Source: an uncultured Gammaproteobacteria bacterium | GTDB taxonomy: Bacteria; Patescibacteriota; Patescibacteriia; 2-01-FULL-39-33 | Reading direction: 5' to 3' | Assembly: GCA_964558935.1 (NCBI GenBank) | Contig: CAZLFP010000001.1 | Coordinates: 5,299-69,298, forward strand | DNA length: 64,000 bases | In this document: positions 1 to 64,000 of the stretch, in pieces | Position numbering within the stretch: position 1 is the stretch's first letter | How the letters are laid out: every line of letters starts with the position of its first letter | The notes under the pieces: model-generated | Databases searched by the model: none | Seen by the model: the letters and a program-made list of their open reading frames with translations, nothing else | Told to the model about the DNA's origin: nothing | Position numbers and translations under genes: made by a program

Positions 1-426
1 GAAATCGGTGACCAGGTAGTTATTGAGTTAGATGCGTTTGGCAGTGACCATCAGTTCAATGGTACGGTCAGCTTCATAGATCCGGCCCAAACCGTGATTT
101 CCGATGTTGTGTATTATAAAACAACAATTAGTTTCAATGAAGATTCATGGAATCAACAGATTAAACCAGGCATGACTGCAGATGTGACTGTGATTACAGC
201 CCAAAAGTCAGCTGTGCTGTATATCCCACAAAGAGCGGTCAGATTAAAAGAAGCTAGTTTGGGTGAAGTGCCAGAAAAATACGTTGAAGTGTTGGTGGGA
301 GAAGACCAAGTTGAGGAAAGAACAGTGGAAATTGGTTTAAGAGCTGATGGTGGTTTAGTTGAAATTATTTCAGGCTTGGAGCCAGGTGAATCAGTGGTCA
401 CTTTTAAAAAGGATAATACCAAATAG
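1..426 (+). CDS. efflux transporter periplasmic adaptor subunit (HlyD/MacA family), C-terminal part; 5' end lies outside the window
   Basis: Frame 1 stays open from nt 1 to the stop at 426. The C-terminal beta-barrel/MP region is typical of MacA-like adaptors, and the gene sits directly upstream of the ABC ATPase and permeases. Confidence 0.6.
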   Translation, partial: EIGDQVVIELDAFGSDHQFNGTVSFIDPAQTVISDVVYYKTTISFNEDSWNQQIKPGMTADVTVITAQKSAVLYIPQRAVRLKEASLGEVPEKYVEVLVGEDQVEERTVEIGLRADGGLVEIISGLEPGESVVTFKKDNTK

Positions 427-437
427 TCGCATAATTT

Positions 438-1172
438 ATGGGCAGTGAAAAAAACAAACAGGTTTTAATCAAGGTTGAGGATTTAAAGAAGGATTATGTC
501 AATGATGAAGTGGTGACAAAAGTGTTGCATGGTTTGTCTTTTAATATTCAGGCTGGGGAATTTTTAGCCATCATGGGTCCGTCTGGTAGCGGTAAATCCA
601 CCCTGATGCATATTTTGGGTTTTCTAGACAAATTAACGGACGGTAAATATTTTTTTAAAGACAGAGACGTTTCTAATTTAGATGATGATGCTCTGGCCCA
701 GATTAGAAATCAAGAGATTGGTTTTGTATTTCAATCCTTCAATTTATTGCCTAAGACTTCAGTTTTTGACAATGTTAAATTACCTTTACTCTACAGTCAA
801 TATAAAGATCATGAGGAAAGAGTGGAAGACGCGATTAAATCAGTTGGCCTGTTTCACCGTGTCAATAACTATTCCAATCAGTTATCCGGTGGTGAAAAGC
901 AGAGAGTGGCGATTGCCAGAGCTTTGGTAACTAATCCCAGTATTATTTTTGCCGATGAGCCAACAGGCAATTTGGATACCAAATCTGGCCAAGTCGTTAT
1001 GGAAATACTGGAAGATTTGAACGATAAAGGACATACTGTAATTTTAGTTACGCATGAAAGCGATACAGCCAAACACGCTGAGAGAATAATTACCCTCAGA
1101 GACGGTTTAATTGTCAGCGATGAAAAAGTGACAGATAGGCGTTTGGCAAAAAATGGACAGTTAGTAAAATAA
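438..1172 (+). CDS. ABC transporter ATP-binding protein (MacB/LolD-type)
   Basis: Walker A GPSGSGKST, ABC signature LSGGEKQRVAIARAL and Walker B IIFADEPTGNLD are all present. Confidence 0.9.
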   Translation: MGSEKNKQVLIKVEDLKKDYVNDEVVTKVLHGLSFNIQAGEFLAIMGPSGSGKSTLMHILGFLDKLTDGKYFFKDRDVSNLDDDALAQIRNQEIGFVFQSFNLLPKTSVFDNVKLPLLYSQYKDHEERVEDAIKSVGLFHRVNNYSNQLSGGEKQRVAIARALVTNPSIIFADEPTGNLDTKSGQVVMEILEDLNDKGHTVILVTHESDTAKHAERIITLRDGLIVSDEKVTDRRLAKNGQLVK

Positions 1173-1177
1173 TTGGT

Positions 1178-2413
1178 ATGAACATCATAGAGAGCATAAA
1201 ACTATCTTGCTCAGTTTTGCGAGCCAACAAAGCTCGCAGTTTTTTAACCAGCTTGGGCATAATTATTGGCATTGCTTCAGTGATTGTAATTATGTCAGTG
1301 GGAGCTGGTGCTCAAAGTTTGATTATCAATCAGATAGATTCATTGGGTAGTAATCTGATCGGTATTCTGCCCGGAGCTTCGGATGAAGACGGACCACCGG
1401 CTTCAGCTTTTGGTATTGTGATTACAACTTTGAAATATGAAGATGCTTTAGCCATTGAAGATCAGGTGAGTAATGTTGTAGCCGTTAGTTCCTACAATAC
1501 TGGTGTGGGTACAGCCAGCTATCAGAGCAATAAAGTGGATGTGACTTACTATGGCGTCATGAGTTCCTACCCAGAGGTTGAAGAAACCAAAATTAGGCTA
1601 GGAAGATTTTTTAATCAGGAGGAAGAGCGGGGTAGTGCTAGGGTTGTGGTTCTGGGCTATTCAGCTGCCCAAGATTTGTTTAATGGATCTGACCCGATTG
1701 GTAAAAAAATTAAGATCAAAAAGGAATTTTTTGAAGTGATTGGCGTCTTAGAAGAGAGGGGTACGGTTGCTTTCCAAAACCAAGATGACAATGTATTTAT
1801 ACCTGTCTCCACAGCTCAGAAAATCATGCTGGGTATTCGTCATGTCAGCTTTATCCGAGTCAAAGTGAATGACACACGAAATTTAGATCAGGCAGTGGAT
1901 GAGATTAAACTTTTGTTGCGAGATCGTCATAATTTGAAGAGTGAGGATGAAGATGATTTTTCAGTCAGAAATGTCCAAGAGGCGATTGAAGTTTTAAATA
2001 GTGTAACTGATGCCTTGAAATTTTTTTTGGCAGCAATTGCTGCGATTTCCTTGGTTGTAGGTGGGGTTGGTGTAATGAATATTATGCTGGCTGCAGTCAA
2101 TGAGAGAATCCGTGAGATTGGCTTAAGAAAAGCGGTGGGTGCAAAAAGAGCCCATATTTTATGGCAGTTTGTCTCAGAGACCATTGCCATTACATTGCTG
2201 GGTGGATTAATTGGCATTCTTTTGGGCAGTGGCATTTCTGCTCTAGTCGCTTTTATTGCCAACTATCTGGGTTATGCTTGGGACTTGGTTATTACATGGC
2301 AGTCTGTTTTACTGGGCGTGGTGGTGGCGGCTGGTGTTGGCTTGGTTTTTGGATTGTATCCGGCTAACAAGGCAGCCAAATTAGATCCGATAACTGCTTT
2401 AAGATATGAATAA
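1178..2413 (+). CDS. ABC transporter permease (FtsX/MacB permease family)
   Basis: N-terminal TM, large extracytoplasmic domain and three C-terminal TMs. The conserved motif GLRKAVGAKRAHILWQF is typical of FtsX-like permeases. Confidence 0.8.
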   Translation: MNIIESIKLSCSVLRANKARSFLTSLGIIIGIASVIVIMSVGAGAQSLIINQIDSLGSNLIGILPGASDEDGPPASAFGIVITTLKYEDALAIEDQVSNVVAVSSYNTGVGTASYQSNKVDVTYYGVMSSYPEVEETKIRLGRFFNQEEERGSARVVVLGYSAAQDLFNGSDPIGKKIKIKKEFFEVIGVLEERGTVAFQNQDDNVFIPVSTAQKIMLGIRHVSFIRVKVNDTRNLDQAVDEIKLLLRDRHNLKSEDEDDFSVRNVQEAIEVLNSVTDALKFFLAAIAAISLVVGGVGVMNIMLAAVNERIREIGLRKAVGAKRAHILWQFVSETIAITLLGGLIGILLGSGISALVAFIANYLGYAWDLVITWQSVLLGVVVAAGVGLVFGLYPANKAAKLDPITALRYE

Positions 2414-3677
2414 TATGAGGAATGTGTTTGAAAAAATTATTTTACCCATCCAGTTGGCTTGGAAGTCTTTGGCATTGCACAAAGGCAGATCTTTCTTAAC
2501 AATTTTGGGTATTATGATCGGTATTGGAGCAGTTATTGTCGTCATGTCAGCCGGAGAAAGCATTAAGGATTTAATCTTATCTGAATTTGAATCATTTGGT
2601 ACAGATTACATCCAAGTTGAAGTCAAGGTGCCATCAACCGGCAGGAATTCAGCGGACAATGCCTCAGCTATTGGTCAGGGAGTGGAAATTACTACTTTTA
2701 CCAATGATGATGTGGATGCGATTGGTGTTTTACCCAATATTTACAAATATGGATCGTGTGTCATGGCTCAGGATCTGGCTTCATATTTGGACCAGAACAA
2801 AGTGGTGAATATTATGGGATGTTCAACCGCCATCCCTGACATCATGGGTTTTAACATTGAATATGGTAGGAATTATACTGACCAGGAAGATGACCAGCTG
2901 GCCAGGGTGGTTGTCTTGGGTAGCAAGGTCGCTGAAGAATTATTTGGCAACACTGATCCTGTTGGTCAGCGCATCAAGTTGGGTAAGTTTAAATACAAGG
3001 TGATCGGTATTGTTGAGCCCAAAGGAGCCACCTTTGGCTTGGATTTTGATAACTTAGTTTATACTCCATTGCAAACCACCCAAAAATTGATTTTAGGCAT
3101 TGATTATGTGATGTTTGCCACTTTAAAGGTTAACAATGTGGACAGGATTGATGAAACAGCAAACAATATTGTGATGACTCTCAGAGACAGGCATGATACA
3201 GACAATGAGAAAGAAGATGATTTTGCCGTTACTACCGCTAAAGAAGCTTTGGAAATAATTAACTCAGTTTTCGACGGTATTACTTTACTTTTAGTTTCCA
3301 TTGCCGCTATTTCATTGTTAGTGGGTGGAGTTGGGATTATGAATATCATGTACGTTTCAGTCACGGAAAGAACTTTTGAAATTGGCTTGAGAAAAGCGGT
3401 CGGAGCCAAGCCCAGTCAGATTCGATGGCAGTTTTTGTGGGAAGCGATTGTGGTGACGGTATTCGGCGGTTTAATCGGTATTGTTTTGGGTATTTCTTTA
3501 GCCTTGGCTGTAAGTTTCATTGCCCAACAGTTTGGATATGATTGGGAATTTATTTTACCTCCCCAATCCATCCTACTCGCTTTTGGTTTTTGTGCTGTGG
3601 TTGGTTTGATTTTTGGCTATTATCCGGCACAAAAAGCCGCGCAAATGGATCCCATTACAGCCTTGGGTCATGAGTAA
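2406..3677 (+). CDS. ABC transporter permease (FtsX/MacB permease family), second copy
   Basis: Paralog of the previous ORF with the same architecture (GLRKAVGAKPSQIRWQF). Confidence 0.8.
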   Translation: MNNMRNVFEKIILPIQLAWKSLALHKGRSFLTILGIMIGIGAVIVVMSAGESIKDLILSEFESFGTDYIQVEVKVPSTGRNSADNASAIGQGVEITTFTNDDVDAIGVLPNIYKYGSCVMAQDLASYLDQNKVVNIMGCSTAIPDIMGFNIEYGRNYTDQEDDQLARVVVLGSKVAEELFGNTDPVGQRIKLGKFKYKVIGIVEPKGATFGLDFDNLVYTPLQTTQKLILGIDYVMFATLKVNNVDRIDETANNIVMTLRDRHDTDNEKEDDFAVTTAKEALEIINSVFDGITLLLVSIAAISLLVGGVGIMNIMYVSVTERTFEIGLRKAVGAKPSQIRWQFLWEAIVVTVFGGLIGIVLGISLALAVSFIAQQFGYDWEFILPPQSILLAFGFCAVVGLIFGYYPAQKAAQMDPITALGHE

Positions 3678-3694
3678 TTTATGTCTCCTGGCTT

Positions 3695-4807
3695 ATGATA
3701 TTATCTCTGTCTTTAATTAAAAAAATAGATTGGCTGATAGTTACAGCGATAATCTTGCTTGCCTTATTCGGCTTGGCAGCCATCTACAGCGTTGCTTTGG
3801 GCCAAGGTTTGGGCGAGTTTTATAATTTCCAAAAACAGTTAGTCTGGTTGTTTTCCGGCATAGTTTTAATGCTGATGGTGGCTAATATTGATTACCGTTT
3901 ATGGCGCCGATTTGGTTGGCTGGGATATGGATTGGCTGTGATTCTGTTGATTCTCGTGTTAACACCCTTGGGTTCTACGATCCGGGGTTCCAGAGGCTGG
4001 TTTGATCTGGGTTTTTTCAGCTTTCAACCGGTGGAATTGATGAAACTATTTTTAATTGTTGTGTTGGCGGATATTTATACTCGTTATGCCAGAACCATTC
4101 ATACTTTTGCTCATCTGATAGTGGTTGGTATCATTATTTTACTGCCTCTGGGACTTGTCATAATCCAGCCAGATTTTGGATCAGCTATGATTCTATTTTT
4201 TACGTGGTTGATTTCTTTTATTTTGGTCAGTAAAAATCCCTGGCACCTGGTGACGATTATACTTTTCATTTTAACTTCCTTAGTTATTTCATGGTTTTTT
4301 ATTTTTGCAGATTACCAGAAGGACAGATTAAGAACTTTTATCAATCCTGCTTTAGATCCTTTGGGACGAGGTTATAATGTTCAACAGTCGATTATTGCAG
4401 TTGGCGCCGGCGGATTTATGGGCAGAGGTTTGGGTTTTGGCAGTCAAAGTCAATTAAAGTTCATTCCGGAAAGCCAGACAGATTTTGTCTTTGCCGTAAT
4501 TGCTGAAGAAATGGGCTTGGTAGGCGTAGCTTTACTTTTAGCTATTTTTGGTTTTTTGTTCTACAGGTTATATATCTTAGCTACCAGAGCACCGGATGAT
4601 TTTGGTATGTTTATTGTGATCTTAACCATTATTCTACTGTTTGTGCATGTTTTTATTAACATTGGCATGGGAGTTGGCTTACTGCCTGTCACCGGTATTT
4701 CTTTGCCATTTGTCTCGTACGGAGGCAGTTTTTTGCTCGTGGTACTCATTCTAATTGGGATTTGCCTGAATATCTATGGCTTTAGCTTAAGCGCCAGAAA
4801 ATATTGA
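3695..4807 (+). CDS. FtsW/RodA/SpoVE (SEDS) family peptidoglycan glycosyltransferase
   Basis: About 10 TM segments plus SEDS motifs PDFGSAM and SQTDFVFAVIAEEMGLVG. Confidence 0.85.
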   Translation: MILSLSLIKKIDWLIVTAIILLALFGLAAIYSVALGQGLGEFYNFQKQLVWLFSGIVLMLMVANIDYRLWRRFGWLGYGLAVILLILVLTPLGSTIRGSRGWFDLGFFSFQPVELMKLFLIVVLADIYTRYARTIHTFAHLIVVGIIILLPLGLVIIQPDFGSAMILFFTWLISFILVSKNPWHLVTIILFILTSLVISWFFIFADYQKDRLRTFINPALDPLGRGYNVQQSIIAVGAGGFMGRGLGFGSQSQLKFIPESQTDFVFAVIAEEMGLVGVALLLAIFGFLFYRLYILATRAPDDFGMFIVILTIILLFVHVFINIGMGVGLLPVTGISLPFVSYGGSFLLVVLILIGICLNIYGFSLSARKY

Positions 4808-4838
4808 CGATTGACAGAGCTTTAGGCATAATACAAAT

Positions 4839-5192
4839 ATGCAAGATATCATTCCACCCGATTTTAATAAAGATCAATTACCGGAAGAAAGTTTGAGAAA
4901 TATCGCTTACTGTCCGGTTTGTCATCATCATTACAACCCGATCCAAGCTAAAGTAGTGGAGGAGGGAAATGGTGCTCATTTGATTTATGTCAAATGTAAT
5001 CGTTGTCAGTCTTCCATTCTGGCTCTAATACTAGCTGGCAGTTTTGGTATTAGTTCAGTCGGTTTAATAACTGATTTAGACAGTTACGAGGTTTCTAAAT
5101 TTTGTCGCTTATCTCCGATTTCCAGTAACGAAGTCATTAAAGTGCATCAAAAATTGGCTGAAACTAAATATATACATCAATTATTTAGCTAA
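4839..5192 (+). CDS. hypothetical protein with CxxC...CxxC zinc-ribbon and a C-terminal hydrophobic segment
   Basis: CPVCHHH...CNRCQ motif pair. No SD; the mRNA may be leaderless. Confidence 0.4.
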   Translation: MQDIIPPDFNKDQLPEESLRNIAYCPVCHHHYNPIQAKVVEEGNGAHLIYVKCNRCQSSILALILAGSFGISSVGLITDLDSYEVSKFCRLSPISSNEVIKVHQKLAETKYIHQLFS

Positions 5193-5216
5193 ATTTAGAT
5201 AAATATTTTTTAATTA

Positions 5217-5241
5217 AGTCACTTGATAAGTTGACTTTTTT
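5217..5241 (+). terminator. intrinsic terminator
   Basis: Hairpin GTCACTT-GATAA-GTTGAC followed by TTTTTT. Confidence 0.5.
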
Positions 5242-5288
5242 AATTAAATTGGCTAAACTGAAATGGATATTAATTATTAGTCTTACTT

Positions 5289-5972
5289 ATGACAATTAAA
5301 TTAAATGCCAAACCACGCACGGTTGTGGGTAAAAAAGTGGCTGATTTAAGACAAGCAGATATTATCCCGGCTGTTTTATATGGTCATGGCGATAAAAATT
5401 TGAATTTAGCTTTGCCTTTCCAAGAATTTAATAAGGTGTTTGCTCAAGCGGGTGAAAATACCATTATTGATCTTGCTGTAGCAGGTACAGACCAGCCGAT
5501 TAAGGTTTTAGTGGCCGATACTCAATTAGATCCAATTAAGAATCAGGTTATACATGTTGATCTCAAAAGAATTAAAATGGATGAGAAGATTACGGCTAAC
5601 ATCAGTATTAATTATATTGGGGAAGCACCAGCGGTTAAAGAGTTGGGCGGTATTTTTGTCCATAATTTGGATGAGCTGGAAATCAAATGTTTGCCTGGAG
5701 ATTTGATTCATGAGGTTGATGTAGATATTTCCACTCTTAAGTCTTTTGATGATATAATTAGTATTGCAGACCTGTCTATACCTGCAACGATTGAAATCAT
5801 AGGCCATGAACCGACAGATGTGGTGGCAACGGTTACTCCTCAAAAAGTGGAAGCCGAACCCGTTGTTGAGACAAGTTCTGCAGAAACTGAAGAACAAGCC
5901 AAGTCAGATGACAAAGACCAAAAAGATCAAGCACAAGATTCAGAAGCTAATTCAAAGCCAAAAGAAGACTAA
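5289..5972 (+). CDS. rplY: 50S ribosomal protein L25 / general stress protein Ctc, with acidic/Lys-rich C-terminal tail
   Basis: L25/Ctc N-terminal and beta-barrel domains (IPAVLYGHG...) followed by a low-complexity tail. Confidence 0.85.
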   Translation: MTIKLNAKPRTVVGKKVADLRQADIIPAVLYGHGDKNLNLALPFQEFNKVFAQAGENTIIDLAVAGTDQPIKVLVADTQLDPIKNQVIHVDLKRIKMDEKITANISINYIGEAPAVKELGGIFVHNLDELEIKCLPGDLIHEVDVDISTLKSFDDIISIADLSIPATIEIIGHEPTDVVATVTPQKVEAEPVVETSSAETEEQAKSDDKDQKDQAQDSEANSKPKED

Positions 5973-7008
5973 GCCAGAGACTGCCAACTGGACTTGGTAT
6001 TTAATAGCTGCCTGCATTGTCTTAGGTATAGTTGGCAGCTTTTTAATGATTTACGTTTGGTTTTACCAGGAAATCAGTAATATTCGTTTTCAGCACATAG
6101 ATACCAGTCAGACCGCACGCAAATTGGATGGAGTGGAAGTTCCGGCTCATCAAGCCAATCTGTTGCCGGTTGCGATTATGATCGAAAACGAAAAAGATTC
6201 CCGTCCACCCGCCGGTTTGGTTGAAGCTAAATTAGTGTATGAAGTGCTGTCTGAGGGAGAAATAACCCGTTTTTTGGCCATCTATGATTTAACGGAAGAT
6301 TTAGATAGAATTGGGCCGGTTCGAAGTGCACGTCCATATTATATCCAGATAGCCAAAGAGTATGATGCTCTGTATGTCCATTGCGGCGGCAGTCCAACCG
6401 CTCTGGCTCAATTAAAGCATGAAGATGAGATTGTGGATTTAAACGAATATTTTGGTTTTAATTCCGGCTATTTTTGGCGAGATAAGGGGAAGCTAGCTCC
6501 CCATAATTTATACACTTCAACGCAACTGCTTCAGTCTGCCAAGGATCATTATCGTTTGACAGATGATGTTTCAGATTTTACTTCTTGGCTGTATAAGTCA
6601 AAACCGGCTCAAACTCAACAGCCGGAACAGAGGATTGTCATTCCATATTCGCAAAGCAGTACTTACCAAGTAACCTGGCAATACCAACCTGAGGTTAATC
6701 TTTACCAAAGATGGCAAGACAACCGTCAGCATACAGATGAGTTGGGCCAAGGCGTAGCAGCAGATAATGTGGTTATTCTATTTGCTCAGACTCAGGTAAT
6801 TGACGAAGTGGGTAGAAGAAAGATTGATCTGGTCGGCAGTGGTAGAGTTCTAGTGTTTAGAGATGGTCAGGTTATTGAAGGTACCTGGCAAAAGTTGGAA
6901 GCTTGGCACAGAACCACTTTTTTTGACAGCAACCAACAGGAGATAGTCTTAAACCAAGGACAAACATGGATTCAGATAGTGCCTCAGGAGTTAGTTGTGA
7001 CGTATTGA
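5908..7008 (+). CDS. DUF3048 (YerB-like) domain protein, membrane-anchored
   Basis: PVAIMIENEKDSRPPAGLVEAKLVYEVLSEGEITRFLAIYD matches the DUF3048 core, preceded by an N-terminal TM. The track ORF starts at 5806 and overlaps rplY; ATG 5908 is my choice of start, and the true start is uncertain. Confidence 0.6.
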   Translation: MTKTKKIKHKIQKLIQSQKKTKPETANWTWYLIAACIVLGIVGSFLMIYVWFYQEISNIRFQHIDTSQTARKLDGVEVPAHQANLLPVAIMIENEKDSRPPAGLVEAKLVYEVLSEGEITRFLAIYDLTEDLDRIGPVRSARPYYIQIAKEYDALYVHCGGSPTALAQLKHEDEIVDLNEYFGFNSGYFWRDKGKLAPHNLYTSTQLLQSAKDHYRLTDDVSDFTSWLYKSKPAQTQQPEQRIVIPYSQSSTYQVTWQYQPEVNLYQRWQDNRQHTDELGQGVAADNVVILFAQTQVIDEVGRRKIDLVGSGRVLVFRDGQVIEGTWQKLEAWHRTTFFDSNQQEIVLNQGQTWIQIVPQELVVTY

Positions 7009-7033
7009 CAATAATTATTGTTTTACATATAAT
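7005..7033 (+). promoter_or_regulatory. sigma70-like promoter
   Basis: TTGACA at 7005-7010, a 17-nt spacer, then TATAAT at 7028-7033. Confidence 0.5.
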
Positions 7034-7039
7034 CTAGGC

Positions 7040-7167
7040 AGTCGCCACTACTTGGGGAAGGGGTGACTTGACACCAGGAGACAAATTTGACTCTCCCACC
7101 ACGCCCATTATGGGCAGTCTCCGTCCCCGGGGCAAGCTCCTCCGACATTAGCTTGCCCCTCTTTTTA
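7040..7167 (+). ncRNA. candidate small RNA 1 (~125 nt) between promoter and terminator
   Basis: GC-rich, hairpin-rich transcript. It ends in the terminator GGGGCAAGCT..AGCTTGCCCC + T-run at 7129-7168. Confidence 0.35.
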
Positions 7168-7202
7168 TTGACAAAATATCTAATCTGTGTTAGTTTGTAG
7201 GT

Positions 7203-7366
7203 ACATGGCCGAAGCCGGTCTTAGTGACCGGCCTAGCGCGATGCCCCGCTATGTGCCAGAGAGTGTTGAGTCCCGGTTGCCAATCCCTGGATTCATAAAC
7301 TCCCCGTGTTAAGGGCAATAGCGGAATTTGGCTTATTGAGGTAGACTAACGTAGTCTACCTTTTTT
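7203..7366 (+). ncRNA. candidate small RNA 2 (~160 nt)
   Basis: Starts after TTGACA at 7168-7173 with a weak -10. Contains the hairpin GCCGGTC..GACCGGC and ends in the terminator GGTAGACT-AACGT-AGTCTACC + TTTTTT at 7340-7367. Confidence 0.3.
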
Positions 7367-7407
7367 GTTTAAATTTAGATAAAAAAATAGCTAATATGGA
7401 TTAACTA

Positions 7408-7436
7408 TTGACAAAATAATGAAAGTGTGTTATACT
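7408..7436 (+). promoter_or_regulatory. sigma70-like promoter
   Basis: TTGACA at 7408-7413, a 17-nt spacer, then TATACT at 7431-7436. Confidence 0.5.
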
Positions 7437-7442
7437 TGTAGT

Positions 7443-7633
7443 TATCATCTGAGAACAAGGAGAAAAAAAATGAAGTTCGCGTATGCCGGTTCAGCAACAG
7501 AGATGTAACTCTGTTGCTACATTCAGAGGGTTTTTGTCCCCGTTTGTACCCCGTCGAGATCAAACGGAGAGCCTAGAGGAAGCAGAGCCTCACCCCACAT
7601 CTTGTGACTAACAATCACAGGTGTGGGGTTTTT
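7443..7633 (+). ncRNA. candidate small RNA 3 / leader-peptide transcript (~190 nt) with a 12-codon ORF at 7470-7508
   Basis: SD AAGGAG lies 8 nt before ATG 7470 (MKFAYAGSATEM*). A 10-bp hairpin follows the stop, and the bidirectional terminator at 7593-7634 is shared with prmC. Confidence 0.35.
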
Positions 7634-8436
7634 AAAATTTTTAAAAAGCGATCTTTTCCGCTTAGGTCTTTTTCCAAGTTGCCATTAGAAAAATATTTAT
7701 TGGCTAACTTCAAAGTTTGTTTGGACAGTAGGGTGTTTATTTCTAACATCACCAGTTGAGGTGTTTTTTTTAATTCTTTAATTTGTTGAAACAGTTTTTC
7801 AAATAATTCTAAATCTCCATAGAGGGCAGACTTGGGTTCAAATTTAATTGAGCCGTGTTTTTCAGTGTTTTTTAAATAGGGGAGATTGGCTAGGATGATG
7901 TCCGGATTTGTTTTGATATTTTTAAGCAAATCTGACTGAATGAATTTTATTTTAACTGTGTTTAATTTTGAATTTTGTTTGGCCACTTTTAAGGCAGAGG
8001 CGTATTTATCTGAAGCAATTACATTGAGGTGAGGTAATAGTTTTTTTAAAGTGATGGCGATACAACCGGAACCGGTACCAATGTCTAAAACAGTGATTTG
8101 TTTTAATTTATTAGCCTTAATGTAATCCATAGCTTTATCCACCAACTCTTCTGTTTCCGGTCTGGGAATTAAGACATGTTTGTTGACTTTAAAAGTTAAG
8201 CCATAGAAGTCTTTTTGATTTAAAATGTAAGCAATGGGTTCTTGCTTATTTCTTCTGTTTAAATGTTTATCGTATCTATCTTGTTGTTGTTGGGTTAACA
8301 CATATTCCGGATGAGAATACAAAAAGCTTTTATCTTTGTTTAAAATGGAAGATAATAAAACCTCAGCATCTAAAAGGGGAGTGGGTGAGGTTTTAAGTCT
8401 TTGATTGCCTTTACTCAGATTATCTTTGATTGTCAT
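7615..8436 (-). CDS. prmC: peptide chain release factor N5-glutamine methyltransferase
   Basis: SAM-binding motif VLDIGTGSGCIAI and NLPY (NPPY-type) motif. It sits immediately downstream of prfA. Confidence 0.85.
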   Translation of the reverse strand: MTIKDNLSKGNQRLKTSPTPLLDAEVLLSSILNKDKSFLYSHPEYVLTQQQQDRYDKHLNRRNKQEPIAYILNQKDFYGLTFKVNKHVLIPRPETEELVDKAMDYIKANKLKQITVLDIGTGSGCIAITLKKLLPHLNVIASDKYASALKVAKQNSKLNTVKIKFIQSDLLKNIKTNPDIILANLPYLKNTEKHGSIKFEPKSALYGDLELFEKLFQQIKELKKTPQLVMLEINTLLSKQTLKLANKYFSNGNLEKDLSGKDRFLKILKTPHL

Positions 8437-9495
8437 TTAATCTATGTTTTCCTGTTCTTTTTCTTTTAATGCATCAATGATTATTTCAAGATTACCGTCT
8501 AAAATATTGGGAATATTATTAAAATTCATTTTAATCCGATGATCGGTAATTCGGTCTTGAGGGAAGTTATATGTTCTGATTTTTTCAGATCTATCTCCGG
8601 TACCAATCTGAGACTTTCTTTGGTCTCCCAACTTTTTTGCTTCTTCTTCTTGCAAATTGGCGAGAATTCTAGATCGCAGTACCATCATGGCTTTTTCTTT
8701 GTTTTGGTGCTGGGATTTTTCATCTTGGCAGGTAACTACAGTGTTAGATGGCAGGTGGGTAATTCTCACTGCTGAATCTGTCGTATTGACAGACTGTCCG
8801 CCATGACCACCGGCTCTGAAGACATCAATTCTTAAGTCTTGAGGATTGATTTCCAGATCCACTTCTTGTGCTTCCGGTAGAACGGCTACGGTGACAGTTG
8901 AAGTATGGACGCGTCCCTTTTTTTCCGTTTCCGGAACTCTTTGAACTCGGTGAACGCCACTTTCATATTTCATTGTCCCGTAGACATTTTGACCGGTAAT
9001 TTCAAAAATTACTTCTTTGAAGCCACCAATACCAATGCGGTTGGCAGATATTAACTTGGCTTGCCACTTATTCTTTTCAGCTAAACGTGAGTACATTCTA
9101 AACAGTTCAGCGGCAAACAGAGCAGATTCATCTCCACCAGCACCGGCTCTGATTTCCACGATCACATTTTTTTTGTCATTCGGATCTTTGGGAATTAACA
9201 GAGATTTAATTTGTTTTTCCAAATCTTGAATTTGTCTTTCCAAGGTGTTTTTTTCTTCTTCAGAAATCTGTTTTAATTCCTCATCACCTTGGTTGTCGGC
9301 AATCATTTGCTCGGTTTCCTTAAGTTGCTCTTGAGCTTTATCCCAAGCTGTTTTCACTCGGATGATTTCCTTTAAATCTTCATACTCCTGAGACACTTCT
9401 TTCATTTGTTTCGGATCAGAAATAACCTGCTCATTTTGGAGCAGTCTTTCCAATTCCTCAAATCGTTCTTTAAGTTGTGCTAGTTTTTTATCCAT
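8437..9495 (-). CDS. prfA: peptide chain release factor 1
   Basis: GGQ motif ([19 protein letters not shown]) and an RF1-type tripeptide region RVQRVPETE. There is no frameshift site. Confidence 0.9.
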
Positions 9496-9561
9496 TAGCT
9501 TAATTATACCTTAAATAAAAAGAACTCACTATTCTGCTGAGTCCTTTTATGATTTCAAATG

Positions 9562-9852
9562 TTACTTGTCTGTTTCAATTTTAGACCTTTTGGCTGCCTG
9601 TAATTCTTTTTGTTTGGCTTTTTTAGCTTTTTTGCCGGTAATTGTTTCGGCTTTAGCTTCCAACTTCTTCTGGAATTTATCGACTCGTTTGGCAGTATCT
9701 ACCAATTTTTGCTTACCGGTGTAAAAAGGATGGCATTTGGAGCATATTTCAACATTGATGTCTTTTAAAGTGGAACCAACTGTAAAAGTATGGCCACAAA
9801 CACAAGTGACTGTCGCCTGGTTGTAATAGTCTGGATGGATATCTTTTTTCAT
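9562..9852 (-). CDS. rpmE: 50S ribosomal protein L31 with Lys-rich C-terminal extension
   Basis: MKKDIHPDY...CVCGHTF...[10 protein letters not shown] matches L31. The track ORF extends to 9942, but the conserved start is ATG 9852. Confidence 0.85.
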
Positions 9853-9877
9853 ATGAAATATTATTTGAACTAGACTT

Positions 9878-9906
9878 ATTGTAAGCATAATCCGAAGAAA
9901 AGTCAA
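9878..9906 (-). promoter_or_regulatory. sigma70-like promoter for rpmE
   Basis: On the minus strand, TTGACT, a 17-nt spacer, then TACAAT. Confidence 0.45.
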
Positions 9907-9944
9907 GCCTTGATTTCTAATTTTAAATATGATAATCTGCAAGT

Positions 9945-10057
9945 ACCTACCAACGTGCGGTAGGAGGTCAGACTCCGTCTTGCCTTCTGGGAGTGGATTG
10001 CAAAAAATTGCCCCTCATACGCAGCAACTGCTACCCAGAAGGCAAGACCTTTTTTAT
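9945..10057 (+). ncRNA. candidate small RNA 4 (~110 nt) upstream of rpsB promoter
   Basis: Promoter TTGATT (9910-9915), a 17-nt spacer, then TAATCT. Hairpin CCTACC..GGTAGG, then a 15-bp stem GTCTTGCCTTCTGGG / CCCAGAAGGCAAGAC + TTTTTT. Confidence 0.35.
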
Positions 10058-10086
10058 TTGACAATTTAGCTTAATAATGTTAAATT
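10058..10086 (+). promoter_or_regulatory. sigma70-like promoter for rpsB-tsf
   Basis: TTGACA at 10058-10063, a 17-nt spacer, then TAAATT. Confidence 0.45.
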
Positions 10087-10174
10087 ATCTAAGTTAATCA
10101 TAATCACTCATGCTTTCTAATAATTATCCTTGCTCATATTTTGAGTTATGAAAGCAGAGGTAGAAAGGACAAGT

Positions 10175-10870
10175 ATGCAATTACCCACAATTTTGGAATT
10201 ACTCCAATCCGGTGTCCATTTTGGCCACCAAAAAAGCCGCTGGCATCCTAAGATGGCAGATTTTGTGTTTATTGAAAGAAACAATGTTCATGTTATTGAT
10301 CTGGAAAAAACTTTAGAACAACTGAAGTTGGCTTTAGATTTTGTACAACAAGTTATTAAACAAGACGGCACTATTTTGTTCATTGGCACCAAAAAACAGG
10401 GCCAAGCGATTATTAAGAAGTATGCCCAAGAGGTGAATATGCCATATATCACTGAAAGATGGATTGGCGGTATGTTCACTAACTTCAGCAATGTTAACAA
10501 ATTGATTAAAAAGTACAAAGATTTTATCGAGAAAAAGGAGTCTGGTGCTTTGGCTAAGTACACTAAGAAGGAAAGAGTGGAATTTGACAAGCAAATTGAC
10601 AAACTGGAAAAGTTCGTCGGTGGCTTGGTTAATTTAAAAAAGATTCCGGAAGCCATTTTTGTGTTAGATGCTAAACAACAGAAGACAGCCATTGCCGAAG
10701 CCAGAAAAAAGCAAGTGCCTATTATCGGTTTTTGCGACACTAATATTAATCCTGAGATTATGGATTATCCGATTCCAGCTAATGATGACGCTGTTAAATC
10801 GATTGAAAAAATTACCGCCTTGGTAGCAGAGGCTATCCAAGAAGCTCAAAACCAGAAAAATAACAAATAA
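10175..10870 (+). CDS. rpsB: 30S ribosomal protein S2
   Basis: S2 signature VHFGHQKSRWHPKM. SD AAGGAC precedes ATG 10175; the track ORF starts upstream at 10148. Confidence 0.9.
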   Translation: MQLPTILELLQSGVHFGHQKSRWHPKMADFVFIERNNVHVIDLEKTLEQLKLALDFVQQVIKQDGTILFIGTKKQGQAIIKKYAQEVNMPYITERWIGGMFTNFSNVNKLIKKYKDFIEKKESGALAKYTKKERVEFDKQIDKLEKFVGGLVNLKKIPEAIFVLDAKQQKTAIAEARKKQVPIIGFCDTNINPEIMDYPIPANDDAVKSIEKITALVAEAIQEAQNQKNNK

Positions 10871-10881
10871 TAGTTAAAGCC

Positions 10882-11658
10882 ATGGAGATTAATTTGCAAA
10901 CCATTTCGGATTTACGTGCTCAAACCGGAGCTGGCATTGCCGATTGCAAAAAAGCTTTGGAAGAAGCTAATGGAGACATTGCCATTGCCATAGAAAATTT
11001 GCGCAAAAAGGGAGAATTAAAAGCCGCTAAAAAGACAGACCGGGCCACTAAAGAAGGTTTGGTCGCCTTAGCTCAAGAAGATAACAAGGTGGCGGCCGTG
11101 GTTTTGGCTTGCGAAACAGATTTTGTGTCTCGCAACCAGGATTTCATACAAGTCACAGAAAATTTTGCTCAGACCTTGCTTCAAGCGGAAGATTTAGAGC
11201 AGTTCAAAGCCCAAGCTGAGGACCGAATTAAAAGCGAGTTAATCGTCAAAATTGGCGAGAACATTCAACTGGCAGATTACGGAGTTTTAACCGGAGAAAC
11301 AGTGGGCAGTTATCTGCACAGCAACAAGAAAACCGCGGCTGTCGTGGTACTGTCTGGTGGCCAAGTTGAATTGGCGAATGATTTGGCCATGCAAGTGACT
11401 GCCATGTCTCCTCAATACGTAAGACCGGAAGATATTCCGGATGAAGAAATTGCTAAGGAAAAAGAAATCTACCGTGAGCAATTAAAAGCCGAAGGCAAGC
11501 CAGAACAAATTTGGGATAAGATTATTGAGGGTAAATTAAATAAATTTTACCAAGATGTTTGTCTAGAGCATCAGGAATATATTAAAGATGATTCCAAACG
11601 AGTTAAAGATTTGTTGGGTGAAGTAAGGATTGTAGACTTTAAGAAATATAGTGTTTAA
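10882..11658 (+). CDS. tsf: elongation factor Ts
   Basis: UBA-like N-terminus AGIADCKKALEEANGDI followed by the EF-Ts dimerisation domain. Standard rpsB-tsf arrangement. Confidence 0.85.
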   Translation: MEINLQTISDLRAQTGAGIADCKKALEEANGDIAIAIENLRKKGELKAAKKTDRATKEGLVALAQEDNKVAAVVLACETDFVSRNQDFIQVTENFAQTLLQAEDLEQFKAQAEDRIKSELIVKIGENIQLADYGVLTGETVGSYLHSNKKTAAVVVLSGGQVELANDLAMQVTAMSPQYVRPEDIPDEEIAKEKEIYREQLKAEGKPEQIWDKIIEGKLNKFYQDVCLEHQEYIKDDSKRVKDLLGEVRIVDFKKYSV

Positions 11659-12478
11659 TATGCAAATTGCTTTGGTTCAATTTTCGTCTTGGGACAAGGT
11701 TTATTATTTTAATCCGAACGATTTGAAATTGAAACAAGCAGATTGGGTGGTGGTTACGACTGAATTCGGCAGTGAAGTCGGCAAGATAATTGGCTTTAAG
11801 GAATTGTCTGAATCAGAGTTAAAGGAGATCGAGGATCTAAAACCGATCGATCGAACAGCCACGACTGAAGCTTGGGAAGTTGTCAATACGGTAAATGATC
11901 GAGATAAAAAGAGCCAAGCCTTGGATTTTTGTCGTCAGGCTGCCAAGAGGCATAACTTGGAAATTAAGATAGTCGACTGTCATTTTTCCTATGACGACAG
12001 AAGACTGACCATTGCTTTTATTGCCGACGGTCGAATAGATTTTCGTGAATTGGTTAAAGATTTGGCCAGACATTTCCAAAAATCCATCCGTTTGCATCAA
12101 TTGGGTGTCAGAGACGAAGCTAAAATCGACGGAGATATTGGTCCATGCGGACGCGTTTTATGTTGCGCCAGCTATTTAAAGGAATTGGGCAATGTCTCTT
12201 CAGATTTGGCGGAACAGCAACAAATTGCCCACCGAGGTTCTGACCGGTTGTCCGGAGTATGTTCCAGATTAAAGTGTTGCCTAGCTTATGAAAAAGATTT
12301 GTACGACAAATTGGCCAAAAAACTGCCTGCTATTGGCACCAGAGTCAGGACTAAGCATGGTCGGGGAGAGATTATTGGTTGGCATGTTCTAAAAGGAAGT
12401 GTTGATGTTAAAATAGATCCGGAAGCTGGCAAGGAAGATGATAGACCCCTGATTGTGGAAGTACCGATTAAAGATTAG
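11651..12478 (+). CDS. PSP1 C-terminal domain protein (RicT/YaaT-like)
   Basis: Cys-rich motifs CGRVLCCASYLKE and CSRLKCCLAYE resemble the PSP1 domain. Confidence 0.55.
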   Translation: MFNMQIALVQFSSWDKVYYFNPNDLKLKQADWVVVTTEFGSEVGKIIGFKELSESELKEIEDLKPIDRTATTEAWEVVNTVNDRDKKSQALDFCRQAAKRHNLEIKIVDCHFSYDDRRLTIAFIADGRIDFRELVKDLARHFQKSIRLHQLGVRDEAKIDGDIGPCGRVLCCASYLKELGNVSSDLAEQQQIAHRGSDRLSGVCSRLKCCLAYEKDLYDKLAKKLPAIGTRVRTKHGRGEIIGWHVLKGSVDVKIDPEAGKEDDRPLIVEVPIKD

Positions 12479-12486
12479 AGTATCAA

Positions 12487-12520
12487 ATATTACACTTAAC
12501 CAGGTGTAATATTTTTTTTT
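12487..12520 (+). terminator. intrinsic terminator
   Basis: 10-bp stem AATATTACAC / GTGTAATATT followed by a T-run. Confidence 0.6.
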
Positions 12521-12567
12521 CATTTTTTTTGGTATAATACCAGTAATCTAATCCATAACTCATTCCC

Positions 12568-13578
12568 ATGCTTAAAATTGCGATTAACGGTTTTGGCCGA
12601 ATTGGCCGAGCAGCTTTTAAAGTGGCGTTAACCAAGCAGAATTTACAAGTGGTAGCCATTAATGACTTAACTGAAGCTAAGCTACTGGCTCATTTACTCA
12701 AATACGATACTGTATACGGTACGCATCCCGCTAAAATTAGTGCCACTCATCATCAGTTGAAAGTGGACGGGCAGGTCATTCCTTTTTACCAACAGCCAGA
12801 TCCGGCCAAATTGCCCTGGCAGGAATTGGGAGTAGATATTGTTTTGGAATGTACCGGTTTTTTTAAGACACAAGATGCGGCTCAAGCTCACTTGAAAGCT
12901 GGTGCTAAGCGGGTGATTATCTCAGCTCCAGCCAAGGATGAAGTCACTAAAACACTGGTTCTGGGTACTGCCAAGACAAGTCAGACACTTAAAAAGCCTT
13001 TGAGAGATAAAATTATTTCAATGGCCTCTTGTACCACCAATTGTGTAGCGCCTATTATCCAGATTTTACATGATACTTATGGAGTAGACAAAGCAATTAT
13101 GACCACCGCTCATGCTTACACCTCCACCCAGAATTTAGTGGATGGTCCAAATAAGGATTTAAGACGAGCCAGAGCAGCTGCTGCCAATCTGATTTTAACC
13201 ACCACCGGTGCGGCTATCTCAACCACTCAAACCATTCCCCAGCTGAAAGATAAATTTCATGGTATTGCTTTGAGAGTGCCCATCACTTGTGGTTCAATTG
13301 TCGATTTGGTAGCTGTTTTGAAAAGAAAACAAGTTACTTCAGATGATATAAATCAGGCTTTTTTAAACGCTGCCAAAAAACCAGATTACCGTAGAGTATT
13401 GAGTGTCAACCGTTTGCCTTTGGTTTCTTCGGATATCGTCGGCAATCCGTATTCAACTATTATTGACGCTGACTTTACTCAAGTAGTAGGCGGTAATTTG
13501 GTTAAGATCATGGCTTGGTATGACAATGAATGGGGTTATTCCAACCGGCTGGTGGAAATGGCTCAGAGTTTAAAGTAG
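12568..13578 (+). CDS. gap: type I glyceraldehyde-3-phosphate dehydrogenase
   Basis: NAD-binding INGFGRIGR, catalytic ASCTTNC and C-terminal WYDNEWGYS. An extended -10 TGGTATAAT lies upstream. Confidence 0.9.
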   Translation: MLKIAINGFGRIGRAAFKVALTKQNLQVVAINDLTEAKLLAHLLKYDTVYGTHPAKISATHHQLKVDGQVIPFYQQPDPAKLPWQELGVDIVLECTGFFKTQDAAQAHLKAGAKRVIISAPAKDEVTKTLVLGTAKTSQTLKKPLRDKIISMASCTTNCVAPIIQILHDTYGVDKAIMTTAHAYTSTQNLVDGPNKDLRRARAAAANLILTTTGAAISTTQTIPQLKDKFHGIALRVPITCGSIVDLVAVLKRKQVTSDDINQAFLNAAKKPDYRRVLSVNRLPLVSSDIVGNPYSTIIDADFTQVVGGNLVKIMAWYDNEWGYSNRLVEMAQSLK

Positions 13579-13608
13579 TTTAGTCAATTATTATAAAAAA
13601 GGGCCTAC

Positions 13609-14088
13609 TTAATTCGTAGGCCCATCGTGGTAATCGATGTCGAGTTCATCGATCATTTTTTTGAGGTTTTCCGAGGACGGTTCGGGTGGACAAGCTTGAT
13701 CCGGCTTTTCCGGTTCAACCTGTTCAGATTCTTCGGTTGCCTCAAACTCTTCTGATCTGTCAAAAACACAGTTAAGCGTGTTGATGATAGAACAGAAAAG
13801 ATGAGTCAAGTCACTCTCAGTGTAAACAAAAGATTCTTTGGTGTCCGGATTGAATATGCTACAGGTTAAGCCCAGACTTTCATTGGCTTGACCTTCGACG
13901 CATTGTTCAATTTCCAAACTACCTTCCAGAGCCGCTGCTTTGCTTTGCATGAATTTGTCCAAGCTGGATAGCTGCCAGCGGGTTAGGCGATTGCAAGCTT
14001 CCACATACAAGCGGTATAGCAGGCGACCTTCAGCTAGACTGATTTCATACTCGTAGAAACCATCGATCAGGCATCGTTCACGCTTCAT
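13609..14088 (-). CDS. hypothetical protein (GC-elevated orphan)
   Basis: SD AAGGAGGG precedes the ATG. The 8-bp terminator hairpin GGGCCTAC/GTAGGCCC with T-run (minus strand) overlaps the stop. No recognisable domain. Confidence 0.45.
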   Translation of the reverse strand: MKRERCLIDGFYEYEISLAEGRLLYRLYVEACNRLTRWQLSSLDKFMQSKAAALEGSLEIEQCVEGQANESLGLTCSIFNPDTKESFVYTESDLTHLFCSIINTLNCVFDRSEEFEATEESEQVEPEKPDQACPPEPSSENLKKMIDELDIDYHDGPTN

Positions 14089-14160
14089 ATCTCGGCCCTC
14101 CTTGGTTTAGACTGCAGGACTGACTTTATTATTCCCAATATCTGCTTAATAGTCAAACAG

Positions 14161-14188
14161 TTGACAGCAGTTTTGGATCTGGTACAAT
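14161..14188 (+). promoter_or_regulatory. sigma70-like promoter
   Basis: TTGACA, a 16-nt spacer, then TACAAT. Confidence 0.45.
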
Positions 14189-14234
14189 GAGCGGAGCAGT
14201 AGTTTCTGTTGGCAGTACATAGGAGGAAAGTGTC

Positions 14235-14696
14235 ATGTCAGTCAACTGGAGTGAAGTCAATGTGGATTGGAGTAATGCCACTCCTTTCGCGCTGAAGTTG
14301 CGTGAACGCATTGAAGGTCGGAGATTTGACCATGAGATCTTGGATGGAGAAGAAATTAGAGCCTTTCTTAAGGTTGAAACAGACGGTTTAACTCTGAGTG
14401 TTCATCATTGTGATTTAACGCGAACCAGGGTTTTACTTTTGTCAGGCATGATTCTGGCGATTGTCGAGATTGGCCAGAATCATCTGATTCCCAAATGGTG
14501 CGGTCCGACTTTTGAAGCTGACAGCGGCATCGGTTCTGAACAGGAAAGATACAAGAAGAGATATGCCTTCTTGTTGGAAATTGACAAGCAGCTTGTCGAT
14601 GGAATCAACATCCGGTACATTTCGGCTGATCAGGTGTTTCGAATGCCGCATCGGGCACCGGCCATCTTGTATGTCGAGTCACGGAAAGATTTCTGA
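14235..14696 (+). CDS. hypothetical protein (GC-elevated orphan)
   Basis: SD AGGAGG precedes the ATG and a terminator follows. No recognisable domain. Confidence 0.45.
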   Translation: MSVNWSEVNVDWSNATPFALKLRERIEGRRFDHEILDGEEIRAFLKVETDGLTLSVHHCDLTRTRVLLLSGMILAIVEIGQNHLIPKWCGPTFEADSGIGSEQERYKKRYAFLLEIDKQLVDGINIRYISADQVFRMPHRAPAILYVESRKDF

Positions 14697-14702
14697 TTAT
14701 TT

Positions 14703-14741
14703 GTGGGGAAGCGACCGAGGATCGCTTCCCACTTCTTTTTT
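14703..14741 (+). terminator. intrinsic terminator
   Basis: Stem GTGGGGAAGCGA / TCGCTTCCCAC followed by a T-run. Confidence 0.55.
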
Positions 14742-14808
14742 GACTGTAGATCTTGCTAAATTTAAAATAATTTGCTAAAGTTATAAACGTCTAAAACATA
14801 GCTTAACT

Positions 14809-16632
14809 ATGGCACAAAAATGGTTGCATAAGTTATTTAACCCTGGTCCGCGCGGTAAACTACGCTGGGCGGTTTTTGGTTTGTTAATCGTCTTTGTTTT
14901 GGCTGTCTTCTTTAATGTCATTGGCTTTGCCAATCCTGGAGCCGATTATGTTAACAGCGCATTAAAACAAGTGCCTGCTATTAGTGGTCTTAAAATCTGG
15001 CCAGCTGTCGAGACTAATCCGGTAGATAACAGTAAGGTTTTGGTATGGAAAAATTTGGCTGAGATAGATTTTAACACTTATGGCATGCCGTTTCGCCTGG
15101 GTCTAGATTTGCTGGGCGGCACTCACTTGGTTTACCAGGCTGACTTGTCCCAGGTAGATCCAATGGAACATGCGCAAGCAGTAGAAGGTGTTAGAGATGT
15201 GATTGAAAGACGAGTAAACGTGTTGGGTGTTTCCGAGCCCTTGGTTCAAACCAACAAAGTTGACAATGATTGGCGGGTGATTATTGAATTAGCTGGCGTG
15301 TATGATGTTAACCAAGCCATTGAGATGATTGGTGAAACTCCGCTGCTGGAATTTAAATTGGATACTGGCAGAACAACTCAATTGGATCCCGAACAACAAG
15401 CGCAACTGGACCAAGCCAATGCTGAGGTTAAACAGCTAGCCCAAGAGGTGTTAGAGCGGATTGTTAACGGTGAAGATATCGCCAGTTTAGCTGCTGAGTA
15501 TTCCGATGATCCGGGCAGTAAGGAAAACGGTGGATTGTATCAAGGAGTGACTCAGGGTATGTTTGTGCCGGCTTTTGATGAAGTTATTTTTAATCAATTA
15601 CAAGCCGGAGAGCTTAACCCAGACTTGGTTGAAACTCAGTTTGGTTACCATATTATTAAAAAAGAAGCGGAAAATGAGGTTGACGGTCAAAGACAAGTGG
15701 ATGTCAGACATATTTTATTGGCTGCCAAGACACCAGCTGATTTTGGATGGTCTGTTGAGCCAGAGTGGGAGAATACGGGTTTGACCGGTCAGCATCTGAA
15801 AAAAGCGACTGTCTATTTCCAGCAACAAGCCAATATTCCGCAAGTTCAATTAGAGTTTAACAACGAGGGGTCAGATTTATTTGCAGATATTACTCGCAAC
15901 AATTCTGGTAAAATGTTGGGTATTTTTTTAGACGGTTATCCAATCAGTCTGCCTAGAATCAATGAACCGATTTTATCTGGAGAAGCGGTTATTACCGGTG
16001 ATTTCAGTCCTCAGGAAGCTAAACTCTTAGCTCAAAGATTAAACGCCGGAGCTCTACCGGTGCCCATCAATCTCATTTCTCAAACCACTGTCGGTGCTAG
16101 CTTGGGTGCAGCTTCAGTTGAAAAAAGCTTAGTGTCCGGTATTTGGGGGTTGATATTGGTAGCCATCTTTATGATTATAATCTACCGTTTGCCGGGTATT
16201 ATGTCAGTTTTGGCTCTGGCTTTGTACACCGCTTTAGTCTTGTTGGTCTTTAAATTAGGCGGTGTCACCTTGACTTTGGCTGGTATTGCTGGCTTTATTT
16301 TGTCCATTGGTATGGCGGTGGATGCTAATGTTCTAATCTTCGAAAGATTGAAAGAGGAATTAAAGATTGGCCAGGATTTAACCACAGCTGTCGAACAGGG
16401 TTTTAATCGAGCATGGAGTTCCATTCGAGATTCCAATATTTCTTCCCTGATCACTTGCGGGATTTTATTTTGGTTCGGCTCCAGTATTATTAAGGGTTTT
16501 GCACTAACCTTGGGTTTGGGTATTCTGGTCTCAATGTTTTCTGCAATTGTCGTAACCAAACAATTTTTAAGATTAATTGCCAAGTGGCCGGTGAGTAAGT
16601 TTCTATGGTTGTACGGCTTGAATAAAAAATAG
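14809..16632 (+). CDS. secD: protein translocase subunit SecD with an inserted parvulin-type (PpiC) peptidyl-prolyl isomerase domain
   Basis: N-terminal TM, P1-domain motifs, then a rotamase motif (DIASLAAEYSDDPGSKENGGLYQGV...FGYHIIK), then the SecD C-terminal TM bundle. Confidence 0.8.
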   Translation: MAQKWLHKLFNPGPRGKLRWAVFGLLIVFVLAVFFNVIGFANPGADYVNSALKQVPAISGLKIWPAVETNPVDNSKVLVWKNLAEIDFNTYGMPFRLGLDLLGGTHLVYQADLSQVDPMEHAQAVEGVRDVIERRVNVLGVSEPLVQTNKVDNDWRVIIELAGVYDVNQAIEMIGETPLLEFKLDTGRTTQLDPEQQAQLDQANAEVKQLAQEVLERIVNGEDIASLAAEYSDDPGSKENGGLYQGVTQGMFVPAFDEVIFNQLQAGELNPDLVETQFGYHIIKKEAENEVDGQRQVDVRHILLAAKTPADFGWSVEPEWENTGLTGQHLKKATVYFQQQANIPQVQLEFNNEGSDLFADITRNNSGKMLGIFLDGYPISLPRINEPILSGEAVITGDFSPQEAKLLAQRLNAGALPVPINLISQTTVGASLGAASVEKSLVSGIWGLILVAIFMIIIYRLPGIMSVLALALYTALVLLVFKLGGVTLTLAGIAGFILSIGMAVDANVLIFERLKEELKIGQDLTTAVEQGFNRAWSSIRDSNISSLITCGILFWFGSSIIKGFALTLGLGILVSMFSAIVVTKQFLRLIAKWPVSKFLWLYGLNKK

Positions 16633-16633
16633 T

Positions 16634-17554
16634 ATGCAATACAGTATTGTTAAAAAAAGAAATTTTTTCTATCTGGTGTCTGCCAGCTTAATGCTTGCCA
16701 GTCTTATTAGTTTAAGTGTTTGGGGTTTGAAACTGGGTATTGATTTTACCGGTGGCAGTTTAATGGAGTTGAATTTTAGTCAGTCTCGACCGGAGAGTCA
16801 AGAGATCAAAGATGTTCTGGCTGAGTTTGACCTGGGAGACATTAAGGTTCAATCGGCAGGTGAGACTGCCGTGATGATTCGCTTTAAAGATATTGATGAA
16901 GCGATGCATCAGCAGATTCTAGATAAATTGAAATCTACTTACCAAGTGGAGGAAGAGTTGACTTTTGAAGAACAGCGTTTTGAATCGATCGGACCGGTGA
17001 TTGGGCAGGAATTAAAACAAAAAGCTGTTTGGGCGATTGGTCTGGCGGTGGTGATGATTATCTTATACATTGCCTATGCTTTTAGACAGGTGTCAAAACC
17101 GGTGGCTTCTTGGAAATTTGGTATTGCCGCAATTCTGGCTTTAATTCATGATATTGTAATCGTTACCGGCCTATTTTCTGTACTTGGTCACGTTCAGGGC
17201 GTGGAAATAGACTCTTTGTTTATTACTGCTTTGTTAACGATTTTAGGTTTTTCCGTGCATGATACCATTGTGGTTTTTGACAGAACAAGAGAAAACTTAA
17301 AAAAGCATTACACTGCCGATTTCGAAGAAGTGGTCAGCGACAGTGTCAACCAAACCATTACCAGATCCATCAATACCTCAGTGACCACTTTACTTGTTTT
17401 AGTTACCATGTATATATATGGTGGTTCAAGCATTGCTAATTTCATTCTAGCTTTAATTGTTGGAGTGATCATTGGAACATACTCTTCAATTTTTGTGGCT
17501 AGTCCCATTATTGTAAGTTGGCAGCGTTGGGATCAGAAACGCAAGTCTGCTTAA
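16634..17554 (+). CDS. secF: protein translocase subunit SecF
   Basis: SecF signature FTGGSLMELNF and a 6-TM C-terminus. Adjacent to secD. Confidence 0.85.
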   Translation: MQYSIVKKRNFFYLVSASLMLASLISLSVWGLKLGIDFTGGSLMELNFSQSRPESQEIKDVLAEFDLGDIKVQSAGETAVMIRFKDIDEAMHQQILDKLKSTYQVEEELTFEEQRFESIGPVIGQELKQKAVWAIGLAVVMIILYIAYAFRQVSKPVASWKFGIAAILALIHDIVIVTGLFSVLGHVQGVEIDSLFITALLTILGFSVHDTIVVFDRTRENLKKHYTADFEEVVSDSVNQTITRSINTSVTTLLVLVTMYIYGGSSIANFILALIVGVIIGTYSSIFVASPIIVSWQRWDQKRKSA

Positions 17555-17579
17555 CTAAGCAGCACTGGGAGGGAAGATT

Positions 17580-17831
17580 ATGAATTGGAAGTTAGTTATT
17601 GGCGTTAAGAGACTGTTGGGCCTGCCAGTGATTGACTGGTCAAAGATTAACTTTAGGGATATGAATCATGCCTTGGGGTTGGGTTATTGCTATCTGCCCA
17701 AACCGGGCTTGGATGAAGGTCAATTACCGGCAGATTTTGATCCGGATACCAGACCGGATCTGTTTCTCAAACATAAGCTGACTCAAGCAGACAGGCACGC
17801 CATACAACGCCTTGTTCGTCCTCGCAAGTAG
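17580..17831 (+). CDS. hypothetical small protein (83 aa)
   Basis: Strong SD GGGAGGGAAG precedes the ATG. No recognisable domain. Confidence 0.4.
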   Translation: MNWKLVIGVKRLLGLPVIDWSKINFRDMNHALGLGYCYLPKPGLDEGQLPADFDPDTRPDLFLKHKLTQADRHAIQRLVRPRK

Positions 17832-17879
17832 CCAAGATTCGTTCTTGGCTCTTATTATTGTGAATATTATACCATTTGT

Positions 17880-17908
17880 TTGACAAAAATAATTATTCTT
17901 GATATAAT
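17880..17908 (+). promoter_or_regulatory. sigma70-like promoter
   Basis: TTGACA at 17880-17885, a 17-nt spacer, then TATAAT at 17903-17908. The track ORF start at 17880 coincides with this -35 element. Confidence 0.5.
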
Positions 17909-17984
17909 TAAAACATCAAGTCAAGATATTGGTATTTTTTGTTTAAATTTAGACAAATATACCTCATTATTGATTACTAAAAAT

Positions 17985-19130
17985 ATGTCAATATTAGATC
18001 AGGTTAGAAAAAATCAATTTCAAGAACAATTAGCCGGTTTCAATCCTGTTGAAACCCTGGCTATTTTATTTTCTCGTTTATCTGAGAAAGAAAAAGATAT
18101 TCTGGAACGCAGATTCGGCTTATCTAGCGGAGACAGACAGACTTTAGAAGAGATTGGCGGTCAATATAACATCACTCGGGAAAGAGTTAGACAGATTGAG
18201 AATTTAAGCATCAAGAAATTGAAAGATTTAGAGGAATTGAGGGCTGAAATTTCTCAAGCTGAAAAGGTAACTGCTCAATTATTGGAGCAGTACGGAGGTG
18301 TTATGGAAGAGTTATTCTTTTTAGAGCATATCTTAAGCTATTTGGAAGATCATCCCAACAGTCAGAATGCTTTATTGTTTTTGGCTGAATATATCTTTTC
18401 TGACAACGTTAACAAAATTCACTATGACAAAGAATTTAACAATTTATGGACAGTAGGATCGGTTGATGTTGATACTCTTAAGCAAGTTATCAACCAGATG
18501 GTTAAATTGATTCAACAGCACGGCAAACCCATAAAATTGAATGATTTGTTAGCTCAGTTCAAGGAATCGGATTATTTTCAGAAGAATCGAGATAAATTCA
18601 TTACAGCCACTACTTTCTTAGACGTGACTGATGAGGATATTGACAAAATTTTGGAAAGCTACTTAAGAGCATCGCGCAAGATTAAACAAAATTTATTTGA
18701 TGAATGGGGTCTGATTACTTGGGGTAGTGTACAGCCTAAGAAAATTAATGATAAAATATATATAGTAATGAAAAAGGCGAACAAGCCTCTGCATTTTACA
18801 GAAATTGCCCAAGCGATTAATGAGACTAAATTCGACGACAAAATTGCTTACGCGCCAACCGTCCATAATGAATTAATCCTGGATGACAAGTATGTCTTAG
18901 TGGGAAGAGGTATTTATGCTTTAAAGGAGTGGGGTTACAAACCCGGCAGCGTAGCTCAAGTTTTGGAAGATTTACTCAGAGAACATGGCCCTTTATCTAA
19001 GGATGAGATCATTGAAAAAGTGTTGGAACGTAGAAATGTTAAAAGCTCAACAATCTATTTATCTTTGATGAACAACAAGAATATTAAGCGTACCAAGGAT
19101 AATAAGTACATGTTAGTGGAAGGTAAGTAA
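17985..19130 (+). CDS. sigma-70 region-4 (HTH) domain protein with ~300-aa C-terminal domain of unknown function
   Basis: ILERRFGLSSGDRQTLEEIGGQYNITRERVRQIENLSIKKL matches sigma70 region 4. Confidence 0.6.
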   Translation: MSILDQVRKNQFQEQLAGFNPVETLAILFSRLSEKEKDILERRFGLSSGDRQTLEEIGGQYNITRERVRQIENLSIKKLKDLEELRAEISQAEKVTAQLLEQYGGVMEELFFLEHILSYLEDHPNSQNALLFLAEYIFSDNVNKIHYDKEFNNLWTVGSVDVDTLKQVINQMVKLIQQHGKPIKLNDLLAQFKESDYFQKNRDKFITATTFLDVTDEDIDKILESYLRASRKIKQNLFDEWGLITWGSVQPKKINDKIYIVMKKANKPLHFTEIAQAINETKFDDKIAYAPTVHNELILDDKYVLVGRGIYALKEWGYKPGSVAQVLEDLLREHGPLSKDEIIEKVLERRNVKSSTIYLSLMNNKNIKRTKDNKYMLVEGK

Positions 19131-19191
19131 TTGGTACTTAATGGCTGCTGATCTTCGGTAGCCATTAGAGACCAATCTCAGGTGACAAATT

Positions 19192-20679
19192 ATGGGAATT
19201 GAAATATCTTTTAATTTTGAGGCCTGGCTAGCAAATTTACTGGCCTTTGGTTCTCAACCACCAACTCTCATTGCCTGGCAGCTGTTTATACAAGGCGGCT
19301 GGGTGATTTTTTTAGTTTTAATCATCTATGTTTTCTACCTTACTTGGCTGGATATGCGCCAAGGCAAGTTTGCCGGTAAATGGCAGCATGTTTTATTAGC
19401 CATAGATATTCCCAGAAACAACGAACAAACTCCTAAGGCTGTGGAAAGTGTATTTGCGGCGTTGGCTGGAACTCAATCCAGCGGTAATTTAATCGATATC
19501 TACTGGGAAGGTAAGGTTCAAGAAAGCTTTTCCTTTGAAATCGTCTCTTTAGAAGGCTATATTCAATTTTTAATTCGTACACCCAGTCATTACCGAGACT
19601 TAATCGAAGCTGCCATTTACGCCCAATATCCCGAAGCAGAAATTACAGAAGTCAATGACTACACAGCTGATTATGCCAAATTGACTTTTCCAAATCAAGA
19701 ATACAAACTTTGGGGAACTGAGTTTGTGTTGGTCAAGGATTATCCTTTTCCCATTAAAACCTATCCTGAATTTGAACATACTTTGAGTGGTAATTTTTTA
19801 GACCCCATGGCTGGTTTGTTGGAGATTATGTCACGATTTGGACCCGGTGAACAGATTTGGTTACAGTTTGTAGTCACTCCATTGAAAGCCCCGGGTTGGG
19901 ATGAAAAAGCGGTCAAAGTCTTGAAGGCCTTCAAAGGTGAAGACTATACACCTCCACCCACCTGGGAAGAAAAATACATTGTAAAGCCTGTGACCTTACT
20001 CTTATGGCCCATCACATTTATTATGAATGAGATTTTCGGCTTAGGTGGATCAGGAGCAGAAAAAAAAGAACCAGATCAATGGAAAATGTTTAAAATTTCT
20101 CCTGGTGAACGCCTGGTCTTTGAAAAAATAGAGCGTAAACTGAGCAAGCATGCTTTCAACACCAAATTTAGATTTATCTACTTAGGTAAAGCTGAGGCTT
20201 TTAGCAAACCCAAAGGAATCGGTGGTATTATTAGTGCTATTCAGCAGTACAACACCACGGATGCCAATGGTTTTAAACCGGGCGGTAAAACCAAAACCGG
20301 AGCAGATTATTTTAATGTGGCCAAGAGAACAGCTCAGCGTCAGAACGCCATTTTACGCAATTATGTCAATAGGAGTAATTACTATGGAGAAGCGCCCTCG
20401 GCCATGAAATTAAACACCGAAGAATTAGCTTCCCTTTGGCATTTTCCAACCATCTTAGTTAAAGCGCCCTCAGTGGAAATGGCCGGTTCCAGACGTGCCG
20501 TACCTCCTTCACGCCTACCATACCAAACAGCCAATCAGGCTCCGGCAGCTGCTATTGTTGAACCACCCGCTGCTACAGTGCCATCACCGGTACAGGCTCC
20601 TCAAACAGTCAATGAAACTTCTTCAGATGACACCCGTCCTTCAGAGCCGACTCCACCCCCTAACTTACCGACCGTTTAA
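19192..20679 (+). CDS. membrane protein with large cytoplasmic domain and Pro-rich C-terminal tail
   Basis: N-terminal TM (WVIFLVLIIYVFYLTWL). Immediately upstream of the HerA-like ATPase, so likely one operon. Confidence 0.5.
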   Translation: MGIEISFNFEAWLANLLAFGSQPPTLIAWQLFIQGGWVIFLVLIIYVFYLTWLDMRQGKFAGKWQHVLLAIDIPRNNEQTPKAVESVFAALAGTQSSGNLIDIYWEGKVQESFSFEIVSLEGYIQFLIRTPSHYRDLIEAAIYAQYPEAEITEVNDYTADYAKLTFPNQEYKLWGTEFVLVKDYPFPIKTYPEFEHTLSGNFLDPMAGLLEIMSRFGPGEQIWLQFVVTPLKAPGWDEKAVKVLKAFKGEDYTPPPTWEEKYIVKPVTLLLWPITFIMNEIFGLGGSGAEKKEPDQWKMFKISPGERLVFEKIERKLSKHAFNTKFRFIYLGKAEAFSKPKGIGGIISAIQQYNTTDANGFKPGGKTKTGADYFNVAKRTAQRQNAILRNYVNRSNYYGEAPSAMKLNTEELASLWHFPTILVKAPSVEMAGSRRAVPPSRLPYQTANQAPAAAIVEPPAATVPSPVQAPQTVNETSSDDTRPSEPTPPPNLPTV

Positions 20680-20696
20680 TGATATAATACATACAG

Positions 20697-22394
20697 ATGG
20701 AAGATTTACAGATCGACAAAGTAACAGGCTTTGCTGAAACCAATTTCCGCAACCAGCGGAGAGCTTTTGGCATTAAGCGAGATGACAGGCGTCGTCATAT
20801 GTATATTATTGGTAAAACCGGTATGGGTAAAACCACACTATTGGAGAATATGGTTTTAGCTGATGTTATTAACGGTGAAGGTTGTTGTTACATTGATCCT
20901 CACGGAGATACTGCGGAAAAGATTTTAAATTTCATACCCAATAACCGAGTTAACGATGTTGTTTATTTTAATCCGGCCGATGTAAATTTTCCCATCGCTT
21001 TCAATATTTTGGAAGCAGTGGAAGAAAAAGATAAGCATTTAATTGCTTCTGGCTTAGTGGGCGTTTTTAAGAAGCAGTTTGCCGACAGCTGGGGACCTAG
21101 ATTGGAGTACATTTTGCGCAATGCCATTTTGGCTTTATTGGATTATCCCGGCAGTACTTTGTTAGGCATCATGCGGATTTTAGTGGATGATAAATACCGT
21201 AAAAAAGTGGTTGAAAAGATTAAAGATCCGGTTGTAAAATCTTTTTGGACCAATGAGTATACCAAATGGAATGAAAGAACCCTGCAAGAAGTCATTTCTC
21301 CCATTCAGAATAAGGTTGGACAATTTTTGTCTAATTTCTTAATTAGGAACATTGTTGGCCAGGTGAAATCCACCGTTAACATGCGAGAGATTATAGATAA
21401 CAAGAAGATTTTAATTATGAACTTGTCCAAAGGTAGAATTGGTGAAGACACTATGCAATTACTCGGCTCCATGATGGTGACCAAGTTGTATTTAGCTGCC
21501 ATGAGCCGGGTGGATATTCTGGAAAAAGAACGACAGGATTTTTTCTTGTATGTTGATGAGTTTCAAAATTTTGCGACTGACAGTTTTGCCGACATTCTAT
21601 CTGAAGCCAGAAAGTATCGCTTGAATTTAATTATTGCTCACCAGTTTATTGAACAACTGCCTGAAAATGTGGTAGCAGCAGTTTTTGGTAATGTGGGCAC
21701 TTTGATCAACTTTAGAGTTGGAGCTTCAGATGCCGAGACCTTGGTTAAAGAATTCTCTCCCGTTTTTACAGAAGAGGATTTGGTTAATTTGCCGGCTTTC
21801 AATATTTACCTCAAATTGATGATAGATGGTGTGGCTTCAGATCCTTTTTCCGCTGCCACTTTACCACCTTTATTTGATGAAATGGTGACTAACAATTTTG
21901 AAAAAGTGATTAAAGTTTCCAGAGAAAGATATGCACATCCTAGGACGGTAGTTGAAGACAAGATTAATCGTTGGTCAGCTATGGATTTAAGTGACAAGGT
22001 TATGCAGGCAACCGGTAACAGAGGAGATGGAAAGGGTCAAGCCGGTGGTCAAATCAAGAAAAAGAAAGTGGAAGACAAAAAGAATAAGACCATTAAAATC
22101 AATTGCTCATTATGTGGCAAAGAGGATTATGTCAATTTCCAGCCGGATCCTTCCAAACCCATTTACTGTGATGATTGTTATGAGCGAGTCAGAGAGAATC
22201 GACGAACCAAAAAAGATGATCGGAATGTTAATTTGGATCTAATTGAAAAGTCTGCTCAAAAAAAAGTTCAGAGTATTAAATTGGCAGCAGCTGTCAAACA
22301 AACACCGGTCAATTTCAAACCCACTCAACAACCCAAAAGAAGTAAACAAGCTCCGGTAAAAATAGATGAAGGTCAAGTTGTTAAAATGGATTAA
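20697..22394 (+). CDS. HerA/FtsK-superfamily (DUF87-type) P-loop ATPase with C-terminal C4 zinc ribbon and basic tail
   Basis: Walker A IGKTGMGKTT followed by the HerA-like IDPHGD, Walker B FLYVDEFQNF, and zinc ribbon CSLCGKEDY...CDDCYE. Confidence 0.55.
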   Translation: MEDLQIDKVTGFAETNFRNQRRAFGIKRDDRRRHMYIIGKTGMGKTTLLENMVLADVINGEGCCYIDPHGDTAEKILNFIPNNRVNDVVYFNPADVNFPIAFNILEAVEEKDKHLIASGLVGVFKKQFADSWGPRLEYILRNAILALLDYPGSTLLGIMRILVDDKYRKKVVEKIKDPVVKSFWTNEYTKWNERTLQEVISPIQNKVGQFLSNFLIRNIVGQVKSTVNMREIIDNKKILIMNLSKGRIGEDTMQLLGSMMVTKLYLAAMSRVDILEKERQDFFLYVDEFQNFATDSFADILSEARKYRLNLIIAHQFIEQLPENVVAAVFGNVGTLINFRVGASDAETLVKEFSPVFTEEDLVNLPAFNIYLKLMIDGVASDPFSAATLPPLFDEMVTNNFEKVIKVSRERYAHPRTVVEDKINRWSAMDLSDKVMQATGNRGDGKGQAGGQIKKKKVEDKKNKTIKINCSLCGKEDYVNFQPDPSKPIYCDDCYERVRENRRTKKDDRNVNLDLIEKSAQKKVQSIKLAAAVKQTPVNFKPTQQPKRSKQAPVKIDEGQVVKMD

Positions 22395-22395
22395 G

Positions 22396-22418
22396 ACCCG
22401 CCTGAAGGGCGGGTTTTG
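22396..22418 (+). terminator. intrinsic terminator
   Basis: Stem ACCCGCC / GGCGGGT followed by TTTT. Confidence 0.55.
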
Positions 22419-22456
22419 TAATTGAAGAAAAAAATTAGAAGTGGTATAGTTGAAGT

Positions 22457-22969
22457 ATGCTTGAAATGATTATTTCAACTTTTTATTTATGTCTACCAGC
22501 TTATGTAGCCAATATGCTACCGGCCGTATGTTCGAGGTGGCATTGCTTTAGGTTTTTGGGCAAGCCGGTTCACGAGCGAGCATTCGGAGATCATAAGACT
22601 TGGCGAGGCCTGGTGGTCGGTACTATCGGGGGTATAATTGTAGCCGGTCTTCAGAGTTTAATTACAACCGGTTATGAAATTATAGATTATAATCAAACAT
22701 GGTGGCTATTTGGTTTCTTGGCTGGTTTAGGCGCAGTTCTAGGAGACTTAACTAAGAGTTATTTTAAGCGACGAATTGGCTTTAAACCCGGTGAACCTTG
22801 GCTGTTTTTTGATCAAGTGGATTACCTGGTGGGTTTTTTTTGCTTTACGTCCTTCATTGTGTATCCGACTTGGCAGTTAGTGGCCATCGGTTTGATTCTG
22901 AGCTTAATTTTACATCCTTTGGTTAATCTTGTAGCTTATTATTTAAAAATAAAAGCCGTGTGGTGGTAG
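22457..22969 (+). CDS. CDP-archaeol synthase (CarS/DUF46) family membrane protein
   Basis: Motifs GDHKTWRG and GDLTKSYFKRRIGFKPGE match the CarS/CdsA-like family. About 5 TMs. Confidence 0.55.
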   Translation: MLEMIISTFYLCLPAYVANMLPAVCSRWHCFRFLGKPVHERAFGDHKTWRGLVVGTIGGIIVAGLQSLITTGYEIIDYNQTWWLFGFLAGLGAVLGDLTKSYFKRRIGFKPGEPWLFFDQVDYLVGFFCFTSFIVYPTWQLVAIGLILSLILHPLVNLVAYYLKIKAVWW

Positions 22970-22970
22970 T

Positions 22971-23858
22971 ATGGCCAAAAAAACAGCTTTAATCATCTAT
23001 AATCCGACTGCCGGATTGGACTCTAAATCACAAGTGGATGTTTTAATTGATCAAGAGCTTGCCAAGTTGGGTTTTGAGACGGATTGGTTTATTTTAGACC
23101 AGCACTTTGAGAAGAATATTCAGACCTATGATCTATTGCAAGTTAAATTAGTCGTGGCGGTTGGAGGAGATGGGACAGTGAAAGTAGCCGCTCGTTTAAT
23201 TCTGGATCAGGCTTTAGACGTACCCTTGGCCATTCTGCCCTTTGGCTCAGCCAATGTGGTAGCAGCGGAAATGGGTATTCCTTTCAAGCTAAAAGCGGCT
23301 TTAAAGGTATTGGCTCAATATCAGAAAACAAAAATTGATGTTGGTATAATTAACAACCGTTGGTACTTCTTGGTTGGTTTTTCTTTGGGTTATGTTTCGC
23401 AAATTGTGACCGGTACCACCATTGGACTTAAAAAACGCATGGGTTTTATTGGCTATATATTAAGTTTGTTTTTTAACAAATTCAAGATCCGTAAGTATAA
23501 ATTTCGGATTAGTAACGGTAAAAAAACATGGTGGTTACGAGGCAATAGTCTGGTGGTTTTCAACATGGTTAATTATTATGGGCTTAAACCCAAAAAAATT
23601 ATCAGTCCGACTGACGGTTTGCTAAATTTGTACGTCCTAACCAATAAAACATATTTGGAAATGATCAAGGCCTTTATCTATAGCTTGATCTTCAGTCGAG
23701 TTAAAAAACTAATCTATGACTTTGACAGTCGATATTTCAAGATCGATTTAAGATTTAAAACCAAAACCTGTCAGTTGGACGGAGATTATCTGGAATTGCC
23801 TAAAAGTTTAGAGGTTGTGGTTTTGCCAAAGAAATTAACAGTTATCAGTAATTTATGA
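22971..23858 (+). CDS. diacylglycerol/lipid kinase catalytic-domain protein (YegS/DagK family)
   Basis: DAGK_cat motif VVAVGGDGTV. Confidence 0.65.
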   Translation: MAKKTALIIYNPTAGLDSKSQVDVLIDQELAKLGFETDWFILDQHFEKNIQTYDLLQVKLVVAVGGDGTVKVAARLILDQALDVPLAILPFGSANVVAAEMGIPFKLKAALKVLAQYQKTKIDVGIINNRWYFLVGFSLGYVSQIVTGTTIGLKKRMGFIGYILSLFFNKFKIRKYKFRISNGKKTWWLRGNSLVVFNMVNYYGLKPKKIISPTDGLLNLYVLTNKTYLEMIKAFIYSLIFSRVKKLIYDFDSRYFKIDLRFKTKTCQLDGDYLELPKSLEVVVLPKKLTVISNL

Positions 23859-24901
23859 GTCGAGTAGCAGTCGCTTTAAGCGGAGGAGTAGATTCAGCAG
23901 TGGCAGCCGCCATCTTACAAGACCAAGGACACGAAATAACCGGTGTTTTTGTGGATTTTTGGCTGCCTCAGGAAATGATAAAGAACCAACAATGTACCAA
24001 CCGGCAAGCTTTTGGTCACGCTCAAGAAGTGGCTCGAGCTTTAGGCATTAAATTGGTAAGATTGAATTACAATCGTCAGTTTAAAGACCAGATTGTAAAT
24101 CAGTTCCTCTCAGCTTACCAAACAGGTAAAACACCCAATCCTTGCATTGCCTGTAACAGATTAATTAAGTTTGGTTTGTTGTTGGATCAGGTTAGAACGG
24201 ATTTACAGGCAGATTATTTGGCGACAGGTCATTATGTGCAAGTTAGGCGTTTGGGTAAACAGTATCAATTGCTGAGAGGTAAGGATAAGATTAAAGATCA
24301 ATCCTATTTTTTGTACAACCTGACGCCGGCTAAGTTAAAATATCTGTTGTTTCCGGTGGGAGCTTATACCAAAACTAATATCAGGCGATTAGCCCTTAAA
24401 TATGATTTGCCTGTCGCTCATAATCGAGAGAGTCAGGATATTTGTTTCATCACTTCCAGTACCAGTCAATTTCTCAGAGAATATCTGCATCTTAAGTCCG
24501 GACAGATTGTGGATCAGTCAGGAAGGATTTTGGGTCAGCACCAAGGACTTCCTCTGTATACCTTGGGTCAAAGAACCGGCCTTGGTTTGTCCGGCGGACC
24601 TTGGTATGTGGTTAAAATGGATCGGGCTAAGAACCAATTGATGGTGACACAAGATCAAACCAGTTTGCTTGAGACGGAATTGACTTGTCAGCGAGTTAAT
24701 TGGATTAATCAACCGAAATTACCTTTAAGTTGCAAGGGTCAAATCAGATACCGATCTCAAGCTAATTCCTGCCGAGTGACAAAGATCACTAGTCGTCAGT
24801 ACCGTGTGGTTTTTAAACAGGCTCAGAGAGCTATTATGCCCGGACAGTCCGTGGTTTTCTATGACAAGGAGGTTGTTTTGGGAGGCGGTGTTATCTGTTG
24901 A
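23855..24901 (+). CDS. mnmA: tRNA 2-thiouridine(34) synthase MnmA
   Basis: PP-loop ALSGGVDSAV and the conserved Cys residues of MnmA. Confidence 0.85.
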   Translation: MSRVAVALSGGVDSAVAAAILQDQGHEITGVFVDFWLPQEMIKNQQCTNRQAFGHAQEVARALGIKLVRLNYNRQFKDQIVNQFLSAYQTGKTPNPCIACNRLIKFGLLLDQVRTDLQADYLATGHYVQVRRLGKQYQLLRGKDKIKDQSYFLYNLTPAKLKYLLFPVGAYTKTNIRRLALKYDLPVAHNRESQDICFITSSTSQFLREYLHLKSGQIVDQSGRILGQHQGLPLYTLGQRTGLGLSGGPWYVVKMDRAKNQLMVTQDQTSLLETELTCQRVNWINQPKLPLSCKGQIRYRSQANSCRVTKITSRQYRVVFKQAQRAIMPGQSVVFYDKEVVLGGGVIC

Positions 24902-24947
24902 TTGCATTATTACCGCTATTTTGTTAAGATAATTTAGAAAAACAGCT

Positions 24948-26705
24948 ATGACTTCCAAAGAATTAAGACAAAAATATTTAAACTTTTTTGAAAAAAACGG
25001 ACACGCTGTTATTGCCGGTGCTTCTTTGTTGCCGGAAAACGATCCGACCGTTTTGTTCAATACTGCCGGCATGCAGCCCTTGGTCCCGTATCTTTTGGGT
25101 GAAAAACATCCGCAAGGAACCAGATTGGCAGATGTACAGAAGTGCATTCGGACCGGGGATATTGATGAAGTCGGGGACGGCTGGCATCTGACTTTTTTCC
25201 AAATGTTGGGTAATTGGTCTTTGGGCGATTACAACAAGCAGGAAGCCATTACTTTAAGTTTTAAGTTTTTAACTCAGGAATTGATGATTCCCTTAGATAA
25301 ACTGGCTTTCACTTGTTTTGAAGGTGAAGAGTCCAATAATATTCCCAAAGATGAGGAAGCTGCTCAGGTTTGGCAATCTTTAGGTGTTTCTCCGCTCAGA
25401 ATTAAGTTTTTGGGACGAGAAGACAATTGGTGGGGTCCGGCTGGACAAACCGGTCCGTGTGGTCCGGATACGGAAATGTTCTATTGGGCGTCGGATGAAC
25501 AAGCTCCGCATGAATTTGATCCACAAGACAAGAGGTGGGTTGAAATCTGGAATGATGTATTTATGCAGTACAACAAAACCAAAGAAGGTAAGTATGAAGT
25601 TTTAGAGCAGCAGAATGTGGATACCGGTATGGGTTTGGAAAGAGTAGTGGCGATTTTAAAAGGACATCAAGCTGTGTATGCAATTGAGCCTTTTATTACG
25701 ATTATTAACCAGATATGTGCTTTGTTTGATGCTTCACCTGAAATTTTAGGTCCTGACCAGGAAAAAGCAGTTAGAATTATTGCCGATCATTTAAGAGCTG
25801 CCACCTTTATCTTAGCCGAAGGTGTAGAACCGTCTAATGTGGATCAGGGATATGTTTTAAGGAAGTTGATTAGACGAGCGATTAGATATGGTAATCAGTT
25901 GGGAATTAAAGAATCTTTTACTCATAAAATAGCTGAAGTGGTAATTGCGGAAATGGGTGGCTTTTACTCTGAACTGCGATCTCAAAGAGACTATATTATA
26001 GACCAATTAAACAAGGAGGAAGATAAGTTTGGTAAGACCTTGGAAAAAGGTTTGTCTCAATTTGATAAAATGTCAGCGGAAGATATTTCCGGTGCTCAAG
26101 CTTTTAAGCTGTTCGCCACCTATGGTTTTCCTTTGGAAATGACCAAGGATTTGGCGCGGGAAAAGGGGATTGGAGTGGATGAAGAGGCTTTTAATCTTGA
26201 ATTTAAGAAGCATCAAGAGACTTCCAGACAGGGAGCGGAAAAGAAATTTAAGGGTGGTTTGGCGGATAACAGTGATTTATCTGCTAAAATGCACACGGCC
26301 ACTCATCTGATGCTGGCAGCTTTAAGGCAGGTACTGGGAGATCATGTTTACCAAAAAGGTTCAAATATTACGCCCGACAGAATACGTTTCGATTTTTCCC
26401 ATCCGGATAAATTAACGGATGAACAAAAGCAGAAAGTGGAAGAATTGGTTAACGAACAGATAGAGAAAAAGTTACCAATTGAAATGCAGGAGATGACTTT
26501 GGAAGAAGCAAAGAACAAAGGGGCGATGGGTATTTTTGAACATAAATATGGAGATAAAGTTAAAGTTTACAAAATAGGAGATTTTTCCATGGAAATTTGC
26601 GGTGGTCCGCATGCGGTCAATACCGGCGATTTGGGGCATTTTATGATTAAGAAGGAAGAATCTTCCAGTTCCGGGGTAAGGAGAATCAAAGCGATCTTGG
26701 AATAA
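24948..26705 (+). CDS. alaS: alanine--tRNA ligase, short form lacking the C-Ala domain
   Basis: Catalytic core (FNTAGMQP, GMGLERV) and editing-domain motifs HTATHLM and CGGPHAV are present, but the protein is only 585 aa. Confidence 0.8.
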   Translation: MTSKELRQKYLNFFEKNGHAVIAGASLLPENDPTVLFNTAGMQPLVPYLLGEKHPQGTRLADVQKCIRTGDIDEVGDGWHLTFFQMLGNWSLGDYNKQEAITLSFKFLTQELMIPLDKLAFTCFEGEESNNIPKDEEAAQVWQSLGVSPLRIKFLGREDNWWGPAGQTGPCGPDTEMFYWASDEQAPHEFDPQDKRWVEIWNDVFMQYNKTKEGKYEVLEQQNVDTGMGLERVVAILKGHQAVYAIEPFITIINQICALFDASPEILGPDQEKAVRIIADHLRAATFILAEGVEPSNVDQGYVLRKLIRRAIRYGNQLGIKESFTHKIAEVVIAEMGGFYSELRSQRDYIIDQLNKEEDKFGKTLEKGLSQFDKMSAEDISGAQAFKLFATYGFPLEMTKDLAREKGIGVDEEAFNLEFKKHQETSRQGAEKKFKGGLADNSDLSAKMHTATHLMLAALRQVLGDHVYQKGSNITPDRIRFDFSHPDKLTDEQKQKVEELVNEQIEKKLPIEMQEMTLEEAKNKGAMGIFEHKYGDKVKVYKIGDFSMEICGGPHAVNTGDLGHFMIKKEESSSSGVRRIKAILE

Positions 26706-26800
26706 TTGCCATCATAATTAACAGGTTGACAAAAAAGTCAATCTGTTTTAGTATACAACCAGCTTGTTTTGGGTTACCAACAAACTCGGAGGACTTAGTC

Positions 26801-27121
26801 ATGGGTCAAGTTGAGTATTACTTATTGGCAGTTCAGCTTTTTCCGGGTCAACCACGTGGTGGTGCCTGTTTTTACGCTACCAATGCCAATGAAGCGATTT
26901 TTTGGCTGGCTTCGCCATTTGCAGAAGATCCTCAACTTAAGCAGGTCAACATCCAAGCCATTCTGGAGGGAACTGACCAGGCGTACCCGTATTACCAGGA
27001 TATGCGTGAATCAGATGGCATGGGTCGTTTTTTTGGCAGCTTAACCAGTCTAAAGAAAGGATTGGTTGATATTTTCAGTCAGCACGTGGCTCAGAGTAAC
27101 TGTCACCAGACGACTGGCTAG
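26801..27121 (+). CDS. hypothetical protein (GC-elevated orphan)
   Basis: Promoter TTGACA-17-TAGTAT upstream and SD GGAGGA before ATG 26801. The track ORF starts at 26726. Confidence 0.4.
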   Translation: MGQVEYYLLAVQLFPGQPRGGACFYATNANEAIFWLASPFAEDPQLKQVNIQAILEGTDQAYPYYQDMRESDGMGRFFGSLTSLKKGLVDIFSQHVAQSNCHQTTG

Positions 27122-27126
27122 TCTTT

Positions 27127-27155
27127 TTGACAATTTGGATTGATTTGGATATAAT
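27127..27155 (+). promoter_or_regulatory. sigma70-like promoter
   Basis: TTGACA at 27127-27132, a 17-nt spacer, then TATAAT at 27150-27155. Confidence 0.5.
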
Positions 27156-27187
27156 AGACTGGTTTGCAGCTTAGAAAGGAGGGCAGC

Positions 27188-27271
27188 ATGTACCAGTTGA
27201 AGGCATTTTGGCAGGATAATTGTCAGAGGGTAAAGCCTCATGTATCATCTGTATGCCAAATGGCGAATTAA
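27188..27271 (+). CDS. hypothetical 27-aa peptide
   Basis: SD AAGGAGGG lies 5 nt before the ATG (MYQLKAFWQDNCQRVKPHVSSVCQMAN). Confidence 0.3.
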   Translation: MYQLKAFWQDNCQRVKPHVSSVCQMAN

Positions 27272-27315
27272 GATGGCTATGTGATCCCTTTACCTCAGAC
27301 CAGACAGGAGTCATT

Positions 27316-27480
27316 ATGCAACCAAAGGAGTTGGAAGCAGCGATTAAACAAGACGGCTACCAAGTAATTGAGGGTAAACAGTTTAAGTTTACCTGCTTGG
27401 CAGATGCTGTGGACATGGTCGAAAGACTCAAAGAAAAGCAGATTGCGGACAATGGTTGCAACCATGTCAAATCTGCATAA
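27316..27480 (+). CDS. hypothetical small protein (54 aa; alternative 86-aa form from TTG 27220)
   Basis: SD CAGGAG precedes ATG 27316 and a terminator follows. The track ORF at 27220 begins with TTG and has no SD. Confidence 0.35.
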   Translation: MQPKELEAAIKQDGYQVIEGKQFKFTCLADAVDMVERLKEKQIADNGCNHVKSA

Positions 27481-27493
27481 ACAGCCATCATTT

Positions 27494-27530
27494 AGACGTT
27501 GGTCGACAATACAACCAACGTCTTTATTTT
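27494..27530 (+). terminator. intrinsic terminator
   Basis: Stem AGACGTTGG / CCAACGTCT followed by a T-run. Confidence 0.55.
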
Positions 27531-27723
27531 CCCTAAATTTAGTTGACAAATTATCCAAGATTAGATAAGATAACTATATTATTGACAAATAAGCCAAAAC
27601 TGCTATACTAGGCTTATCCAATAAACAAGTGAATATTGGTATAAATAAGGTAAATTTCTGGGATAGCCACCAGCTATATTGGCTACCAGAAGTTTTATTT
27701 ATCTCTATTTATTAAAATAATCA

Positions 27724-27963
27724 ATGACAGATCAAAACAACCAAGCACCAAATTCCAAAGATTTTCTAGAAGTAGATGGTGAGGTCATAGAGCTCTTGCC
27801 ATCAGCCAAGTTTAAGGTTAAACTAGATAACGGGCCTGAGATTTTGGCTCATCTGTCAGGTAGAATGAGAATGTTCAATATTAAAATTCTACCTGGGGAT
27901 CGAGTTAAGGTTCAGATGACTCCGTATGATTTAACTAAAGGCAGAATTACTTATCGCTATTAA
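27724..27963 (+). CDS. infA: translation initiation factor IF-1
   Basis: S1-like fold ([33 protein letters not shown]). Promoter TTGACA-16-TATACT upstream. Confidence 0.9.
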
Positions 27964-27965
27964 TT

Positions 27966-28079
27966 ATGAAAGTTAGAGCGTCAGTTAAAAAAATATGTAA
28001 AGATTGCCAGGTAATCCGCCGAAAAAAGCGGTTGGTTGTGATTTGTAAAAATCCAAAACATAAACAAAGACAAGGTTAA
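27966..28079 (+). CDS. rpmJ: 50S ribosomal protein L36
   Basis: [37 protein letters not shown]. Absent from the ORF track because it is under 60 aa. Confidence 0.85.
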
Positions 28080-28083
28080 GTAT

Positions 28084-28476
28084 ATGGCTATTAGAATCGC
28101 AGGTGTTAATTTACCAAATGAAAAACGGGTTGAAATTGCTTTAACCTATATCTATGGCATTGGCAAGAATTTGTCTCAAAAGATTTTGATTACCGCTCAA
28201 ATAGAGCCTAATATTAGAGTTAAAGATTTAAGTGAAGATCAGGCGAACACTTTGAGAACCATAGTTGAAAAGCAATATCGGGTAGAAGGTGATTTGAAAA
28301 GAGAAGTGATTGGCAATATTAAAAGGTTGAAAGAAATTAAATCATATCGTGGCAGTCGCCATGCTAAGAATCTACCGGCTCGAGGCCAAAGAACCAAGAC
28401 TAACACCCGAACAGTTCGGGGCAATGTTAGAAAAACCATGGGTTCTGGTAGAAAAGATGCTGGTCAAAAGACTTAA
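28084..28476 (+). CDS. rpsM: 30S ribosomal protein S13
   Basis: [11 protein letters not shown]... and a basic C-terminus. Confidence 0.9.
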
Positions 28477-28482
28477 TAATTT

Positions 28483-28956
28483 ATGTCAGAAGAAACAACA
28501 ACTCAAGCCAAGGTGGCAGAACCGACAGCTGTATCAGCGTCAACTGAGGCTGGCACTCCTGAAAAGACTGTTAAAACCAAGAAACGAAAAGGCAAAGCTG
28601 CAAGCCGTCAGGTTAGTTCTGGAAGAGCGTATATTAAATCCACCTATAACAATACAATTGTGACTTTTACTGATCAAAATGGCAATGTTTTAAGCTGGTC
28701 TTCAGCTGGTCAATGTGGGTTTAAGGGTCCTAAAAAATCCACTCCTTATGCTGCTTCTGTGATTGTAAAAGATGCGGCTGACAAGGTTAAAAAATATGGC
28801 CTTAAAGAAGTGGCTGTGTATGTTAAAGGCGTGGGTGGTGGACGCGAGGCAGCAGTTAGAGCTTTAAATGCCAATAATTTAATCGTAGCAGGCATTAAAG
28901 ATGTCACCCCAATTCCTCATAATGGTTGCAGACCTCGCAAATCAAGACGAGTTTAA
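28483..28956 (+). CDS. rpsK: 30S ribosomal protein S11 (with ~30-aa N-terminal extension)
   Basis: Conserved S11 core. Confidence 0.9.
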   Translation: MSEETTTQAKVAEPTAVSASTEAGTPEKTVKTKKRKGKAASRQVSSGRAYIKSTYNNTIVTFTDQNGNVLSWSSAGQCGFKGPKKSTPYAASVIVKDAADKVKKYGLKEVAVYVKGVGGGREAAVRALNANNLIVAGIKDVTPIPHNGCRPRKSRRV

Positions 28957-28980
28957 TTCATAGACTAGATATTTAGATAT

Positions 28981-29613
28981 ATGTCCAATGTAGATGCACA
29001 ATGCAGACAATGTCGAAGAGCAGGTGAAAAGCTGTTTCTTAAGGGTGAGAAATGTCATTCACCGAAATGTCCTATGGTGCAAAGAAACTTTCCTCCCGGA
29101 GTTCATGGTGTTAAAGGACCAAAAAGGTTAACCAATTATGGTCGGCAATTGGCTGAAAAGCAGAAAACCAAGCGAATGTATGGTTTAAGGGAAAAGCAAT
29201 TCCGAACCTATTTTGAAAATGCCTTGAAAAAAGTTGGCAACACCAGTGAAAACTTTTTCCAGATTCTAGAATCTAGATTAGATAATACAGTGTATAGATT
29301 AGGCTTTGGTACATCCAGAACTCAAGCAAGACAGTTGGTTAATCATGGACATTTCAGAGTCAACGGTAAGAAAGTAGATATTCCTTCTTACCAAGTTAAG
29401 ATCGGAGATGTAATTAGCTTAAGACCATCCAGTGCGAAATCCAGCTTGTTTGAAGGTTTGGATCAAAAATTAGCTGACAAGAATAAAGATTTAGTGCCTT
29501 GGCTGACTTTAGACACGGCTAGCTTGGAAGGTAAGATGACTGCCAAGCCGAAATTGGGTGATGTGGCGGTGAATATAGATTGGCAAATGATCGTTGAGTT
29601 CTATTCTAAATAA
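28981..29613 (+). CDS. rpsD: 30S ribosomal protein S4 (zinc-ribbon type)
   Basis: CRQCRR...C..PKC zinc ribbon and an S4 RNA-binding domain. Confidence 0.9.
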   Translation: MSNVDAQCRQCRRAGEKLFLKGEKCHSPKCPMVQRNFPPGVHGVKGPKRLTNYGRQLAEKQKTKRMYGLREKQFRTYFENALKKVGNTSENFFQILESRLDNTVYRLGFGTSRTQARQLVNHGHFRVNGKKVDIPSYQVKIGDVISLRPSSAKSSLFEGLDQKLADKNKDLVPWLTLDTASLEGKMTAKPKLGDVAVNIDWQMIVEFYSK

Positions 29614-29659
29614 TCATCTTAAATATATTTAACTTATTATCTTAGGAGGAAACATTTTT

Positions 29660-30472
29660 ATGAAACACATTCCTTTACCACAAAAGTTTACCGTCAACGA
29701 AACTGAAAAGGGCAAAAAAGCTCAAGTCGTTATTGAACCAATATTTCCTGGTTATGGTTTAACTTTAGGTAATGCCTTAAGACGAGTTATTCTGTCATCG
29801 CTGCCAGGCGGAGCCATTACTGCAGTCAAAATTGCCGGCATCAGTCACGAATTTACAGCTATGGAAAACGTGAGCGATGATGTGGTAGATATAATTCTTA
29901 ATCTCAAGAAATTAAGATTCAAAGTCAATACAGAAGAGCCGGTCAATCTGCATTTGAAAGCCACTGGTCAGAAAAAGATTACTGGAGCAGATATTGAAGC
30001 GAATCCTGATGCTGAAGTCATTAACAAAGATTTAGTCATTACCAGTTTAAATGACAAAGAAGGTAAAGTAGACATGGAATTGACGGTGATGAAGGGTGTG
30101 GGTTATTCGCCGGTGGAAGAAAGAGAAGATCAAGGACAAGCAGAGATCGGAAAAATTGCCATCGATGCCATCTTTACTCCGGTTGTAAATGTCGGTTTAA
30201 ATGTGGATTCCACTCGTGTTGGTCAAAAAACAGACTATGACAAGATAGTTATGGATATTGAAACAGATGGCACCATTTCTCCGGAAGAAGCTGTTCAAAA
30301 AGCAGCTGAAATACTGGTTAACCAGTTTTCCTGGATTATTGCCGGCAAGCGGGAAGAGTTAGAACCGGTCAAATTGGAAGCTCCGGTTGAAGTGCCAGAA
30401 ATTGAAGCAGTCACCTCAGAAGAAGTCGAGACAGCAGAAGAAGATAATAAACAAGAAGAATCAGCAGAATAA
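29660..30472 (+). CDS. rpoA: DNA-directed RNA polymerase subunit alpha, N-terminal domain only (no alpha-CTD)
   Basis: Alpha-NTD motifs (GYGLTLGNALRRVILSSLPG). The protein ends in an acidic tail at 270 aa, and rplQ begins 8 nt later. Confidence 0.85.
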   Translation: MKHIPLPQKFTVNETEKGKKAQVVIEPIFPGYGLTLGNALRRVILSSLPGGAITAVKIAGISHEFTAMENVSDDVVDIILNLKKLRFKVNTEEPVNLHLKATGQKKITGADIEANPDAEVINKDLVITSLNDKEGKVDMELTVMKGVGYSPVEEREDQGQAEIGKIAIDAIFTPVVNVGLNVDSTRVGQKTDYDKIVMDIETDGTISPEEAVQKAAEILVNQFSWIIAGKREELEPVKLEAPVEVPEIEAVTSEEVETAEEDNKQEESAE

Positions 30473-30479
30473 AATAAGT

Positions 30480-30839
30480 ATGCGTCACCAGAAAAAAGGT
30501 AAAACTTTAGGCAGAAAAGCAGCTCCACGCAAAGCTTTAATGAGAAGCTTGGCCACTAGTTTTTTAGTCTATGAAAAGATTAAAACCACTCAAGCCAAAG
30601 CCAAGCAATTAAAGCCAATTGTGGAGAAATTAATTACTTTAGGTAAAAAAGATACTTTGGCCAACAGAAGACAAGCTTTAAAATATTTATATTTGGAAAA
30701 TGCGGTTAAAAAGTTGTTTGAAGTTATTGGTCCTAGAGTCAAGACCAGACCCGGTGGCTATACTCGCATTGTTAAGCTAGCTCCCAGGAAGAATGACGGT
30801 GCTGAAATGGCTTCCTTAGAATTAGTAGATAAACAATAA
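30480..30839 (+). CDS. rplQ: 50S ribosomal protein L17
   Basis: MRHQKKGKTLGRKAAPRKALMRSL matches L17. The track ORF at 30387 is over-extended. Confidence 0.9.
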   Translation: MRHQKKGKTLGRKAAPRKALMRSLATSFLVYEKIKTTQAKAKQLKPIVEKLITLGKKDTLANRRQALKYLYLENAVKKLFEVIGPRVKTRPGGYTRIVKLAPRKNDGAEMASLELVDKQ

Positions 30840-30840
30840 T

Positions 30841-31197
30841 ATGACAGAGAAAGCAACAATTCATAATATAGATGCCACAGATCAGCCGGTAGGTAGATTG
30901 GCAACTCAAATTGCTATGATTCTGCAGGGCAAAAACAAAGCAGATTTTGCTCCCAATAAAGAGGGGAGTGATCTGGTTGAGGTGGAAAACGTGTCCAAAA
31001 TGAAGTTTAGCGGCAACAAGCTGGAACAAAAAGATTATATTTGGCACTCTAATTATCCAGGTGGTCTTAAAAAGCAGAAGATGAAGGAAGTTTTTGAGAG
31101 TGATCCGGGTGAAGTTTTAAGAAGAGCTGTCATGGGTATGTTACCCAAAAACAGATTGCGAGATTTAAGAATTAAACGGTTAAAGATCAAGAGTTAA
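30841..31197 (+). CDS. rplM: 50S ribosomal protein L13
   Basis: L13 core. Confidence 0.85.
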   Translation: MTEKATIHNIDATDQPVGRLATQIAMILQGKNKADFAPNKEGSDLVEVENVSKMKFSGNKLEQKDYIWHSNYPGGLKKQKMKEVFESDPGEVLRRAVMGMLPKNRLRDLRIKRLKIKS

Positions 31198-31198
31198 T

Positions 31199-31618
31199 AT
31201 GTCTGAAGAGCAAAAAACAACAACTAAGAAGAAATTTTTTTACGCCAAAGGGGCCAGAAAAACAGCGGTCGCTCAGGTTAGACTATATCCTAAGGGTAAG
31301 GGTGAGTTTAAAGTTAACGGTAAGCCATATAATGAATATTTTAAGACCCAAGTTTTACAGGAAAATTTCCTAGCTTCTTTGAAAGTAGCTGGTCACGAAC
31401 AGGATGTGGATTTGGATGTTAAGGTGCATAGTTCCGGAATAGTGGCTCAATCTGAAGCCTGTCGACATGGTATTGCCAGAGCTTTACTGCTTTTAGATGA
31501 AACTCTAAGACCGGTTTTGAAAGCTGAAGGTTATCTAAAAAGAGATCCAAGAGTTAAGGAAAGAAAGAAACCAGGACTACGAAGAGCTCGAAGAGCACCT
31601 CAGTGGAGTAAGCGTTAA
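31199..31618 (+). CDS. rpsI: 30S ribosomal protein S9
   Basis: C-terminal ...RRARRAPQWSKR. Confidence 0.9.
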   Translation: MSEEQKTTTKKKFFYAKGARKTAVAQVRLYPKGKGEFKVNGKPYNEYFKTQVLQENFLASLKVAGHEQDVDLDVKVHSSGIVAQSEACRHGIARALLLLDETLRPVLKAEGYLKRDPRVKERKKPGLRRARRAPQWSKR

Positions 31619-31624
31619 ATCTTT

Positions 31625-31650
31625 AACCCGCCAGTTGGCGGGTTTTTTGT
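31625..31650 (+). terminator. intrinsic terminator
   Basis: Stem AACCCGCC / GGCGGGTT followed by TTTTTT. Confidence 0.65.
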
Positions 31651-31671
31651 TTTCTGCTAAAATAACCTAAG

Positions 31672-34668
31672 ATGGAAAACTTACTCGACAACCTAAATCC
31701 GGCTCAACAACAGGCTGTGACTCATGACCAGGGACCTTTGTTAATCGTAGCCGGAGCCGGTACCGGTAAAACCACGGTGATTACCAGACGAATCGCTTAC
31801 CTCATAACCCAAGACAAATGCCAACCGGAAGAAATTCTGGCTTTAACTTTTACAGACAAAGCAGCCGGGGAAATGGAAGAAAGAGTGGATCAGCTGTTAC
31901 CATACGGCTATGTGGATTTGTGGATCAACACTTTCCATGCTTTTGCCGAAAGAATCCTGCAAGACCATGCTTTGGAAATCGGACTGCCCAACAATTTTAA
32001 ACTACTGAATGACACCGCTCAATGGTTGCTGGTAAGACAGAACTTAGATAGATTTAATTTAGATTACTATCGTCCTTTGGGTAATCCAACTAAATTTATT
32101 CATGCTTTGTTAAAGCATTTTTCCCGGGCTAAAGATGAGAATATTACACCTCAAGATTATTTGGATTATGTACAAGATTTAAAATTAAACGCAGATAATG
32201 CGGATTATGTTTTCAGTTTTTTAGACAAAAAAAGTCAAAGTAAATTATCTGATCAAGAATTGAAAGAAGTTTTAGCTCAAGAGATTAAAAAGCAAACTGA
32301 AGTGGCTGAAGCTTACCATGTTTACCAGCAATTGTTGTTGGACAATGAAGCTTTGGATTTTGGGGATTTAATTAACTATTGTCTTAAATTATTAAAAGAC
32401 AGAAAAAATCTTTTAGCTCAATACCGAAGTCAATTTAAATATATTTTAGTGGATGAATTTCAAGACACCAATTATGCCCAGTATGAACTGTTAAAACTGT
32501 TGGCTGCTCCGGATAATAATCTAACGGTAGTGGGGGATGATGACCAGTCCATTTACAAGTTCAGAGGGGCTTCCATTTCCAATATTCTGCAGTTTAAAGA
32601 CGATTATCCGGCTTTAACCAAGATCTATCTAACAGATAACTACCGCAGTCAGCAGGAGATTTTAGACTTAGCTTACAACTTTATTCAAAAAAATAATCCA
32701 TATCGTTTAGAAGTTAAGTTACAAGAAGAAACCGGTTTTTCCAAACAGTTAAAATCCCAGGTCGAAGGTCAAGCTGAAATACTGCATTTGCACGGTCAGT
32801 CTCTTACAGATGAGATTAAGTTAGTGATAGAAAAAATAATTGAATTATATAATGCTTCAGATGAGGTTAGCTGGTCAGACTTTGGGATTTTGGTCAGAGC
32901 CAATTCTTCAGCCGATGATTTCTGTTATTTTTTGGATCAGGCTAAGATTCCTTACATGTTTTTAGCTTCCAAGGGATTATTCGTTAAGAGTATAGTGTTA
33001 GACATCTTAGCCTATTTAAGACTCTTGGACGATTACCATGAAAGTTCAGCTGTTTACCGGGTTTTAAGTCTTCCGGTTTGGAACCTTAATTCCAAAGATA
33101 TTATTAATTTAAACTATTGGTCTCGTAGAAAAGGTTGGTCTTTGTTTGAAACTATGAGGCAAGTTCAGACTTTGAATAATATTTCTGAAGCTGGACAGGA
33201 AGTGATTTCCAAGATTTTAGCTTTGGTGGAAAAACATGCTCAACTGGTTAGGGAGAATAAAAAAGCAACTGAGATTATCCAAGTTTTTTTAACTGACAGT
33301 GGGTATTTGAAGGATTTAACCTCAGAAGAGAATGAAGCTAACTTGGAAACTTTAAATTACTTAAATCAGTATTACAAATTTATCCAGAAGTTTGAACAAG
33401 AAACCCCGGATCCGAATTTGAAAAATTTCTTGAATTATATGGAATTGGAATTGGAAGCAGGGGATCAGGGACAATTGTCTCAGAATTTGGAAATCGCCGG
33501 TCCAGATACGGTCAAGATTATGACCATTCATGCGGCAAAAGGTTTGGAATTCAAATATGTTTTCAGTGTTAATTTAGTGGATAAAAGATTTCCTACCATT
33601 AGGCGAGGGGAACCCATTGCTCTACCGGAGAAGCTAGTTAAGGAAATAACACCGGAAGGGGATTTCCATCTGATGGAAGAAAGAAGATTGTTTTATGTGG
33701 CTTTGACTCGGGCTAAGAATGGTTTGTATTTGTCTTCAGCCGAGGATTACGGTGGAGCCAGAAAAAAGAAGATTTCCAAGTTTTTGGTAGAATTGTCTGA
33801 GGTGGATTTTAAATTGGCACCGGAAGTGGAAATTGCCAAAGCCCAATTGTCTTCACCTAAAAAGAAAGAAGCTAAAGTTCAAGATTACACTCCTGTCAAA
33901 AGATTTTCTTTTACCCAATTAAGAGCTTACGAGAATTGTCCTTACCAGTATCGGTTTGCCCATATTCTGAAGATCCCCATTACCGGCAAAGCTCAATTTT
34001 CGTATGGTAAGACTTTGCACAGCACTTTGCAGAAGTTTTTCGATCTGGTTAAGTTGAAGCAGGGCTCACAGCAGATAGACCTGTTTGGATTGGAAAAGGA
34101 AGATCGGTCTGAGGTTACTTCAGATCAGTTGTTAGAGATATATGAGCAAGAATTTGTTGATGATTGGTTTCAGGATCAGAAAGAGAAAGACAGCTATTAT
34201 CTGAAGGGCAAGGAATCCTTAAAGAAATTTTTTGAACATTTTTTAGCCAACAAACCAAAACCTAAATACTTGGAACAACCTTTTAATTTCAGATTGGGCA
34301 AAGACGGCGAATACATTATAAACGGTAAGATAGACAGAATCGATGACATGGATGGTCAGGTTAGAATTGTAGATTACAAAACCGGCACGCCAAAGGAAAA
34401 ACTCTCTGCTGAAGACAAGGAACAGTTGTTGTTGTACCAAATGGCTTCAGAAAGAGTTCTTAAAGAGCCGGTGGGTGAATTGGCTTTTTATTATTTAGAT
34501 AATTCTCAAGAGATTAGCTTTTTGGGTACGGACAAAGATCTGGAAAAGTACGAGCTTAAGATACTTGGGATTATTGAAAAGATTAATTCCGGTCAGTTTC
34601 CGGCCAAGCCTTCTCAGTTATGTGGTTTTTGTGACTTTCGTCGGATTTGTGAATACAGGCAAAGTTAA
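31672..34668 (+). CDS. UvrD/PcrA-type helicase fused to C-terminal PD-(D/E)xK nuclease with Cys cluster (AddA/AddB-like)
   Basis: Walker A AGAGTGKTT and UvrD motifs. C-terminal IVDYKTG nuclease motif plus the Cys cluster C..C...CGFCDFRRIC. Confidence 0.8.
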   Translation: MENLLDNLNPAQQQAVTHDQGPLLIVAGAGTGKTTVITRRIAYLITQDKCQPEEILALTFTDKAAGEMEERVDQLLPYGYVDLWINTFHAFAERILQDHALEIGLPNNFKLLNDTAQWLLVRQNLDRFNLDYYRPLGNPTKFIHALLKHFSRAKDENITPQDYLDYVQDLKLNADNADYVFSFLDKKSQSKLSDQELKEVLAQEIKKQTEVAEAYHVYQQLLLDNEALDFGDLINYCLKLLKDRKNLLAQYRSQFKYILVDEFQDTNYAQYELLKLLAAPDNNLTVVGDDDQSIYKFRGASISNILQFKDDYPALTKIYLTDNYRSQQEILDLAYNFIQKNNPYRLEVKLQEETGFSKQLKSQVEGQAEILHLHGQSLTDEIKLVIEKIIELYNASDEVSWSDFGILVRANSSADDFCYFLDQAKIPYMFLASKGLFVKSIVLDILAYLRLLDDYHESSAVYRVLSLPVWNLNSKDIINLNYWSRRKGWSLFETMRQVQTLNNISEAGQEVISKILALVEKHAQLVRENKKATEIIQVFLTDSGYLKDLTSEENEANLETLNYLNQYYKFIQKFEQETPDPNLKNFLNYMELELEAGDQGQLSQNLEIAGPDTVKIMTIHAAKGLEFKYVFSVNLVDKRFPTIRRGEPIALPEKLVKEITPEGDFHLMEERRLFYVALTRAKNGLYLSSAEDYGGARKKKISKFLVELSEVDFKLAPEVEIAKAQLSSPKKKEAKVQDYTPVKRFSFTQLRAYENCPYQYRFAHILKIPITGKAQFSYGKTLHSTLQKFFDLVKLKQGSQQIDLFGLEKEDRSEVTSDQLLEIYEQEFVDDWFQDQKEKDSYYLKGKESLKKFFEHFLANKPKPKYLEQPFNFRLGKDGEYIINGKIDRIDDMDGQVRIVDYKTGTPKEKLSAEDKEQLLLYQMASERVLKEPVGELAFYYLDNSQEISFLGTDKDLEKYELKILGIIEKINSGQFPAKPSQLCGFCDFRRICEYRQS

Positions 34669-34701
34669 AACATTATTTTAAAGTGTTGTCAAATTATATT
34701 A

Positions 34702-34727
34702 AATAGCTAAAATTAGCTATTTTTTTA
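34702..34727 (+). terminator. intrinsic terminator
   Basis: Stem AATAGCTA / TAGCTATT followed by TTTTTT. Confidence 0.55.
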
Positions 34728-34746
34728 AATTATTATCCTAAAATAC

Positions 34747-34775
34747 TTGACAAAATAATATTAATATGCTATAAT
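34747..34775 (+). promoter_or_regulatory. consensus sigma70 promoter
   Basis: TTGACA at 34747-34752, a 17-nt spacer, then TATAAT at 34770-34775. Confidence 0.55.
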
Positions 34776-34781
34776 GAAATT

Positions 34782-35373
34782 ATTAAAACTTATAACTAGC
34801 TGATTAACTCTGGGGAGAGATGAGTCAAGCTAAGAAACATATTATTTGTAATGTCATAAAATCTCCCCAGACCAGGGAGGTTTTATGTTTTAACCAAGGA
34901 GGGAGAGAGCTGCTGATGCTTGTCAGTTCCAAACTCCTTGTTAGGGCGCTAGCATACAGCTGTATGTTACTGCCCTGAACAAGGGTTTTGGAATCAGTTC
35001 CTTACAATTTGGCTAGTAAACATGTAGAGGAGGGAAGAGTAGACACGGTTTCTGGTTATGCGACTACGGTCGTTTCTACCAGGTCCACTTAACTGCTCTT
35101 GGAATAACCAGGCTATTTAATAATTTTTTTATAAAACAAAGAGCCAGGGTTTTCCGGTTGCCATCCTCTATGTGCTTGCTAGTCAAACTATCTACCCCTA
35201 ACTGATACGAAGGAGGTGATGCTTGTCACTCCTGCTTAGCAGGAAGAACAGGTGAGTACCAACTCCGGTATAAATATCTAATAACAAATATTGACTGGTA
35301 AGTTGGTACTAGCCTTGTTCGTATCAGTTAGAGGTGGCATGGGGCTACTTCTAAAAGCAAGGAAAAGAGAGAG
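34782..35373 (+). ncRNA. candidate large structured non-coding RNA or long structured 5' leader (~590 nt)
   Basis: No ORF over 60 aa. Many compensatory hairpins, a 14-nt perfect inverted repeat at 35198-35211 / 35318-35331 that encloses nested stems, and the motif GATGCTTGTCA duplicated at ~34915 and ~35219. Appears GC-elevated by eye. Confidence 0.4.
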
Positions 35374-35520
35374 ATGCAAAATCAACTCGAGAAATTGGCA
35401 GACCAGATTCTGCTGGAGGCTGGTTTCGCGACCGATGGTCGCGAAAAGAGCGAGGTAGATCCTCGTCAAGAAGCGTTTGAGAAACGTTTCTGGACGAATG
35501 CGGTGGGCACTGCTCGTTAG
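35374..35520 (+). CDS. hypothetical 48-aa protein
   Basis: SD AAGGAAAAGAGAGAG precedes the ATG. GC-elevated. A hairpin GTGGGCAC/GTGCCCAC follows the stop. Confidence 0.35.
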   Translation: MQNQLEKLADQILLEAGFATDGREKSEVDPRQEAFEKRFWTNAVGTAR

Positions 35521-35634
35521 TGGTGCCCACTACTCCTTGGCGAGTTAGACAAGTCAGTTTAACTCGCCTCTCAATTCAAGTTAGTAACTAGCCTTTATTG
35601 GCTTCAATTGGGACTAAATAAAGGAGGAAAGTAT

Positions 35635-35838
35635 ATGTTAGTCCAGTGTTGTATGTGCAAGAAAGTCCGTTCGGGGCAGTCCTGGGACTGGGATCTGCCT
35701 GATGAGCAGCCTCTAAAGGGCAAAATCTCGCACGGCTTTTGCCCGGACTGCTTGGCCCTTGAGATGGCCAAGTTTGATAAGCTTGCCGAAGAAGTTCGGC
35801 AAGCGGCCGCCGATCTCAATGGCGGCATTCTACCGTAA
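35635..35838 (+). CDS. small 4-Cys zinc-ribbon protein (67 aa)
   Basis: SD AAAGGAGGAAAG precedes ATG 35635. Cys pattern CC.C...CPDC. Shares the motif H.(F/I)CP.CL with the ORF at 53207. Confidence 0.45.
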   Translation: MLVQCCMCKKVRSGQSWDWDLPDEQPLKGKISHGFCPDCLALEMAKFDKLAEEVRQAAADLNGGILP

Positions 35839-35971
35839 ACATTAGAGGAGGAAAGATTATGAGATAATCTTTCTTCCTCTCTCTACTTTAGCCGGTATCT
35901 ATTGAGGATATGGGCTGAAGAGGAGGTGAACCGGCAGAGTCAGATCATTGACCTGCCTAAGGGAGATTAAT

Positions 35972-36241
35972 ATGTCGAATATTTTTGATCAGATGGTATC
36001 GGCTATGGGCGCGGTCTGGCTGGTGCAGGCCGTGAAAAGCGGTAGCCGACAAAAAGTTGAACAGGCAATGCGGACACACCGCATTCTCCTCTCTGACAGG
36101 GAGGAGGCCATTCGCTTGCTCAAGCAGCAAGCGAGGCAGCATGAGAACATGCTGCGTCAGAAATTCGGCAACACGCGCGATGACCTCATCGCGCATGCCA
36201 ACGAAAACTTTGCGAGGGTTCTTGAAGAACTCTCGCAATAG
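35972..36241 (+). CDS. hypothetical helical protein (89 aa)
   Basis: SD AAGGGAG precedes ATG 35972. Hairpins follow downstream. Confidence 0.4.
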   Translation: MSNIFDQMVSAMGAVWLVQAVKSGSRQKVEQAMRTHRILLSDREEAIRLLKQQARQHENMLRQKFGNTRDDLIAHANENFARVLEELSQ

Positions 36242-36404
36242 TCATCCGGGAGGAAGGAGTCCAAGAATCAGACTCAACTTCCTCCCATCCCCATTTAAGT
36301 TAAGAATTTGGATTGTTAATTCAAATGGGGAATAATAGATTTTCGTTCCTTTTTATCTCTCCTCCTTTCTTAAAAAAATTATTATTCCCTAAACGAAAAA
36401 ATCG

Positions 36405-36433
36405 GAAGCGTCCCAAGTGGACGCTTTTGATTT
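36405..36433 (+). terminator. intrinsic terminator
   Basis: Stem GAAGCGTCC / GGACGCTTT followed by a T-run. Confidence 0.55.
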
Positions 36434-36450
36434 TGTTGTTGATAACTAGA

Positions 36451-36479
36451 TTGTCAATTAAAAAAGTTATTGCTATAAT
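36451..36479 (+). promoter_or_regulatory. sigma70-like promoter
   Basis: TTGTCA, a 17-nt spacer, then TATAAT at 36474-36479. Confidence 0.5.
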
Positions 36480-36485
36480 TTTTGT

Positions 36486-36623
36486 CATGAGGGAAGGTGA
36501 TAACAGTTGATTTATTACTAACTACATTTCCTAAAATTATTTAGGTTCTCTCTCCCCAGTGTAGTTTAAGCAATAATTCAATTGACTTTCTCTCAATCCC
36601 GCCCATGTGGCGGGATTTTTTTA
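36486..36623 (+). ncRNA. candidate small RNA 5 (~140 nt)
   Basis: Nested hairpins AACTACAT/GTGTAGTT and CCTAAA/TTTAGG. Terminator AATCCCGCC-CATGT-GGCGGGATT + T7 at 36595-36624. Confidence 0.4.
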
Positions 36624-36668
36624 TTTTTCTTTTTATGGTATAATATGATTAATCTAATAAATCACCTT

Positions 36669-37049
36669 ATGAGCTTAAAACAGTTATTGATCATTATGGC
36701 TTTAACCACTACCATTTGTTGGCTGGTTTGGTTGGTGGTTTTGTTCCAAGTTGATCCTAATACGGCTGAATGGCCTAATTTGTTAATTTTCTATGCCAGC
36801 TTACTGATTGCACTAGTCGGCTCTTTTTTCTTGATCAGTTTTTTGTGGAGAAAGCTGTTTACCAAGTACGTTTTGGAATACCGCTTGGTTGGTGTGTCTT
36901 TAAGGCAGGGTTTTTTCATTGCCCTGTTGGTCGTCGGTGTTTTGTTCTTGGCCAGTCATAACTATTTGACCTGGTGGAATATTTTGTTATTGACAGCTGC
37001 TGTAACGATTGTGGAATACTTATGTTTAAGTTTGAGGCGCGTGGCATAG
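36669..37049 (+). CDS. small integral membrane protein (3-4 TM)
   Basis: Extended -10 TGGTATAAT at 36636-36644. The track ORF start at 36582 would include the upstream terminator, so ATG 36669 is preferred. Confidence 0.45.
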   Translation: MSLKQLLIIMALTTTICWLVWLVVLFQVDPNTAEWPNLLIFYASLLIALVGSFFLISFLWRKLFTKYVLEYRLVGVSLRQGFFIALLVVGVLFLASHNYLTWWNILLLTAAVTIVEYLCLSLRRVA

Positions 37050-37128
37050 TTATTTGCAATTCCTAACCCCTGAAACAGGGGTTTTTAGTTTGACTAATTA
37101 GCCTTATTTTGCATATAATATAGTTAAT

Positions 37129-38181
37129 ATGTTAGATAGATTAGAGCAGATCCAAACACAGTTTCAGCAGGCTTTAGCCAAGGTCAAGACCTTGGCTGAT
37201 TTAGAGTCTGTCGATAAAAAGTTTTTAGGTCGTAAGAGTGGTTTACTGACAGATTTTTTTAAAGAATTCAAGGGTTTGCCCAAAGAAGAAATGAAGAAGG
37301 TTGGTCAGATGGCCAACCAGGTTAAGATTGAGCTGACTGACAAGATTTATATGACAAAAGAAAAATTGGAACAGGGTGAACCTGATAATTTTTTTGACCC
37401 GACCGTTCCCGGTCAATCTCAGTTGGTTGGTCATTTGCATTTGGTGACTCAGGCAATTGACGAGATATCAGATATATTTAAACAAATTGGTTTTCAGAGA
37501 GTTAGATATCCGGAGGTGGAATGGGATTATTATGCTTTTGAAGCTTTAAATATGCCTGAAGATCATCCGGCTCGAGATGAGTGGGAAACTTTCTTTGTTG
37601 ACACCCAGGTTATTAACAAGAAGTTAGGCCAAAGGGTTTTAACGCCTCATACTTCTTCCGGTCAGATTAGAGAAATGGAAAAGGGTCATATGCCAATTCG
37701 GATGATGAATATTTCCAAAACTTACCGCAGACAGATAGATGCTTCGCATTCACCCATGTTTCATCAATTTGAAGGATTGCTCATAGATGAAGGAGTCAAT
37801 ATTACTCATTTGAAAGGAACTATAGATTATTTTGTTAAAAAGTTTTTTGGTCCGGACAGGAATATTCGTTTAAGACCTCATCATTTTAAATTTACAGAAC
37901 CGTCTTTTGAAGTGGATGTGTCTTGTGGAGTTTGCAATGGAACGGGCAGGATGGAAGATGGTGCTAAGTGTAAAGTTTGTAAAGATGGTTGGTTGGAACT
38001 AGCCGGAGCCGGTATGGTACATCCCAATGTTTTAAAAGCCGGTAAGATTGATCCTAAGAAGTATTCCGGTTTTGCTTTTGGCTGGGGTGTGGAAAGATGC
38101 TATATGATGAAAGCGGATTTAAACATAGATGATATTCGGTTGTTATATAAGAATGATTTAAGATTTTTAAAACAGTTTTAA
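37129..38181 (+). CDS. pheS: phenylalanine--tRNA ligase alpha subunit
   Basis: Class II core motifs (FRPHHFKFTEPSFE, GFAFGWGVER). Confidence 0.9.
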   Translation: MLDRLEQIQTQFQQALAKVKTLADLESVDKKFLGRKSGLLTDFFKEFKGLPKEEMKKVGQMANQVKIELTDKIYMTKEKLEQGEPDNFFDPTVPGQSQLVGHLHLVTQAIDEISDIFKQIGFQRVRYPEVEWDYYAFEALNMPEDHPARDEWETFFVDTQVINKKLGQRVLTPHTSSGQIREMEKGHMPIRMMNISKTYRRQIDASHSPMFHQFEGLLIDEGVNITHLKGTIDYFVKKFFGPDRNIRLRPHHFKFTEPSFEVDVSCGVCNGTGRMEDGAKCKVCKDGWLELAGAGMVHPNVLKAGKIDPKKYSGFAFGWGVERCYMMKADLNIDDIRLLYKNDLRFLKQF

Positions 38182-40542
38182 ATGAACCTCAACATTTCCT
38201 ACAATTGGCTACAAGAATACGTTAAGACTAATCTGAGTCCGGAAGAATTTGCAGCTCAGCTGTCTTTGAGCGGTCCATCCATAGATCATGTCATTAAAGC
38301 TGAACCCAGCTTCACTAAAGTGGTGGTGGGTGAAATTAAGGAATTAAAACAGCATCCTAATGCAGATAAACTGCAATTATGTCAGGTGGATATCGGTAAA
38401 GAAACCTTACCCATTGTTTGTGGTGCTCCCAATATTAAAGTTGGACAAAAAGTGCCAGTGGCTTTGGTGGGTGGCCGAGTTGGTTCTTTTGAAATTAAAA
38501 AAGCTAAGATTCGAGGTGAAGAATCTCAGGGTATGTTGTGTTCCATGAAAGAATTGGAATTGGGTGAAGATCATACCGGGATATATATTCTACCGGATTA
38601 TACTCAAGTTGGTTTACCTTTGGAAAAGGTTATGCCAATTGAAGACTACATTTTAGATACAGAAATTACTTCCAATCGTCCGGATGCCATGAGTATTATT
38701 GGAGTGGCCAGAGAGGCAGCTGCTATTTTAAACGATAAATTCACTTACTCTGAGCCGGCTCCCAATTTAAAAGTAGTTAAAGATTTGAAGTTAAGTGTGG
38801 ATATTAAGGAAAAGAAATTGTGTTCTCGTTACCAAGGTATAGTGATGACAGATATTCAAGTAGAACCTTCTCCACTTTGGATGCAGCAAAGACTGTTGTC
38901 GGCCGGACTGCGGCCAATTAATAACTTGGTGGATATTACCAACTATATCCTCTTGGAATTTGGACAGCCCATGCATGTTTTTGACTATGACAAGATTAAG
39001 GGCAGTGAGATTAATGTCAGATTGGCCAAGAAAGGTGAAAAGATTTTAGCTTTAGATGGCAAAACATATGAATTAACAGATAGCAACTTAGTCATTGCCG
39101 ACAAAGAGAATCCGGTAGCAGTCGCTGGAGTTATGGGTGGAGAGTTATCGGCTGCTACTGAAGAAACTAAGAGTATTGTTTTGGAGGCAGCTACTTTTGA
39201 TGCAGTCTCGATTAGAAAAACCGCTCGTTTGTTAAATTTACATTCAGACAGTTCAGATCTTTTTGAAAAATCCCTTAAACCCCAGGCTACGACCCCGGCA
39301 CTGCTTAGAGCGGTTGAACTGGTTAAGGAATTGGCCAGTGGTCAAGTGGCTTCCAAGGTGTATGACGAGGGCAGTTATACTGACAGAACTCAAACCATTC
39401 ACTTAGACCTGCAAAGAGTTCAGGCAGTTTTAGGAGTCAACATTAAAGATTCTGAAGTGGTTAACATCTTAAGTCAGTTGGGTTTTGAAGTTAAGGGCAA
39501 GGATGTTCTGACAGTGACAGTGCCTTGGTGGAGAAACAAGGATATTGAAGGTGAACATGATTTAATTGAAGAAATCGCTCGAATCTATGGCTATTACAAG
39601 TTACCGGCTAATTTGCCGGTAGGAAGTTTGCCGGTGGATTTAACTTCAGATTTGGAATTTAAATGGGAAAGTAAAATTAAGATTGTTTTAACAGCATTGG
39701 GCTTAAATGAAATATGCAGTTATTCTTTTGTTTCCGAAAAGCAAATTAAGCATGCTGGCTTAAATTTGAGGGATTGTGTCAAAATTGCCAACCCTTTATC
39801 TTTTGACTATGAATACATGCGGAATTCCTTGTTGCCTGGGTTGCTTCAAGCAGTTGAAGAAAACCAGGGGACAAGTCAGGATATTAATCTATTTGAACTG
39901 TCCAAGATCTATTTGGCTAACAGAAATGATTTGCCGGATGAAATAATGCAGGTGGCGGCTGTCAGAGCCGGTAAGGATGAACAGGATGTATTTGTTAGAA
40001 TGAAAGGAGATTTGGAAACTTTGTTAGATAAGTTGAATATCGCCGAAGCTGAACTTGTCCAGTTGGAGAAAGAAGAAGCCTGCTGGCCGGCTAAGCAAGC
40101 CTTGGAAGTTAAAGTGGGAAGTGAAGTGGTTGGTAGGATCGGTTTAATTAATCAAGAGGTTTTGTACTTGTTTGGCATTAAGGTGGTTGTAGCCGCTTTT
40201 GAGCTTAATTTTGAGACTTTAATGAAATTGGCCAAACCCAGTGGCAGTTATACACCTCTGCCAAAGTATCCGTCAATTGAATTAGATTTATCTTTAGAAG
40301 TTTCTCAAGAAGTGTTGTATCAGTCAATTCAAAAAACAGTTCTCAGTATAGATGATTTAATTAAGTCTGTAGAATTCTTGTCTGTATACCAAGGTAAGGG
40401 AGTGGATGAGCATAAAAAAGCGTTGGCTGTTCGGATTGTGTACCAGTCTGAAGACAAAACTTTGAAAGCTGAAGAAGCTCAGCAAGTACATGACAGAGTT
40501 GTGGCAGAGCTGAAAAAAGTGTATAATGCAAAAGTAAGATAA
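38182..40542 (+). CDS. pheT: phenylalanine--tRNA ligase beta subunit
   Basis: tRNA-binding, B3/B4, B5 and FDX-ACB domains. Adjacent to pheS. Confidence 0.9.
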   Translation: MNLNISYNWLQEYVKTNLSPEEFAAQLSLSGPSIDHVIKAEPSFTKVVVGEIKELKQHPNADKLQLCQVDIGKETLPIVCGAPNIKVGQKVPVALVGGRVGSFEIKKAKIRGEESQGMLCSMKELELGEDHTGIYILPDYTQVGLPLEKVMPIEDYILDTEITSNRPDAMSIIGVAREAAAILNDKFTYSEPAPNLKVVKDLKLSVDIKEKKLCSRYQGIVMTDIQVEPSPLWMQQRLLSAGLRPINNLVDITNYILLEFGQPMHVFDYDKIKGSEINVRLAKKGEKILALDGKTYELTDSNLVIADKENPVAVAGVMGGELSAATEETKSIVLEAATFDAVSIRKTARLLNLHSDSSDLFEKSLKPQATTPALLRAVELVKELASGQVASKVYDEGSYTDRTQTIHLDLQRVQAVLGVNIKDSEVVNILSQLGFEVKGKDVLTVTVPWWRNKDIEGEHDLIEEIARIYGYYKLPANLPVGSLPVDLTSDLEFKWESKIKIVLTALGLNEICSYSFVSEKQIKHAGLNLRDCVKIANPLSFDYEYMRNSLLPGLLQAVEENQGTSQDINLFELSKIYLANRNDLPDEIMQVAAVRAGKDEQDVFVRMKGDLETLLDKLNIAEAELVQLEKEEACWPAKQALEVKVGSEVVGRIGLINQEVLYLFGIKVVVAAFELNFETLMKLAKPSGSYTPLPKYPSIELDLSLEVSQEVLYQSIQKTVLSIDDLIKSVEFLSVYQGKGVDEHKKALAVRIVYQSEDKTLKAEEAQQVHDRVVAELKKVYNAKVR

Positions 40543-40569
40543 TATTTTTAACTTTTAAATCTAAATCCC

Positions 40570-40851
40570 ATGCTTGAAACATCAACCGACGTATTTTGGC
40601 TGGTTCTGTCTTTTGTCATATTTTGGATAGGTATTTTTGTGGGCTTGGCTTGTTATCATTTGGCCATGATCTTAAAAGATGCCAGAGAAGTAGTAAAAAA
40701 TATTAAGCGTAAGATTGAAATGGTGGATTCTATTCTGGCTATGTTTAAGGACAAGGCATCTAACACCATGAGCTATTTACCTGTCTTAATTAAGGGAGCA
40801 ACGAAAATTGTACAGACCTTTCAAAAGGAAGATAAGAGAAAGAAGAAATAA
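40570..40851 (+). CDS. hypothetical small membrane protein (93 aa)
   Basis: One or two TMs and a Lys-rich C-terminus. A terminator GGGCGCGG..CCGCGTC + T6 follows. Confidence 0.35.
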   Translation: MLETSTDVFWLVLSFVIFWIGIFVGLACYHLAMILKDAREVVKNIKRKIEMVDSILAMFKDKASNTMSYLPVLIKGATKIVQTFQKEDKRKKK

Positions 40852-40944
40852 GCATAAGTGATGAGGGGCGCGGTCAATAGCCGCGTCTTTTTTGACTAAA
40901 TAACGATAATCTTGTAATATTTAAGTATTAAATAAGTCTTACAT

Positions 40945-42432
40945 ATGACTCAGAAAACCACCCATGATGAGCGCCGTGACCGGATTGCTAAGTTAGATAA
41001 GATCAGGCAAGCCGGTGTTAATCCTTATCCGGAAAAATTCGACAAACAGCAGTCTTTAGCTGAAGCTAGAGAGCTTAAACTTGGCTCTAAGGTTAAAACA
41101 GCTGGCCGGATTATGACCAAAAGAACCATGGGTCAGATTGCCTTCTGTCATTTACAGGATTGGTCCGGTAAGATGCAGGTTGTTTTAAAGAAAGATGAAA
41201 TAGGGGATGAGAAGTTTAAGTTCTATTCCAAGTTAATTGACAATGCAGATTTTATCGGGGTGGAAGGAGAAGTTTTTAAGACTCAGAAAGGTGAGATTTC
41301 TGTTTTGGTTAAAGACTTTGTTTTTTTAGGCAAAGCGTTAAGGCCTTTGCCAGAGAAGTGGCATGGCTTAAAAGACCAAGATGCGATTTATCGTCAAAGA
41401 TATTTGGATTTGTTAATGAATGAGGATTCCAAGAAGACTTTTAAGTTTAGGAGTGATTTCATTAAAGCTGTGCGTGAATTCTATTGGCAACAAGGTTTTT
41501 CTGAAGTGGAAACTCAGACTTTGTTGCATTCTGCCACCGGGGCCACGGCTACACCCTACCAAACACATAATAATGCTTTAGATATTGATGTTTTTTTAAG
41601 AATTTCCCATGAATTGCCACTGAAAGAATTGATTGTGGGTGGCATGGAAAAGATTTTTGAATTGGGCAAAGCTTTTAGAAATGAGGGAGTGGATCCTTCT
41701 CATTTGCCGGAACATACGCATTTGGAACACTACTGCGCCTACTGGAATTTTGAAGATAATATTGAGTTTACGGAAAAGATGTTTGAATATTTGTTTGATG
41801 TTTTAAATCTGAGTCATGAATTGGAAGTAGAGGATAGGGAAGGCCAAAAACATGTCGTTAACTGGAAAACTCCTTGGCCAAGAGTGGATTTTATTGACAT
41901 GCTTAAAACAGATACGGGTATCGATATTATGCAGTATGAGGATGCTAAGAGTTTGTTGAAAGAAATTAAGCAGAACAAGATTGAATTTGAAGATATGGAT
42001 AAGATGACTTTAACCGGTTTGGTGGATAATTTATACAAAAAAGTATCTCGTCCCAAATTAATTAACCCGGTTATATTATATAACTATCCCAAGTACTTAC
42101 AGCCCTTGGCCAGAGTGAGTGATGAAAACAGTGATTTAGTGGATCAATTCCAATTGGTAGTGAATGGCTGGGAAGTGGTTAAGGCTTACAGCGAATTGGT
42201 CGATCCAATTGACCAAAAAGAAAGATTTAATCAACAGAACAGAGCAGCTAAGTCGGGAGATTCAGAGGTTATGGCCACAGATGACTCATTTGTGACTGCT
42301 TTGGAGCATGGTGCTCCGCCTATCTCCGGCTGGGGCATGGGTGTTGACCGGATGGTAGCTATTTTGTCGGGCCAGACAAATTTAAGAGACGTGGTTTTGT
42401 TTCCGCTTCTAAGGCCGGAAGATAAGAAATAA
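40945..42432 (+). CDS. lysS: lysine--tRNA ligase (class II)
   Basis: OB anticodon-binding domain and class II motifs (GGMEKIFELGKAFRNEG). Confidence 0.9.
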   Translation: MTQKTTHDERRDRIAKLDKIRQAGVNPYPEKFDKQQSLAEARELKLGSKVKTAGRIMTKRTMGQIAFCHLQDWSGKMQVVLKKDEIGDEKFKFYSKLIDNADFIGVEGEVFKTQKGEISVLVKDFVFLGKALRPLPEKWHGLKDQDAIYRQRYLDLLMNEDSKKTFKFRSDFIKAVREFYWQQGFSEVETQTLLHSATGATATPYQTHNNALDIDVFLRISHELPLKELIVGGMEKIFELGKAFRNEGVDPSHLPEHTHLEHYCAYWNFEDNIEFTEKMFEYLFDVLNLSHELEVEDREGQKHVVNWKTPWPRVDFIDMLKTDTGIDIMQYEDAKSLLKEIKQNKIEFEDMDKMTLTGLVDNLYKKVSRPKLINPVILYNYPKYLQPLARVSDENSDLVDQFQLVVNGWEVVKAYSELVDPIDQKERFNQQNRAAKSGDSEVMATDDSFVTALEHGAPPISGWGMGVDRMVAILSGQTNLRDVVLFPLLRPEDKK

Positions 42433-42446
42433 TATTATTTAAACAT

Positions 42447-43703
42447 ATGTTAGACATTAATCGTATCAGGGAGGAACAAGCAGTAGTTAAAATGGCGCTA
42501 CTTAAAAGAATGGAAGAAAAAGAAGTGGACCAAGCCTTGTCTTTGGTTTTAGCTTTGGACGAAGAAAGACGTCAGTATATTCAGAAGGCTGAAGACCTAA
42601 AAGCCGAAAGAAATAAGTATTCTAAAACCAAGCCCAGTCCTGAGATTATTGAAAAAATGAAGAGCGTAGGTGAAGACATTAAGAAATTGGATGAAAAATT
42701 AAAAACAACAGATGATAAGTTCATTCAAGCCATGTCAGAACTGCCAAATCTACCGGCTGAGGATGTGGTAGCCGGCGGCAAAGAAAATAACAAGATTGTT
42801 AAGACTTTTGGAGAACAACCCAAATTTGACTTTGAACCTAAAGATCATGTGGAATTAGCCACTGCTTTGGATATCATTGATTACGAAAGAGGAGTCAAGA
42901 TGTCCGGTAATGGTTTTTGGTGCTACAAGGGTAAGGGTGCTTTATTGGAGTGGGCTGTTTTAAGCTACTTCATAGATTTCCATACTCAAAATGGTTACAC
43001 CTTCATGATCCCACCCTTTTTACTGACAGAAAAATCTGCTTACACTTCCGGTCATCTGCCCAAATTCAGAGATGATTTGTTTTGGACTCAGGACGATACC
43101 TGTTTGAACGCGACTTCAGAAATGATGTTGGGGAATTACCATCGAGATGAAATTTTAGAAGAGAAAGATTTACCTTTGAAATATTGTGCTTACTCTGCTT
43201 GTTTCAGACGCGAAGCCGGTTCGTATCGTAAAGAAGAAAGAGGCATGATTCGAGGTCATCAGTTTAACAAAATAGAAATGTTCCAGTTTACAGATAAAAA
43301 CAATTCTTGGCCGGCTTTTGACGAACTGGTTAAAAATGCGGAAGCCTTGGTGGAAGGCTTGGGACTGCATTACCAAACCACTTTACTCTCAGCCGGTGAT
43401 GCTTCAGCTGCCATGGCTAAGACTATGGATATTGAAGTATGGATTCCTTCCATGCAGGTATATAAAGAGGTTTCATCTGCTTCCAATGCTCTGGATTACC
43501 AAGCCAGACGTGGCAATGTCAGGTATAAAGATAAGCAGACAGGCAAGAATGAATTTGTACATACTTTAAATGCTTCAGGATTGGCAACTAGTCGGTTATT
43601 TCCGGCTATATTAGAACAGTTTCAGCAAAAAGATGGTTCAGTGATGATTCCAAAGGTTTTGCAACGTTGGACTGGCTTTGATCGGATTAAACCAACTAAA
43701 TAA
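42447..43703 (+). CDS. serS: serine--tRNA ligase
   Basis: N-terminal coiled coil and class II core (FRREAG, GLATSR). Confidence 0.9.
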   Translation: MLDINRIREEQAVVKMALLKRMEEKEVDQALSLVLALDEERRQYIQKAEDLKAERNKYSKTKPSPEIIEKMKSVGEDIKKLDEKLKTTDDKFIQAMSELPNLPAEDVVAGGKENNKIVKTFGEQPKFDFEPKDHVELATALDIIDYERGVKMSGNGFWCYKGKGALLEWAVLSYFIDFHTQNGYTFMIPPFLLTEKSAYTSGHLPKFRDDLFWTQDDTCLNATSEMMLGNYHRDEILEEKDLPLKYCAYSACFRREAGSYRKEERGMIRGHQFNKIEMFQFTDKNNSWPAFDELVKNAEALVEGLGLHYQTTLLSAGDASAAMAKTMDIEVWIPSMQVYKEVSSASNALDYQARRGNVRYKDKQTGKNEFVHTLNASGLATSRLFPAILEQFQQKDGSVMIPKVLQRWTGFDRIKPTK

Positions 43704-43820
43704 ATTTTTAAGACAAAACCAGGACATCGGTCCTGGTTTTAAGTTTGACTCAATTATAGAAATATGGTAGTTTAAGCATACTGAATGGTTGAAAACAACA
43801 CCGACAGGAGGGATAGATCC

Positions 43821-44741
43821 ATGAATCTAGCTCAATTTTTCGACCAATTCTGGGGTGCTACTTGGAGGAAAAATCCAGTCTGGTTTGAAGTTCAGATTGA
43901 CAAGATTAAAGAGAATATTTGGCCGGGCTGGACGTTGTTTAGCCGGATCTATGATCATCAACTTGGCGTGCTTAAAAAGCACAAATGTCCAGATGAGATA
44001 ATTGACAATTTAATGACTCAGAAGCAGGGAATATATGAGGCACTTTGCCAACTGACACCCATTCCTGGCTCATGTCATTTTTTACCGGTTATTCCGGCCA
44101 AGTGTTTGGACTTAAGGAAACAGATGAAAATGGTCAGATTTGCCAATTGTAGTGGTGAAGTTGATCCAAACTGCTCCCAAGATTACAAACAAGCGTCAGA
44201 CGTACCGGATCAGCCTTACTATGTCTTGGGTTTGGACGTTCATCAAGATCTAAGACATCGAATGCTCGATCTGTCCATTGCTCTGAATCGATTTCATCAT
44301 GAGCAAGATTCAGAAGGTATTAGCTGGCTTAAAGGCATTGATGACCAAACAATATTAAGATCGGTGATGCTGTGCCATGAGCTGTCCGGAGCTAAACCCA
44401 TTACGGCCTGTGAAGGCATTGCCATGGGCATTCACAGTCAAGACAGCTTTTTCTTGGGCAATGGTGCCAAGATCCACTGTCTGGGTTCCATTATCGAAGT
44501 TAATGGCCAGACAGATCCGGTTGAGATTTCCAAGGGTTATCCCGTGAAGTGTTGTCTAGAAGATTTTGGTTTTGACCGTGATAATGTCTCAGGTGATGAG
44601 ACTATTATGGTTAAGCATATGACCAACTGGCTGGCATCCATCAATTTCGTCCGTGACGATGCCGCGGTACTGGGTGGTATGATGACCAGCTTGGATCCCG
44701 GAGACTATTTCCCGTCTTGCCAGGTACGCGTCGCTGGTTAG
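43821..44741 (+). CDS. hypothetical Cys-rich protein (306 aa), GC-elevated
   Basis: SD AGGAGGG precedes ATG 43821. A terminator is shared with the convergent histidine kinase gene. Confidence 0.45.
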   Translation: MNLAQFFDQFWGATWRKNPVWFEVQIDKIKENIWPGWTLFSRIYDHQLGVLKKHKCPDEIIDNLMTQKQGIYEALCQLTPIPGSCHFLPVIPAKCLDLRKQMKMVRFANCSGEVDPNCSQDYKQASDVPDQPYYVLGLDVHQDLRHRMLDLSIALNRFHHEQDSEGISWLKGIDDQTILRSVMLCHELSGAKPITACEGIAMGIHSQDSFFLGNGAKIHCLGSIIEVNGQTDPVEISKGYPVKCCLEDFGFDRDNVSGDETIMVKHMTNWLASINFVRDDAAVLGGMMTSLDPGDYFPSCQVRVAG

Positions 44742-44758
44742 ACTATTGGAGTGAGCTG

Positions 44759-45637
44759 TTATTGCTCACTCTTTTTATGTTCAGCGTTAAAAGGTAATAT
44801 GAGGCTAAACTGGCTGCCTTGTCCAGGACAATTAAGAACATTGATTTGAGCCTTAAAATCTGTCTTTAACATGTGTTTGGTTAAAGACAGACCCAGGCCG
44901 GTCTTGGTTTGGTTGGAGAAAAGAGGATCAAAAATTTTGTCTAACCGGCTTTTGTTAATACCTCCGGCTTGGTCACGAATGGTCAGATAATAATGAGTGG
45001 GCTGAACTTTAAGATTGATTTGGATAGTCTTGTCGGTGGTGTTTTGACCTTGGTAAGCTTCAATAATGTTGTTAAGTAGATTGATAATAATCTGACGAAA
45101 AGAATTCTGTCTGCCGAATAATTCAGCTTGGGGTGAGATATTGATAATAACTCGAATGTTTTCCTTGACTAAAGGATAGTGTAGGATATCTACGGCTTGT
45201 TCAAAGGTGGTTTTAAGATTAAAACATTGATCTATAAACTGATTTTGGAATTGAACTCGGTTAGATTCAATAACTTGTTGGATTTTTTGGCTGCAAGATA
45301 CAGCTTGGTTTAAAAAAGGATTGGCCTGCTGTTGCTCCAGTTGGTACAGACTCAAATTCAAGCCAGTCAGAGGATTGGATAAATCATGGAGTAGGCCGGT
45401 AGTTTGTTGTCCTAAACTGGCTAGTTGGTAGATCTGTAACAGTTGCAACTGTTTGTTGAGAATATCTTTTCTGACTTTAGATAGAATTGAGATAGTGATT
45501 AAAATACCGGCCAGTAAAGCCGGTATAAAGAAGATGGGGGAGAGTACTTTAATCAATGGTGAAGACACAAGGCCTAGCATTAATCCTGTTAATGCTCCTA
45601 TGCTGAGCCAAAGTTGTTGGTCTTTAGGTAAAAACAT
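44759..45637 (-). CDS. sensor histidine kinase
   Basis: N-terminal TMs, H-box LHDLSNPLTG and HATPase_c G-boxes. Confidence 0.8.
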   Translation of the reverse strand: MFLPKDQQLWLSIGALTGLMLGLVSSPLIKVLSPIFFIPALLAGILITISILSKVRKDILNKQLQLLQIYQLASLGQQTTGLLHDLSNPLTGLNLSLYQLEQQQANPFLNQAVSCSQKIQQVIESNRVQFQNQFIDQCFNLKTTFEQAVDILHYPLVKENIRVIINISPQAELFGRQNSFRQIIINLLNNIIEAYQGQNTTDKTIQINLKVQPTHYYLTIRDQAGGINKSRLDKIFDPLFSNQTKTGLGLSLTKHMLKTDFKAQINVLNCPGQGSQFSLILPFNAEHKKSEQ

Positions 45638-45641
45638 TATA

Positions 45642-46712
45642 TTACATGTCTCGATTAATCATATATTGGGCAATTTTATCTAAAAAGTCAATAGCGATCG
45701 GATTTAAATTTTTTTGTTTTAATTTGGGAATGTGTTCAAGAGCTTGTTCGGCATAGTGTTTTGAGATTTTTCTGGAATAATCCAAGGAGCCGGAGTCAAT
45801 CATGGCCTGTTTAGCAGCTTGAATATCTGCTTCAGTTGCCTGTTTTTGTCCCCAGACTTTGAGTAAAGCCTGTTTGTGCGTTTCAGATCCCAGATCAAAA
45901 GTCTTCATAATCAGCAGTGTACCCTTGCCCTGTAACAAGTCCGAATTGGCTGATTTACCTGTTTTAAGCGGATCTCCAAAAATACCCAAGATATCGTCTT
46001 GCAATTGGAAAGCAACACCGGCACTCATGGCATAGTCATGTAAAATATCTAAAATTGTTTGGTCCAAACCGGCCAAAATTGCTCCGATGGCCAGGGGATT
46101 GTCATAGGTATAGGTGGAAGTTTTGCTTTGATGAACAGCAATGATGTCAGCTTCTTGCCAATGGTCATGATGTTTTTCCAAATAAACGTCAAAGGCCTGA
46201 CCGTAGGCACAATGAGTTATGGATTTGAGCAGCTTAGCCATGGCTTGTGTTACCAATTCTGGATTGGAACTGGATCTTAACAGTAAATTATAGCCTAAAG
46301 TTAAAACTGCATCTCCAATATTGATAGCCATGGCATTGCCATAATGCTGGTCAATTTCTCCAAATACCTTATGAGTGGTTGGTTGACCTCTTCTCATCTC
46401 ATCCTGATCCATAAAATCATCATGCATCAGTAGGGCGGTGTGAACTAATTCCACAGCCATACCCGCGTAATAGATTTTGTCATCTACTTGGTCGGATTCT
46501 TGTCCAAGCAGATAACCGTAATAGACCAAGGCGGCTCGTAATCTTTTGGCTTTACGCAGATTATGCTCTTTTGCATGCTCAATTAAGGTTTTAACAAGCT
46601 CTTTTTGTTTCAAATTAAAACCAAAGTTGGCAGCCAATTCTTGATCCCAGTATGTGGCTAGTTTTTGGTCAAAAATCTCAGCTATCTGTTTAAGTTGTTG
46701 TTTAATATCCAT
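45642..46712 (-). CDS. polyprenyl diphosphate synthase (trans-isoprenyl, GGPP/FPP synthase-like)
   Basis: FARM motif LMHDDFMDQDEMRRG and SARM motif FQLQDDILG. Confidence 0.8.
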   Translation of the reverse strand: MDIKQQLKQIAEIFDQKLATYWDQELAANFGFNLKQKELVKTLIEHAKEHNLRKAKRLRAALVYYGYLLGQESDQVDDKIYYAGMAVELVHTALLMHDDFMDQDEMRRGQPTTHKVFGEIDQHYGNAMAINIGDAVLTLGYNLLLRSSSNPELVTQAMAKLLKSITHCAYGQAFDVYLEKHHDHWQEADIIAVHQSKTSTYTYDNPLAIGAILAGLDQTILDILHDYAMSAGVAFQLQDDILGIFGDPLKTGKSANSDLLQGKGTLLIMKTFDLGSETHKQALLKVWGQKQATEADIQAAKQAMIDSGSLDYSRKISKHYAEQALEHIPKLKQKNLNPIAIDFLDKIAQYMINRDM

Positions 46713-46719
46713 GTGGTAT

Positions 46720-47391
46720 TTATTCTGCTTCTATCTTGTACCCGCGTCCAGGTACGGTGTGAATTAATTTGGCTGTACTCTGTCGATCTATTTTTTTTCT
46801 TAAGTTTAAGATATGGGTTTCAATGGTATTGGAAAAAGGATCGGCATTCATGTCCCAGACGTGTTCCATGATATTGGAACGGGACAAGACAATACCTTCA
46901 TGCTGCATTAAATACTCCAGCAAGATGAATTCTTTTTTAGTTAAATAGATTTTTCTATCACCTCTTTTGACCACATGCTTTTTAGCGTCAATCATCAGAT
47001 CTGAAACATGTAATACCTCACTCAGCATGCTTTTAGGACGTCTGAGGATGGCTTTGATCCTGGCCATTAATTCATCTTGGGCAAAGGGTTTAGTCAAGTA
47101 ATCATCTACCCCGGCATTTAAAAGCTCAATCTTAGTGGGCAATTCAGTTTTAGCTGACAGTACTAAAATTGGTACTTTCAGACCATCTGATCTAATTTCG
47201 CGGCAGGTCATCAAACCATCTTGTTTGGGAAGCATTAAATCCAGTAAGATCAGATCATAGTCATTGGTTCTGGCTAAGAACGAACCTTTTTCGCCATCGT
47301 GAGCCAGATCCACCAAGAAACGTTCATTTTCTAAACTTAATTTCAAGGATTGGGCCAAGGTTAAATCATCGTCAATAATTAGAAGTCGCAT
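46720..47391 (-). CDS. response regulator, OmpR/PhoB family
   Basis: Receiver domain (LLIIDDD, D...LMLPK) and winged-helix output domain. Confidence 0.85.
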   Translation of the reverse strand: MRLLIIDDDLTLAQSLKLSLENERFLVDLAHDGEKGSFLARTNDYDLILLDLMLPKQDGLMTCREIRSDGLKVPILVLSAKTELPTKIELLNAGVDDYLTKPFAQDELMARIKAILRRPKSMLSEVLHVSDLMIDAKKHVVKRGDRKIYLTKKEFILLEYLMQHEGIVLSRSNIMEHVWDMNADPFSNTIETHILNLRKKIDRQSTAKLIHTVPGRGYKIEAE

Positions 47392-47651
47392 AAGCTCATA
47401 GTTATTAATTAGATTATTAAAGCCGAAAATGCTAAATAAATCAAGTCAAAAATACTAATTTGAGCTTACCCGTTATCTATTGATTGAAAGATCAATTAAT
47501 TATCAAGAAAATATCAAGATATTTAGGCCTAATTTAAGATATTTTTTGTTTAATATCAGTATTTATTGTATAATATATTAGAATTTTAAACAATTAATTA
47601 ACAAAAAAAGAGCCATCGCGATGATGACTCTTACTGGTCCGTAAACGAAAT

Positions 47652-48173
47652 TTAGTCTGTTAGATGCAATTCCAACTGGTCGGGATTGTCAGAATCATCC
47701 TGACTCAGGATCTCATCCCGACTCAGCAAACGTAGCGCCATCACTTCCGGACCAGGTCCCCAGAATTGCCGGAGCTCATTCAATTGCTGTTTATTGGGAC
47801 GGATACGATCTGACAGGTCCATCAGTTCGTAAATGACAGTGGCAATGGCTGGAGCCATTTCCAGTAGAATGTAGGCAATCTCTTCTTGGTCGCCCTGAAC
47901 GCCAGCCCGTGTCAGACCCAATTCCAAGGCAGCTTTGAGTTCATAGCTCCAGAGTCGAACTCGAAATTGTTTGGCTTGAGACAGAATGGTTTTGAGCTCC
48001 ATATCCGAGTCGAGCTGGTAGGGCAGAATATCATCTGCCAGCCCTTCAGACTGGAGTTGAGACAAATCTTGACCCTGTCTCATGGCATTAATCATGCCCG
48101 TAGTGAGCAGAGCCACGGTGTCCAGGACTTGCGCCTTTACGCATTGACGCTCGTTGTGAGCTTGTTCCGCCAT
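47652..48173 (-). CDS. hypothetical protein (173 aa), markedly GC-elevated
   Basis: Strong SD GGGAGGAAAG precedes the ATG. Confidence 0.45.
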   Translation of the reverse strand: MAEQAHNERQCVKAQVLDTVALLTTGMINAMRQGQDLSQLQSEGLADDILPYQLDSDMELKTILSQAKQFRVRLWSYELKAALELGLTRAGVQGDQEEIAYILLEMAPAIATVIYELMDLSDRIRPNKQQLNELRQFWGPGPEVMALRLLSRDEILSQDDSDNPDQLELHLTD

Positions 48174-48246
48174 AGTGCTTTCCTCCCGTTGTTTTGCCTT
48201 AGGACCAGTATTTAAATATTACCACTATATATTATTTTTGTCAACC

Positions 48247-49098
48247 ATGAAATATCCTGAATTACCAATTTTTAAATCTCGCAGAAAAGTTAGAAAAGAC
48301 TATTTTAAAGGCAGTTACGCTAATCCGTATTTTAAAACAGACCAGCAAATCATACCCAGACAGGGTAGTTTCAATACTAGTTTGTATCTTAAAATTTTAG
48401 CGGTTGCCATTGTCATTTACGTGGTTATCTATAGCGAATTGCCAACAGTCACTACCATTGAGGTCAGCGGTCTGGATCTAATACCGGAACAAGAATTTCA
48501 ACATGTGGTTAACCAAAACTTAAAACATTGGCGCTGGTATTTATTTCCTCAAAGAAACATGATTTTTTTAAGTAAAAAAGCACTCAAGCAGGGGATAGAG
48601 GATAAATATAGTTTAGAGTATTTAACTGTCACTAAAGGTTGGAAAAGTCTGAGTATTAAGCTGAAAGAAAAAATCTCTCATGCCATTGTCTACAACCAGA
48701 ATGAATTTTACTTTGCAGACCAACAGGGTAGGGTAATGCAAGAATTGCCTCAAGAGCAAGTTTCCATCTATTGGGATAGATATCCCATTTTAAATGTTGG
48801 GCAAGGGGAAATCCAGATCGGTCAAGAAGTAGCCACTCCGGATCAGATGACTTTTATGCTGGCTCTGGACCAGGCCATTTTAAACACGAATTTAAAAAAA
48901 CACGGCTATGAGAGGGGAGAGGATGTGAATGAATTAAGACTGGTGTCCAAAGACGGTTGGCGCGCCTATTTTGACATTACTTCAGATTTAAATGTGGCGT
49001 TGGAGAATTTAATCCTGGTGCTCAACGAGAAGATTGAAGATCCCAAAAGAGTCGAATATATTGATCTTAGATTTGGCAATAAAGTTTTCTATAAATAA
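48247..49098 (+). CDS. FtsQ/DivIB-like (single TM + POTRA) cell-division protein candidate
   Basis: A single TM followed by a POTRA-like segment (LPTVTTIEVSGLDLIP...). Start taken at ATG 48247. Confidence 0.45.
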   Translation: MKYPELPIFKSRRKVRKDYFKGSYANPYFKTDQQIIPRQGSFNTSLYLKILAVAIVIYVVIYSELPTVTTIEVSGLDLIPEQEFQHVVNQNLKHWRWYLFPQRNMIFLSKKALKQGIEDKYSLEYLTVTKGWKSLSIKLKEKISHAIVYNQNEFYFADQQGRVMQELPQEQVSIYWDRYPILNVGQGEIQIGQEVATPDQMTFMLALDQAILNTNLKKHGYERGEDVNELRLVSKDGWRAYFDITSDLNVALENLILVLNEKIEDPKRVEYIDLRFGNKVFYK

Positions 49099-49105
49099 AA
49101 AAAAT

Positions 49106-49275
49106 AGCCTGTTCGACAACGGGTCGAACAGGCCGCGGAAGGAGAAAGCGACCAGCGGAAATAGTCGCATCCTAAGGGGGCAAATGGAACCTGCCCATGC
49201 ATGTCACATAGGCAGGTTATGGCGGGATACAGGCTCCGGTGAGGTTCGGAGTCCTGATGAAAAAAACGTCTGACT
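49106..49275 (-). ncRNA. candidate small RNA 6 (~170 nt, minus strand)
   Basis: Minus-strand promoter TTGACA (+49310..49305), a 17-nt spacer, then TATATT (+49287..49282). Hairpins CAGGACUCCG/CGGAGCCUG, CCUGCC/GGCAGG and GCGAC/GUCGC. Terminator CCTGTTCGAC-CCGTT-GTCGAACAGG + T8. Confidence 0.4.
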
Positions 49276-49494
49276 GCTTTCAATATAATACATTTCATAT
49301 ATCTTGTCAAGCAAGAGGGGGGAGAGGGGTATTCCACTCCCTCCAGTTTTAGTTTACCTGGGTTTAATTGAATTAAATTACTACAGATTAAGAAGTCCTT
49401 TGGTAAGCATAAATTGACATGTGGATAACTTATAGGTATAATAAATATAATAACTTCGTATAACACAGGATAAACGCGGTAAACCTATCAATAT

Positions 49495-50451
49495 ATGGAA
49501 AACTCTAAAAAAACCCTGATATCCTACATACCTGACTTTTTAGACTACTGTGAGGTCGAAAAAGGCCTGTCGCCTATCTCTACCCGTAATTACCATAACT
49601 TCCTTAAATTATTCATAGAATGGCTCAAAAATTGCCATTTAGAGGGTCTTAGACCCCATGAACTGACTCCAGACCATATTTGGGATTACAGGCTGTATTT
49701 GAGCCGAAAACAGGATGCTAAGGGTAATTATATTAAAAAGACCACCCAGTCATACTACCTCCGAGCTCTTAGAAATTTATTGAATTTTTTTACGGAAAAA
49801 GATATACCTAGCATACCCTCAGACAAGGTAAAATTACCTAAGTTAACTGAAAGAGATAAAAAGATTAAATTTCTGAAGTATGAGCAAATAAAGAAGCTGC
49901 TAGAGATGCCGGATGTGAAGAGTGAAGCCGGTTTAAGAGATCGATGTGTTTTAGAAGTTCTATTTTCGACCGGTATGCGTGTAGCTGAGTTAACTTCGCT
50001 TAACGTAAATCAGTTTAACTTAACTAACTTATCCACAGATGGTCAGGAATTAAGTATTGTGGGTAAAGGTGGTAGAAGAAGAACAGTTTATTTTTCTGCT
50101 CGTGCTTTAGACTGGTTAGCTAAGTATCTGAAGACCAGAAAAGACCTCTTCCCTCCCCTGTTTATTAACTACCGTAAAAATTCCAATCCGGATGATGATC
50201 ATAGGCTGAGTATTAGAGCTATTGAAGAAAGTGTAAAAAAATACACATCCATGGCTGGTTTGCCGGTGGATGCAACTCCTCATACTCTCAGACACTCCTA
50301 TGCTACAGATCTTTTAGAACAAGGCGCAGATTTAAGGTCTGTGCAGGAATTATTGGGTCATAAAGATATTGGAACTACTCAAGTGTATACACATTTAACC
50401 AACCAGAGGTTAAAGGATGTGTACAAGAAATACCATAGTGGAGATAAATAA
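49495..50451 (+). CDS. tyrosine-type site-specific recombinase (XerC/XerD/integrase family)
   Basis: Catalytic residues R (GMRVAEL), H..R (HTLRHSYAT) and H...Y (LGHKDIGTTQVYTH). Confidence 0.8.
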   Translation: MENSKKTLISYIPDFLDYCEVEKGLSPISTRNYHNFLKLFIEWLKNCHLEGLRPHELTPDHIWDYRLYLSRKQDAKGNYIKKTTQSYYLRALRNLLNFFTEKDIPSIPSDKVKLPKLTERDKKIKFLKYEQIKKLLEMPDVKSEAGLRDRCVLEVLFSTGMRVAELTSLNVNQFNLTNLSTDGQELSIVGKGGRRRTVYFSARALDWLAKYLKTRKDLFPPLFINYRKNSNPDDDHRLSIRAIEESVKKYTSMAGLPVDATPHTLRHSYATDLLEQGADLRSVQELLGHKDIGTTQVYTHLTNQRLKDVYKKYHSGDK

Positions 50452-50471
50452 AAACCCCGGATTAACCGGGG
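50451..50471. terminator. hairpin terminator (mainly serving the minus-strand gene)
   Basis: AAAA-CCCCGG-ATTAA-CCGGGG. Confidence 0.4.
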
Positions 50472-50505
50472 TCTACTGGTATTGCAGTAATTAAGAATCT
50501 CTTTT

Positions 50506-51588
50506 CTATTTCTTCTTTCCAGTTTTCTTTTGAGCGGTTTTGGGTGCTTTTTTTTCCTCTTTATCCTCCTCCTTATTCTTTTTCATGTCAAAGAAACAAA
50601 GAATCAAGAATAATCCCAGACAGAAAGCTAAAATTTTAATGATTAACTGCAAAAAATCTGTCCATTTGTTTTCCATTTCGGCTCTAGCACCCAAGACTTG
50701 AGGATTAATTTCATCTTGCTCTTCTTCTATTACCTCATCTGCTTGGTTGTCTTCGGTTGGTTCAGTATCATCTTCCGACTGTGGATTAAAGGCGTTAGTA
50801 TCTTCATCTGACTCCCCTGTTCCGTTATCGTTGTCTTCTTGGTTATTATTTAAAACCATTTCAACCTCCTCATCCGCCCATTTATACGGATCTAAGGGGT
50901 ATTTATCCTCATAGTCGCTATACCCATCTCCATCCGTATCATATTTGTACTTATCTGTACCAATTTCGTCTTCATCCCAATTATACAGTCTATCGTTATC
51001 TATATCTGAATCTTGGTGATCTGAAATGCCGTCTCCATCCGTATCCGGACCGTCAAAAACAGAGGCATCATCCGGATCCGGATCTACTCCGTCTAACTCA
51101 CCATCACCATCTGTGTCTGGATTTTCCGGATCAGTCCCCTCTTCTTCTTCCTGTTGATCTGGCAGTCCATCTTGATCTGTATCTACATCCACGTAAATAA
51201 TGTCTGTCATTTGTGACATAATGGCACCATCCAGAGATTCAGTGTGTCCATCCGGATAAATCATCGCTGCATTATTAATCACAGCTCTGAACTGATGATT
51301 ACCCTGTACCGCATGCCAGTTGGTGGTTACCACTCGGCTGGTACCTCCTCCGGCCAATTCAAAATGAATGGTTTGTGAGATAACAGTACCATTATCTGTA
51401 AACACAATATCTCCGACAATGGCATTGTCACTGTCATTGACGATAACAGAGTAAATGGTTAGGTTATCACCAGCCAAGGGTGTATCATTGGAAATCCAGA
51501 TGTTGCTGGAGACAAAACCTAAATTAGCGGCTAAAATTGGAACAGCTATGAACAATCCCAAAACTACAGCCAAAAAATATTTTTTCAT
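50506..51588 (-). CDS. secreted/membrane-anchored protein with thrombospondin type-3-like Ca-binding repeats
   Basis: Signal peptide, a beta-rich domain, D.D.DGD..D repeats (DTDGDGISDHQDSDIDND, DTDGDGYSDYED), an acidic region, a C-terminal TM and a Lys-rich tail. Confidence 0.65.
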   Translation of the reverse strand: MKKYFLAVVLGLFIAVPILAANLGFVSSNIWISNDTPLAGDNLTIYSVIVNDSDNAIVGDIVFTDNGTVISQTIHFELAGGGTSRVVTTNWHAVQGNHQFRAVINNAAMIYPDGHTESLDGAIMSQMTDIIYVDVDTDQDGLPDQQEEEEGTDPENPDTDGDGELDGVDPDPDDASVFDGPDTDGDGISDHQDSDIDNDRLYNWDEDEIGTDKYKYDTDGDGYSDYEDKYPLDPYKWADEEVEMVLNNNQEDNDNGTGESDEDTNAFNPQSEDDTEPTEDNQADEVIEEEQDEINPQVLGARAEMENKWTDFLQLIIKILAFCLGLFLILCFFDMKKNKEEDKEEKKAPKTAQKKTGKKK

Positions 51589-51617
51589 ATTTCTTGTATA
51601 TTAAATTATCTATTAAA

Positions 51618-51746
51618 ACTATTGACCGCAATTACACTTACAACCCGGATCGCATTCACAGCAAGCTTGGCAGAGAGCGGGATTGCATTGGCACTTGTTA
51701 TGATCGGTTAGGGGTGCTCCACATTTGGTGCATTTTTCATGTTCCA
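51618..51746 (-). CDS. metallothionein-like Cys-rich peptide (42 aa, 13 Cys)
   Basis: MEHEKCTKCGAPLTDHNKCQCNPALCQACCECDPGCKCNCGQ. Sits between the M23 peptidase and the TSP3 protein genes. No SD. Confidence 0.4.
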
Positions 51747-51763
51747 TATGGATATTTTATTAA

Positions 51764-53092
51764 TTATGGGATATAGCTTAAAGGATTGACAGGAATACCA
51801 TTTAGTCTGACTTCAAAATGAAGATGAGGACCGCTGGAAAAGCCGGAATTACCTGTATACCCAATAACCTGGCCTCTGGCAACGTATTGATCGGCTTGGA
51901 CTGAAGCACTGTTTAAATGGGCATATAGGGTGGAAAAGCTGTTGTTGTGGATAATCATGATGTAATTACCGTACCATTTGGTACCATAACTCACTTTAGC
52001 TACGTAACCCGTTTCCACCGCTTTAACAGGTGTACCCATGGGCGTGGCATAATCTACACCTGAATGCTCAAAAAGATGTCGATACGGATATTCTGGATCA
52101 TGAAAATAGGCTGTAATGGGATAGGAACCGACGGGGTGGATAAAAGCCACATCTCCAAAGGAATTGAATTTTTCATTGTCTCCCCTCTTCTCCAATTCAG
52201 CTCTTAATTGTCTTTCCAAATTAGCTACTTGAGCATTGACAGCTACCTGTTCTTGTTTAATATCGTCGATTAAAGACTGAAATTTCTTTTCTGATTGTTG
52301 AGTCTGGGCAATTAAGTAGTTTTTAGTTTCTTTTCTGTCTCCCAAAGCATATTTTTCCTGCTCCAATTTTTTTAATAAATCTGCCAGTCTGTCTCTTTTA
52401 TCATTTAAATTTTCTTTGTCTTTGGTTAAGGCTAAGACATTTTCTTGAACTCGGTTTAAAGTTTTCTGCAAATTAGCTTCAATTTGCTCCAAATATTTGA
52501 TTTGATCAAAAAAATCAGAAAAAGATTCATTACTTAGCAGTACAGATAAATATTTTTTTTCATCGTACCTGTCTAACTGTCGGATAAAAGCTGCTAGCTT
52601 TTCCTTGTCTTTGGCAATAATGGCTTCTTTTTCTTCAATTTGCAAATTAACCTGTTCGATCTCCAGTTCTGTAATTTTAATTTCTTCCTGATTAGCTTGG
52701 ATATCTAAATTGGTCTTGGCAATTTGGTTTTCAATAATGTAAATTTGGTTTTGCAAGCTAGCGGCTTGGTTTCTGGCCGCTTTAATGTCATCCTTGTAAG
52801 TATCTATTTTATCTGCCAAAGCATCGATTTTCTCTCGTTGTTCATCGATTAATTCATTTAACTCAGCAATTAATTGTTCATTGGCTTTGATTTCTGGTTC
52901 TGGTTCTGTTGTGACTGTTTCTTCACTCTCTACTTCTTCCTCCTCAGTCACTTCAACTTCAGTTTCTGTTTCCTCTGCTTCTTGAGCTAAAATAAAACCT
53001 AAATTAAAACAAAAAACACTCGAAAACACTAACGCCATTAAAAGCGCCGTTAAGAGGAAACGACTGTTAGTTTTTTGCCACCGTCTTAACAT
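51764..53092 (-). CDS. M23 family metallopeptidase with N-terminal coiled-coil (EnvC/LytM-like)
   Basis: HSGVDYA..G and GPHLHFEV motifs, plus a long heptad-repeat region. Confidence 0.8.
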   Translation of the reverse strand: MLRRWQKTNSRFLLTALLMALVFSSVFCFNLGFILAQEAEETETEVEVTEEEEVESEETVTTEPEPEIKANEQLIAELNELIDEQREKIDALADKIDTYKDDIKAARNQAASLQNQIYIIENQIAKTNLDIQANQEEIKITELEIEQVNLQIEEKEAIIAKDKEKLAAFIRQLDRYDEKKYLSVLLSNESFSDFFDQIKYLEQIEANLQKTLNRVQENVLALTKDKENLNDKRDRLADLLKKLEQEKYALGDRKETKNYLIAQTQQSEKKFQSLIDDIKQEQVAVNAQVANLERQLRAELEKRGDNEKFNSFGDVAFIHPVGSYPITAYFHDPEYPYRHLFEHSGVDYATPMGTPVKAVETGYVAKVSYGTKWYGNYIMIIHNNSFSTLYAHLNSASVQADQYVARGQVIGYTGNSGFSSGPHLHFEVRLNGIPVNPLSYIP

Positions 53093-53139
53093 GTTTGATA
53101 ATTATTGTGTATGAATATTATACCATAATTAAAACCACT

Positions 53140-53168
53140 TTGACAGTTTTTTGGTCTGTGAGTATAAT
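53140..53168 (+). promoter_or_regulatory. consensus sigma70 promoter
   Basis: TTGACA, a 17-nt spacer, then TATAAT at 53163-53168. Confidence 0.5.
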
Positions 53169-53206
53169 TACTCTTACCCGGTGATCTCAACATCCTAGGA
53201 GGGATA

Positions 53207-53413
53207 ATGTACAAGTTTACTGGCAAAAACTGTTATCTGTCGTGTGATAGCTCCTTGTGCTCAGCTAGGTCGCCTAGCGGCAAGAGCCCACATGACGCTC
53301 TGACAATGGCTGTCCGGCGTGGTTGGAAGATTGACCAAGGGAGGGATCATGCAATTTGTCCCGGGTGCCTTAAGCGCCTGGAAGAGGTGGAGCAGCCGCT
53401 TCAGCTGGTCTAG
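53207..53413 (+). CDS. small Cys-rich zinc-ribbon protein (68 aa), GC-elevated
   Basis: SD AGGAGGG precedes the ATG. Cys pattern C...C....C ... CPGC. Shares H.(F/I)CP.CL with the ORF at 35635. Confidence 0.45.
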   Translation: MYKFTGKNCYLSCDSSLCSARSPSGKSPHDALTMAVRRGWKIDQGRDHAICPGCLKRLEEVEQPLQLV

Positions 53414-53474
53414 TCAGTCGATTAGGTCAAGATCATCGGTAAGTGTGTCAAGTATGTAGTCTGGCACACTTTTT

Positions 53475-54974
53475 TTATTCAAGCAGATCCACTGCTTGAG
53501 CCAGTCTGCTTAAGGTTTTAACTTGGCCCAGGATGGCAGCTACCTCAAAAGGCGTAGCTGATTTTTGTTGGCCGGTTAAGGCTACCCGCATGGGCCAAAG
53601 CACTTCCCCATTAGACAGCTTATGATCTGAGATGTATTGAATGATTTTAGCTTCCAGTTTATCTGCTAGCCAGTCTGCTTCAGCATAACTTTTAAGTTCA
53701 GCAATTAAATTCAGCAGGTTGTCTTTGGTTGTTTTGACATCCGATTTTTTCCACACAAGCAGTTTGGGATCATATTCAAGACGGTCGGTCAGCAGATAAC
53801 TGACTTCCAGTCCAATTTGGTTTAATGTAACAATTCTGGTTTGTTCTAAGGCTAAAAATTGGTCTAAAGGCAAATTAGGTGGTAAGGTGGGAAAATTTTG
53901 CTGTAAAAAAGGCATAACTGCTGTTTTAAACTGAGCAAAACTCATTTTGCGAATATATTCACCATTCATCCAATCTAGCTTGTCTCGGTCGAAAATTGCA
54001 CCGGCTTTATGGATACGACTGAAGTCAAATTGCTGAATCATTTCGTCCAAAGACATAATCTCTTGGTCGGTACCTGGATTCCAACCCAATAAAGCGACAA
54101 AATTCAGTAATGCTGCCGGTAAATAGCCCTGTTTTTGGTAATCGCCCACAGCCACATCACCTTGTCTTTTGGAGAGTTTTGAACGGTCTGTGTTTAATGT
54201 CAGTGAAATGTGCAAGTACTGTGGCACTTCCCAGCCAAAATACATGTACAACAGAATATGTTTAGGTGTGGATGATAACCATTCTTCTCCCCGAATAACA
54301 TGAGTTATATTCATTAAATGGTCATCTACCACCACTGCCAGGTGGTAAGTGGGATAACCATCTGATTTCAACAAGACTTGGTCATCTATATCATTGGTAC
54401 TTATCTTGACCTGGCCACGCACCCAATCCTCAAATTCCAAAGTTTGGTCAGCTGGTACTTTTAGGCGAATGACATATGGATCTCCGTTTTTAAGTCTTTC
54501 TTTAACCTCAATTGGTGTCAAATTACGGCAATGCCAATCATATCTGGTTGGTTGTTTAGCTGCCTGTTGAGTTTTTCTTAAATTATCTAATCTTTGTTCA
54601 GAACAGAAGCAGTAATACGCTTGTCCCTGGTCAACCAGTTTTTTTGCGTATGTGTGGTAAATATCCAATCTTTTAGATTGTACATAAGGTCCCAATTTGC
54701 CTTTTTCCACCACTTCGCCTTGGTTGTTCAGCATTACACCTTCATCTGGTATGATTTGCGTCCAATACAAGGCATCTAAGATAGTTTTAACGGCCCCATC
54801 AACTTTTCTGCTTTGGTCTGTGTCTTCTATTCTAACTAAAAACTGACCTCCAGCTTGTTTGGCCATGAGATAAGCGTACAGAGCTGTACGCAGACCCCCG
54901 ACATGCAAGTAACCAGTGGGACTGGGTGCAAATCTGGTTCGAATGGTTTGGGTATTGGATTTGAAGAGTGACAT
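53475..54974 (-). CDS. gltX: glutamate--tRNA ligase
   Basis: HIGH-type motif PSPTGYLHVGG and KMSKS-type motif KLSKRQG. Confidence 0.9.
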   Translation of the reverse strand: MSLFKSNTQTIRTRFAPSPTGYLHVGGLRTALYAYLMAKQAGGQFLVRIEDTDQSRKVDGAVKTILDALYWTQIIPDEGVMLNNQGEVVEKGKLGPYVQSKRLDIYHTYAKKLVDQGQAYYCFCSEQRLDNLRKTQQAAKQPTRYDWHCRNLTPIEVKERLKNGDPYVIRLKVPADQTLEFEDWVRGQVKISTNDIDDQVLLKSDGYPTYHLAVVVDDHLMNITHVIRGEEWLSSTPKHILLYMYFGWEVPQYLHISLTLNTDRSKLSKRQGDVAVGDYQKQGYLPAALLNFVALLGWNPGTDQEIMSLDEMIQQFDFSRIHKAGAIFDRDKLDWMNGEYIRKMSFAQFKTAVMPFLQQNFPTLPPNLPLDQFLALEQTRIVTLNQIGLEVSYLLTDRLEYDPKLLVWKKSDVKTTKDNLLNLIAELKSYAEADWLADKLEAKIIQYISDHKLSNGEVLWPMRVALTGQQKSATPFEVAAILGQVKTLSRLAQAVDLLE

Positions 54975-55053
54975 ATGCTGTTAATATACCTAAAAATGAC
55001 CAATTTAGCAAGTAAAAAACCGTAATCTAGAGCGTTAGATTACGGTTGCTGGC

Positions 55054-55365
55054 TTAGCAGATGACTCGCATGCCTTCGGGTTTGGAAAAATCTACTCGGT
55101 GAAGCTGGTTCCAGACTACCACGTGCTGTACAATCCCAAGTACAAAAGTGATGGTGATGACTTTTGACTCAGCTGACAGTGATTGAGCCTTAATTTTAGC
55201 TTTGACATTCGAAAAATGCCTGTGCAGCATAACGATTTCACCCGTCGGTTCGAGCTGTTGGCCCATATCTGTTGAGTCAGTCTTGTTTGGAAGAAAGAAG
55301 TTTCTGTCTTCCAGGTAGGTAATGGCCTCTTGGGTCGTAAACGGTTGCACCAGGTTTTTGTCCAT
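55054..55365 (-). CDS. hypothetical protein (103 aa)
   Basis: Strong SD AAGGAGGGAAG precedes the ATG. A bidirectional terminator lies upstream. Confidence 0.4.
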   Translation of the reverse strand: MDKNLVQPFTTQEAITYLEDRNFFLPNKTDSTDMGQQLEPTGEIVMLHRHFSNVKAKIKAQSLSAESKVITITFVLGIVQHVVVWNQLHRVDFSKPEGMRVIC

Positions 55366-55637
55366 CTCTTCCCTCCTTGTTGGTTAATGGAGACTGATAT
55401 ATAATGTAACATATATGTTTGGATTTGTCAATATAAAAGCGGATTTAGAACTTCTAAATCCGCTTTAAGCGTTAGTTAGCTTGTGACGTCTCAGTCGCTT
55501 GATCTAGCCTTCTGGCCAGTATGACTTGACGCCAGGGACAGCTATTTTTGGTTTGCTCATGGTAACGAATTAGGCAGGTGGGCTTAAAGCCACACTCTAA
55601 TTCCGTAGCTTCACAGTCGGCTTGTTTCAGTACCATC

Positions 55638-57176
55638 TCAGACTGCCAATTGGTTGCAGATCAGGCAAATAGTATTCGGCTCTCTGCCAAGAGCATCGGC
55701 AATGTCGTCATTGGTGTTAAACACCAGACTGTCAACACCCAGTTTTTGAGCCATGATCTGAGTTGGAATTTCCCGACCTTGCTCATCTACGGCCGCCAAA
55801 GACTCATCCGGCTTGGTAGACTTGCTGTATGGACAGTAGGACATGAGTTTGGGATTGGAGACTCGGATGTGGATTTCCAGCTTGATTAAGTAATCTGGCT
55901 GGTACTTTTTCTTAACCTTGAGCAGTAAGGAACGAATCTTGGGCACCAAGTTGTTCATCATCTGAGTGCCTCGGACAATGGAATCATCCACGAGCACCAA
56001 ACGAATGGTAATAACCGATGAATCTGGCTCTTCCTGACGCTTGAGATCCAGTAAATTCTGAATGATTTCAGTCGGATCATCTTCAGCCACTCTGAGCTTA
56101 GTGTCAGCCTCTTGATTGCGGATTTGTTGCTGTCCACCAGTAAAGCTGCGCTTGGCTCCCGTGTATTTGATCAGCAATTCATCCAGTAAGGGACAGCGTT
56201 TGACGCGTCCTTGACTGACAGCTTCAATCCAGGCTTGAATGTAGCCAATGGCATGGTAGCGACCCGAATCCGGTACCGGCAGAACAATATCCGGTGTAAA
56301 GCCGGCTGCAATGTCTTTTTCCGCCAATTTGGCGCCCATTCTTTTGCGGAAGGTGGTTACCGGAACGCCGAATACCACCGAACCCGGATCGGCAGTGTAG
56401 ATTAATTCAAAACCGCAGACCTTGCCCGGTCCGGAAATTTGCTTGGCAGTTTTGGCTAAACCATCTTGCAGGCGAATGATTTCACCTGGCAAAATATCTC
56501 TGTACAGTTCAAAGTCCGTGTTGGCAAAGGAGCAGGATTCTGAAGAAGCTGCAAAGGCATGGTCGTTTTTACAAATACCCAGTACAGCCGGTTTCTGACC
56601 GCTGGGTGAATTAGCCAACCATACACTGTCTGATGTTAAAATGGCGCAAAAATAGGCACCTTCAACTTTGTCAGCCAGTCTTTCCAAACCTTGCTGAAAA
56701 TTCTTTTCCAAAGCAATGATTTTAGCCAAAATCGAGATGTCATCATCTCTGTCCAAGGAATGGCCCTGACTGACCAGTTCGGCAATTAAGTCTTCTCTGT
56801 TGAGCACATTGCCGTCAAAACAAATCGCAAATGAACCCAGTTGGGTTCTGGCTTTGTACATGGGTTGACGGGTGCTGTCGCTAATGTGTCCAATGCCATG
56901 CGTGCCGCTAAGTCGATCCAATTTGCCGGCAAAAGCATCTCTGAAGTTGCCTTTATGGGTATGGATGTCTAGACCCAATTCCGGTCTCAATAGATTGGCT
57001 AAAGCCAAGCCGCAGTAATGAGGACCTCGATGGGTCAAATAGTAGGTTTGCAGACTCAGTTGCCAGGGCAGGCGTCTGGCAGTCACTTCTTTGCCGTAGC
57101 GATCTACGGCCAGGACTACCTTCTTCTTCCAAGGGTAATTGTCTGGATCTACACAGATGGCAGTTACACCACTCAT
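55638..57176 (-). CDS. amidophosphoribosyltransferase-like protein (class II glutamine amidotransferase + PRTase) with Ser replacing the N-terminal nucleophile Cys
   Basis: N-terminus MSGVTAICV compared with the PurF MCG(I/V)xGI. PRTase motif VLVDDSIVRGT. The C-terminal Cys residues resemble the Fe-S type. SD AGGAGGG precedes the ATG. Confidence 0.6.
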   Translation of the reverse strand: MSGVTAICVDPDNYPWKKKVVLAVDRYGKEVTARRLPWQLSLQTYYLTHRGPHYCGLALANLLRPELGLDIHTHKGNFRDAFAGKLDRLSGTHGIGHISDSTRQPMYKARTQLGSFAICFDGNVLNREDLIAELVSQGHSLDRDDDISILAKIIALEKNFQQGLERLADKVEGAYFCAILTSDSVWLANSPSGQKPAVLGICKNDHAFAASSESCSFANTDFELYRDILPGEIIRLQDGLAKTAKQISGPGKVCGFELIYTADPGSVVFGVPVTTFRKRMGAKLAEKDIAAGFTPDIVLPVPDSGRYHAIGYIQAWIEAVSQGRVKRCPLLDELLIKYTGAKRSFTGGQQQIRNQEADTKLRVAEDDPTEIIQNLLDLKRQEEPDSSVITIRLVLVDDSIVRGTQMMNNLVPKIRSLLLKVKKKYQPDYLIKLEIHIRVSNPKLMSYCPYSKSTKPDESLAAVDEQGREIPTQIMAQKLGVDSLVFNTNDDIADALGREPNTICLICNQLAV

Positions 57177-57264
57177 TATTCCCTCCTGAGTTGTTGTTAA
57201 AAAACTGGAAGGCCACTAGCCTTCCTGATTTTGAGTGTAATTTAAATAAAAACTATTGTCAAAA

Positions 57265-57975
57265 TTATTTTTTTTGCAAGCGATCTTTGAAGGCCAAGTA
57301 AGGAAAAACAATAACGGCGTTAAAAATCCTTCGGTATCTATGAGGCTGAATAATTAGTTTGTACAGCCATTCCAAACCCAATTGACGCAACCAGCTAGGA
57401 GCTTGCTTGACTTTGCCAGACAGATAATTAAAAGTACTGCCGACGCCAATCGCTACTTTAATGTTGGGCATTTGATCCAAATTTTTGTAAATCCAAATTT
57501 CTTCCTTGATTTGACCCAAAGCCACAATGAGGATATTGGCTTGGCTGTCAATAATATCTTGAATAACTGACTGGTTTTTTTCCAACAACCAGGTTTGAGT
57601 ATTCAATTTGCCGCCGCAACTGGCCCCAACCACCGTCTTGGGATATTTTTTAGCCACCAAGCCAGCCACACCCGGTTCTCCGCCGAGCAAATAGGCTTTG
57701 ACATGCATATTACTGAGTAATTCTTTAGTCAAATCAACCCCGGTTACCCGAGAAAGCTTGCCCATTGAAGCAAGTTTCAAGCCAAAGCCATCGCAAGTGG
57801 CGATGTCGGCCTGGTTTAAAACCTGCCGGAATAAGGGATTGGCCTGAGCCGCCACCAAGAATTCCGGATTGACAGTTACGATGTAGTATTGATTAGCCGT
57901 TTTCAACCAAGCCATGATTTGAGTCATTACTTGGTCTAAGGTAATTCTTGAGATATTTACTCCGAGGATTGTCAT
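57265..57975 (-). CDS. WecB/TagA/CpsF family glycosyltransferase
   Basis: N-terminal MTILGVNISRITLDQV... is typical of the TagA/WecG family. Confidence 0.7.
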   Translation of the reverse strand: MTILGVNISRITLDQVMTQIMAWLKTANQYYIVTVNPEFLVAAQANPLFRQVLNQADIATCDGFGLKLASMGKLSRVTGVDLTKELLSNMHVKAYLLGGEPGVAGLVAKKYPKTVVGASCGGKLNTQTWLLEKNQSVIQDIIDSQANILIVALGQIKEEIWIYKNLDQMPNIKVAIGVGSTFNYLSGKVKQAPSWLRQLGLEWLYKLIIQPHRYRRIFNAVIVFPYLAFKDRLQKK

Positions 57976-58644
57976 TTAAGGATTTAAATAGTTAACGGTT
58001 AAAATGGCATCTGTCTTGTCTTGGTCTGGCTGTAAATTGAGATGTCCAAATACGCCCTGTTTCCAAAAACCCAAGTTAATTTCATAGTCGGTAATGTTTT
58101 CCTTGTAATTATAATCTGCCTGCGCTAGCTTGGTTTGGTAGTAGTTTAACAGCTCCGACTGTTGTATGTCCAAATCTTGCCAAGCCAAAGCAATGGTTTG
58201 TGTTTGTTTTAAGCTTTGGTTACTTAAAGCATGTTTGAGATCATCTAAGCTTAGTTGTTGGCTGGAAGTGGCAAAATTATTGTAGGTATTAACCAGTTGG
58301 TAGTTTAAATCGTCTGAAATGGCTTCCAGAAGCGGGTTTAAGATCCAATCCGGCAGATAATTGACCAGCTTGAGGATGGCTTGCTGACTGGTTTGAGTAG
58401 AGGCTTCAATTTGAGCCTGGTCAACTTGGTAAATGGCTAAATCGATGGGAAAATTATGGGGCAGATTGTCCACATGCTGCTTAATGGGAGAAATGGCCAG
58501 TTTCAGGCTGGCCAGTGTAGCAATGCCCAGTAACGTGATTAAAATAATCAGACTTAAGACCAAACCAAAACATGACCGACCGGATTTAGATTTGGTTGGA
58601 CGATCTTTTTGTTCATATTTGACTGAGATTGGATCTAAAGGCAT
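57976..58644 (-). CDS. hypothetical membrane-anchored protein
   Basis: N-terminal TM. Co-directional with the TagA-like gene. Confidence 0.4.
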   Translation of the reverse strand: MPLDPISVKYEQKDRPTKSKSGRSCFGLVLSLIILITLLGIATLASLKLAISPIKQHVDNLPHNFPIDLAIYQVDQAQIEASTQTSQQAILKLVNYLPDWILNPLLEAISDDLNYQLVNTYNNFATSSQQLSLDDLKHALSNQSLKQTQTIALAWQDLDIQQSELLNYYQTKLAQADYNYKENITDYEINLGFWKQGVFGHLNLQPDQDKTDAILTVNYLNP

Positions 58645-58683
58645 GGTTGTGTGTTGATATGTATTTTAACAAGTAAACAGTAT

Positions 58684-58712
58684 TTGTAAAAGGTTGACAG
58701 TTATGATGAATA
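58684..58712 (+). promoter_or_regulatory. consensus sigma70 promoter
   Basis: TTGACA at 58684-58689, a 17-nt spacer, then TATAAT at 58707-58712. Confidence 0.5.
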
Positions 58713-58718
58713 ACTGTA

Positions 58719-58998
58719 TAATTTTATTGTGGATGACAGGATGTCATCTACCTTCCCTCCTATGGGCTAACGGGATTCGTCTCGTTAGCCAAGCTATCAA
58801 AGAGCTCAGCTCTTTGTCTCAGATAACAGTCTGACCCTTACCTTGCCTCTGAAACGTTCAGTGGCATGGACTCCGTATGGTTGGGAAGAGTCTAGCATCT
58901 CCTCTTCCCAACCTTCCCCAGCTTCCTCTGCATTGCCTAGCGGCAATGGTCAACCTAGTAGCGAGGATTCACACCGAATCCTCGCTCATTTTTTTTTG
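58719..58998 (+). ncRNA. candidate structured leader/sRNA (~280 nt) ending in a terminator upstream of the radical SAM gene
   Basis: Seven consecutive hairpins, including the 12-bp stem GGTTGGGAAGAG/CTCTTCCCAACC. Terminator GCGAGGATTC-ACACC-GAATCCTCGC + T9 at 58961-58998. Confidence 0.4.
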
Positions 58999-59024
58999 TT
59001 ATTTTTTTATGCTATGATTCAGAT

Positions 59025-59903
59025 ATGCAGCCAGCCAAATTCTATTCCGAGTTAAATTCAGACTGGGTCAAATGCCAGTTATGTCAGCATTATTGCCAGA
59101 TTAAACCCGGTAGTCATGGGCGTTGCCGGGTCAGAGTGAATCGGTCCGGTCAATTATATACTTTGAATTACGGTAAGGTAATTACACAGAGCACGGATCC
59201 AATAGAGAAAAAGCCATTGTATCATTTTTTACCCAATACTCAGACGTATTCGTTAGCTTGTGCCGGGTGTAATTTTACGTGTCGATATTGTCAAAATGCA
59301 GATATTTCCCAGTTTACAACTTCATTAGCTCAGTTCAATGCAACTTTACCTGAGATACCAGCTCAGGATATTGTGGATTTAGCCTTAGTCAATGACTGTC
59401 CGTCGATTGCTTACACATATACCGAACCGACCGTCTATCTGGAATATGCCTGGGAGTGTATGCAATTGGCTCATCAGTCCAATTTAAAGAATGTTTGGGT
59501 ATCTAACGGCTATATGTCTGACTTGGCTCTGCAAGCTATTCTCCCCTATTTGGATGCCATTAATGTGGATTTAAAGTTTTTTCGGGATAAGACGTATTTA
59601 AATATGACAGGTGCTCATCTCCAGCCTGTTTTGGAAACGTTGATGAGGCTTAAGGAAAATGACATACACACTGAAATCACAACTTTGATCATTCCCGGGA
59701 TTAATGATTCAGTTGCAGAAATGACGGATATCGCTAAATTTATTTTTCAAAAATTAGGCCAGTCTACGCCTTGGCATGTCTCAGCTTTTTATCCGACATA
59801 CCAGTTACACAATTTACCTCCGACAGATCCGGAGACGGTATTGAGAGCGCAACAAATCGGTAGGCAAATAGGTCTCAGGCATGTGTATATCGGTAATGTG
59901 TAA
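59025..59903 (+). CDS. radical SAM enzyme, AmmeMemoRadiSam-system AmrS-like (PFL-activase-like)
   Basis: N-terminal C..C..C cluster, CAGCNFTCRYCQN (CxxxCxxC) and DPIEKKPL. Confidence 0.65.
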   Translation: MQPAKFYSELNSDWVKCQLCQHYCQIKPGSHGRCRVRVNRSGQLYTLNYGKVITQSTDPIEKKPLYHFLPNTQTYSLACAGCNFTCRYCQNADISQFTTSLAQFNATLPEIPAQDIVDLALVNDCPSIAYTYTEPTVYLEYAWECMQLAHQSNLKNVWVSNGYMSDLALQAILPYLDAINVDLKFFRDKTYLNMTGAHLQPVLETLMRLKENDIHTEITTLIIPGINDSVAEMTDIAKFIFQKLGQSTPWHVSAFYPTYQLHNLPPTDPETVLRAQQIGRQIGLRHVYIGNV

Positions 59904-59961
59904 ACACAAGAGAAATGACCAGAGTAACGCAAGCTAGGTATTTACGTCTAAATATGGTATA

Positions 59962-61356
59962 ATGCGACTAACAATTAATGATTCCTCTTCTATGCAAAAA
60001 ATATTTAAAATTAGCCTTTTTTCTTTCATTATGTGGTTGGTCATCCAACCTGTTTTAGCGGTTGAATTTGATCCGGATTATTTGATATCTGATTCTGAAA
60101 TGACAGATTACAATTCGATGACCCAGGAGCAGATTCAGAAGTTTCTAGATGAGCAGGAAGGTACTTTGAACAAGTATATTTGTGTGGATAAAGAGGGAGA
60201 GCTCAAAACAGCCTCCCAAACTTTTTATGAAGTCGCTCAGAAATGGATGATTAATCCCAAATACCTGTTGGTTTTGGTGCAAAAAGAAATGAGCTTACTC
60301 TCAGATGAATCCCCCAAACAAACTCAGTATGATTGGGCGACCGGTTACGGCTGTCCCGATGGCTCTGGCTGTGATGCCCGGTGGAAAGGTTTTTACAAAC
60401 AGGTTAATTCCGCCGCCGCTCAAACCAGGTACTACATGGATAATATTCATGAATTCCATTACCAACCTCATCAGACATATACCATCGATAGTTATCGGGT
60501 AACGCCAAAGAATACCGCAACTGCTGGCTTGTATGCCTATACCCCGCATGTAGACTGCGATGGCAAATGCGGTGGTAATGTTTTATTCTGGGATTTATAC
60601 AATAAATTTTTTTCCAAAAAGTGGCCGGACGGAGCTTTATTAATTGCCGATGATGGGTCGAATCCCTTTTTAATTAAGGATGGTAAAAAAAGAGAAATTA
60701 CGTCCAAAGCGGTTTTATTGTCCAGATTCGATCCGGATAATGTTGTAACTGTCAACGGCAATGATCTGGCTTCCTACGACGATGGACCACCCATTGAATA
60801 CTTGAATTTTTCATTGTTGAAAGACTCTCGTGGCAATATCTATATGATAGACGATGACAAAAAGAGAAAGATTCAAAGTGATGAGGTATTTCAAAAGATC
60901 GGCTTCATGGAAGATGAAGTTATCTCAGTCAGCGATTTGGAGCTGGCTCAATATGAAGATGGACCGGAGATTACCAAGTATACGCTGTATCCCTCTGGTC
61001 AGCTGGTCCGGAATACTGAGACTGGAGATATATTTTATTTAATCAGCAGTAAAAAGAGATTAGTGATTAATGATGAAATTAAAAATGCCAATTTTATGGG
61101 CATGACAGTCGAACCTATGGACGCGGGTGAATTGGACAAATACCGAACAGCCAGTGAAATGACTCTGCCTGACGGCTATTTGGTGAAGACGGCGGATTCC
61201 AATACTGTCTATGTCATTTCCAACGGTAAAAGATTGCCCATTTTCAATGCCAAAGTTTTCACTAATATGAAATATGGTTGGGATGTTATTCAAACAGTTT
61301 CCCAACAAACATTGGACGTCCATAAATTAGGGCAGACTATAACCGGTGAGTGGTAA
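59962..61356 (+). CDS. secreted protein with four ~57-aa tandem C-terminal repeats
   Basis: Signal peptide. Repeat consensus ..Y.I..GKKR.I.S..VF...G.....V..VS...L..Y..G. Confidence 0.5.
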   Translation: MRLTINDSSSMQKIFKISLFSFIMWLVIQPVLAVEFDPDYLISDSEMTDYNSMTQEQIQKFLDEQEGTLNKYICVDKEGELKTASQTFYEVAQKWMINPKYLLVLVQKEMSLLSDESPKQTQYDWATGYGCPDGSGCDARWKGFYKQVNSAAAQTRYYMDNIHEFHYQPHQTYTIDSYRVTPKNTATAGLYAYTPHVDCDGKCGGNVLFWDLYNKFFSKKWPDGALLIADDGSNPFLIKDGKKREITSKAVLLSRFDPDNVVTVNGNDLASYDDGPPIEYLNFSLLKDSRGNIYMIDDDKKRKIQSDEVFQKIGFMEDEVISVSDLELAQYEDGPEITKYTLYPSGQLVRNTETGDIFYLISSKKRLVINDEIKNANFMGMTVEPMDAGELDKYRTASEMTLPDGYLVKTADSNTVYVISNGKRLPIFNAKVFTNMKYGWDVIQTVSQQTLDVHKLGQTITGEW

Positions 61357-61368
61357 TAATCTAAACAT

Positions 61369-62160
61369 ATGTCACTTGTGTTTGCTGGCCTTGTGCCACA
61401 TCCTCCAATTTTAATTCCTGCCATTGGTAAAGACAATTTGGACCAGATTGAGAAAACTGAGAAAGCAATGCGTCAAATGGAACAGGAATTGTACAGTACT
61501 AAGCCAGATATTCTGATGATAATTTCTCCTCATGGTGAAATAGATCCGACTGCTTTTACCATTAATTTATCAGATAAATACACCATGGATTTTGAAGATT
61601 TTGGAGATTTTGCGACCAAATTGGAAGCTAAGGGTGAAGTGATTGAAATTACCAGAGCCAAAGAGACAATTGCCGACAAAGTACCCTTGAATATCATTTC
61701 TGAAACAGATTTGGACCATGGCGTTGCTGTCCCCTATTTTTATCTAGCCCAACACTTGGAAAATACGGGTTTGATTCCTGTTCATTTTTCGTTGTTGAAC
61801 AATCAAGCTCACCTCGATTTTGGCAAGGCTTTAAAAGAAGTTATTATGTCGAGCCGCAAAAGAATAGCAGTTATTGCCTCAGGAGATATGTCGCACTGTT
61901 TAACTCAAAACGCACCAGCCGGTTTTAATCCGGCCGGCAAAGAATTCGATGAACTGTTAATTGAATTGCTGAAGCAAGCAGACACCAAAGGTATAGTTAG
62001 CCTGGATTCTAAGTTGGTTGAGCAAGCAGCCGAATGTGGCTACCGATCCATTCTTATCCTACTGGGCATTTTAAATAACATGAGTTATAAAACCGAGGTT
62101 TTGAGCTATGAAGCGCCTTTTGGCGTCGGTTATCTGGTGGCTAATTTAAAACTGACTTAG
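61369..62160 (+). CDS. class III extradiol dioxygenase-like (LigB/Memo superfamily) protein
   Basis: Motifs VPHPPILIP, SPHGE, DHGVAVP and GDMSH. Confidence 0.55.
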   Translation: MSLVFAGLVPHPPILIPAIGKDNLDQIEKTEKAMRQMEQELYSTKPDILMIISPHGEIDPTAFTINLSDKYTMDFEDFGDFATKLEAKGEVIEITRAKETIADKVPLNIISETDLDHGVAVPYFYLAQHLENTGLIPVHFSLLNNQAHLDFGKALKEVIMSSRKRIAVIASGDMSHCLTQNAPAGFNPAGKEFDELLIELLKQADTKGIVSLDSKLVEQAAECGYRSILILLGILNNMSYKTEVLSYEAPFGVGYLVANLKLT

Positions 62161-62426
62161 CTTTCTATTATTTTAAAAAAATATCTCCATCTTTCCCCTT
62201 TCTCGCACAATTCCTTGGTATCGTTTAGAGCTTTTTCCACGATTGTCTTGGGGTACTGTTTACACACCTTAAAGACAGAGTTTCTTTTAAAGCCGGGAAT
62301 GCCCAATTCATCAATAATCCTTAAAGCCAAATCCTGCCACTCATAGGCAGGTGGTTTTTTGTGTTCAAAAGCTTTATTGTTTAACAATAAGTCTTTGATG
62401 TTTTGTGGTCCTTGGTTGATGGGCAT
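62157..62426 (-). CDS. hypothetical protein (89 aa)
   Basis: ORF only; weak SD. Confidence 0.3.
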   Translation of the reverse strand: MPINQGPQNIKDLLLNNKAFEHKKPPAYEWQDLALRIIDELGIPGFKRNSVFKVCKQYPKTIVEKALNDTKELCEKGERWRYFFKIIES

Positions 62427-62503
62427 GTGTATATTTTAACCTTTAGAAATAATTTAGGCAATCAGTATTGACAAATTGGAGAAAAATATTGTATAAATTA
62501 AGC

Positions 62504-62971
62504 ATGTTAGAGGTAATTGTTAATCCCAATCCTATTTTAAGAAAAATGTCACAACCGGTGGCAGATGTTTTGAATCCGGAAATTCAAGAATTAATTCCAC
62601 AAATGATTGAAACAATGCTGGCGGAAGACGGGGTGGGCTTGGCTGCACCTCAGATTGGAAAAAATATTAGGATGGTGGTTATTAGATATGAGGATGAAGA
62701 TTTGACTCTAATTAATCCTCTGGTTGTAACTAAGTCATTCTTTAAAGAATGGGGTGAAGAGGGTTGTCTGTCCGTACCTGGGAAAATAGGAGAAGTTAAA
62801 AGATACAAAAGAGTCAAAGTTAAGTTTCTTGATGCGGAAAATAAAGAACAGATTTTGGAAGCGCAAGGTTTACTGGCACGTATTTTGCAACATGAAATAG
62901 ATCATTTGGATGGTGTCCTGTTTATAGATAAGGCTAGAAAGATCAAAACAGCCGAGACATATCAGGAATAA
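62504..62971 (+). CDS. def: peptide deformylase
   Basis: GVGLAAPQIG, EGCLSVPG and QHEIDHLDG motifs. Promoter TTGACA-17-TATAAA ends ~7 nt before the ATG, so the mRNA is likely leaderless. Confidence 0.85.
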   Translation: MLEVIVNPNPILRKMSQPVADVLNPEIQELIPQMIETMLAEDGVGLAAPQIGKNIRMVVIRYEDEDLTLINPLVVTKSFFKEWGEEGCLSVPGKIGEVKRYKRVKVKFLDAENKEQILEAQGLLARILQHEIDHLDGVLFIDKARKIKTAETYQE

Positions 62972-62987
62972 CAAGTATGATTAAATA

Positions 62988-63908
62988 ATGAGCAGAACTA
63001 AAATCATATTTTTTGGCACTCCGGACTTTGCAGTCCCTTTTTTGGATCATCTGGTTCATGATCCAAACCTGGAAGTTGCTTTGGTTGTAACTCAACCGGA
63101 CAGACCAACCGGCAGAAAACAGATTATTACTCCCCCGCCGGTTAAGGTCTTGGCTCAAGACAAAGGAATTGAAGTCTTTCAGCCCGAAACCCTAAAAGAC
63201 GCCTCTGTTTTAGAAAAAATCAGATCTGTTGACCCGGATCTTGTAGTTGTTGTGGCTTACGGTTTAATCATTCCTCAAAACATCCTAGATATTGCTCCGG
63301 CCATAAATGTCCATCCTTCTCTGCTTCCCAAATACCGGGGAGCTTCTCCGGTTCAATCCGCCATTTTGAATCAAGATGTAGAAACCGGTGTTAGCATCAT
63401 GTTGCTGGATGCAAAAATGGATCATGGCCCCATATTGGCTCAAAAAAGACTTAAATTGAATGGGGTTGAAACTAACTCATCTTTGCATGTTAAATTAGCT
63501 GAAATCGGCAAAATTTTGCTTGTAGATGCCATTAAAGCCTACCTTAAGGGTGAAATTCAGCCTCAGGAGCAAGTTCATAGTCAAGCTACGTATTGTCAAC
63601 AAATTGTCAAAGATCAGGCACGTTTGAATTGGCAGTCTTCAGCAGACCATTTGCAAGCCCAAATCAGAGCCTTTTATCCTTGGCCCGTGGCTTGGACAAC
63701 TCACCAAGGTAAGAGAGTTAAAATCTTTCCACCCACCAAGGTAAATTCCTTAAGTCTCAAGCCGGGGCAGGTCCAACTGCAAAACAACCAAGTTTTAGTT
63801 GGTTGTGGTCAGGCCAGCTTGGAACTGTCTCAGATTCAAGTTGAAGGTAAAACACCTATGGAAGCTAGGACTTGGCTTCAATCCGTAGGTGATCTGACTT
63901 TGGTTTAA
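62988..63908 (+). CDS. fmt: methionyl-tRNA formyltransferase
   Basis: N-terminal formyltransferase motifs (HPSLLPKYRGASPVQ) and a C-terminal domain. def-fmt operon. Confidence 0.85.
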   Translation: MSRTKIIFFGTPDFAVPFLDHLVHDPNLEVALVVTQPDRPTGRKQIITPPPVKVLAQDKGIEVFQPETLKDASVLEKIRSVDPDLVVVVAYGLIIPQNILDIAPAINVHPSLLPKYRGASPVQSAILNQDVETGVSIMLLDAKMDHGPILAQKRLKLNGVETNSSLHVKLAEIGKILLVDAIKAYLKGEIQPQEQVHSQATYCQQIVKDQARLNWQSSADHLQAQIRAFYPWPVAWTTHQGKRVKIFPPTKVNSLSLKPGQVQLQNNQVLVGCGQASLELSQIQVEGKTPMEARTWLQSVGDLTLV

Positions 63909-64000
63909 AGATTAAACCCAGAATGATTAAAAGTAAGATATCTAAGTAGAATTCTTCCCGCAAAAAATAATTGGTGTAGATAGTCATAATAACCACAAAG

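Follow-up and report, generated by a model that had tools for sequence, protein, structure and literature searches.

Positions 7005-7634 of the 64-kb window (the whole stretch of Patescibacteria DNA that we analyzed, and to which all coordinates refer) form a 600-base gap between two convergent operons, L25-DUF3048 and rpmE-prfA-prmC, with DUF3048 (+ strand) on one side and prmC (- strand) on the other. The neighboring genes encode translation proteins (L25, RF1, PrmC, L31, S2, and EF-Ts). As the initial annotation had claimed, the gap contains three + strand promoter-to-terminator units. We located the promoters and terminators, all of which are kept in the related locus L004, and the earlier estimate of the transcript lengths (~125, ~160, and ~190 nt) proved correct. 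The features are as follows.

7005-7033, + strand: promoter P1, TTGACA-17-TATAAT, matching the sigma-70 consensus at 12/12 positions.
7040-7169, + strand: predicted unit 1 transcript, ~125 nt, a GC-rich body with fast-diverging hairpins.
7053-7071, + strand: TGGGGAAGGGGTGACTTGA, the one element that unit 1 conserves, which reads as a very strong SD-like sequence, a 4-nt spacer, and UUG.
7129-7169, + strand: terminator T1 (inverted repeat I4), a perfect 10-bp stem (7129-7138/7150-7159) with an 11-nt loop, then TCTTTTTATT.
7168-7196, + strand: promoter P2, a perfect -35 TTGACA (7168-7173), a 17-nt spacer, and a weak -10 TAGTTT (7191-7196, 3/6) preceded by TGT.
7204-7367, + strand: unit 2, a predicted structured non-coding RNA of ~160 nt.
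7338-7367, + strand: terminator T2, arms 7339-7348/7352-7361, then TTTTTT.
7364-7383, no strand assigned: palindromic AT-rich motif TTTAAATTTAGATAAA, within a strongly conserved spacer upstream of P3.
7408-7436, + strand: promoter P3, TTGACA-17-TATACT, 11/12 consensus positions with an extended -10 TG.
7443-7634, + strand: predicted unit 3 transcript, ~190 nt, in which a conserved non-coding 3′ domain follows a small mRNA.
7457-7508, + strand: SD AAGGAG (7457-7462), a 7-nt spacer, ATG at 7470, and a 12-codon ORF (7470-7508) encoding MKFAYAGSATEM and ending in TAA.
7493-7518, + strand: 10-bp hairpin over the end of the ORF (arms 7493-7502/7509-7518, inverted repeat I6), whose loop holds the last codon and the stop codon.
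7528-7591, + strand: non-coding 3′ domain of unit 3, holding GGTTTTTGTCCCCGTTTGTA and GGAGAGCCTAGAGGAAGCAGAGCC.
7592-7634, + strand: terminator T3 (inverted repeat I7), arms 7592-7602/7619-7629, then TTTTT, present in the minimum-energy fold.

The earlier calls of P1 and P3 were confirmed at 12/12 and 11/12 consensus positions. Sites matching at 11/12 or better number 13 in the 64-kb window, compared to 2.5 expected, and all but two lie in gene-free gaps. Such near-consensus promoters are rare in the window, and where they lie in gene-free gaps they are predicted to mark the start of transcription. The TGA stop codon of DUF3048 (7006-7008) falls within the P1 -35 hexamer. The second unit had been described as starting at TTGACA 7168. 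This -35 is indeed perfect, but since the -10 matches at only 3/6 positions, P2 fails our promoter scan (which requires at least 4/6 per hexamer), and unit 2 may come from read-through of P1 rather than from an independent start. The P2 element is retained in L004 and shares 81% identity with P3 over the first 27 nt. Resemblance between the units is limited to P2 and P3, and the units are not paralogous to one another. The spacer and P3 together are 92% identical to L004, and the TTTAAATTTAGATAAA motif is found again at 5188 and 17942. At the other ends of the units, T1, whose stem is present in the minimum-energy fold of unit 1, abuts P2, while T3 faces prmC, with the prmC stop codon (7615-7617, - strand) inside the T3 hairpin. 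This hairpin keeps 95% identity to L004 despite a frameshift there, through which the PrmC tail is read in a different frame. T3 had been called a bidirectional terminator, which is not supported, as the - strand has no T run after the stem. On the - strand of the gap, we found no conserved ORF and no promoter of at least 10/12.

L004 is the sole close relative found, with a PrmC that is 88% identical and all three units kept in the same order. Searches of 5.8 billion proteins with PrmC and DUF3048 returned one close relative (P0002, 88%), with the next at 52-60%, while a PrmC search of GTDB genomes gave only relatives at 40% identity or less. Exact look-ups of the PrmC and DUF3048 sequences of the window retrieved no record, and a metagenome scan with an invariant 20-mer from unit 3 retrieved the same contig only. 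The exact units are known from two sequences, belonging to two metagenomic genomes. As a neutral yardstick, we used the 4-fold degenerate sites of prmC, which are 76% identical between the window and L004. The predicted transcripts of units 1, 2, and 3 beat shuffled controls in folding (z = -3.1, -5.0, and -3.9, respectively). RNA structure is maintained in units 2 and 3: with structures derived from the same two sequences on which the pairs were then scored, 0 of 93 predicted pairs are broken in L004, despite 20-25% divergence.

Unit 2 consists of a 5′ hairpin domain, an 11-bp long-range helix around a hairpin with the loop UUGCCAAUC, and terminator T2. Its overall identity to L004 (79%) is no higher than the neutral 76%. 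Comparison of its 46 predicted pairs with L004 revealed 4 compensatory, 7 one-sided compatible, and no broken pairs, while 33 substitutions placed randomly would break 13.5 (P < 1e-5). A 35-codon ORF (7205-7312) is open in both the window and L004. We rejected it as protein coding, since its substitutions follow a neutral pattern (8:5:9 by codon position, p = 0.55), 14/35 residues differ, and dN/dS is near 1. Because this ORF evolves neutrally and the base pairs are kept, unit 2 is predicted to be a structured non-coding RNA.

Unit 3 carries the SD-preceded 12-codon ORF that the initial annotation had described, with AAGGAG 7 nt ahead of the ATG. The L004 counterpart, preceded by the SD GAGGAG, encodes MTKFAYAGTATEM. 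The two ORFs differ by an in-frame one-codon indel and by eight substitutions, seven of which are at codon position 3 (P = 5.8e-4 for at least 7/8), and these change a single residue, conservatively from S to T (P = 8.5e-5 for at most one change). The ORF, whose conservation in relatives had been proposed as a check, is thus kept in the one close relative with a coding signature. This substitution pattern indicates that the ORF is under purifying selection at the level of the peptide (P about 1e-4), and its translation is predicted. The peptide consensus, of 12-13 residues, is M(T)KFAYAG(S/T)ATEM. Codons 2-3 (AAG UUC in the window, ACC AAG in L004) do not form a rare pair in either genome, and examination of the ORF for regulatory codon runs and rare-codon pairs revealed none. 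The peptides encoded in the gap are not hydrophobic.

The hairpin that had been placed immediately after this ORF in fact straddles its last codons, with the stop codon in the loop, and has 3 compensatory pairs relative to L004. Across unit 3, 4 of the 47 predicted pairs are compensatory and none are broken, while chance would break 16.9. The 3′ domain, which contains a 20-nt block that is invariant between the window and L004, is conserved above the neutral level (86% versus 76%). Since it carries a 1-nt indel, it is not protein coding and appears to be conserved as RNA. A 1-nt indel relative to L004 led us to reject a 42-residue ORF that overlies unit 3 in the +1 frame. As part of the overall explanation given below, unit 3 is probably a bifunctional small transcript, in which the 5′ half would be an SD-led peptide mRNA and the 3′ half an untranslated conserved RNA domain.

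Unit 1 is 42% identical to L004 in its interior and 57% in its terminator, compared to 76% at neutral 4-fold sites. The conserved element TGGGGAAGGGGTGACTTGA is unique in the window, has 18/19 positions the same in L004, and forms a predicted duplex of -13.2 kcal/mol with the anti-SD. The ORF starting at its UUG has 27 codons in the window and 31 in L004, without amino-acid similarity, and runs into T1 in the window and through T1 in L004. We discarded this overlap as a selected trait, since the probability that it arises by chance in both genomes (P = 0.14) makes it not significant. Also discarded were a tRNA-like cloverleaf in unit 1, as the four-way junction of the window is lost in L004, and complementarity between the unit 1 motif and unit 3 (GGGGUGA/UCACCCC), which is not conserved in L004. 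Unit 1 reads as a translation-initiation-like element, its only conserved part, followed by hairpins that diverge fast and by a terminator. In the source genome, most housekeeping genes lack an SD, and only a minority of genes start translation from one.

Searches against known families were negative. Rfam 15, applied to the whole window at the gathering threshold, gave 0 matches; at E up to 10 over 6900-7750, it gave only four chance-level matches (9-17 bits versus thresholds of 48-65), and at permissive E-values on the L001, L004, L005, L007, L014, L015, and L018 loci it gave nothing. The Rfam scan advised by the initial annotation therefore matched no family for any unit. ARAGORN detected no tmRNA and no tRNA in the window and 8 related loci, Pfam detected no domain in the gap ORFs, and all six gap ORFs, concatenated, had 0 homologues among 5.8 billion proteins. 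Viral-contig scans with the unit 2 and unit 3 cores and blastn against phage records gave 0 matches, and the gap contains no CRISPR-like repeat, creA-like element, or CRISPR family match. Duplex-energy target prediction against 64 translation-start regions within the window revealed no outlier.

In related Patescibacteria, the same slot contains promoter-led, gene-free, GC-rich RNA with SD-led mini-ORFs, analogous to the units described here and non-homologous. The starts of the mini-ORF peptides are partly conserved (MPIHNKSP, MPHNRSP, and MLHSRSP). The initial annotation had allowed that relatives might carry an ordinary protein gene in this slot, decayed in the window; none of the relatives examined has one. 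In L013, the slot is empty and the cluster absent, with no gap, while in L014 and L015 the flanks are identical and the interior is replaced, a strain-level allele replacement. Blastn of the slot between clades revealed no homology, and covariance models R1 (unit 2) and R2 (unit 3), run on the relatives and the whole window, recovered only themselves. Since these models find nothing in the relatives, homology of the slot rests on position and architecture only. The slot could conceivably be a long-maintained, fast-evolving RNA locus of this Patescibacteria branch, in which strongly promoted structured RNAs with SD-led mini-ORFs act on the translation machinery (as a decoy for the anti-SD or the ribosome, a sensor of translation, or a module like an RNA toxin-antitoxin) and alleles are exchanged between strains, but we consider this unlikely.

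The best reading is that the gap contains lineage-specific small RNA genes, one of which would additionally be peptide coding. Two units appear to be RNA only, while the third, unit 3, appears also to encode a conserved 12-residue peptide; the transcripts and the peptide are predicted. Specifically, the gap probably consists of three genuine small + strand genes, each with a promoter and an intrinsic terminator of its own, confined to one sparsely sampled Patescibacteria lineage. Of these, unit 3 would be bifunctional, unit 2 would be a structured non-coding RNA, and unit 1 would carry an initiation-like element. This supports the earlier description of the units as candidate sRNAs or micro-protein genes, as they are kept in L004, with base pairs intact in units 2 and 3 and a coding signature in the 12-codon ORF. 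The RNAs would work in trans, through base pairing or through binding to a protein or the ribosome, rather than by cis attenuation, and the unit 3 peptide would be a separate product. In unit 1, translation from the SD and UUG may reach T1 and modulate read-through into unit 2.

Leader-peptide transcription attenuators, such as trpL, pheL, hisL, and the pyrBI leader, suggest another explanation, in which translation of a short ORF decides termination in cis, and thereby read-through into the next unit or antisense into prmC-prfA. The initial annotation had likened unit 3 to such a leader, and there are resemblances: an intrinsic terminator follows a short SD-led ORF whose stop codon lies in a hairpin, the unit 1 ORF enters T1 in the window and crosses it in L004, T1 adjoins P2, and T3 faces prmC. 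However, no + strand gene lies downstream in any genome examined; in both the window and L004, as the same annotation had remarked for the window, convergent prmC comes next. The 12-codon ORF also lacks the codon runs and rare-codon pairs of a regulatory leader. Moreover, since the hairpin arms covary while the 3′ domain and T3 stay invariant, there is no conserved mutually exclusive pairing between the ORF and T3, and thus no conserved antiterminator-terminator alternative. Selection on the peptide sequence is not needed for attenuation sensing, and the entry of the unit 1 ORF into T1 in both genomes is expected by chance. Attenuation is therefore improbable, and it is very doubtful that the gap lacks separate genes altogether, being instead a decayed protein gene, or 3′ UTR and terminator DNA insulating convergent operons, with chance promoter-like hexamers in AT-rich spacers. 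The location between convergent operons, the weakness of P2, the neutral-level identity of unit 2, and its 35-codon ORF, open in both genomes, fit such a view; the two promoters of at least 11/12, kept with their spacing in L004, the 93 predicted pairs without a break, and the coding signature of the 12-codon ORF do not. Nor do the lack of a Pfam domain or protein homologue in any frame, the gene-free slot of the relatives, and the dN/dS near 1 of the 35-codon ORF.

If the gap were a conflict cassette that evolves fast, for example an RNA toxin-antitoxin pair or a defense RNA of the CreT kind, strong promoters would express mini-ORF RNAs, led by an SD, that interfere with translation, and the alleles would turn over from strain to strain. 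In CreT RNA toxins, the mini-ORF has a strong SD and an efficient start codon and is followed by a stable stem-loop (PMC8501985). Unit 3 similarly has a strong promoter, the SD AAGGAG, AUG, and a very short ORF that ends in a 10-bp hairpin. The interior of unit 1 outpaces neutral divergence (42% versus 76%), the interior is replaced between the identical flanks of L014 and L015, the cluster is missing from L013, and SD-led initiation is uncommon in this genome. Nevertheless, codons 2-3 led us to reject a CreT-like rare-codon reading, as consecutive rare codons after the start are absent; the unit 3 ORF is longer than that of CreT, and its amino-acid sequence is under selection; and the gap has no creA or CRISPR-Cas neighbor and no CRISPR-like repeat. 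Unlike type I toxin-antitoxin loci, the gap has no hydrophobic toxin peptide and no overlapping antisense RNA gene. As phage and viral collections gave no match and units 2 and 3 are under purifying constraint rather than diversifying selection, we find a conflict cassette hard to favor. A highly divergent housekeeping RNA (tmRNA, SRP RNA, 6S RNA, or RNase P RNA), possibly fragmented and missed by the Rfam models, is most improbable. The region is GC-rich, structured, strongly promoted, and set among translation genes, and GGAAGCAG in unit 3 presumably recalls SRP helix 8. Like the mRNA-like domain of tmRNA, unit 3 has a short frame with its stop codon in a conserved hairpin loop, followed by structured RNA, recalling the tag region; unlike tmRNA, it has an ORF with an SD and AUG of its own and lacks a tRNA-like domain, and both ARAGORN and Rfam (the latter also at E up to 10 across the gap) were negative. 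6S RNA is an end-to-end rod of ~180 nt that opens into a large central bubble; the units have multi-hairpin minimum-energy and consensus folds and no Rfam 6S match, and none of them folds as a rod like 6S or SRP RNA. Unlike essential RNAs, the sequence is not conserved across relatives, and the L013 slot is empty.

If the gap contains lineage-specific small RNA genes, it can be compared with tandem intergenic sRNA gene clusters, such as OmrA/OmrB, PrrF1/PrrF2, and the RsmX copies. As in these clusters, several promoter-to-terminator small genes would lie head to tail in one intergenic region, but the three units are not paralogues, and one is predicted to be coding. The conserved 5′ element and variable body of unit 1 resemble OmrA/B and RybB. 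For unit 3, the parallel is with bacterial sRNAs that combine coding and regulatory functions, for which a review lists SgrS/SgrT, SR1/SR1P, Spot 42/SpfP, and VcdRP/VcdP (PMC12310071). Like these RNAs, unit 3 has (in silico) its own promoter (P3, 11/12 plus TG) and intrinsic terminator (T3), both conserved in L004, and a predicted transcript of ~190 nt that joins an SD-led small ORF under peptide-level selection to a separately conserved untranslated RNA domain. It differs in its ORF of only 12-13 codons, shorter than the 29-53 residues of the products compared from that review (PMC12310071), in lacking a sequence or Rfam relationship to them, and in being known from two metagenomic genomes.

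We found almost nothing in the literature on small RNAs or micropeptides in Patescibacteria (CPR). With two sequences, the present practical value of the locus is that of a lead, not a result. Looking for a GC-rich island that has both a consensus promoter and a terminator is a reliable route to such genes in AT-rich genomes of this kind. In relatives, what the slot contains is patchy and turns over fast, hinting at an RNA system that is accessory and possibly linked to translation. If translated, the 12-13-residue ORF would rank with the shortest conserved coding genes of bacteria. In Patescibacteria, whose genomes are tiny and whose regulation has been little explored, the locus gives three concrete, testable candidates.

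The window is 40% GC and tightly packed with genes, and the nearest named relatives of its PrmC and DUF3048 proteins are MAGs labelled Patescibacteria, Buchananbacteria, Falkowbacteria and Doudnabacteria. A gene-free gap (7009-7614) separates the + strand genes for FtsW, a 117-aa protein, L25 and DUF3048 from the convergent - strand genes rpmE-prfA-prmC, and its GC content reaches 58%, versus 30-45% in the neighbours. The initial annotation had placed three tandem promoter-to-terminator units here. A promoter scan, stems followed by T runs, and folds better than those of shuffled sequences (z = -3.1, -5.0, and -3.9 for the transcripts of units 1, 2, and 3) confirmed this arrangement.

Features of the gap, all on the + strand (window coordinates)
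7005-7033: promoter P1 of unit 1, TTGACA-17-TATAAT, 12/12 in the promoter scan
7129-7138/7150-7159: terminator T1, 10-bp stem with a T run after it, in the minimum-energy fold
7168-7196: promoter P2 of unit 2, perfect -35 (7168-7173), poor -10 TAGTTT (7191-7196)
7339-7348/7352-7361: terminator T2, stem with a T run after it, in the minimum-energy fold
7408-7436: promoter P3 of unit 3, TTGACA-17-TATACT with an extended -10 TG, 11/12 in the promoter scan
7470-7508: unit-3 ORF, encoding MKFAYAGSATEM, with AAGGAG 7 nt upstream
7592-7602/7619-7629: terminator T3, stem arms with a T run after them, in the minimum-energy fold

Two of the three proposed promoters, P1 and P3, held up; P2, which matches P3 at 81% over its first 27 nt, has a poor -10 hexamer and is weak. 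Across the whole window, 13 sites score 11/12 or better where 2.5 would be expected; only two of them fall outside gene-free gaps, and the majority sit just 5′ of a gene start. Thus, such sites are informative in this organism. The -35 hexamer of P1 (7005-7010) contains the DUF3048 stop codon. The mechanical DUF3048 ORF (400 aa, 5806-7008) overlaps the 3′ end of the L25 gene (5289-5972), and since the database copy of the protein has 320 aa, the true start is probably near 6046. T3 had been described as bidirectional, but no T run follows its stem on the - strand and the prmC stop codon (7615-7617) falls within it, so it does not qualify as a canonical terminator of that type. A palindromic motif, TTTAAATTTAGA(T/C)AAA, occurs in three copies (5188-5203, 7368-7383, and 17942-17957), with a 19-nt identical stretch common to 7361-7379 and 17935-17953, and a resembling motif, TAAATTTAGC, follows the L25 stop codon in L005, a locus of a more distant relative. 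The palindrome may be an operator or a mere AT-rich spacer.

To judge selection, we compared the gap with that of the one close relative found. The lineage is rare: a PrmC search returned one relative at 88% identity (P0002, on the 1.5-kb JGI contig L004) and others at 52% or less, and an invariant 20-mer of unit 3 retrieved the L004 contig alone from a metagenome scan. All three units are present in L004 in unchanged order, and the contig extends 12 nt beyond the conserved unit-1 motif on its 5′ side; these exact units are known from these two sequences only. The neutral yardstick was the 4-fold degenerate sites of prmC, which are 76% identical.

Identity of gap segments to L004
Unit-1 5′ motif: 90%
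Unit-1 interior: 42%
Unit-1 terminator: 57%
Unit-2 body: 79%
Spacer plus P3: 92%
Unit-3 5′ UTR: 52%
Unit-3 ORF: 74%
Unit-3 3′ domain: 86%
Unit-3 terminator: 95%

The 12-codon ORF of unit 3, which the initial annotation had singled out for a conservation check, is indeed preceded by a Shine-Dalgarno (SD) sequence and is kept in L004 as MTKFAYAGTATEM, with GAGGAG upstream. The two ORFs differ in length by one in-frame codon. Of eight substitutions in the 11 shared codons, seven are at codon position 3 (P = 5.8e-4 for at least seven), and the only residue change is a conservative S to T (P = 8.5e-5 for at most one change from eight random substitutions), while the remaining two frames would have 6-7 changes. 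The 10-bp hairpin, which had been placed directly after the ORF, instead straddles its end, with the stop codon in the loop. Three of the position-3 changes sit in the 5′ arm of this hairpin and each is compensated in the 3′ arm, so both peptide and hairpin appear to be maintained. Farther 3′ lies a domain of 64 nt with 86% identity that includes the 20-nt invariant block; a 1-nt indel within it means that the conservation is at the RNA level. L004 reads the overlapping PrmC tail in a different frame (KILKTPHL against RIEKPHTCDY), and still the T3 hairpin has 95% identity, so selection acts on the hairpin and not on the protein tail. Unit 3 is therefore best described as a putative mRNA for a micropeptide that continues into a conserved RNA domain.

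In unit 2, RNAalifold predicted 46 pairs, with 4 compensatory double changes, 7 one-sided compatible changes, and none broken between the window and L004. When the 33 observed substitutions were placed randomly, 13.5 pairs were broken on average and no trial in 100,000 left all intact, a test in which the structure was derived from the very two sequences scored. An ATG at 7205, 8 nt past the P2 -10 in a leaderless-like layout that is common in the genome, opens a 35-codon frame that is also open in L004. Substitutions in this frame are distributed 8:5:9 by codon position, and 14 of 35 residues differ (p = 0.55 compared to random placement). This pattern places the constraint on the RNA and not on a protein; unit 2 is a predicted structured RNA.

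Unit 1 is conserved only at TGGGGAAGGRGTGACTTGA (7053-7071), which can be read as a very strong SD (duplex with the anti-SD at -13.2 kcal/mol) followed by a 4-nt spacer and a UUG (7068). ORFs opening at this UUG have 27 codons in the window and 31 in L004 and share no residues. They reach into or through T1, but chance alone would give this with P = 0.14. Divergence of the interior goes well past neutral expectation, and the window and L004 have dissimilar predicted folds. We interpret unit 1 as a small RNA in which the conserved portion resembles a ribosome-binding site; this element may serve in ribosome recruitment, SD mimicry, or pairing with C-rich targets.

The L004 conservation, the unit-2 pairs, and the unit-3 codon pattern support the proposal that the gap holds candidate sRNA or micro-protein genes. 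The further suggestion that unit 3 is a leader peptide or attenuator, in which translation of the ORF controls termination, would account for an SD-led ORF with a hairpin at its end, but it fails at least one defining feature. Between the two genomes the ORF hairpin has changed, whereas the 3′ domain and T3 have stayed as they were, and thus no conserved alternative pairing can connect ORF translation to T3. Moreover, the ORF codons contain neither runs nor rare pairs, and no gene follows downstream.

In an Rfam 15 scan, also proposed initially, no family reached gathering score in any part of the 64 kb (1-64000), and over the gap only chance-level matches appeared at E up to 10. ARAGORN detected neither a tRNA nor a tmRNA in the window. 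No gap ORF matched Pfam or had a homologue in a search of 5.8 billion proteins, and phage records and viral contigs held no similarity to the gap. A CreT-like toxin (PMC8501985), a divergent housekeeping RNA, and a decayed gene were each considered for the gap, and each fails at least one defining feature.

We also examined the same slot in more distant relatives. L005 (PrmC 51% identical) has the same gene order without DUF3048, and its ~1-kb gap is gene-free and GC-rich and contains a single promoter, after L25, and a single terminator at its end. Gaps after DUF3048 measure ~0.4 kb in L007, where a 12/12 promoter lies immediately past the DUF3048 stop codon, and 515 nt in L018-21. The gap of L024 measures 988 nt. 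In L024 (2080-2330), a slot of the L014 type extends ~330 nt past the conserved terminator as gene-free, GC-rich hairpins, followed by a - strand gene. More distant PrmC loci have different neighbours. We found no sequence similarity of the slot between clades, and searches of the relatives' slots with covariance models of units 2 and 3 (R1 and R2) gave no match; the sequence pattern TTYGCNTAYGCNGGNNNNGCNACNGARATG could serve alongside these models for finding relatives. It is the architecture that recurs: a strong promoter, + orientation, structure (fold z = -5.4 for the L014 RNA), G-rich SD-like motifs, and SD-led mini-ORFs of 5-14 codons, with starts partly conserved within a clade (MPIHNKSP, MPHNRSP, and MLHSRSP; also MRRD, MQRD, and MQLR).

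The DUF3048 proteins of L014 and L015 are identical, as are the flanks of their slots (promoter, first ~60 nt, and final hairpin; 100%), but identity drops to ~55-65% over the 480-nt interior (L014:4112-4700 versus L015:4112-4661). Contigs L016 and L017 break at the point of divergence, and the L014 allele is common to L022-L024. In L013, the closest DUF3048 relative (60%), only 37 nt separate DUF3048 from prmC (L013:3851-3888), leaving the slot empty. The interior replacement and the empty slot indicate that the slot turns over fast and that at least one lineage can do without it.

In the window, SDs are absent before the housekeeping genes rplY, prmC, prfA, rpsB, and tsf (for example, at 5289, 8436, 9495, 10148, 10882, and 59025), and several ATGs lie 6-8 nt past a -10-like hexamer and look leaderless. 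Only a minority of genes has a strong SD, and many of these are small or hypothetical. The window has another large GC-rich gap (34669-35947, 12/12 promoter at 34747-34775), which contains several SD-led small ORFs: a 6-codon MLVTPA, a 48-aa ORF at 35374, and a 67-aa protein (35635-35838) carrying CxxC...HGFCPDCL. None matched Pfam. At 53140-53413, an orphan 12/12 + strand promoter between two - strand genes drives an SD-led Cys-rich ORF of 68 aa (53207-53413) with HAICPGCL, which is likewise unmatched in Pfam and weakly resembles the 35635 protein (pairwise E = 0.007).

Together, judged by sequence comparison, our results show the gap to hold real, selected small genes: a structured RNA, a micropeptide mRNA with an RNA domain, and a small RNA with an SD-like 5′ element. 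Their mode of action we infer. In function, unit 3 is most comparable to a dual-function sRNA (PMC12310071), although its ORF is shorter than products of 29-53 residues described there. Since unit 1 and the relatives' slot outpace neutral turnover and SD-led initiation is rare among housekeeping genes, we keep in view, as an unlikely reading, that the gap may encode a translation-directed or conflict-related RNA module.

Follow-up and report, generated by a model that had tools for sequence, protein, structure and literature searches.

The question raised by this locus is whether one secD gene encodes both a SecD and a parvulin-type prolyl isomerase (PPIase) and, if so, how the second is fitted into the first and what it might do there. 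We analysed a 64-kb window of DNA, the whole stretch to which all positions refer. An earlier note on this DNA had proposed a SecD with a PrsA/SurA-like rotamase domain embedded in it, and we can confirm that the 607-aa SecD carries a parvulin-type domain inside its P1 region.

The secD gene lies at 14809..16632 on the + strand (607 aa, ATG start, stop codon included in the coordinates). It is one open reading frame with no internal stop in the open-reading-frame listing, and the frame is continuous, with no frameshift. NCBIfam matched the protein to secD (TIGR01129, aa 97-586) at 380.2 bits against a cut-off of 244.4. Pfam found, from the N-terminus, Sec_GG (93-112, 21.1 bits), SecD_1st (126-184, 56.3 bits), Rotamase (199-286), Rotamase_3 (201-284), SecDF_P1_head (323-418, 98.9 bits) and SecD_SecF_C (421-591, 52.6 bits), with all four SecD scores above their cut-offs. 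The rotamase and SecD domains claimed by the earlier note are thus on the same polypeptide. The best PDB matches of the 607-aa protein, both by sequence and by fold (Foldseek), are the SecDF structures 3AQP, 5YHF and 5XAN, and its N-terminus agrees with the family consensus.

The predicted structure has the topology of a SecD: TM1, a large extracytoplasmic P1 with base and head, and five more TM helices. DSSP applied to the AF2 model gives a helix at 14-37, mixed alpha/beta structure from 64 to 428, and helices at 434-459, 461-484, 490-519, 524-556 and 559-591. The predicted TM1 (aa 14-37; 14848..14919, +) coincides with the hydrophobic run WAVFGLLIVFVLAVFF. The Sec_GG motif and the N-terminal P1 base (Pfam Sec_GG and SecD_1st; aa 93-184; 15085..15360, +) extend to the strand ETPLLEFK, whose residues E176-K183 are invariant or almost so in 54 homologues. 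This base aligns with residues 33-119 of T. thermophilus SecDF (TtSecDF), and the P1 head (aa 318-420; 15760..16068, +) aligns with TtSecDF from residue 160 onward, Tt residue numbers being counted off alignment coordinates throughout. The TM2-TM6 bundle follows at aa 421-595 (16069..16593, +), where the AF2 helices span 434-591.

D505, in the motif AVDANVLIFER of TM4, aligns with TtSecDF D340 (AVDGNVLSFER in Tt). The secF gene (306 aa; 16634..17554, +) starts 1 nt past the secD stop; its product scores 300.2 bits with TIGR00966 (cut-off 160) and 209 bits with Pfam SecD_SecF_C, and aligns with TtSecDF 450-726, including the positions of D637 and R671. Its motifs SVHDTIVVFDR and NQTITRS correspond to SINDSIVVSDR and NQTLSRT in Tt. 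We take D340 of the SecD part and D637 and R671 of the SecF part to be the conserved proton-path residues. With both families above cut-off, the equivalents of these residues kept and secF 1 nt after secD, SecDF looks intact at the sequence level.

The insert occupies aa 186-317 (15364..15759, +), a stretch missing from insert-free SecDs. Base and head are 133 aa apart here, whereas insert-free SecDs of the Patescibacteria type have 12-55 aa between them. The parvulin is thus a part of P1 itself, with the base strand LLEFK (aa 180-184) before it and the P1 head after it. The earlier note had put it in the extracytoplasmic region, which stands, and between the P1 segments and the TM bundle, which does not: it sits at the P1 base-to-head junction, and the head, about 100 aa long, separates it from the bundle. 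The insert has no targeting signal or anchor of its own; it is internal to SecD and is anchored through the SecD TM bundle.

The assignment of this segment to the rotamase family, also claimed earlier, is borne out by several kinds of comparison. The parvulin body (aa 194-291; 15388..15681, +), with the order alpha1-alpha2-alpha3-beta2-alpha4-beta3-beta4, is matched by Rotamase (PF00639) at 64.9 bits (cut-off 21.7, E 1e-17) and by Rotamase_3 (PF13616) at 76.0 bits (cut-off 22.5, E 5e-21). The peptide on which the earlier note relied, GGLYQGV...GYHIIK, is aa 241-284. The PrsA, PpiC and SurA models of NCBIfam match aa 189-300 with scores far below their cut-offs. Among PDB sequences the insert matches the PrsA, PpiC and SurA parvulins, and its predicted fold also matches parvulins. 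Over 76 aa the body shares 45% of its residues with E. coli Par10; residues 14-88 of the Par10 sequence used agree with PDB 1JNS. Modelled alone, without templates, the insert forms one domain (mean pLDDT 95.3, pTM 0.87) with a four-stranded antiparallel sheet and four helices. The model of full-length SecD has a pTM of 0.47, too low for it to show dependably how the parvulin is oriented towards the P1 head and the SecY exit. Pfam gave no match to SurA_N, SurA_N_2 or SurA_N_3 in the 607-aa protein at E <= 0.1, and the flanks of the insert are SecD P1 segments. Judged by these comparisons, the insert is like the parvulin module of PrsA/SurA/PpiD-type chaperones, yet is not a member of that family. 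We found no second parvulin within the 64-kb window.

The same architecture recurs in other genomes, as a survey following up the earlier note showed. All 120 of the best 120 homologues, from independent assemblies and at 53-67% identity, have the same Pfam set, mostly at full length; every named one is from Patescibacteria, and local HMMs divide them into 115 single-parvulin and 5 double-parvulin SecDs. Among 80 species-representative SecD loci the insert is present in 19, eight with one unit, nine with two, and two from Peregrinibacteria with one detectable unit and a degenerate stretch. The insert-bearing loci group together on a SecD-core tree, and a single branch of the ultra-small Patescibacteria has conserved the architecture. 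Relatives with one, two and three parvulin units occur. The remaining 61 loci lack the insert, including most sampled Patescibacteria SecDs, and the insert is therefore not required for SecD function.

These observations leave next to no room for an artefact in which a frameshift, a mis-assembly or a chimeric contig had joined a PPIase gene to secD. The sources and names of the homologues do suggest metagenome-type assembly from an uncultured lineage, but we found no point that supports such an origin. SecD P1 segments flank the insert on both sides in one frame, the 120 independent homologues share the architecture down to 53% identity with mostly matching lengths, and the species-representative loci add 17 with one or two units besides the two from Peregrinibacteria.

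The active site of the insert is well preserved. By alignment with Par10 and with a canonical HMM, and following the roles described for the residues of canonical parvulins (PMC2678132), we assigned to it two histidines, an aspartate, a threonine or serine and a hydrophobic proline pocket. D234 (15508-15510, +) and H281 (15649-15651, +) are conserved in 54/54 homologues, and T276 (15634-15636, +) is T or S in all 54. The second histidine, H301, is kept in 51/54. These homologues also retain the pocket residues (Y/L244, F/M/L252, F/Y256), while position 251, beside the pocket, is variable. This pattern of conservation indicates selection on the insert for an enzyme-like site.

H301 is not part of the parvulin body. 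It lies in a trailing beta1-type strand, QRQVDVRHILLA (aa 294-305; 15688..15723, +; H301 at 15709-15711), which DSSP on the AF2 model places as a hairpin onto beta4 and which is the sole histidine-bearing strand of its kind. Canonical parvulins have the order beta-alpha3-beta-alpha-beta2 (PMC2678132); the insert instead has the order alpha3-beta-alpha-beta2-beta. The model indicates a circularly permuted parvulin, in which the beta1 strand (VRHILL) comes after beta4 (GYHIIK). The strand would fill the slot of the absent N-terminal beta1 and supply the second active-site histidine.

The sequence evidence for this permutation is family-wide. The Pfam match on the insert lacks beta1 and begins at profile position 10 of 97, because the beta1 strand comes after beta4. 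We scored the homologues with a canonical HMM made solely from non-SecD parvulins. Moving the strand to the front added a mean of 15 bits over a shuffled control and 16 bits over the native upstream SecD sequence (112/112 homologues). Restoring the canonical order in silico thus raises the score by 15 bits on average and, together with the strand order of the model, shows the insert to be a circular permutant rather than an ordinary parvulin. With Pfam as the reference and this protein alone, the gain was just 2 to 5 bits, and the family-wide test was used instead. BLASTP of the permuted insert against Par10 left the short strand unaligned and is silent on beta1. In structural comparison, 116 residues of 8HM3_B (released 2023) superpose on the insert model at 2.2 A, while canonical parvulins align over 79-92 residues. 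Superposition of SurA gives 15.8 A, and its strand belongs to the next domain.

We also considered whether VRHILL is a mere remnant of a lost second parvulin, and discarded that as the principal account: no other beta1 is present in the body, conservation of the strand equals that of the active site, and the strand is predicted at a pLDDT of 96-98 within one compact domain that matches 8HM3. Loss of a second parvulin is still a plausible origin of the permutation.

What would such a domain do in SecD? Our preferred reading, to which we give a probability of about 0.6, is that this is a functional SecD of the proton-driven SecDF motor with a PrsA/SurA-type foldase tethered to its mobile P1 head. 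A complete, circularly permuted parvulin-type prolyl isomerase would be inserted in the normally short SecD loop that leads from the base strand to the P1 head. In the model the chain exits SecD near aa 185, passes through parvulin alpha1 to beta4, returns by the VRHILL hairpin strand and enters the P1 head. The isomerase would then ride on the extracytoplasmic arm, which in other bacteria takes hold of unfolded chains as they emerge and swings as protons flow. From this position it could bind Xaa-Pro segments in secreted and membrane proteins on their way out of SecYEG, and so speed up or safeguard their folding. In the Patescibacteria lineage that bears the insert, this would be the covalent equivalent of a SurA, a PpiD or a PrsA-like lipoprotein docking on the translocon. 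The earlier note had suggested that a folding catalyst is physically coupled to the translocon accessory complex; for the putative catalyst this follows from the architecture, and it fits the published non-covalent associations of parvulins with SecDF.

The foldase may not work chiefly by catalysis. When the active site of B. subtilis PrsA is mutated, PPIase activity is lost but secretion is hardly affected, and the essential function is borne by the NC chaperone domain (PMC12445088); the conserved histidines of parvulins may be structural, not catalytic (PMC2678132). The parvulin could accordingly serve mainly to extend the P1 head as a non-catalytic holdase, comparable to SurA P1 or to the parvulin of PpiD. 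It would then give the head a larger area for holding unfolded chains, with isomerisation irrelevant or lost. The variation at position 251 beside the pocket is in keeping with this, as are the double-insert loci, where the first unit lacks the beta4 histidine in 7/9 and is nevertheless retained, so that non-catalytic units are kept at this site. On the other side, the single-insert family keeps D234, T/S276, H281, H301 and the proline pocket almost without exception, and drift would be more likely after loss of function, as in unit 1 of the double forms. We regard a mainly non-catalytic role as doubtful, though it retains a real share of the probability; holdase and catalytic roles are not exclusive. 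As a counterpoint to any foldase reading modelled on PrsA, Pfam finds no SurA_N or NC-type domain in the SecD insert.

A role outside substrate folding seems very unlikely. The insert lies at the base-to-head junction, the hinge of P1 movement, where a strut or latch could alter the swing of the head or a docking site could receive another envelope component, and the site tolerates other additions, as in Chloroflexota and cyanobacterial SecDs it holds unrelated inserts that are 79-195 aa long and free of Pfam domains. A pure spacer, however, would need no conserved parvulin active site, and the known parvulin partners of SecDF/SecYEG all act on substrates. Returning to the tethered foldase, its most elaborate form would have the proton-driven stroke of P1 carry the cleft to the SecY exit and pull an Xaa-Pro segment out, with catalysis and release timed in a compartment free of ATP. 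Linked to this are the ideas that a stand-alone PrsA/SurA could be dispensed with and that the series of units records permutation by duplication. This extended version we consider unlikely.

Comparison with known systems shows how much of the arrangement is shared and how much is peculiar to this SecD. Canonical SecDF (T. thermophilus 3AQP/5YHF; Deinococcus 5XAN) is of the same family, with the same order TM1-P1 base-P1 head-TM2-6, the TM4 aspartate, and a SecF partner with the D637 and R671 equivalents. What it lacks is the parvulin, the roughly 120 extra residues that follow the LEFK base strand and precede the P1 head; in T. thermophilus SecDF about 40 unrelated residues fill that site. 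PrsA of Bacillus, Staphylococcus and Listeria (PDB 4WO7, 6VJ6, 1ZK6) is a membrane-anchored post-translocation foldase of Gram-positive bacteria (PMC12445088). It is a separate lipoprotein dimer whose parvulin, with its strands in canonical order, lies inside an N/C chaperone domain, whereas the SecD insert is anchored by SecD itself, has no SurA_N/NC domain and is permuted.

A functional precedent in E. coli is SurA, which binds the SecYEG-SecDF-YidC holo-translocon; AlphaFold puts its parvulin domains at the exit of the translocon, against the P1 head of SecDF (PMC9987972). Like the double-insert SecDs, SurA has one degenerate and one intact parvulin unit. Unlike the covalent SecD insert, it is soluble, periplasmic and transiently bound, has an N/C chaperone core and delivers its clients to BAM, and its inter-domain HILL strand is part of the next parvulin, whereas the strand of the insert is its own. 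The host lineage is generally regarded as having no outer membrane. PpiD, which is found with YfgM at SecYEG in E. coli, is a separate single-pass protein that contacts SecY (PMC9643414; PDB 8ZHT). By comparison, the parvulin here is part of SecD and its catalytic-type residues are intact. The parvulin domain of PpiD has been reported to be catalytically inactive.

A further parallel comes from Mycoplasma, where PrsA-like PPIC-domain lipoproteins form a dome on SecDF/SecYEG (bioRxiv 10.1101/2025.04.25.650208; 10.1101/2024.09.05.611430). As here, the Mdp444/436/489 dome of M. pneumoniae sets a PPIC-domain foldase on SecDF at the translocon exit of a genome-reduced bacterium; it differs in that large trimeric lipoproteins bind non-covalently and enclose a chamber, whereas the SecD insert is one 120-aa domain within the chain. 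The structural match 8HM3/8HM4 is a Bacteroides periplasmic PPIase, a target of BfUbb. This SurA-like protein of 427 residues has several domains and stands alone, outside SecD; unlike the insert, it has a second, degenerate parvulin body after the strand. The literature that we examined on the BfUbb system does not discuss the PPIase fold. Our literature searches, which did not extend to the 8HM3/8HM4 structure paper, found no published description of a SecD-parvulin fusion or of a permuted parvulin.

The handover of proteins from SecYEG to extracytoplasmic chaperones is an active question, for which SurA at the holo-translocon, PpiD-YfgM and the Mycoplasma dome are recent cases. A natural fusion of SecD and parvulin, conserved across a Patescibacteria lineage, argues in Rosetta-stone fashion for cooperation between the SecDF P1 head and parvulin foldases, and it offers a minimal single-chain system in which the coupling could be studied structurally and biochemically. 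It is also a clear case of natural circular permutation in the parvulin fold, and the one-, two- and three-unit forms, with the crystal structure 8HM3, should aid studies of domain insertion and permutation. At present such proteins are annotated as plain SecD, and the putative foldase capacity of these reduced genomes goes unrecorded.

When the insert alone was searched against representative proteins, only 16 of the top 150 matches were SecD-embedded and stand-alone parvulin proteins with one or several units prevailed; this search is unfit for counting fusions because scores add up over parvulin units. As a pointer to the donor the stand-alone relatives gave no special clue: the closest are ordinary PrsA/SurA-like proteins, some of them with SurA_N, SLH or TPR partner domains.

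The secD gene (14809..16632 (+)) is one ATG-start ORF of 607 aa with no internal stops in the ORF listing. The reading frame is thus continuous, as the earlier note had supposed when it described a SecD with an embedded parvulin-type PPIase, and the peptide it cited is aa 241-284 of this ORF. Rotamase and SecD domains do share the one polypeptide: Pfam found Sec_GG (aa 93-112), SecD_1st, the N-terminal portion of P1 (aa 126-184), Rotamase (aa 199-286; 64.9 bits, cut-off 21.7), Rotamase_3 (aa 201-284; 76.0 bits, cut-off 22.5), SecDF_P1_head (aa 323-418) and SecD_SecF_C (aa 421-591). The NCBIfam SecD equivalog-domain model TIGR01129 scored 380 bits over aa 97-586 (cut-off 244), while the PrsA, PpiC and SurA models gave sub-threshold matches, only within aa 189-300. 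The protein is a SecD in every feature that could be tested. A secF of 306 aa (TIGR00966, 300 bits) begins 1 nt past the secD stop. D505 of SecD aligned with D340 of Thermus thermophilus SecDF, and equivalents of D637 and R671 are present in SecF, so that the SecDF core of the gene pair looks functional.

Compared with T. thermophilus SecDF (PDB 3AQP), SecD aa 95-185 correspond to residues 33-119, the last element being the LEFR strand, and aa 325-601 to residues 160-437. This alignment places the parvulin inside P1, at the junction of base and head. It therefore does lie within the SecD extracytoplasmic region, but not directly next to the TM bundle as had been proposed, as about 100 residues of P1 head intervene. 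Base and head HMM matches lie 133 aa apart in the query, against 12-55 aa in insert-free Patescibacteria-type SecDs, and the parvulin therefore takes the place of a short variable connector from the P1 base to the mobile P1 head. As the P1_head profile match also begins at position 18 in a Saccharibacteria SecD that has no insert, its truncation is not due to the insert. Eight Chloroflexota, Dehalococcoidia and cyanobacterial SecDs in our survey of species-representative genomes (loci L029, L045, L052, L055, L061, L063, L067 and L074) have 79-195 additional residues between base and head; a Pfam scan of three of these (L052, L063 and L074) found no domain in the extra residues. In general, this junction looks like a hot spot for insertions.

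Canonical parvulins have the order beta-alpha3-beta-alpha-beta2, with a conserved pair of mutually hydrogen-bonded histidines on the first and last strands (PMC2678132). In the SecD parvulin the Pfam match starts only at profile position 10 and thus lacks beta1. The SecD strand ahead of alpha1, LLEFK, has no histidine, and beta4 (FGYHIIK) is immediately followed by VDVRHILL, a sequence typical of beta1. In the full-length AF2 model (mean pLDDT 80, from a 54-sequence alignment), E279-291 and E294-305 form a hairpin in a block of pLDDT 85-91. Modelled alone (aa 186-316, 31 sequences), the insert is one compact domain with mean pLDDT 95.3 and pTM 0.87, its trailing strand reaching pLDDT 96-98. 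Across 54 homologues this strand is as strongly conserved as H281 and D234 (both 54/54), with H301 in 51/54 and I302 and L303 in 54/54.

We then scored 112 single-insert SecDs against a canonical parvulin HMM built from non-SecD parvulin units and E. coli Par10. The parvulin body averaged 95.1 bits alone and 95.4 when preceded by its native upstream SecD sequence. Placing a shuffled strand ahead gave 96.2 bits, and the real trailing strand in that position gave 111.3. The mean gain of the real over the shuffled strand was 15 bits (range 7-21), positive in 112/112, and moving the strand ahead shifted the alignment start from about HMM position 30 to 13. The first parvulin of a Bacteroides PPIase targeted by BfUbb (8HM3/8HM4, residues ~155-265) superposes on the insert model across 116 residues. 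It carries INTRHILL after beta4 and, within the HMMER envelope, no HIL strand ahead of alpha1, and so appears to share the permuted connectivity, although we found no paper describing this. As 8HM3 was released in 2023, the model was built without templates and the AF2 weights are older than that release, the agreement is an independent check. Models and sequence together indicate that the SecD parvulin is a circular permutant whose trailing strand completes the domain, and H281 and H301 would be in contact. Tandem parvulins show the same beta4-linker-beta1 spacing between units, so the permutation probably stems from a tandem array that was truncated.

The insert thus shares the fold and active-site pattern of the parvulin family but not its canonical strand order. 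By alignment the catalytic-set equivalents are retained: the histidine pair is H301 and H281, D234 matches Pin1 C113 and Bacillus subtilis PrsA D154 by position, and T/S276 matches Pin1 T152. Proline-pocket residues are preserved too (Y/L244, F/M/L252, F/Y256), and the segment TQFGYHIIK is identical in the insert and Par10. In contrast, unit 1 of double-insert relatives has mostly lost the beta4 histidine, showing relaxed constraint at the P1 site. The insert is not a member of the PrsA/SurA/PpiD family, because it lacks both an N/C chaperone domain and its own anchor.

The fusion recurs in other genomes, as the earlier note had anticipated. A search of ~5.8 billion proteins listed 120 matches (53-67% identity, mostly full length), all 120 with both SecD and Rotamase Pfam domains. 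Their source names are SecD of Falkowbacteria, Buchananbacteria, Uhrbacteria, Kuenenbacteria, Parcubacteria and "Patescibacteria group", and scored with local HMMs (base, insert, head and TM segments) they divided into 115 single- and 5 double-parvulin SecDs. This architecture in 120/120 of the matches listed, with the continuous ORF, excludes an artefactual fusion. We also used these HMMs to class the best 80 SecD loci, by similarity to the query, in a sample of one genome per species (GTDB representatives). Eight (L001-L007, L009; titled Buchanan-, Kerfeld-, Moran-, Komeilibacteria and others) have one parvulin, nine (L008, L010-L016, L018; titled Parcubacteria, Patescibacteria group and others) have two tandem units at the same site, and two Peregrinibacteria SecDF fusions (L020, L028) have a very degenerate unit 1 and a canonical unit. 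The other 61, from Saccharibacteria, Nomura-, Ryan-, Wolfe-, Taylor- and Daviesbacteria, Gastranaerophilales, Cyanobacteria and Chloroflexota, have none. One representative in the 50%-identity library, P0186, has three units.

In the double forms (for example L008:2902-5100 and L012:2809-4869) the order is body 1, SHILV, body 2 (GYHII) and trailing strand. Body 1 has no beta1 ahead of it and the trailing-strand histidine is kept in only 4/9 loci; each strand may pair with either the preceding or the following body. The Peregrinibacteria proteins (L020:865-4062, L028:2833-6279) are single-chain SecD-SecFs of >1000 aa with a base-head gap of 258-292 aa at the same site as in the query. Within this gap lie, in order, a very degenerate parvulin-like stretch, which gave no match to the parvulin HMM, one canonical parvulin and a trailing strand without histidine.

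When the insert was removed and a neighbour-joining tree built from the SecD core, all insert-bearing SecDs fell in one clade, with four insert-free sequences nested and single and double forms interleaved. The tree, which has no support values, is suggestive of a single ancient acquisition by one Patescibacteria sub-lineage, with units gained and lost since. Ten loci (L003, L008, L013, L014, L016-L018, L027, L049 and L060) bear record titles of Gammaproteobacteria, Binatia or Lysobacteraceae. With SecDs that share 42-58% identity with the query and group among those of Patescibacteria type, these contigs probably represent MAGs that were mis-binned or mislabelled.

The SecDF looks intact and carries a complete permuted parvulin whose active-site residues are conserved, and this architecture is conserved across a Patescibacteria lineage. 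The P1 head is believed to bind polypeptide and shift with proton transport, SurA associates with the SecYEG-SecDF-YidC holo-translocon, and in AlphaFold models both SurA parvulin domains lie on the SecDF P1 head (PMC9987972). PpiD-YfgM is located at SecYEG (PMC9643414), and PrsA is a membrane-anchored post-translocation foldase of Gram-positive bacteria (PMC12445088). In Mycoplasma, PPIC-domain PrsA-like lipoproteins form a dome above SecDF-SecYEG, with substrate density touching the active PPIC domain (bioRxiv 10.1101/2025.04.25.650208; 10.1101/2024.09.05.611430). It seems likely that these small-genome bacteria have a foldase built into SecD, which would travel with the P1 head, meet each chain leaving SecYEG and isomerise or hold Xaa-Pro segments. 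The SecD chain enters and leaves the domain where a canonical parvulin has its beta1-alpha1 loop, which is cut here. As this loop flanks the substrate cleft in Pin1-type enzymes, the cleft may face the P1 head, an orientation beyond the full-length model (pTM 0.47).

The parvulin could plausibly be mainly a non-catalytic holdase, as PrsA activity is mostly dispensable and degenerate units are kept in double forms; such a role is compatible with an enzymatic one. A purely structural or regulatory insert is less likely, as the conserved active site speaks against it.

The SecD-parvulin fusion should come as a moderate surprise to Sec specialists and offers useful natural fusion evidence for coupling of the SecDF P1 head with parvulin chaperones. 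The component parts are known and the sequences and Pfam hits are already in databases, where these proteins are annotated as plain SecD. Searches of full-text literature turned up neither a SecD-parvulin fusion nor a permuted parvulin, and the domain combination, permuted topology and phyletic pattern appear undescribed so far.

Four ORFs flanking secDF, at 13609-14088 (-) (159 aa), 14235-14696 (+) (153 aa), 17580-17831 (+) (83 aa) and 19192-20679 (+) (495 aa), had no Pfam match at E <= 0.001. For a 416-aa ORF (17880-19130 (+)) the only matches are Sigma70 region 4, close to the N-terminus, and weakly HARE-HTH; sigma region 2 was not detected, making it an unusual sigma-related protein. A few genes downstream of secDF, a 565-aa ORF (20697-22394 (+)) matches the type IV coupling protein domains TrwB_AAD_bind and TraG-D_C and has a C-terminal treble-clef zinc finger. 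The 170-aa ORF at 22457-22969 (+) has a full-length match to CarS-like CDP-archaeol synthase (E 2e-31) in a window bacterial in all else. Predicted genes lie almost all on the + strand up to ~44.7 kb of the window and on mixed strands thereafter. GC skew is positive (~+0.1 to +0.25) in nearly all 2-kb blocks from 1 to ~46 kb and then ~0, and ~44700-46000 may be a replication-related strand switch.

Follow-up and report, generated by a model that had tools for sequence, protein, structure and literature searches.

VirD4 is required for substrate transfer and is dispensable for pilus production (PMC12857230). VirD4-type homologs occur in 2,918 of 3,035 Patescibacteria genomes (96%) and VirB4 in 80% (PMC12102498), figures that pool at least two paralogs resembling type IV coupling proteins (T4CPs), SEML1_0142 and SEML1_0293, and that include incomplete MAGs. 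Only 148 of 5,713 VirD4-type homologs in Patescibacteria lie near virB4, and relaxases are rare, with 109 homologs in 103 of the 3,035 genomes; 39 Patescibacteria relaxase genes are near a t4cp; the authors of that survey themselves raised the exaptation of VirD4-type homologs (PMC12102498). The T4SS locus of S. epibionticum has no recognisable coupling protein, and its T4SS genes are essential (PMC10633639).

Here we analyze a pair of adjacent genes, A and B, within the window, that is, the whole 64-kb stretch of DNA. We read them as the two halves of one T4CP, a membrane adaptor and a soluble zinc-ribbon ATPase, and propose, with middling confidence, that this split T4CP acts as a membrane-tethered nucleic-acid coupling motor. 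The locus comprises the following features.

17880-17908, + strand: sigma-70-type promoter, TTGACA-17-TATAAT with TG, upstream of UP (12 of 12 consensus positions)
17985-19130, + strand: UP, a Sigma70_r4 and HARE-HTH DNA-binding protein of ~381 aa (Pfam, 4e-14 and 4.5e-6)
19130-19176, + strand: strong hairpin in the UP/A spacer, without a U-tract (-26 kcal/mol, z -5.08)
19192-20679, + strand: gene A, 495 aa, DUF8128, membrane-anchored, putative adaptor half of the split ATPase; ORF confirmed
20697-22394, + strand: gene B, 565 aa, soluble VirD4/TrwB-type coupling ATPase with a C-terminal zinc ribbon
~22396-22420, + strand: intrinsic terminator closing the A-B unit, an ACCCGCC-UGAA-GGCGGGU hairpin followed by UUUGU

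Both ORFs have exactly the coordinates and lengths given in an earlier sequence-only reading, which had also proposed a two-gene module ending in its own terminator. Each point is borne out: 17 nt separate the genes, the gene immediately following A is B in 71 of the 78 loci that extend far enough past A (median gap ~20 nt), and the terminator hairpin folds at -18 kcal/mol (z -5.07), with none of 200 shuffles folding equally well. Homologs of A and of B number in the hundreds, at E values reaching 0, so neither is a chance ORF.

The features of B itself are as follows.

20811-20834, + strand: Walker A, GKTGMGKT, residues 39-46
20892-20909, + strand: IDPHGD, residues 66-71
21024-21398, + strand: all-alpha domain inserted in the nucleotide-binding domain, ~residues 110-234 (AF2)
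21540-21560, + strand: Walker B, FFLYVDE, residues 282-288 (FFLYVDEF to 289)
22089-22187, + strand: treble-clef zinc ribbon, CxxC-x17-CxxC, residues 465-497 (Pfam, TIGR)

The Pfam model TrwB_AAD_bind matches residues 29-348 of B with 42.8 bits (cutoff 20.5; E 4.1e-11), and TraG-D_C also passes its cutoff (E 1.4e-5). Sequence matches in the PDB are TrwB and DotL, and Foldseek ranks TrwB first (2.7e-10), followed by DotL and Cagβ, then HerA (6e-8 and weaker) and then VirB4. The sequence-only reading had correctly assigned the ATPase to the HerA/FtsK superfamily; its likening of the protein to HerA/DUF87 was too broad, as the segment from Walker A to IDPHGD aligns with GATGTGKS...VDPNGD of TrwB and DUF87 reaches 16.6 bits, under its 23.2-bit cutoff. 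A HerA identity for B was rejected, since T4CP Pfam models pass their cutoffs where DUF87 fails and both HerA and VirB4 fall behind TrwB, DotL and Cagβ.

All of the elements that had been noted in B (Walker A, IDPHGD, a Walker B of the form hhhhDEF, the CxxC ribbon and the basic tail) are present. Across 45 homologs, residues G39, K40, G42, G44, K45, D67, P68, H69, G70 and D71 are invariant, as is the stretch from L284 to F292 that includes D287 and E288. The ribbon cysteines (C470-x2-C473 ... C491-x2-C494) are likewise invariant, with the CxxC-x17-CxxC spacing in 45 of 45 aligned homologs, and the ribbon matches Pfam zf_Tbcl_2 (E 1.9e-10, passing its cutoff) and TIGR04272 (3.3e-9). A Lys/Arg-rich tail runs from the ribbon to residue 565, and the last 135 residues hold 31 Lys and Arg against 18 Asp and Glu. 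Zinc ribbons and basic tails can also bind RNA, proteins or acidic lipids. Residues 110-234 are modeled by AF2 exclusively as helices. No membrane segment was found in B, where the highest Kyte-Doolittle mean is 1.42. Sequence and fold together show B to be a P-loop motor of VirD4/TrwB type, catalytically intact and lacking a membrane segment. The earlier statement that neither partner is a canonical VirD4 is wrong for the core of B, whose best sequence and fold relatives are coupling proteins, and holds insofar as B lacks the T4CP N-terminal membrane domain, which A would supply in trans; the suggestion of a DNA/substrate translocase or conjugation-coupling-like system pointed to the right kind of function.

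Gene A encodes a different architecture.

19273-19350, + strand: single TM helix, ~residues 28-53 (hydrophobicity, AF2 helix)
19381-20481, + strand: alpha/beta domain with a VirB4-like fold, predicted to be cytoplasmic, residues 64-430
20482-20676, + strand: disordered Pro-rich tail, residues 431-495 (pLDDT, conservation)
20503-20520, + strand: PPSRLP in the tail, residues 438-443
20653-20670, + strand: terminal PPPNLP in the tail, residues 488-493

An identical database protein (P0001, 100%) and most homologs of A carry a precomputed assignment to PF26449 (DUF8128), and the family numbers 3,365 representatives (50% identity clusters, E<=1e-3). The single N-terminal TM segment and Pro-rich tail described before are both evident: there is one strong N-terminal hydrophobic segment, at residues 31-49 (19-residue Kyte-Doolittle mean of 2.24), a comparable segment occurs in 54 of 60 family members, and the AF2 model (pLDDT 83, pTM 0.75) places a helix over residues 24-62. 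The 15 residues preceding the TM segment carry a net charge of -0.93 and the 15 following it one of +1.44, a pattern that fits the positive-inside rule and from which we infer an N-out, C-in orientation. VirB4 (8rtb, 8rtd) is the sole strong structural match of the cytoplasmic domain, and similarity to VirB4 sequence models is below detection. The model suggests that the large domain of A corresponds, at the level of fold only, to the N-terminal domain of VirB4; it is this domain and not the ATPase domain that is assigned, because A lacks a P-loop and its matches include no further P-loop protein. Proline makes up 23% of the C-terminal 65 residues, and residues 435-480 have pLDDT values <50, yet the tail is conserved, with P439, L442 and P443 invariant, P489, N491, L492 and P493 at >=90%, and a C-terminal end of the form PPxN[LIVM]P in 49 of 60 members. 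The A alignment has 36 invariant columns in all.

The same two parts form a single polypeptide in Saccharibacteria, Gracilibacteria, Bacillus plasmids and Bacillus phages. With A as a query, tblastn detects ATPases of 885-929 aa from Bacillus plasmids and phages, matching their N-terminal portions. In the Bacillus plasmid protein, hmmsearch places the A profile at residues 53-310 and the B profile at 344-883 (E 6e-53); hhalign aligns B to this protein with a probability of 99.9, and conserved WGPRLEY and YRxKV motifs are common to both. One PHROG profile, phrog_5156, holds A at positions 74-288 and B at 399-807, in the same order, and PF26449, PF10412 and PF01935 are all assigned to one chain in fused proteins. 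When A and B are concatenated, BLASTP aligns them in one piece to Patescibacteria fused proteins (34-39% identity, ~870-890 columns). The A/B gene boundary here lies within the interdomain linker of the fused forms; the junction motifs line up, with an 'EPPxxLP' ~10 residues ahead of the ATPase N terminus in fused homologs. The occurrence of A and B as one chain in other lineages and their adjacency in most loci indicate a functional module. Not every fused relative has the TM helix: P0334, P0346 and the Bacillus proteins lack it, and membrane anchoring therefore varies within the family. The Bacillus plasmid gene adjoins a Replic_Relax protein (a MOB_C relaxase) and lies near TcpC- and TcpF-like genes; such Bacillus fused genes, within conjugation modules or phages, are mobile and not core.

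A is present in at least 576 species genomes, in a recurrent gene order SecD-SecF-(UP)-A-B-(MnmA-AlaS), and the gene content of the window is housekeeping only. The pair is a chromosomal, vertically inherited core pair enriched in the ultra-small Patescibacteria and belongs to no mobile element or defence island; its family is already annotated but unstudied. The conserved neighborhood extends past the two genes to include UP, which is directly upstream of A in 51 of the 76 loci with room upstream (about two-thirds). In Saccharibacteria it likewise stands ahead of the fused gene, where the remaining neighbors differ. In relatives UP is usually transcribed separately, the UP/A spacer usually containing a hairpin and U-run, with an extended -10 box (TGnTAWAAT) in 20 of 40; neither the U-run nor the box was found in the spacer here, and the perfect sigma-70-type promoter may drive UP-A-B in this genome. 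As this promoter overlaps the mechanical TTG start of the UP ORF, the real start is probably the ATG at 17985. SEML1_0293 is the probable fused ortholog in S. epibionticum, judged by length, domain positions and synteny; it is non-essential, and the UP counterpart SEML1_0294 is essential (PMC10633639, Table S1), so the role of UP is independent of the motor. Although linked to the A-B module, UP probably serves a purpose of its own.

It is very probable that A and B assemble, with A anchoring a hexamer of B on the cytoplasmic side of the membrane; the conserved C-terminal PPxNLP peptide of A plausibly docks at the point where the covalent linker enters B in fused forms. Family and composition lean slightly toward a nucleic acid substrate, probably DNA. 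The all-alpha domain, zinc ribbon and basic tail would bind it, and ATP hydrolysis would drive its movement or transfer. The scarcity of relaxases in Patescibacteria makes a classical relaxase-piloted substrate unlikely. We tentatively propose, at a little below even confidence, that the conduit is a conjugation-derived T4SS encoded elsewhere in these genomes and having no coupling protein of its own; no T4SS genes were found in the window. A-B would serve a substrate transfer that is dispensable in laboratory co-culture, and the essential T4SS role (e.g. pilus or contact) would be independent of A-B. Further points against a T4SS link are that VirD4-type homologs occur in more genomes than VirB4, that SEML1_0293, unlike the essential T4SS genes, is non-essential, and that exaptation was raised by the survey authors themselves (PMC12102498).

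The same observations bear on a T4SS-independent exaptation, in which the split ATPase, alone or with an unknown channel, would be a housekeeping-type membrane DNA pump, possibly for DNA uptake in transformation, DNA export or the handling of host-derived nucleic acid. We consider this less likely than the reading given above. VirD4-type homologs are seldom near virB4, the authors of the survey keep exaptation possible (PMC12102498), the synteny of A-B is with the core genes SecDF, MnmA and AlaS and not with T4SS genes, and Streptomyces TraB provides a precedent for DNA transfer without other T4SS subunits (PMC12857230). However, T4CP genes are often distant from virB4 anyway, and the difference in genome counts mixes paralogs and incomplete MAGs. 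Moreover, the VirB4-like domain of A is one that in VirB4 belongs to the T4SS inner-membrane complex (8rtb, 8rtd), and the nearest relatives outside Patescibacteria lie within genuine conjugation modules.

An FtsK-like translocase for chromosome segregation or dimer resolution is improbable. T4CPs and FtsK form one superfamily, and the anchor, Pro-rich linker, hexameric motor and HTH protein UP, a conserved DNA-binding neighbor, parallel the membrane domain, linker, alpha-beta motor and gamma domain of FtsK; in one locus (L084) a XerC/D-type recombinase follows the fused gene. Against this, B matches neither Pfam FtsK_SpoIIIE nor the FtsK gamma domain and is closest in fold to T4CPs, a different FtsK-like protein is present and essential in Saccharibacteria (SEML1_0142, best ECOD match FtsK structure 2iut), an annotated ftsK is present in TM7x, and both the usual separate transcription of UP and the opposite essentiality of UP and the probable fused ortholog argue against one machine.

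The earlier suggestion of a HerA-partnered defence module did not hold up, and a HerA- or MADS-type anti-phage system is very improbable. The best PADLOC match of B is mad8 (E 1.3e-18), with HerA profiles weaker, but this match is isolated and single-component: A has no match in PADLOC, the surroundings contain no further mad gene and no Sir2, NurA or nuclease gene, and DUF87 stays below its cutoff. The sigma region 4 of UP weakly resembles MzaA, at 58 bits against a cutoff of 800. Defence systems are patchy and island-borne, whereas this pair is near-universal, vertical and syntenic with housekeeping genes across classes; it is not a new defence system. Equally far-fetched is a passively carried remnant of a conjugative or mobilisable element or prophage, for although the nearest relatives outside Patescibacteria are on Bacillus plasmids, by a MOB_C relaxase, and phages, and some Patescibacteria relaxase genes are near a t4cp, no relaxase, integrase, T4SS or phage genes were found in the window, no composition anomaly was found at the locus, the viral contig scan gave no relevant match, dozens of species whose proteins are 37-60% identical keep this gene order, and the invariant motor motifs and A columns reflect strong purifying selection.

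Compared with known systems, the proposed split T4CP stands nearest to TrwB (R388), DotL and Cagβ, with which B shares the nucleotide-binding domain, Walker A and B, DP(H/N)GD, the inserted all-alpha domain and TraG-D_C. Unlike VirD4/TrwB T4CPs, B has no N-terminal TM domain of its own, adds a C-terminal zinc ribbon and basic tail, and is partnered by a VirB4-like membrane protein, the pair being chromosomal core and having neither relaxase nor T4SS genes around it. The single-chain DUF8128+DUF87/T4CP ATPases (phrog_5156), found on Bacillus plasmids, in Tsamsavirus-type phages and as the fused forms of Saccharibacteria and Gracilibacteria, have the A and B modules in identical order, but as one polypeptide, mostly without the TM helix and zinc ribbon, and in Bacillus they lie beside a MOB_C relaxase and TcpC/TcpF-type conjugation genes or in phage genomes. 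HerA (DUF87) translocases belong to the same superfamily as B, which shows no sign of a HAS-barrel, has no NurA, Sir2 or nuclease partner and is scored better throughout by T4CP models. EccE of mycobacterial ESX (type VII), a different system, matches A far more weakly than VirB4 does and has no sequence similarity to it. The N-terminal domain of VirB4 (TrwK) has a fold like that of A, which differs in lacking detectable sequence similarity to VirB4 models, in partnering a VirD4-type motor and in having its own TM helix. TrsD (pGO1 and Patescibacteria T4SS loci), as described in PMC12102498, offers a likeness to A in being a stand-alone VirB4-N-terminal-like gene beside an ATPase.

The locus consists of two genes, A and B, and very many homologs were returned for both products in database searches, which therefore confirms the two open reading frames that the sequence-only reading had recognized; the sequence features it had claimed for A, for B and for a terminator were likewise all found in the window.

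Features of the A-B locus and of UP, the gene upstream of A
17880-17908, sigma-70 promoter, perfect TTGACA-17-TATAAT with an upstream TG, overlapping a mechanical TTG start
17880-19130 (likely 17985-19130), + strand, UP open reading frame, Sigma70_r4 and HARE-HTH domains
19130-19176, 20-bp hairpin in the UP-A spacer (-26 kcal/mol, z -5.1); U-run and -10 box both absent
19192-20679, + strand, A, 495 aa
20697-22394, + strand, B, 565 aa, separated from A by 17 nt
3' of B, terminator, a G+C-rich hairpin and then UUUUGU (-18 kcal/mol, z -5.1)

The window is ordinary core chromosome. It carries genes for ribosomal protein S2, EF-Ts, RF-1, PrmC, FtsW, GAPDH, SecD/SecF and MnmA, six aminoacyl-tRNA synthetase genes (AlaS, PheS, PheT, a class II Asp/Lys/Asn-type enzyme, SerS and a Glu/Gln-type enzyme) and an AddA-like helicase-nuclease gene, and base composition is flat across the A-B locus. 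No type IV secretion system (T4SS), relaxase, integrase, phage or defence genes were found within the 64 kb, nor any paralog of A or B. The nearest homologs of both proteins come from metagenome-assembled genomes (MAGs) of Patescibacteria (CPR), namely Falkowbacteria, Buchananbacteria and "Patescibacteria group". Several neighboring genes have features of their own. SecD (14809-16632, + strand) has a PpiC-type peptidyl-prolyl isomerase (rotamase) domain inserted at residues ~199-286, between the P1 subdomains, an unusual fusion. Directly 3' of B (22457-23858, + strand) lie a CarS (CDP-archaeol synthase)-like gene, which scored 143 bits against NF003114 (just under the 148-bit cutoff), and then a gene for a DAGK/YegS-type lipid kinase; a homolog of an archaeal-type lipid enzyme is notable in a bacterium with reduced lipid synthesis. 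The alanyl-tRNA synthetase (24948-26705, + strand) is short, at 585 aa, and of the PRK01584 type.

B is a VirD4/TrwB-type coupling ATPase and not a HerA protein. Its motifs are as follows.

Motifs of protein B (residue numbers)
39-46, Walker A, GKTGMGKT
66-71, IDPHGD
282-289, Walker B, FFLYVDEF
470-494, zinc ribbon, CxxC-x17-CxxC; a Lys/Arg-rich tail is also present

Walker A (GKTGMGKT), Walker B (hhhhDE), DPHGD and dozens more motor residues are invariant in 45 homologs, and the zinc ribbon is present in 45 of 45 with its four cysteines invariant. Against Pfam, B scored 42.8 bits with TrwB_AAD_bind (cutoff 20.5; residues 29-348), 25.4 bits with TraG-D_C (cutoff 22) and 40.7 bits with zf_Tbcl_2 (PF23477; cutoff 27), and it reached 36.3 bits with TIGR04272 (cutoff 36); in NCBIfam, VirD4-like and TraD conjugal-transfer models came top, all far under their equivalog cutoffs. 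TrwB and DotL were the sole matches among PDB sequences, and the alignment with TrwB pairs its VDPNGD with the IDPHGD of B and also aligns the P-loop regions. The AlphaFold2 (AF2) model of B (pLDDT 72), in which a helix-only block occupies residues 110-234, within the nucleotide-binding domain, was matched by Foldseek to TrwB (2.7e-10), DotL and Cagβ ahead of HerA (6e-8 and weaker), with VirB4 (1e-4) behind. No membrane segment was found in B (maximum Kyte-Doolittle 19-residue mean of 1.42). Residues 327-386 (21675-21854) are highly conserved, with many invariant positions, and yet are modeled with a pLDDT below 50; they may form a surface for contact between subunits or with A, which prediction of a monomer could not place.

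B does have a P-loop nucleotide-binding domain of the HerA/FtsK/VirB4/VirD4 superfamily with Walker A and B intact, and to that extent the sequence-only reading was right. Its narrower proposal of a HerA/DUF87-like ATPase must be given up: among the profiles it had singled out, TraG-D_C lies above its cutoff but DUF87 reached only 16.6 bits against a cutoff of 23.2, and HerA folds rank behind those of type IV coupling proteins (T4CPs). We found no NurA, Sir2 or nuclease partner next to B, whose neighbors are the DUF8128 protein A and the CarS-like protein. Identity with FtsK/SpoIIIE was likewise not supported, on profile, gamma domain and fold: neither PF01580 nor the FtsK gamma (winged-helix) domain matched B in Pfam at E ≤ 0.01, and no FtsK structure was among its best 50 Foldseek matches.

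Protein A, a member of the DUF8128 family, is anchored in the membrane and is predicted to have a VirB4-like fold. The family assignment comes from PF26449 (DUF8128; PF26449.1), which is precomputed on P0001, a database protein 100% identical to A, and on nearly all homologs among the matches listed. Our own scans of A against Pfam, NCBIfam and PADLOC returned no match, and 60 family members scanned against Pfam at E ≤ 1 gave noise only and no VirB4 N-terminal model, the Pfam set used in both cases being one that excludes PF26449. The AF2 model (pLDDT 83, pTM 0.75) consists of N-terminal helices, an alpha/beta region from residue 66 to ~430 and then disorder, with a C-terminal tail that is 23% proline. 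A hydrophobic stretch at residues 31-49 (Kyte-Doolittle mean 2.24) lies within the helix modeled at 24-62, and this transmembrane (TM) helix is kept in 54 of the 60 family members; the charge flanking it (-0.93 before, +1.44 after) obeys the positive-inside rule, which places the large domain in the cytoplasm. When the model was compared with the PDB by Foldseek, eleven TrwK/VirB4 chains led the ranking with probabilities of 0.91-0.99. Neither A nor the A profile found anything meaningful among PDB sequences, so that the link to VirB4 is at the level of fold only. A lacks a P-loop, and its Foldseek matches include no P-loop protein besides VirB4; the modeled fold would therefore correspond to the VirB4 N-terminal domain rather than to another part of that protein.

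A and B correspond to the two halves of a single protein. When A was compared by tblastn with plasmids and phages, it matched the N-terminal parts of two long ATPase genes, one for an 885-aa "DUF87 domain-containing protein" on Bacillus plasmids (~25-30 kb) and one for a 929-aa [quoted passage not shown] in Tsamsavirus-type phages of Bacillus. On the 885-aa protein, hmmsearch placed the A profile at residues 53-187 (4e-14) and 262-310 and the B profile at residues 344-883 (6e-53), and hhalign aligned B to it with a probability of 99.9 (E 2e-33). The same arrangement is seen in phrog_5156 (824 positions, annotated as of unknown function), with A at 74-288 (6e-13) and B at 399-807 (6e-63). A database search with the Bacillus protein retrieved Bacillaceae and Paenibacillus relatives carrying PF26449 and PF01935, as well as fused, single-chain DUF8128+TrwB_AAD_bind proteins of 765-1,124 aa, one of them labeled Candidatus Saccharibacteria (P0328). 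BLASTP with the concatenated A+B sequence gave one continuous alignment across the junction, with 39% identity to P0334 over 892 columns, 37% to P0328 and 34% to P0346, a Gracilibacteria protein of fused length (740 aa) without a precomputed DUF8128 match.

The junction itself can be read in these alignments. Fused sequences run ...ELAxxxHLP...EPPxxLP-(about 10 aa)-xxGETNFRNQ...GKTGMGKS, and the split equivalents are ELASLWHFP...PPSRLP in A followed by FAETNFRNQ...GKTGMGKT at the N terminus of B; the motifs are the same, and the gene boundary therefore falls within the interdomain linker. Past PPSRLP, A continues for ~50 Pro-rich residues to a second conserved motif, PPxNLP, which is C-terminal in 49 of 60 members and may be a tether that docks on B. 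Basic disordered tails occur also in fused forms that have no ribbon. In one genome (locus L084, 8001-12044, on a contig of 1.02 Mb) a TM-less fused gene lies directly after a ribosomal-protein operon (after L15), and genes for an EVE-domain protein and a XerC/D-type recombinase come next.

The A family is present in at least 576 species-representative genomes, essentially all of them Patescibacteria of several classes, and an exhaustive search with the A profile (E ≤ 1e-3) found 3,365 representatives of 50%-identity clusters; the top 150 are without exception stand-alone proteins of 340-690 aa. A scan of viral contigs with the profile gave one irrelevant short match. The pairing pointed out by the sequence-only reading is conserved: among the 80 best loci, B lies directly downstream of A in 71 of the 78 with downstream room, at a median gap of ~20 nt. 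The recurrent order is SecD-SecF-(UP)-A-B-(MnmA-AlaS), with SecDF in 48 and MnmA in 20 of the 80 loci; we treat the SecDF adjacency as conserved gene order and not as evidence of a functional link. Where B is missing, at a small number of loci, the genes after A encode a glycosyltransferase, DUF4012 and DUF11 proteins, or other products; at L046, L067, L073 and L075, for instance, the HTH gene and the A homolog precede genes for a GT4 glycosyltransferase, a ~800-876-aa DUF4012 protein and a surface-type DUF11 protein. Many public MAGs labeled "uncultured Gammaproteobacteria bacterium" (loci L010, L011, L014, L017, L018, L023 and others) have this Patescibacteria-type locus among typical Patescibacteria neighbors; these organism labels are probably wrong.

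Of the 76 loci with enough sequence upstream of A, 51 have UP directly before it. Since the promoter overlaps the mechanical TTG start, the true start of UP is probably the ATG at 17985. In Saccharibacteria (locus L086) a 343-aa Sigma70_r4 + HARE-HTH gene (6922-7953) ends 47 nt before the fused gene, with otherwise unrelated genes around it (TopA, PGK, pyruvate kinase, MurG and FtsW), so that the linkage to UP holds in more than one class. The UP-A spacer of most relatives contains a hairpin resembling a terminator plus a U-run, and in 20 of 40 cases an extended -10 box. Given that the spacer of our locus has neither U-run nor -10 box, A-B may here be expressed by read-through or after RNA processing. 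UP has only region 4 of a sigma factor, plus an RNA polymerase delta-like HTH, and may be a phylum-specific RNA polymerase-associated factor.

Outside the phylum, the neighbors of the fused genes are informative. On the Bacillus plasmid, genes for a Replic_Relax protein and then for TcpC-like and TcpF (VirB4-type) proteins come after the fused gene; in the Bacillus phage the next gene is again Replic_Relax, and ParM and tyrosine recombinase genes are close by. PF13814 (Replic_Relax) corresponds to the MOB_C relaxase class (PMC5357655). The nearest relatives from other phyla thus reside in genuine relaxase-plus-coupling-protein modules: they are coupling proteins of MOB_C-type conjugation modules on Firmicutes plasmids and phages.

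Published surveys set this family in context. Quinonero-Coronel et al. (PMC12102498) counted 5,713 VirD4-type T4CP homologs in 2,918 of 3,035 Patescibacteria genomes, 148 of them near virB4, and found VirB4 in 2,417 genomes; relaxases were rare (109 homologs, with MOB_C the commonest class, 39 near t4cp). In the Tn-seq study of S. epibionticum by Wang et al. (PMC10633639), the essential T4SS locus has no recognizable coupling protein or relaxase. SEML1_0293 of that organism is a 921-aa protein in which TrwB_AAD_bind begins only at residue 402 (Tables S1 and S2) and which is marked there as belonging to a core family and as enriched in Patescibacteria; it was non-essential at all three time points (normalized reads 5817, 2940 and 1372). 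Directly upstream is SEML1_0294 (349 aa, Sigma70_r4 + HARE-HTH), which is annotated as "RpoS" and essential, a separate RpoD being encoded by SEML1_0063 (PMC10633639); beyond it lie a hypothetical protein and TopA, matching the order at L086. From length, domain positions and synteny, and not from comparison of the sequence itself, we infer that SEML1_0293 is the fused A+B ortholog. An obligate three-gene operon with UP is weakened by the terminator and -10 box in the relatives' spacer, and by the UP ortholog being essential where the ATPase is not. A second T4CP-like protein of S. epibionticum, SEML1_0142 (1,019 aa, "TraM recognition domain", best ECOD match FtsK-like), is essential (PMC10633639), and proteins of its type probably explain why the published count contains a second T4CP homolog for each genome.

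The domain identities, the split/fused relation, the tight linkage, the core status and the intact catalytic motifs are matters of observation, and they suggest a mechanism. A very probably anchors a hexamer of B at the inner face of the membrane, the two forming a complex. The substrate would be nucleic acid, and probably DNA; the all-alpha domain, zinc ribbon and basic tail would engage it. As the least certain step, we tentatively propose that the conduit is the conjugation-derived T4SS encoded elsewhere in these genomes, a possibility favored by a T4SS without a coupling protein of its own, by the VirB4-like module of A and by the fact that VirD4 is required for substrate transfer and not for pilus production in characterized systems (PMC12857230). 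That last requirement would also explain how the coupling protein can be dispensable although the T4SS is essential.

The main rival, that the complex is an exapted DNA pump independent of any T4SS, strikes us as unlikely but deserving of attention; exaptation was left possible by the authors of PMC12102498, and neither the 64-kb window nor the regions flanking the 80 loci showed an association of B with a relaxase or a VirB4-containing T4SS. FtsK-like segregation is improbable: the superfamily is shared, but the idea that B substitutes for FtsK is weakened by the separate essential FtsK-like gene in Saccharibacteria. A defence role, which the sequence-only reading had listed among its options, is very hard to credit. 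The top PADLOC match of B is mad8 of MADS (E 1.3e-18), stronger than any HerA defence profile, and this suggests that mad8 itself may be a T4CP-like ATPase; the MADS preprint gives no functional description of it. MADS is an eight-gene operon (MADS preprint), whereas here no mad operon with its methyltransferase was found: A has no PADLOC match, and the neighbors are SecDF, the HTH protein, the CarS-like and DAGK-like proteins and MnmA. Context and distribution both led us to reject the defence-system reading. Equally far-fetched is a passive mobile-element remnant: the window has no relaxase, integrase, T4SS or phage gene, the gene order recurs at related loci, and the motor motifs are invariant.

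A large part of the uncultivated bacterial diversity belongs to Patescibacteria, which lack nucleotide, amino acid and lipid synthesis. A VirD4-type ATPase present in ~96% of their genomes figures in print only as "possibly exapted". It is a long shot, but DUF8128+T4CP could be a coupling lineage that kept a VirB4-type N-terminal domain, domesticated in Patescibacteria from a MOB_C-type conjugative element as a core machine of the cell, moving nucleic acid between epibiont and host. If so, it would be a living intermediate between two sister type IV secretion ATPases, and it might, for example, import host DNA as a nucleotide source, an activity dispensable in laboratory co-culture. The model is testable, and the non-essential SEML1_0293 in transformable S. 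epibionticum provides a genetic handle.

The B family was already annotated and discussed in print as a T4CP homolog, and the A family is a Pfam DUF, for which a literature search with "DUF8128" returned no papers. We found no literature describing A and B as halves of one protein, the VirB4-like fold or membrane-anchor role of A, a link of the family to MOB_C-associated coupling proteins of Bacillus plasmids and phages, or the Sigma70_r4/HARE-HTH gene as a conserved neighbor.

The system is not of a new type, since existing annotation already places its ATPase half among T4SS coupling-protein homologs. A coupling protein bearing a VirB4-type N-terminal domain is nevertheless of interest for T4SS evolution. 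A is predicted to share the fold of VirB4, probably that of its TrsD-like N-terminal domain, but neither A nor any of the 60 family members matched a VirB4 N-terminal model in Pfam at E ≤ 1. VirD4/TrwB T4CPs have an N-terminal TM domain in the same chain, whereas B has none, its Walker A motif being reached already at residue 39; unlike in VirD4/TrwB, the TM helix of the system comes from the separate protein A.
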